Assembly (NCBI GenBank): GCA_029974275.1
Contig: JARKSN010000281.1
Span: 1 to 16,065, forward strand
DNA length: 16,065 nucleotides
Direction: 5' to 3'
DNA from: Candidatus Hydrogenedentota bacterium
Lineage (GTDB): Bacteria > Hydrogenedentota > Hydrogenedentia > Hydrogenedentales > SLHB01
Shown: positions 1-16,065 of the stretch, piece after piece
Numbering within the stretch: position 1 is the first letter of the stretch
How the letters are laid out: every line of letters begins with the position of its first letter
The notes under the pieces: model-generated
What the model was told of the DNA's origin: nothing
The model's database searches: none
What the model saw: the letters and a program-made list of their open reading frames with translations, nothing else
Position numbers and translations under genes: made by a program

Positions 1-662
1 GGGGGGGCAAGGCGTTCGTTGAAGATTTGGGTTCGATCGAAATCTTCCCAGACGGTGTAGCTGGCGTGCTCCACTTCCTCGAAGTAATCGGCGGTGAGGA
101 AGCCATGCTTTTTCTTGGCCGTCTCGATGATGCGGTCGATCTCGATCTGGCGTTCGGGCTTGAGGGAAAGCGTCAATTGCGCGTCTTTGTATTCGAAAAC
201 GCCTTGGAGGGGCGCGCCGGGATGCGCGATTTGCGTGATGAGTCCCTGTGCATAGGTGCTGCCCAGGGCTACTTGGATGCCGTCGGAGGCGCAGGCTTTT
301 GTTTTGTCGTTTCCGGTTTCAACGGAGACCCGCACGGCGCGCATTGGCGCCTTGAGGAGTTCTCGGGCGCGGGTTCCCATTTTGGCGCCGATGATGGTGT
401 AGATGCCGATGTGCTGGTGGATTTCATGCGTTAGCACAATGGCTGTCCATTCTGCTAATCCGTGCCGCTGCGCGACGCCCTTGCGCCATAACGCGGCGAC
501 GTCTTCCTGATATGCGTCGGGACTGGAAGGAAGGGTTTTCAGGGCAAGCATGGGGCGCTCGCCGGGAGGAGTAGCGTTGGCGTCGGCCTCGTCGGCCCAT
601 GCGGCCAGCGGCGTCCACAGGAAGCCGCTTAAAAGCGCGACGGTCATGATGCGTTTTTTCAT
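1..662 (-). CDS. Secreted FmdE-like (formylmethanofuran dehydrogenase subunit E family) metal-binding protein, 3'-partial
   Basis: Not in the ORF track because it has no stop before the window edge. Manual translation from ATG 662: MKKRIMTVALLSGFLWTPLAAWA-DEADANATPPGERPMLALKTLPSSPDAYQEDVAALWRKGVAQRHGLAEWTAIVLTHEIHQHIGIYTIIGAKMGTRARELLKAPMRAVRVSVETGNDKTKACASDGIQVALGSTYAQGLI...WEDFDRTQIFNERLAP. FmdE hallmarks HxH...G..MG and C..DG.Q...G.T...G. Sec-type signal peptide ending AWA. GGGAGAG RBS upstream. Confidence 0.85.
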   Translation of the reverse strand, partial: MKKRIMTVALLSGFLWTPLAAWADEADANATPPGERPMLALKTLPSSPDAYQEDVAALWRKGVAQRHGLAEWTAIVLTHEIHQHIGIYTIIGAKMGTRARELLKAPMRAVRVSVETGNDKTKACASDGIQVALGSTYAQGLITQIAHPGAPLQGVFEYKDAQLTLSLKPERQIEIDRIIETAKKKHGFLTADYFEEVEHASYTVWEDFDRTQIFNERLAP

Positions 663-677
663 TTTTCGCTCTCCCAA

Positions 678-1625
678 TTAATAGAGCCCGAAATGGCTTG
701 ATTCCAGCAGCATGCGCGTGTTGTTGACATAGGGGAATACGACTGGATAACGCAGGTAGGCCACGTGGCCGTCCATGTATAGCGTGTTGCCGCCGCCGGG
801 AACGTGATTAAAGGCCAAGCCTCCCGCGGTCGATCCCGATGTGCTTGGATTTCCAAAGGTGTCCCACATGACCGGGATCATGCTTTGCGCGTGAGCGCCT
901 TGCGCTGGATTGTTGATGTCGGTAATCAGGAAGCGTTCCACGCCTTCGCGAAGCCGCAAGACCTGCGCGCCGTCCGCTGTGCCCTTGGCTTCGTTTTTGG
1001 GTGTGAAAGATGGCCATGCCGATGTGTCGAAGGGCATGTCGCGGGTAAAATCCTTCACTTTCACCGGAGCGGATATTCCTAGGATGGCTGTCGTGTTCTG
1101 CGCGGGCGTCACCACCGTCTGTCCCCACACGCCGAAGTATTCGGGAATGGAAGTGGTCACGAATCCTTTGTAGAGGTAAGAGCGCCCCAGATGCCCGCAC
1201 AGGTAGTAGTCCAAGGAAATGGCGTCGCTGGCGTCGCTGGCGTCTTGTTCCCATTGATCAAAATCGCCGGTGTCCGGAAGCCGTCCGGCCACGTATATGC
1301 CCGGCCCGTCCATTCCGCTGTCCGAAGGGCACTGTGCGACGTTGAGGTCGCCCAGATAATCCGGGTATATGGCGGCGGCGTGGGGCGCGCTGAAGATGGT
1401 TGCGCCGTTCGCATTGGCATACGGGGCCAAGGGGGGGAAGGCGTCTCGGTTTTCGCCGCTGTAGACCTTGAACATGATCCCGAATTGCTTAAGGTTGTTC
1501 TGGCAACTGGATCGGCGCGCCGCTTCCCGGGCCCGGCCGAGCGCAGGAAGTAAAAGGGCCGCCAGAATCCCGATAATCGCAATGACAACCAGCAGTTCAA
1601 TCAGCGTGAATCCTTTTCGAAACAT
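678..1625 (-). CDS. DUF1559 family prepilin-type N-terminal cleavage/methylation protein (H-X9-DG-type C-terminal motif)
   Basis: [44 protein letters not shown]-terminus, central CPSD motif, C-terminal [17 protein letters not shown]. Start moved to ATG 1625 (AAGGA about 8 nt upstream); ATG 1634 is an alternative. Confidence 0.93.
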
Positions 1626-1653
1626 GGAAATCATCCTTCTGGGTTTCGGGCCC

Positions 1654-1682
1654 GGTATTACCAAACGTAAATTAGTAATATC
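1654..1682. promoter_or_regulatory. Palindromic operator candidate GGTATTAC-N13-GTAATATC (NikR-like geometry)
   Basis: Perfect arms TATTAC (1656-1661) and GTAATA (1675-1680) around a 13-nt AT-rich spacer in otherwise GC-rich DNA. One arm coincides with the predicted -10 of the DUF1559 promoter. The regulator assignment is inference. Confidence 0.6.
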
Positions 1683-1704
1683 ACGACGCGGCGCCGCATG
1701 TCAA
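1675..1704 (-). promoter_or_regulatory. Sigma70-type promoter for the DUF1559-FmdE unit
   Basis: Minus strand: TTGACA (1704-1699), 18-nt spacer ending in TGn, then TATTAC (1680-1675). Confidence 0.55.
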
Positions 1705-1743
1705 CTAATGGCGTGGCTGCATTTCGGGGCCACGCCGTTGGGG

Positions 1744-1772
1744 TTGAGCGCTGCCGATGGGAGAGGCATAAT
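1744..1772 (+). promoter_or_regulatory. Sigma70-type promoter for the epimerase gene
   Basis: TTGAGC (1744-1749), 17-nt spacer, CATAAT (1767-1772), 36 nt before ATG 1809. Confidence 0.5.
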
Positions 1773-1808
1773 GCGGCGTGCAAACCGGGAACCGTTTGGG
1801 GGGTGAAG

Positions 1809-2786
1809 ATGCATCATTATTTGGTAACGGGTGGGGCGGGGTTTATCGGTTCGAATCTTGTTGCATATTTGACGGAACGGGGCGAGGCGGTCCGGGTGTT
1901 GGACAATTTTTCGACCGGCCGCCGCGAGAATCTCGCCGGGTTGGAGGGGAAGGTGGACATAGTCGAGGGGGATATATGTGTCCCGGACGACTGTGCACGC
2001 GCCGTGGCGGATGTGGATATCGTGCTGCATCAGGCGGCGTTGCCGTCGGTGCCCCGCTCGGTGGTTGATCCGTTGCGGACCCATGCGGCCAATGCCACGG
2101 GCACGCTCCAGTTGTTGATGGCGGCGCGCGCGGCGCGCGTCAAGCGGTTTGTGTATGCAGGGTCGAGCAGCGCCTACGGCAACCAGTCCGTGGCGTTCAA
2201 GTGTGAAGATCAGCGTCCGCGTCCGCTGTCGCCGTATGCGGCGTCAAAGCTTGCGGGCGAGCACTATGTGGCCGCGTTTGCCGAGTGCTACGGCATGGAG
2301 ACGGTTTCCTTGCGGTATTTCAACGTGTTTGGGCCGCGCCAGGATCCGGACTCGCCGTATAGCGCGGTGGTGCCGTTGTTCATTGTTGCCGCTTTGGAAG
2401 GGCGCCGGCCGACGATCCACGGAGATGGAGGGCAGTCGCGCGATTTTACGTATGTCGAGAACAATGTTTGGGCCAATGTTCTGGCCGCGACGGGCCGTTT
2501 CGACGCGCGCGGTCAAGTGATCAACGTCGCTTGTGGCGTATCGTACAATTTGCGCGATTTGGTCGAGGGGATTGGCGCGGCGCTGGGAAGGCGGATCGAT
2601 CCCGTGATGGCTCCGGCGCGCATCGGAGAAGTGCGTGATTCGCGCGCCGATATCTCCTGCGCCCGAGAAACGCTGGGCTACGAGGTGCGGGTGCCATTTC
2701 AGGAAGGGCTGCGACGCACGATCGAATGGTACGCCCGGCGGCATGGCGAGGGCGCGGGGCGCGAGTCCGTCGTCGTCCCGCTTTAG
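1809..2786 (+). CDS. NAD-dependent NDP-sugar epimerase/dehydratase, extended SDR (WbpP/UDP-GlcNAc 4-epimerase-like)
   Basis: YLVTGGAGFIGS Rossmann motif, HQAALPSVPRS, SSSAYG, catalytic YAASK, LRYFNVFGPRQDP, GDGGQSRDFTYV. Start moved to ATG 1809 (GGGGGTG RBS). Confidence 0.93.
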   Translation: MHHYLVTGGAGFIGSNLVAYLTERGEAVRVLDNFSTGRRENLAGLEGKVDIVEGDICVPDDCARAVADVDIVLHQAALPSVPRSVVDPLRTHAANATGTLQLLMAARAARVKRFVYAGSSSAYGNQSVAFKCEDQRPRPLSPYAASKLAGEHYVAAFAECYGMETVSLRYFNVFGPRQDPDSPYSAVVPLFIVAALEGRRPTIHGDGGQSRDFTYVENNVWANVLAATGRFDARGQVINVACGVSYNLRDLVEGIGAALGRRIDPVMAPARIGEVRDSRADISCARETLGYEVRVPFQEGLRRTIEWYARRHGEGAGRESVVVPL

Positions 2787-3772
2787 AGGGCCAGCAAAGT
2801 CGCGGCGAGCGGCGACACGATCAGCAGTCCTATGAGAAGAATCAGCGTGGGTTCGAGCAACGCCAGGGAGATGACGATCGTATGGGTCGCCTCGTTGCGG
2901 AGAAGCTTGGCGAAATGTATGAGGATATCGCCGGTTTCGCCTGCGGTTTCTCCGACAGCCAACATCGCCAGTGCGGTTCCGGAAAACAGCCCGCTGCGCG
3001 CCCCGGCCTCGGCCAGTCCACATCCCTGTTGCATAAAGGCGGCAGCCCTCTTGGCGCGGTCCTGCGTGACCGGATTTCCCGTGATTTCCGCTGCGGCGAG
3101 AACGCTTTTGGGCGCGTCCATGCCGGCGTTCATCAACAGGCCCATGGTGTGCAACTGCCGGGACATGGCCAGTTTGCGGCGTGTTGTCCCGTAGGGGAAC
3201 CAGCGGAGTTGCGTAGCCGCCTCGGCAAGACGCGCCACTGCGCCAATCCGCAGCAACGACCGTCCCCCCAGGAAGACGGCCAGCGGAAACACAAGGCTGG
3301 AGATGATGCCCGAGGCGAAACGCACGGTGAACCGCAGCAAGTCTTCGCCCGAAAATCCCGTCAATACAAGCCCTTTCACGTAGGGGATCAGGATAAAGGC
3401 GGCGAAACACACCGCTGCGGGATACGTGACGGCTTTGACGAGAAGATGGATCCACGCGAGTTTCTCATGGGCCTCTTTGGATAGCATCCGGATCGTTTCC
3501 AGGAGCGTTCCCGAGCTCTCCGCGCACGTGATCGCCGGCCCATAGTGGCGGGGGAAGCGTTTGCTCTCCGCGCGGATCATGTCGCCGAGCGTGTGGCCGC
3601 GTTGCAGTCCGTCCGCGATGAACTCGCACATCTCGCGGATAGGCTGGCGCGCCCGGCGCGCGATGACGCGAAAGCAGCGGACAAGCGGAATCCCCGCTTC
3701 GTACGCGATCTGCAACTCGTGCAGCAGCACGCAAAGCTGTTTTGTGGACAGGCGTTTCTGCAAAGGCAACAT
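2783..3772 (-). CDS. Type II secretion system F family / type IV pilus platform protein (GspF/PilC-like)
   Basis: Two T2SSF repeats (LHELQIAYEAGIPLV...GLQRGHTL...AESSGTL...TYP and RQLHTMGLLMNAGM...QQGCGLAEA...MLAVGETAGETG...LLEP) separated by hydrophobic helices. Start ATG 3772 with GAGGG RBS. Its stop overlaps the epimerase stop. Confidence 0.9.
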   Translation of the reverse strand: MLPLQKRLSTKQLCVLLHELQIAYEAGIPLVRCFRVIARRARQPIREMCEFIADGLQRGHTLGDMIRAESKRFPRHYGPAITCAESSGTLLETIRMLSKEAHEKLAWIHLLVKAVTYPAAVCFAAFILIPYVKGLVLTGFSGEDLLRFTVRFASGIISSLVFPLAVFLGGRSLLRIGAVARLAEAATQLRWFPYGTTRRKLAMSRQLHTMGLLMNAGMDAPKSVLAAAEITGNPVTQDRAKRAAAFMQQGCGLAEAGARSGLFSGTALAMLAVGETAGETGDILIHFAKLLRNEATHTIVISLALLEPTLILLIGLLIVSPLAATLLAL

Positions 3773-3864
3773 GTTTTTCCCCTCAGTGTATGGTAGCAAT
3801 ACCAGGCTTTCGGATACACTACCTCCTCGGTATGAACGCGAAACCCGAAAGGAACTGACGTCCC

Positions 3865-4383
3865 GTGCTGGAACCGCATTACGCGAATGTGCCGTTGGAC
3901 CAACTGCCTTGCTTGCCTCGGAATCCGGTGCACGTCGTGCTCGACAATTTGCGGAGCGCGTACAATGTCGGATCGATTTTTCGCACGTCCGACGCGGGCG
4001 CGGTGGAGCGCATTCATTTGTGCGGCATGTCGGCTCATCCGCCGCACAAGAAAATATCGAAGACTGCGCTGGGGGCGCAGGATTACGTGCCGTGGACGTA
4101 CTATGAGCGATCCTCGAGCGCCGTCGACGCGATCAAGGCGCAGGGCGTTTGCGTCGTGGCGGTTGAAGTCGTCGAGCACGCCGTGCCGCATGTTCATTTT
4201 GACTGGCCGAGGCCCGTGGCGATCGTGTTCGGCAATGAGGTGAATGGGGTGGGCGAAGCCGTGCTGAAGCGGTGCGATGCGGCGGTGCGCATTCCGATGA
4301 AGGGATTCAAGAATTCCATCAATGTCGCGACTGCCTTTGGCGTGGTGCTGTATGATATCTTGCGCCGGTGGGAGGCGATTTAG
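3865..4383 (+). CDS. SpoU/TrmH family RNA 2'-O-methyltransferase (SPOUT)
   Basis: VVLDNLRSAYNVGSIFRTSDA, KTALGA, AIVFGNEVNGV and IPMKGFKNSINVATA motifs. GTG start with AAAGGA upstream and an in-frame stop at 3856. Confidence 0.92.
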   Translation: MLEPHYANVPLDQLPCLPRNPVHVVLDNLRSAYNVGSIFRTSDAGAVERIHLCGMSAHPPHKKISKTALGAQDYVPWTYYERSSSAVDAIKAQGVCVVAVEVVEHAVPHVHFDWPRPVAIVFGNEVNGVGEAVLKRCDAAVRIPMKGFKNSINVATAFGVVLYDILRRWEAI

Positions 4384-4414
4384 GGCAACGGGATTGAGTG
4401 GAGGAGGAAGCCTG

Positions 4415-5992
4415 ATGCGACAGCGGGTTTATGTGTTTGCGGGAGCCATGATGGGCGTGTTGGCGTGCGCGTTCGCCGGCGCCGAGCCGGATGGGGGGTT
4501 GGGCGCGCTTACGCGGCAGCAGAGCTACGAGAGCAAGCGGGTCAGCAGTGTCAATCCGGATTTCAACAAGAACAACGACGCCCGTTCCATCGAGCCTGGA
4601 GCGACGTTGGTGTTGGGAGAGCTTGAAGGGCCCGGCGTGATTACGCATATCTGGTGCACCGTTGGCGCGAAGGATCCATTTTACGGGCGTTCGCTGGTTT
4701 TGCGCTTCTACTGGGACGGTGCGGAGAAGCCGAGCGTCGAGGCTCCGCTGGGCGATTTTTTTGCGGCGGGACACGGCATGTTCGCGGACGTCACGTCTGC
4801 GCCGGTCGTGGTGACCGCCGCCGGGCGATCGCGAAATTGCTTTTGGCGGATGCCGTTCCACAAGGCCGCAAAGGTGACCGTCACCAATGACTCGTCCACG
4901 CACAAGGTCGATTCGTTTTATTACTGTATAGATTGGCAGCGGCATGAATCGTTGCCCGAGGACGCCGCGTATTTTCATGCCCAATACCGGCAGGCCACGC
5001 CCGCGACGCCCGGCGATTACACGTTGCTCGAGACCCAGGGGCGCGGCCATTACGTGGGCACGGTCTATTCCGTGCAGCAGATGGAAATCGGGTGGTTTGG
5101 CGAAGGAGACGATCGCTTTTACATCGACGGCGAGGAGAAGCCGTCCTTGCAGGGAACCGGCACGGAAGACTATTTTTGCGACGCTTGGGGATTCCGTCAA
5201 TTCTGTACGCCGTATTACGGCGTGCCCATGTGGGAAGGATATTTCGCGGGCGATCGCGTGACGGCGTATCGATGGCACATTCAGGACCCAATCACGTTTC
5301 GAAAATCGTTGCGGGTCGATATCGAGCATAAGGGAAGCATCTTTACGCCGTTTGCGCAATTCCTCGGGCAGTTCATCGAGCGGAGCGATTGGATCAGTTC
5401 GGTCGCGTTTTGGTATCAGACGCCCGTTGCGTTTTCTCCGGGGATTCCGCCGCTTGCGGAGCGCCTGCCGCCGTATGCGATTCTGGCGCCGTCAAAACTG
5501 ACGGTGCGGGCCGTCCCGGATTCCGGCATCGAGAAGGGCGCGTCGGGCGTGGGATATCTTCCCATGAAGGCCGAAGCGCAGATCGAGTTCGATTTCGAGA
5601 CGCCGACGGACGGGACGTATCAAATCAATGCGCTGATGGGCTATGCGCTTATCGGCGGGGTGTATCAAGCGTTTCTCGATGGCAAGGCGCTTGGGGCGCC
5701 TATGGACTTTTTTGTGTCGGGGGAGGAGACGCGCTGGATCAATTTTGATTTGCATCGCCTGCATCCAGGCGTCCATACGCTGCGTTTCGTTTGCTGCGGC
5801 CTTTCCCCCAATGCGCGCACGCTGGCTCCCGAGGTATATGCTCTCGGCATAGACTGTCTTGCCTTGCTTCGCCTCGAAGACATGAAGGGGTACAACGAAG
5901 CGATGAATCAGGAGATACAGCGACAAACCGCGGCGCCGGCGGATTCTGCCACGGAAAATGGCGCGGCCCAAGCCGCATCTTCGACGGAGTGA
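4415..5992 (+). CDS. Secreted GH172 (DUF2961) glycoside hydrolase with extra C-terminal beta-sandwich/CBM-like domain
   Basis: GGAGGAGG RBS before ATG 4415. Signal peptide MRQRVYVFAGAMMGVLACAFAGA. GPGVITHIW, YWDG..KPSVEAPLGDFF, WFGEGD, GTGTEDYF, YRWHIQDPI and SSVAFWYQ motifs, then about 150 aa of extra domain. Confidence 0.92.
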   Translation: MRQRVYVFAGAMMGVLACAFAGAEPDGGLGALTRQQSYESKRVSSVNPDFNKNNDARSIEPGATLVLGELEGPGVITHIWCTVGAKDPFYGRSLVLRFYWDGAEKPSVEAPLGDFFAAGHGMFADVTSAPVVVTAAGRSRNCFWRMPFHKAAKVTVTNDSSTHKVDSFYYCIDWQRHESLPEDAAYFHAQYRQATPATPGDYTLLETQGRGHYVGTVYSVQQMEIGWFGEGDDRFYIDGEEKPSLQGTGTEDYFCDAWGFRQFCTPYYGVPMWEGYFAGDRVTAYRWHIQDPITFRKSLRVDIEHKGSIFTPFAQFLGQFIERSDWISSVAFWYQTPVAFSPGIPPLAERLPPYAILAPSKLTVRAVPDSGIEKGASGVGYLPMKAEAQIEFDFETPTDGTYQINALMGYALIGGVYQAFLDGKALGAPMDFFVSGEETRWINFDLHRLHPGVHTLRFVCCGLSPNARTLAPEVYALGIDCLALLRLEDMKGYNEAMNQEIQRQTAAPADSATENGAAQAASSTE

Positions 5993-6089
5993 AAATGCGC
6001 AAGTCATTTTGTTTTTGATCCCAACGCTCATGGCGCGCCCGGCGTGAAGGGACGCCATGCATGGGAAACGCAACATAGGAGATGGTGGC

Positions 6090-7157
6090 ATGTTTGACGG
6101 TCTGTACATGAACTTGGGCAATCTCTCGCGTCTGTCCAACGCGAAGAGCCGTTCGATCTCCCCCGAGAATTTTAACGGCGAGAAGGGCAAGGGCGGGATG
6201 TCGACGGATGGACCCGCGTGGAATTGCGCGCGCGACCTCGGCCAAGGCTGGAAAGTCTCGCCGTTTGTGAAAATCGCCGCAGGACAAACGTTCGAGCTTG
6301 CGAACGTCGACGGTCCCGGCGCGATCCAGCAAATCTGGATGACTCCGACGGGCAACTGGCGCTACAGCATCATCCGCATGTATTGGGACGGCGAAAAGAC
6401 CCCGAGCGTCGAGTGCCCCATCGGCGATTTCTTCGGCATGGGTTGGGGCGAGTATGCGCCGCTCAATTCGTTGGCAATCTGCGTCAACCCCGGTAGCGCC
6501 TTCAACTGCTACTGGACGATGCCTTTCCGCAAGCACTGCCGCATCACCTTCGAGAACATCGCGGACGACGAGATGGTGCTGTACTACCAGATCAACTACA
6601 CGCTTACCGAAGTCCCCGAAGACGCCGCGTATTTCCATGCGCAATGGCGTCGCACCAATCCGTTGCCGTACAAAGAAGTCTACACCATCGCCGACGGCAT
6701 CAAGGGCAAGGGCCATTTCGTCGGCGCCTACATGGCGTGGCAAGTCAACAACACCGGCTGGTGGGGCGAAGGCGAGATCAAGTTCTACATGGACGGTGAC
6801 CAGTGGCCCACCATCTGCGGCACCGGCACGGAGGACTACTTCTGCGGCTCGTACAACTTCGACCGCGGCGGCAAGTACACCGAATTTTCCACGCCGTACG
6901 CCGGATTGCACCAAGTGATCCGGCCCGACGGCACGTACCGCAGCCAACAGCGCTTCGGTCTGTACCGCTGGCACATCATGGACCCCGTCCGCTTTGAACA
7001 AGACCTCAAGGTCACCATCCAAGCCCTCGGCTGGCGCAGTGGCGGTCGCTACCTGCCCAACCAAGACGACATCGCCTCCGTCGCCTACTGGTACCAAAGC
7101 GAACCCCACGGCAAATTCCCGGTGTTGCCGGAACGCGATTATCTGGAAGTGATTTAG
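6090..7157 (+). CDS. Cytoplasmic GH172 (DUF2961) glycoside hydrolase (alpha-D-arabinofuranosidase/alpha-D-fructofuranosidase-like)
   Basis: AGGAG RBS before ATG 6090. SRSISPENFNGEKGKGG, LGQGWKVSP, GPGAIQQIWMT, WWGEGE, GTGTEDYF, YRWHIMDP and ASVAYWYQ motifs. No signal peptide. Confidence 0.94.
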   Translation: MFDGLYMNLGNLSRLSNAKSRSISPENFNGEKGKGGMSTDGPAWNCARDLGQGWKVSPFVKIAAGQTFELANVDGPGAIQQIWMTPTGNWRYSIIRMYWDGEKTPSVECPIGDFFGMGWGEYAPLNSLAICVNPGSAFNCYWTMPFRKHCRITFENIADDEMVLYYQINYTLTEVPEDAAYFHAQWRRTNPLPYKEVYTIADGIKGKGHFVGAYMAWQVNNTGWWGEGEIKFYMDGDQWPTICGTGTEDYFCGSYNFDRGGKYTEFSTPYAGLHQVIRPDGTYRSQQRFGLYRWHIMDPVRFEQDLKVTIQALGWRSGGRYLPNQDDIASVAYWYQSEPHGKFPVLPERDYLEVI

Positions 7158-7182
7158 AGCAGAAAAACGCTATACTCACCCG

Positions 7183-7215
7183 AAGGGGGCTGCCGAAAGG
7201 CATGCCCCTTTTTTT
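7183..7215 (+). terminator. Rho-independent terminator after the GH172 pair
   Basis: AAGGGGGC-TGCC-GAAA-GGCA-T-GCCCC hairpin with GNRA loop, followed by T7 (7209-7215), 25 nt after the stop. Confidence 0.85.
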
Positions 7216-7259
7216 GTGTTGAGGGATATGTGTCGCGGTACGCCGGAGGAGGAGTGCGC

Positions 7260-7715
7260 ATGGTTGTTGCCAAGACTAAGAAGGCCATTGCCGTGGCGAC
7301 GGGTATCACGGTGACCATCACCGTGTGTCATTTCCTGTGGCTTGCGTTGGATGTGACGAACGAAGTGAGCGCTGACTATGACTATTACGTGGGCGCCTTT
7401 CTTCTCCTGCTCGCTTGGCTGCTCATGCCGGTGCTTACGGTGTTGGTCGGGCTGCTATCGCGCAAGGAGGTCATCGTCCGTTTCTGTCGGGCGCAGGCAA
7501 TCCTGTATGCGGCATTGTTTTCCTTCGCGTCCGTGCTCGGCGTGATGTCTCTGTTCGAAACCCAGGCCGAGAATGGAGCGAGCGGTAACCCGCTCTACCT
7601 CATTGCCGTCCCGGTGACCTTGCCTTTTCTATCGCTGCCGCTGATCGTGTTCTTTGCCGCAAGCGAAGCGGAGAAGTGGGTCAAGGCGCGTTGGGGCAGC
7701 GCAGGAAAGGGATAA
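7260..7715 (+). CDS. Hypothetical integral membrane protein (about 4 TM helices)
   Basis: GGAGGAGGAG RBS before ATG 7260. Four hydrophobic segments in 151 aa with basic N- and C-termini. No family recognised. Confidence 0.75.
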   Translation: MVVAKTKKAIAVATGITVTITVCHFLWLALDVTNEVSADYDYYVGAFLLLLAWLLMPVLTVLVGLLSRKEVIVRFCRAQAILYAALFSFASVLGVMSLFETQAENGASGNPLYLIAVPVTLPFLSLPLIVFFAASEAEKWVKARWGSAGKG

Positions 7716-7834
7716 CGACGGGACAGGCCGAGGACTTATTCTTGGAGAGTGCACGACTCCGGTTTCGCGTGACAAAGGGAAATGCAGATGGAGCGATCGC
7801 GCAGTTGTCGATCGATGTTCTGCGGTGGACGCCG

Positions 7835-7899
7835 AACGCGGAGGCAAACAGCGTCGCGGCGACTCTGCTTCTGATCGCGTTTTCGTGTTGTTTTTCTTC
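7835..7899 (+). terminator. Possible imperfect terminator hairpin between convergent genes
   Basis: AACGCG (7835-7840) pairs with CGCGTT (7876-7881), enclosing GAGGCA/TGCTTC and GTCG/CGAC stems, followed by a T-rich tract. Confidence 0.3.
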
Positions 7900-8023
7900 G
7901 CCGTGTGTGCCGGGTCGCAAACTGGTTAACGGAACGGGTCAGGAATCGCGGTCTGCAAACCGATCGTGACGGGTGAATGTCCGAAAGACCGGGGAGGGGC
8001 GGCGTTTGGAATGATGGGGGAAA

Positions 8024-8773
8024 TCAATAGACGGTGCGGGCATATTGTTCGAGCAGTTCCTTGGGGGGACCTGAGAAGACAGGAACGCCGTTGTCGAGCA
8101 AGATGCCGTCGCGGCAGAGGCTTTCGACTTCGTGGGGGCTGTGGGAGACGAGCAGGAGGGTCGTGCCGTCGCGGGCGATCATCTCGTTGATGCGGTCGAT
8201 GCACTTTTTTTGAAAACCGATGTCGCCCGTGGCGAGGACTTCGTCGACGAGCAGGATGTCGGTGTCGACGTTGACGGCGACGCTGAACCCAAGGCGCGCG
8301 AGCATGCCGGAGGAGTAGACGCGCACGGGGCGATCGAACCATTCGCCGAGTTCGCAAAATTCCTCGATCGTCTTCATGCGAGCGTTGAGTTCACGCCTGC
8401 GCAGGCCGACAATGGCGCCGAGGAGATAGGTGTTTTCGCGGCCTGTCAGTTCGGGATGGATGCCTGCGTTCAATTCGATCATCGGGAACAAACGGCCCGA
8501 TACGCGCACGCGGCCTTTGTTGGGAGGGGTGACGCCGGCGAGAATCTTGAGCAAGGTGCTTTTGCCCGCGCCGTTGCGTCCGACAATGCCCAGGGCGTCG
8601 CCGCGACGGACGGTGACGCTGATGTCGCGCAGGGCCCATGGGCCTTGTTCGTCGATCGACATAGGACGGCCAACCCATTGTCGCCACTGCCGGCGCAACG
8701 CCGGGACAAGCGGCAGACCGTAGCGTTTCCACACGCCTTCGACGTGAACGACCACATCGTTCATCGCGACCAC
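8024..8773 (-). CDS. wzt: Polysaccharide/polyol-phosphate ABC exporter ATP-binding protein (Wzt/TagH-like, no C-terminal CBM)
   Basis: WALRDIS, Walker [17 protein letters not shown], signature [12 protein letters not shown], Walker [12 protein letters not shown] loop. GTG 8773 or ATG 8764 start. Confidence 0.93.
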
Positions 8774-8803
8774 ATCCCTAGAACACTCCTTGCGTTTTCC
8801 GCG

Positions 8804-9622
8804 TTACAGTACATCCGCGAAATACTGCGATACGTAGCGGAATACCGGCCAGACCAGCGCCCAAATCACAATGGTCACGATGACGGCCACCGCCAATAAA
8901 CTGAGATCAGGCGACTGGCCATACATCAATACGCTGCGGTAGGCCTCGACGATCCCGACCATGGGGTTGAGGCTGTACCAAGAACGAAGGCCCATGGGGA
9001 CGCCATCGACGAGGTAGAAAATTGGCGTGGCGAACATCCACGCCTGCAACAGCAGGGGGACCGCGAAAAACACGTCGTAGCGGTATGTGCCGAATGCGGC
9101 AAGGGCCAATCCAATGCCCGATGCGAGCATGAAGGTCAGCAGAGTCAGGATCGGCAGCCAGAACGCGCAAGCCCAAGGCGATGCGAGCGGGATTCCTTGG
9201 GCGATTTGGTAATACGCGAGAAGGCCAAAGAGAACGACAAGCGAAATCAGGAAATCGAGCAGCGAGACAATCACCACGGACAGGGGAAAGACTTCGCGCG
9301 GCACGGCAATCTTTTTGACGATGCTGGCGTTGGATATGAGACTCGAAGCGCAGCGCGTCACGGCGTTGGCGAAGAAGGTCCACGGCATCAGCGCGCAAAA
9401 GAGGTAAACCACGTACGGTCCCTTGGGGCTCGCCATTTTGAGAACCGTTCCCAAAAACAGAAACAGCAACATATACACCAGCGGCTGGATCACGGCCCAT
9501 AGCGGCCCGAGCATGGACCGCCGGTAGCGGCTCTTGAATTCGCGCGATACCAGCGCGGAAAGCAGCACCGTTGCGCGGCCTAGATCGCGCGGGCCGGCGG
9601 CGCTCGATGGGATTGCGCGCAT
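8804..9622 (-). CDS. wzm: Polysaccharide ABC exporter permease (Wzm/TagG-like, ABC-2 type)
   Basis: REFKSRYRRSMLGPLWAVIQP, PWTFF, VKKIAVPRE, ATPIFY, LNPMVGIVEAYR and FADVL end. Start moved to ATG 9622 (AGGAGG 10 nt upstream). Confidence 0.93.
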   Translation of the reverse strand: MRAIPSSAAGPRDLGRATVLLSALVSREFKSRYRRSMLGPLWAVIQPLVYMLLFLFLGTVLKMASPKGPYVVYLFCALMPWTFFANAVTRCASSLISNASIVKKIAVPREVFPLSVVIVSLLDFLISLVVLFGLLAYYQIAQGIPLASPWACAFWLPILTLLTFMLASGIGLALAAFGTYRYDVFFAVPLLLQAWMFATPIFYLVDGVPMGLRSWYSLNPMVGIVEAYRSVLMYGQSPDLSLLAVAVIVTIVIWALVWPVFRYVSQYFADVL

Positions 9623-9696
9623 GCGCCCCAGACCTCCTGCTTGCTTCATGCATTCATCTGCGCGGCTACTATGCGCAGGCGTGCTCGGAATTTCAA

Positions 9697-10608
9697 CTAC
9701 GAGGCGGACGGACGGCGCCATTCCTTGAGATAGCCCATGGCGGTTGCAAGATGGACGCGTTCGGTCAGGGGGCCGCGCGTTCGCCCGGCGAGTTTGCGCG
9801 CAGCCCATTCGGCAAGACCCGCCCAGGCTCGCGATACGCCGCCGTGGCCGGGATACGCGCGCTCGATACGGCACCGCGCGCGACCGGTCTGTTCGGCCTT
9901 GGCGATCATGTAGGCGGGGGTGAGGCGCTCGGGCTGCACGTAGTGCCGCACGCGCATGGCTGGCTCCCATAGAATCCGCAGGCCCGCGACGGTCTGAATC
10001 CGCAATACCATTTCCGCGTCTTCGGCCTCGGCCGTCACGCCGCTTCCGGGCGCAGCGAGGTCGGCGCGAAAGCCGCCCAATTCGCGCAATAGGTTTGTGC
10101 GAGCCGCGAAGTTGGTGGTGTATATTTCTTGCGGATAGCGCAGGGTCGTGCGGTACGATGCGATATCGAGCTTGTTGAACAGGCCGTCGAGCGCCGGTTC
10201 ATACCATGCAGGAACAGGGCCCAGCCACCCCACTTCAATGGGACCGCCCACGGCGCCGATGTCATTCTCCTCTTGCAGCACGCGGTTAAGGGCCGCGAAA
10301 TATCCCGGCAACATTTCCGCGTCGTCGTCGATGTAGACCAGCCATTCGCCCCGCGCTTCTTCGATGGCCCTGTTGCGCGCGTGACCAATTCCGCGCCGGG
10401 GTTCGCGCGCGCCGCGCACACCAGGGAATTCCTCGGAAAGTTGTTGAATGACTCGCGGCGTTTCGTCCGTGGAGTCGTTGTCGACGATTAGGATATCGAT
10501 GGAGCGATCGGGGAAATCTTGTCGCGCAATCGACTGCACGACGGTCGGCAGCAAATGCGCCCGGTTCCGGGTGCAGACGGCAACGGTGAATTGCGAGGGC
10601 GTTGTCAT
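9697..10608 (-). CDS. Glycosyltransferase family 2 (GT-A fold)
   Basis: TVAVCTRNR, ILIVDNDSTD, GHARNRAI, DxD (YIDDD), GGP, ED motif. ATGA overlap with the upstream GT4 stop. Confidence 0.92.
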   Translation of the reverse strand: MTTPSQFTVAVCTRNRAHLLPTVVQSIARQDFPDRSIDILIVDNDSTDETPRVIQQLSEEFPGVRGAREPRRGIGHARNRAIEEARGEWLVYIDDDAEMLPGYFAALNRVLQEENDIGAVGGPIEVGWLGPVPAWYEPALDGLFNKLDIASYRTTLRYPQEIYTTNFAARTNLLRELGGFRADLAAPGSGVTAEAEDAEMVLRIQTVAGLRILWEPAMRVRHYVQPERLTPAYMIAKAEQTGRARCRIERAYPGHGGVSRAWAGLAEWAARKLAGRTRGPLTERVHLATAMGYLKEWRRPSAS

Positions 10609-11723
10609 GATGTCATCGTCTCCTGCACGGTGTCGTCGTCACACGCGGCGCTCAAAAAACGGAGAGCTAGGGTGCGGTAATTGTAGCAATCGCGCACGGC
10701 CTCGTACCCTGCCTTGCCAAGCGTGGCGCGTTCCTGGGGATTGTTGAGCAGCGATTGCACTGCGGCAACGGCCTCGCTGGCATTCTGGTAAATGCGCAGC
10801 CTGCCTTCGCCGACGCGCCGCACTTCGTGCGTGTCGCTCGCGACGACGGCCTTGCCGCAGGCCCAGTACTCGGCTAGTTTGATGGGAAAGCAGCGGTCAG
10901 TCAGGCGGGACGGCACATAGGGCACGAGGCAGACGGCGGCCGTGCGTATCGCTTGCATCGCTTCTTCGTGCGACACGGGGCCTGGCGCGTGCAGGTTCGG
11001 CACGCAGCGGGTCGTTTCTCGCAGGCATCCCCGTTGTGGACCGTCGCCTAGCGCTGTCACGGGCACGTTGGGCATCTGGCGCGCGAGTTCAACGAGGAGC
11101 GCCACGTCGATACGGTCGGTGAGGCCGCCGACATACAACACGCCGCTCCCCCCGTGAAATGCGTTTTCGTCGAGCGGAGGCGGCGGCTCCGCCGTGCCGT
11201 TGGGCACGTACGCAACGCGTCGCGCATGCCGGCGGAGATCGTCGCCCAAGCGTTCGGCGGTGACGGTGCAAACGTCCGCCAGTCGCGCCACCGTTGGGAC
11301 GAGTATGTGCCGAAGCGTCCACCGTTCCCACGACACACGCGACCATTCCGGCCAGTCGTCGATATAGTCGAGCACTGCTTTTGTGCGACTGAAGCGTAGA
11401 TACAGGGCCGGCGCAAGGCCGAACGCAACGTCCGACAGGACCGCGACGTCGGGCTTGTGCTGGCGTAGCGCGTGCAGGTTGCGCATGTTCTGAAGCAGCG
11501 CCAGGCTCACGCCCCGCCGAAGCGCGCTCTGCCGTCGCACCACCTGGACGCCCGGCGGAACAGGCGTAGACCTCGACGGATCGAGATGCGCCGGCAATGC
11601 GCCCGTATAGCGGATAGGCTCGACAAAAACAACCGTGTGCCCCAAACGAGCCAACTCAGCGCATAACGGCGTCAAGCGCTGGTAGTAATCCCAAACCGCC
11701 GAACTAAAGAACAAGAACTTCAT
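10605..11723 (-). CDS. Glycosyltransferase family 4 (GT-B fold, TuaH-like)
   Basis: LGHTVVFVEP, DYIDDW, VPNG, LYVGGL..RID, PIKLAEYWACGKAVVAS. Confidence 0.88.
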   Translation of the reverse strand: MKFLFFSSAVWDYYQRLTPLCAELARLGHTVVFVEPIRYTGALPAHLDPSRSTPVPPGVQVVRRQSALRRGVSLALLQNMRNLHALRQHKPDVAVLSDVAFGLAPALYLRFSRTKAVLDYIDDWPEWSRVSWERWTLRHILVPTVARLADVCTVTAERLGDDLRRHARRVAYVPNGTAEPPPPLDENAFHGGSGVLYVGGLTDRIDVALLVELARQMPNVPVTALGDGPQRGCLRETTRCVPNLHAPGPVSHEEAMQAIRTAAVCLVPYVPSRLTDRCFPIKLAEYWACGKAVVASDTHEVRRVGEGRLRIYQNASEAVAAVQSLLNNPQERATLGKAGYEAVRDCYNYRTLALRFLSAACDDDTVQETMTS

Positions 11724-11748
11724 TGGCGCCTTTGGTTGAAGAAAAAAT

Positions 11749-11821
11749 CACCACATAGAAAACAAAGAAGACAGAGAGAACACACCGAAAACACTTCTCT
11801 GCGTCTTTGCGCCTCGGCGGC
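11749..11821. repeat. Degenerate periodic REP-like palindromic element (CACAGAG/CGCAGAG type)
   Basis: Left arm has 9-nt period CACATAGAA-AACAAAGAA-GACAGAGAG (11752-11778). Right arm has 8-nt period CTCTGCGT-CTTTGCGC-CTCGGCGG (11797-11820). The arms are approximately complementary. Confidence 0.6.
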
Positions 11822-11850
11822 TGTTTTTGCTTCCATTTTCTTTCCTGCAT

Positions 11851-12978
11851 TTAAGAAATAACAGCATTGTATATCTCGACAAGGCATTCGCCTAGCCGTT
11901 CCAAAGAAAAGGCGCGACAGATGTGCGCGCGGGCGGCGACGCCGAGTCGATGCCGCAAGGCAGGGTCGCTAACAAGCGTTCGAATCGTGGCAGTCAAGCG
12001 TTGCGTGTCGTTGCATGGAAAAAGCAAGACGTTTTTATTATCCGCGACGATCTCCTCCACGGCGGGATAATCCGACACGACGCACGCGAGACCGCTACTC
12101 ATTGCCTCGACCAACGACAACCCGAAACCCTCGACGGACGTCGCCATCGCATAGATGTCCATTGCGGCGAGACAGCGCTCGATATCTTCGCGGTATCCTG
12201 CGAACGCGACGTAGTCTTCCAAATGGAGTTCGCGCACACGAGCGCGCAGCGGGGCATCATGCGGTCCAATCCCCACAAACAACAGTCGCGCGCGCGGGCA
12301 TTCACTACGGAGCGATGCAACAGCCTTGCACACGAGTTCGTGTCCCTTGGTCGCGATCATGCGGCCCGTCATGCCGATCACGATGTCCTCGGGCGCGTAT
12401 CCGAACTCGCGGCGGATGGCGGCGCGCGACTCCTCGGGCAATGGCCGGAAGCGTTCCGTGTCTATCGCGTTGTAGAGCGTCCGCTTCGGCGTCTGCCGCG
12501 GGATCGATCGCACGACATCGTCCGAGCACCCCAAGAGAAGGTCGCAGCGTTTGTATAGCATGCGCTCCAGAAAATTCTGGTAGCGGTCGCGGAGGTTTTT
12601 GCGGTATGGCGTGTGCAGATGCGACACGAGACGCCGTATCCCCAGCGGCCTGCGCAGCATTTCGCACAGAAAACACGAGGGCACTAAATGCGCGTGACAA
12701 ATATCGGGAGGCCATGCCTTCAACAACGAGCGCAATGCAAGCGGAATGCGCGGATCGTGTTTGTGGCTGGCGAGAAAATGTGGATCGAAACCAATGCGCT
12801 GGAATGCCTGCGTGAACACGCCGGGACCGTGCAACGCGGCAACGCGGACGTCAAACCGATCGTGCGGCAGCGCGCGGCACATTGCGAGCAGAGCCGTTTG
12901 GGCTCCGCCGAGATTGAGGCTATCGATCACGTGCAGCACGCGCACGCGGCGATTGTCTTGGCGTGGCGCGGCGGTCAT
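11851..12978 (-). CDS. Glycosyltransferase family 4 (GT-B fold)
   Basis: VLHVIDSLNLGGAQ, YNAID, GRMIATKGH, GYREDI, EGFGLSLVEAMSSG (EX7E). Start moved to ATG 12978, which gives an ATGA overlap with the upstream stop. Confidence 0.93.
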   Translation of the reverse strand: MTAAPRQDNRRVRVLHVIDSLNLGGAQTALLAMCRALPHDRFDVRVAALHGPGVFTQAFQRIGFDPHFLASHKHDPRIPLALRSLLKAWPPDICHAHLVPSCFLCEMLRRPLGIRRLVSHLHTPYRKNLRDRYQNFLERMLYKRCDLLLGCSDDVVRSIPRQTPKRTLYNAIDTERFRPLPEESRAAIRREFGYAPEDIVIGMTGRMIATKGHELVCKAVASLRSECPRARLLFVGIGPHDAPLRARVRELHLEDYVAFAGYREDIERCLAAMDIYAMATSVEGFGLSLVEAMSSGLACVVSDYPAVEEIVADNKNVLLFPCNDTQRLTATIRTLVSDPALRHRLGVAARAHICRAFSLERLGECLVEIYNAVIS

Positions 12979-14102
12979 GCCGCGCCCCTTTCCCGAGCGG
13001 CTTCTTGAAGAAGCGCGAGATATCGGTCGCCGACGCATTCAAATGAAAACGCTGTGCGTATGCGTTCTTGCGCGCGTGCGCCAAGGTCTTCGCGCACGGT
13101 CCGGGATTGAAGCAAGCGCGTCAACGCATCGCGGATCGCGGGCGCGTCGCCGGGCGTCACGGTCAACCCCGCGTCGCCGATGAGTTCTGCGCAGCCCGTC
13201 GCATTCGACGTCACCACCGCCGCGCCGGACTGCATCGCTTCGAGCAACGACACCGGCGCGTTCTCTTTTTCAGAGACGAGGCAAAAAATGGCGGAGGTCT
13301 CGAAGAGGTCCGTCAGTTCAGGCGATCCCGGTTCCAGGCGTCCGTGGAAGACCGTCTTCGTCGACAGTTTTGCGGCCAATTTTTCGAGCTGTGCGCGCAT
13401 CGGGCCGTCCCCGGCGACATGCACTTCGAAGTCGGTTTCCACTCCCTGCAATGCTTCCAGCACGTGCTGAAATCCCTTCAGCGGCAGCAAACGTCCCGCC
13501 ATGAAAATGCGCGGCTTCTTGGGCTGCGGCGTGTATTTGCTTGCGCAAACGGCATTGGGAATGTGCGTGACCGGAACCGGGCCAATCGCGCATTGCAGCG
13601 TCTCGATGAGGAAACGCGACGGGCAGGTCGTCGTGGCCGCGTGACGAACGATGATTCGAGCGAGCGGCGAGATGAAGCGGTACTCGATGCGAAACCGATC
13701 AGGGTTGTAGCCGGGCACATCGGATCCGTGGACCGTCAGCACATAAGGACATTGCGCAAACCGCGTTGCCGCATATGCGAGGAGTCCTGTCGGCACGATG
13801 AAATGGCAGTGGATGACGTCGTAGTCTCCAGATCGCGCCATGCGCGCGACACGCGGCAGTGCGGCGAGAACGAACGAGAGCATCTCGTGCGTTTGCGTGG
13901 AACCCTGTTGTTTCCGGAGGCATGGCACGCGCAGGATATGCACGCCGTTGCGCGTTTCTTCGCGCGGAAGGCCGCCAAATGCCATTGTGACGACGTCGAC
14001 GCGATGTTGGCGCGAAACAAAATGCTCGCAGAGGTCCTGGCATACCGGGGCCGCCCCGCCGCCAACGGGCGGATACTCGTAGTTGAGAACGAGGATGTTC
14101 AT
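12975..14102 (-). CDS. Glycosyltransferase family 4 (GT-B fold)
   Basis: MNILVLNYEYPPVGGGA, HGSDVPG, IPNAV, GRLLPLKG, GDGP, ENAPVSLLEAMQSG (EX7E). Confidence 0.93.
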   Translation of the reverse strand: MNILVLNYEYPPVGGGAAPVCQDLCEHFVSRQHRVDVVTMAFGGLPREETRNGVHILRVPCLRKQQGSTQTHEMLSFVLAALPRVARMARSGDYDVIHCHFIVPTGLLAYAATRFAQCPYVLTVHGSDVPGYNPDRFRIEYRFISPLARIIVRHAATTTCPSRFLIETLQCAIGPVPVTHIPNAVCASKYTPQPKKPRIFMAGRLLPLKGFQHVLEALQGVETDFEVHVAGDGPMRAQLEKLAAKLSTKTVFHGRLEPGSPELTDLFETSAIFCLVSEKENAPVSLLEAMQSGAAVVTSNATGCAELIGDAGLTVTPGDAPAIRDALTRLLQSRTVREDLGARAQERIRTAFSFECVGDRYLALLQEAARERGAA

Positions 14103-14120
14103 GCCCGTGTCTGGCTGCGA

Positions 14121-15077
14121 TCACTCATCGTGCAACACATACGGCTTCTTGTCCTGCGTTTCGTAATACACGCGGATGATCATTTCCGCGAGGATGCCCA
14201 TCACGATAAACATCACGCCGAGAATGATCAGCATCGCGGCCAACAAGAGGAGCGGCGTGCGCGTGAGGCCAATCCCCGAAAAGAATTTGAGCCAGAGCGC
14301 ATACAACGTTGCGGGGGCGGACAACAGAATGCTGATGATGCCGAGGCCGCCGAAGAAGTGGATGGGCCGCGTTTGGTACGACGCCATGAACCGGATCATG
14401 ACGAGATCGAGGATGACTTTGGCGATGCGTTCGGCCCCGTACTTCGATTTGCCGCGGGTGCGTGCGCGATGGTTGATGGGCATCTCCGTCACTTTGCCGC
14501 CGAGCCACGAGCAATAGATGGGAATGAAGCGATGCATTTCGCCATACAGCCGGACGTCCTTGAGCACGCTGCGCCGATAGGCCTTTAACGTGCAGCCGTA
14601 GTCGTGCAGATGCACGCCGCTGACCAGCGAGATGATGCGGTTCGCGATCGCGGACGGCAGCACGCGAGAGAGAAACGCATCGCGCCGCCGTTGCCGCCAC
14701 CCGCTGACAACGTCGTAGCCCTCGTCGAGTTTCGCGAGAAGCGCCGGAATATCCTCGGGGTCGTTCTGCAGGTCGCCGTCCATCATGACAACCACCTCGC
14801 CCCGGGCGTATTCGATGCCCGCTTGCAATGCGGCGGTTTGGCCGAAGTTGCGCCGGAAATGCAGCGCGCGGATGGACGGGTCCTTTGCCGCCAATGCGTT
14901 GACCGCCTCGCGCGTGCCGTCGGCGCTGCCGTCGTTCACGAGGAGAATCTCGACGCGGCGATCGATGTTCGCGACGGCCCGCAACAGGGCGTCATGCAAC
15001 GGCGCGATATTTTCTCGCTCATTGTACAGCGGCACAACAATCGAGACGCCCACGGACGTCGGCTCAGCCACTTCCAC
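14121..15077 (-). CDS. Polyprenol-phosphate glycosyltransferase, GT2 (ArnC/GtrB/DPM1-like)
   Basis: SIVVPLYNE, NDGSADGT, RRNFGQTAA, MDGDLQNDP, GYDVVSGWR, DYGCTLKAY, YGEMHRFIP, two C-terminal TM helices. GGGAGGAGG RBS before GTG 15077. Confidence 0.94.
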   Translation of the reverse strand: MEVAEPTSVGVSIVVPLYNERENIAPLHDALLRAVANIDRRVEILLVNDGSADGTREAVNALAAKDPSIRALHFRRNFGQTAALQAGIEYARGEVVVMMDGDLQNDPEDIPALLAKLDEGYDVVSGWRQRRRDAFLSRVLPSAIANRIISLVSGVHLHDYGCTLKAYRRSVLKDVRLYGEMHRFIPIYCSWLGGKVTEMPINHRARTRGKSKYGAERIAKVILDLVMIRFMASYQTRPIHFFGGLGIISILLSAPATLYALWLKFFSGIGLTRTPLLLLAAMLIILGVMFIVMGILAEMIIRVYYETQDKKPYVLHDE

Positions 15078-15151
15078 GCGCCAGCCTCCTCCCTTGAATC
15101 GCGCCGGGACAGGTTGATGCGCCTTGGTCCGCGGCGGCGTTGCTTACCGAC

Positions 15152-15180
15152 GTTATACTCAAATCGTCACGATGAATAAA
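15152..15180 (-). promoter_or_regulatory. Possible internal promoter for the glycosyltransferase/ABC operon
   Basis: Minus strand TTTATT, 17-nt spacer, TATAAC in an AT-rich patch. The -35 is weak. The spacer holds the palindrome ATCGTCACGAT. Confidence 0.3.
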
Positions 15181-15212
15181 GAAGTCTCCCTGGCGACGAG
15201 GGCCTTGCGCCA

Positions 15213-16065
15213 TCAAGGCAACTCGTCGTGGGGGGGGCGATCGGCCTGCGTGAACGGTGTGGGGCGGCCCCTGCCTTCCAGTTGCACGTTGTCCAGCCAC
15301 ACGATTCCTTGCGGGCCGTGCAGATTCAGCATGAGCCCGGCGTTTCGTGCGTCTGCAGGGATATTCACCCCAGGCCGGAGCTGGAACACGCACGATTGCC
15401 AGTCTCGCGTTCCGCCAAGCGCCAAGAGGACTTTGTCAAACGGTTCTCCTTTTGCATCTGTGCCGGCGATTCCCAGCGTCATCGGATTGTCGAACAAATC
15501 CACATCCTTCATCTTTAGGCACAGCGAGAGGGTGTATTCCTGAAGGGGATCGAACGTCAACCCTTGGCGATCAGCGCTGAGTTGAAGGCCGTCGACGAAA
15601 ACCTCGCCGTGATATCCAGAAGCGCACCGGAGTTCCACGGCGAACGAGTCGGAAACCGCGTCCGAGGGCGTTTGCACGCGGAGGGCGAGCGGGGCCCACG
15701 CGCCGATTCCAGGACATACGACTGCGTTTTCTCGCGGCTCTCCGGAAGCGGTGCGCCATGTTACGGCGAGCGTAAGTTGATCGGGCGCCGGGGCTTTTCC
15801 TTGCGCGGAGACGTCGATGACGTCTCCCGGAAAAAACGAGTGCGGCAAGGCTTGACGCAGGATGGCCGGTTGGTCCAATGCGCGCAGGGCCAGGGAATAG
15901 CGGCCGACGGCGGCATCAAATGCGCGCGAGACTGTCCGCGCGTCGTGGCTTGTCCATCCGACAGGCAACGCGTCTTTCCACGATTCAAGGTCGCCGTTGC
16001 GCAGACGGCATGGCGACTGCCGGAAGGGAATGACCATTCGCGCCGAGGTGATTTCGGGCACATGG
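15213..16065 (-). CDS. Carbohydrate-binding domain (CBM4/9-like) protein, 5'-partial
   Basis: The frame stays open to the window edge. LRNGDLESW...PVGW...GRYSL...EVFVDGLQL and EYTLSLCLK...GGTRDWQ...IVWLDNVQLE patterns match CBM_4_9-type jelly rolls. Confidence 0.72.
   Translation of the reverse strand, partial: HVPEITSARMVIPFRQSPCRLRNGDLESWKDALPVGWTSHDARTVSRAFDAAVGRYSLALRALDQPAILRQALPHSFFPGDVIDVSAQGKAPAPDQLTLAVTWRTASGEPRENAVVCPGIGAWAPLALRVQTPSDAVSDSFAVELRCASGYHGEVFVDGLQLSADRQGLTFDPLQEYTLSLCLKMKDVDLFDNPMTLGIAGTDAKGEPFDKVLLALGGTRDWQSCVFQLRPGVNIPADARNAGLMLNLHGPQGIVWLDNVQLEGRGRPTPFTQADRPPHDELP

Follow-up and report, generated by a model that had tools for sequence, protein, structure and literature searches.

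In the bacterial phylum Hydrogenedentota, a prepilin-type DUF1559 gene (the pilin gene) and the fmdE gene behind it form a real, conserved two-gene module, and the palindrome in front of them is very probably an operator for NikR, the nickel repressor. The best explanation, to which a probability of roughly 60% is given, is a nickel-starvation module in which the NikR-controlled pair would constitute the outer stage of nickel uptake. Under nickel scarcity, the NikR repression of the pair would be lifted, capture of nickel, free or in a complex, would fall to the pilin-like protein in the envelope, and FmdE, which is predicted to be exported, would ferry the nickel across the periplasm. The last step would be a hand-over by FmdE to a NikM-type ECF importer, whose genes lie elsewhere behind the same palindrome.

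The window is the entire contig (G000:C243; 16,065 nucleotides), and window base 1 is the contig start. No other contigs overlapping this base-1 end were found in the genome assembly, which rules out the extension to the left that a sequence-only reading of this DNA had proposed. The features on which the analysis relies, with the kind of evidence in brackets, are as follows.

3..662, minus strand: FmdE-fold gene with predicted export, open at the contig end (PF02663, structure model)
663..677, minus strand: spacer of 15 nt with GGAG inside (sequence)
678..1625, minus strand: prepilin-type DUF1559 gene (Pfam and NCBIfam profiles)
1634..1640, minus strand: likely ribosome-binding site AGAAGGA for ATG 1625 (sequence)
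1655..1681, no strand assigned: likely NikR operator GTATTAC-N13-GTAATAT, in the plus-strand reading (matrix, nikR co-occurrence, nikM-type genes)
1675..1683, minus strand: candidate -10 region over the upstream operator arm (sequence)
1699..1704, minus strand: -35 hexamer TTGACA of a likely sigma-70 promoter (sequence and orthologous sites)

The sequence-only reading had described a DUF1559 prepilin gene followed 15 bp later, on the same strand, by a signal-peptide FmdE-like gene; this arrangement holds, and the gap is exactly 15 nt. The pilin ORF ends with a stop codon at 678-680 and most likely starts at ATG 1625, with ATG 1634 as an alternative start; the resulting product of 315 aa has the same length as the database protein. 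The FmdE ORF begins at ATG 662 and is read for 220 aa with no stop before the contig end, and its homologues stop near the same point. The two genes are presumably co-transcribed from a single promoter region, which the sequence-only reading had drawn as a TTGACA hexamer with an extended -10 inside one arm of a TATTAC-N13-GTAATA palindrome. The palindrome is present at 1656-1680, as the single exact copy in the 4.38-Mb genome. The promoter stands in part: TTGACA is present and the overlap holds, but TATTAC is a weak match to TATAAT that misses the final T, and GATATT is a rival -10. The two options are TG-A-TATTAC, with an 18-nt spacer to TTGACA, and GATATT, with a 16-nt spacer, which is the pairing made by the promoter tool; either candidate overlaps the upstream arm of the palindrome. 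The promoter scan by itself is at chance level, with two promoters found versus 1.5 expected. Among 61 orthologous sites, 47 have a TTG-led hexamer 13-17 nt ahead of the box, and the upstream arm reads TATTAT in 24. An overlap of the candidate operator with the predicted promoter, judged by consensus, fits the window as well as 47/61 of the orthologues.

Conservation of the DUF1559-FmdE adjacency, which had been proposed as a check, is borne out across the phylum. An alignment search for FmdE covered 135 Hydrogenedentota genomes and gave 27 matches, spread over 26 of them. Of these 27 matches, 25 are immediately preceded by an orthologous pilin gene in the same orientation; among the 25 upstream pilin genes, that of G042 carries a frameshift and that of G121 is truncated by the end of its contig. 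One of the two exceptions is a C-terminal fragment of fmdE (G066). In the other (G041), a DUF4198 gene, presumably NikK-like, precedes a degenerate fmdE, and the pilin gene further upstream is a paralogue. The genes flanking the pair vary between loci: the epimerase, PilC-like and glycosyltransferase neighbors are not kept beside the pair in relatives, and the gene downstream, in the wide loci where it is visible, varies by locus and is mostly on the opposite strand. Since the flanks vary in this way, the pair is regarded as a two-gene unit.

Detection of the operator relied on a position matrix of the box, trained on 14 relatives with the window site left out. The window site is top-ranked genome-wide at 30.6 bits, versus 17.0 for the next site and 14-20 for shuffled maxima. 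Weak matrix matches on contigs C106, C57, C248 and C22 were rejected as NikR sites, as their scores are within the shuffled range. With at most one mismatch, the sole further site in the genome (GTATTAC-N13-GTATTAC) lies 22 nt before the ATG of a nikM-cbiQ-cbiO operon on contig C186; seven N14 sites with two mismatches are also present. Box scores upstream of the remaining nine DUF1559-type genes do not exceed -3 bits. A search for nikR, suggested by the sequence-only reading, found the gene on contig C59 with 151.6 bits against NF003381, above the NCBIfam cut-off of 105. Its product consists of RHH_1 and NikR_C domains and contains YDHH...HVHLDHHRC, the His3Cys nickel site, whose ligand positions we take to be those of E. 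coli NikR.

The closest regulatory parallels are the NikR-repressed ECF importers of delta-proteobacteria, Nik(MN)QO and NikKMLQO, as described in the available text of Rodionov 2004 (PMC545781). The published NikR sites are GTGTTAC-N13/14-GTAACAC and GTATGAT-N13/14-ATCATAC, and their geometry (7-bp arms, N13/14, 27-28 bp) is that of the palindrome reported here. Shared with these regulons are a 27-28 bp inverted repeat with N13/14 between its arms, lying here over the predicted promoter, and the placement of the box before nikM-type operons. NikKMLQO also has the extra periplasmic parts NikK and NikL, which were proposed as nickel binders (PMC545781), a likeness to the NikK-like DUF4198 gene directly ahead of fmdE in G041. 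The differences lie in the half-site, which is GTATTAC here versus GTGTTAC or GTATGAT, and in the pilin-fmdE operon, which has no membrane transporter.

Comparison across relatives used a box definition of at most three mismatches, with N13 or N14, within 200 nt upstream of the pilin gene; such a site occurs in 4/1500 random 200-bp windows. A matrix limited to the 13-bp spacer misses N14 sites, and the counts use both spacings (N13 in 40 and N14 in 21 of the 61 sites). The family consensus is GTATTAC-N13/14-GTAATAC. From the 124 loci entered, the 104 with a readable pilin were counted, and 20 were dropped that had no full-length pilin ending in the H-[FY]-G tail. The pilins are divided into clade A (n = 37, with G042 added by its tail), clade B (n = 36 including the window; weak support of 0.77) and the sister clade C (n = 31). 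In clades A and B, the box lies ahead of 59/63 pilin genes in nikR genomes and of 2/10 in genomes with no nikR found (the two with a box come from genomes of 63% and 85% completeness), a count that is partly circular as the consensus was drawn from pilin-upstream sites, and in which kin are not independent, the losses of box and nikR amounting to approximately three events. The palindrome is thus conserved in Hydrogenedentota, another point that had been put forward for checking. Clade C has the box in 0/31 upstream regions and no upstream motif shared by eye. Scanning 20 box-less loci for an upstream riboswitch or other RNA returned one tRNA and nothing more.

Because the consensus came from pilin-upstream sites, the nikM-type and ZnuA-like targets constitute the stronger evidence for an operator. 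The box precedes all 14 of the nearly related nikM genes examined (15 were found, one of them without a located start), the (nikK)-nikM operons of six further fmdE genomes, and 4/5 ZnuA-like genes that are placed apart from the pilin gene and have a box of their own. In 6/25 pilin-fmdE loci, nikR directly adjoins the pilin gene. Two genomes (G061 and G062) combine a variant box, GTGCTAC-N13-GTGCTAC, with a variant NikR recognition strand, RFGIS, where this genome has RLSFS; in Geobacter, an Arg-Gly-Ser recognition strand goes with GTG-type sites. The pilin-fmdE loci with readable upstream DNA (n = 24) comprise 21 with the box, one with the variant box and two with none, and the pair is retained without nikR or box in G057 (95% complete) and G117 (80%). 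Because the box tracks the presence of nikR and precedes nikM-type importers, the metal, which the sequence-only reading had offered as nickel with a question mark, can be taken as nickel where regulation is concerned. The pair is very probably repressed by nickel through NikR, which would bind the palindrome.

The partner of the boxed pilin gene differs between genomes. Without fmdE, the boxed pilin gene is in most cases followed by a ZnuA-like ABC importer and in one case by an ECF-type gene, and elsewhere it has no partner. A ZnuA-like protein is present in 55/135 genomes and fmdE in 26/135, with both in one genome versus 10.6 expected, a contrast whose significance is inflated by kinship. 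The sole genome with both (G068) is 7% contaminated and has a stop inside that match. In one further genome (G013), a remnant of fmdE follows the pilin gene, and a boxed ZnuA-like gene is located elsewhere. On the pilin tree of 67 rows, the fmdE and ZnuA-like states switch nine times, a number inflated by weak branches. FmdE and the ZnuA-like protein that takes its place behind the pilin are almost mutually exclusive between genomes, and from this swap we infer that FmdE may serve the ECF importer as a binding protein serves an ABC importer, the pilin acting ahead of either one.

The sequence-only reading had also suggested looking for a metal transporter next to the pair, and none is encoded there: a membrane permease and ATPase are absent from the pilin-fmdE unit as read, the contig ends inside fmdE, and the importer operon is separate, on contig C186. 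A boxed nikM-type ECF operon was found in 14/26 fmdE genomes and was not found in the other 12/26 by protein queries and box search. The nikM protein query misses divergent nikM genes that the box search recovers; this divergent type was sought in the fmdE genomes. As other importers, NiCoT and HupE/UreJ were each found in 1/5 genomes.

Nickel is likely used in this genome by a Ni-CO dehydrogenase/acetyl-CoA synthase cluster and by nickel-pincer (Lar) enzymes. CO dehydrogenase scores above its cut-off and lies beside acetyl-CoA synthase, and the Lar components are two LarA-like proteins below the cut-off and a LarC-type nickel insertase. Searches of this genome found neither NiFe hydrogenase nor HypA; a hydrogenase-like subunit on contig C75 passed no profile cut-off and was rejected as a hydrogenase. 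Across the phylum, the LarC-type insertase is present in 127/135 genomes, CO dehydrogenase in 14 and NiFe hydrogenase in 13.

The FmdE ORF scores 38.8 bits against PF02663 (cut-off 22.9). By inspection its N-terminus is of the Sec type (MKKR, a hydrophobic core and AWA), and a hydrophobic N-terminus, likewise seen as a signal peptide by inspection, occurs in 38/41 full-length homologues. Extra histidines follow the signal peptide in many homologues, some of which carry up to 8-11 near the hydrophobic N-terminus. The structure model has a pLDDT of 89.7 and matches solved FmdE structures in Foldseek with an E value of 2.6e-8; Z scores are 15.1 for 2GVI (rmsd 2.7 over 148 residues), 14.3 for 2GLZ and 11.2 for 3D00, with the next fold at 5.5. 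Searching the PDB by sequence did not recover the FmdE structures (best E value 0.22, 2GVI at 0.45); they came up in the fold search only. According to the available text on the solved proteins, the 2GLZ site consists of His-x-His-x-Cys and a distal Cys with zinc and nickel bound, and most fmdE genes adjoin metal transporters (PMC2954224). The protein reported here has the motif E80-x-H82-x-H84-x-G86 ... C124-x-x-D127, which is kept in 44/45 near homologues.

Mapping of the ligands onto 2GLZ and 2GVI was by spacing and sequence alignment. The four-ligand site of these two structures is incomplete here, with three ligands kept, and 3D00 is likewise without two. His82, His84 and Cys124 are kept in 44/45 near homologues, Glu80 is invariant, and the position of the second Cys ligand is Gly86 in 45/45. 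The His and Cys metal ligands that had been attributed to FmdE by family are therefore retained at these three positions, but the fourth is lost to Gly86. Since a glycine replaces the second Cys, the metal site differs from the solved one, and with three of four ligands it would be an open site. The alpha+beta core fold, the His-x-His and the distal Cys are shared with 2GLZ, 2GVI and 3D00 (PMC2954224); the differences from the solved proteins are the predicted signal peptide, no zinc finger, the glycine at the Cys19/20 position, the invariant Glu80, an identity of 14-17%, no link to fmd genes and the pilin partner.

The nearest longer relatives of this FmdE are nucleoside-hydrolase-FmdE fusions (PF01156 and PF02663), mostly from Bacteroidota, with 33-38% local identity. 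They share the E-x-H-x-H-x-G and C-x-x-D-G motifs and the hydrophobic N-terminus, whereas FmdE is stand-alone here. At the seven fusion loci examined, apbE is on one side and an nqr-like operon on the other, and none of the seven has a pilin gene or a clear box. The FmdE tree has no congruence with pilin clades A and B, and its deep branches are unsupported.

The pilin is recognized by Pfam N_methyl PF07963 (33.3 bits, cut-off 21.2), TIGR02532 (34.9 bits, cut-off 16.3) and SBP_bac_10/DUF1559 PF07596 (35.8 bits, cut-off 23.3), the last over profile positions 2-35 of 268 alone. The H-X9-DG model TIGR04294 gives 18.9 against a cut-off of 19, and His277, Asp288 and Gly289 of the H-X9-DG region are invariant. 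A model from a 15-row alignment has a pLDDT of 43.7, solved structures match over the N-terminal pilin helix alone, and no obvious metal motif is present in the pilin. At the C-terminus, Glu311 and His314 are invariant and subfamily-specific, His314 (numbered from ATG 1634) being kept in 120/120 near homologues. The H-[FY]-G tail occurs in 0/14 pilin paralogues, and the pilin belongs to a distinct DUF1559 subfamily with this tail.

The prepilin cleavage motif, the DUF1559 start, a candidate H-X9-DG region and the multi-copy occurrence are shared with the DUF1559/PF07596 proteins of Planctomycetes-like bacteria; the subfamily differs from other DUF1559 proteins in its tail, its mostly single boxed copy per genome and its defined regulator. 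This genome has 10 DUF1559-type genes by motif and a prepilin-peptidase-family gene. In the available text of PMC8567305, Planctomycetales genomes have at least 41 DUF1559 copies each, no known ligand is given, and the published data concern stress regulation and fractionation. Nearly all of the pilin's conserved His, Asp and Glu residues are also present in the box-less clade C, and the one clear difference between clades A+B and clade C among the residues listed is Asn74 versus Ser.

With NikR control kept, FmdE could be a periplasmic enzyme or trap that frees nickel from an organic complex and not an ion carrier; such complexes include a metallophore, the nickel-pincer cofactor or its debris. 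This idea would account for the open site left by three of the four solved ligands, for the fusion of the nearest longer relatives to a nucleoside-hydrolase-like domain, and for the LarC-type insertase as the sole nickel pathway that is near phylum-wide. In the published 2GVI structure, according to the available text, the Cys that corresponds to Cys124 also has an unidentified ligand attached to it (PMC2954224). An enzyme is not expected to alternate with a solute-binding protein, and the His-rich N-terminal stretches of several homologues suit a carrier, which makes the enzyme or trap unlikely. Doubts about the pilin take another form: in a NikR-repressed operon it may have no contact with nickel, as an anchor or fiber subunit that places its partner or as a nickel-regulated copy of a general envelope protein. 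Clade C, which is found in many of the same genomes and retains the conserved residues, has neither the box nor a fixed neighbor; this is consistent with such a role, as is the frequent flanking of Planctomycetes DUF1559 genes by signal-peptide genes (PMC8567305, available text). The pilin gene is the constant first gene while its partners vary, some boxed copies are solitary, and the C-terminal His314 and Glu311 are invariant in the subfamily, all of which count against this reading, and a pilin without nickel contact is rather improbable.

A change of regulator or metal is very improbable. The palindrome would then be read by another regulator, or respond to cobalt or zinc, and the pair would serve a different metal, in line with the cobalt (CbiM) and zinc (ZnuA) family names of the importers and with the mostly zinc content of the solved FmdE proteins (PMC2954224, available text). 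Against it, the box tracks nikR presence, adjoins nikR and covaries with the NikR recognition strand; its geometry is that of NikR sites and is unlike the Fur, Zur and ModE motifs in the available text of PMC545781; and nickel is the sole metal sensed by NikR in the available text of PMC11672702. A more specific proposal for the pilin, tentative and with the odds against it, is that of a nickel receptor that hands nickel to FmdE and belongs to a pilus or a machine akin to type II secretion, which would stand in for TonB-dependent receptors in these bacteria. DUF1559 pilins would be interchangeable substrate receptors on that machine, the pilin would draw nickel or a nickel complex over the outer membrane, and FmdE would be a new class of periplasmic metal carrier for ECF importers. 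A search for the TonB receptors that the sequence-only reading had considered as neighbors found none in this genome; the TonB receptor domain was likewise not found in 92/135 genomes of the phylum, and the others have 1-4.

Control of an uptake operon by NikR is itself textbook regulatory logic. The literature searched contained no DUF1559-NikR or FmdE-NikR link and no description of a prepilin-type protein or an exported FmdE in NikR regulons, although supplements or subscription regulon tables could hold such a link. FmdE has had structures since 2010 and lacks a function, and DUF1559 has no known ligand, according to the available text of the sources. With its regulator and metal defined, the two-gene unit opens the functions of both FmdE and DUF1559 to tests with small soluble proteins in laboratory strains. 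To our knowledge, ECF nickel importers have no classical binding protein, and the swap between FmdE and the ZnuA-like protein suggests that FmdE fills this role for them. If the pilin does bind cargo, it would provide an uptake route in place of TonB receptors; and if it does so in the receptor role proposed above, this would be an undescribed route of nutrient uptake over the outer membrane.

A LarC-type nickel insertase is encoded in 127 of the 135 genomes of the phylum, and a close CO dehydrogenase in only 14 of the 135. The genome of the window carries both of the following loci, the CooC-like genes of the first having been assigned by eye:

contig C310, 21670-34351: CO dehydrogenase/acetyl-CoA synthase cluster with two CooC-like genes
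contig C186, 10235-12745 (locus L065): nikM-cbiQ-cbiO operon, preceded by a box of its own

A protein of the latter operon begins MHIPDG, which is the nickel-type N-terminus. A search for TonB receptor domains gave no match in 92/135 genomes of the phylum. In the two most distant genomes, the box takes the form GTGCTAC-N13-GTGCTAC (L096:90-117 and L083:3214-3240) and co-occurs with a variant NikR recognition strand; judged by sequence, the two are a natural specificity pair.

The window also contains the following genes:

1809-3772: divergent NAD-dependent epimerase, then a convergent PilC/GspF-type gene
4322-7157: two DUF2961 genes in tandem
8024-15077: ABC-type exporter genes, together with a number of glycosyltransferase-like ones

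The epimerase has its own promoter-like site (1744-1772), the PilC/GspF-type gene encodes two T2SSF domains, and the neighbourhood of these two genes to the pilin-fmdE pair is not conserved. The last stretch, in which the ABC ATPase was assigned from Pfam and the remaining genes by eye, is likely a surface-polysaccharide locus. Elsewhere in the genome, a type II secretion-like cluster (contig C57, 396-17118) with pseudopilin, secretin-like, and ATPase-like genes, assigned by eye, could assemble the DUF1559 pilins.

A second, unrelated DUF1559 paralogue adjoins the pair in four genomes (L023, L024, L032, L085). Damaged or incomplete copies also occur, namely a frameshifted pilin in G042 (L025:6960-7930), an fmdE remnant in G013 (L035:6347-6600), and an fmdE fragment in G066 (L233). 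The clade C pilins (L162-L197, L208, L216, L217) keep the C-terminal histidine of their sister pilins and have neither box nor fixed neighbour gene; no Rfam elements were detected at the clade C loci scanned. They are frequent in the family without nikR (0/15 genomes).

Behind the same pilin and box, 55/135 genomes encode ZnuA-like binding proteins with the motif CP[GS][HQ][FY]D (loci L097, L098, L101, L105-L122, L257-L285). Those behind the boxed pilin are probably nickel importers under a zinc family name.
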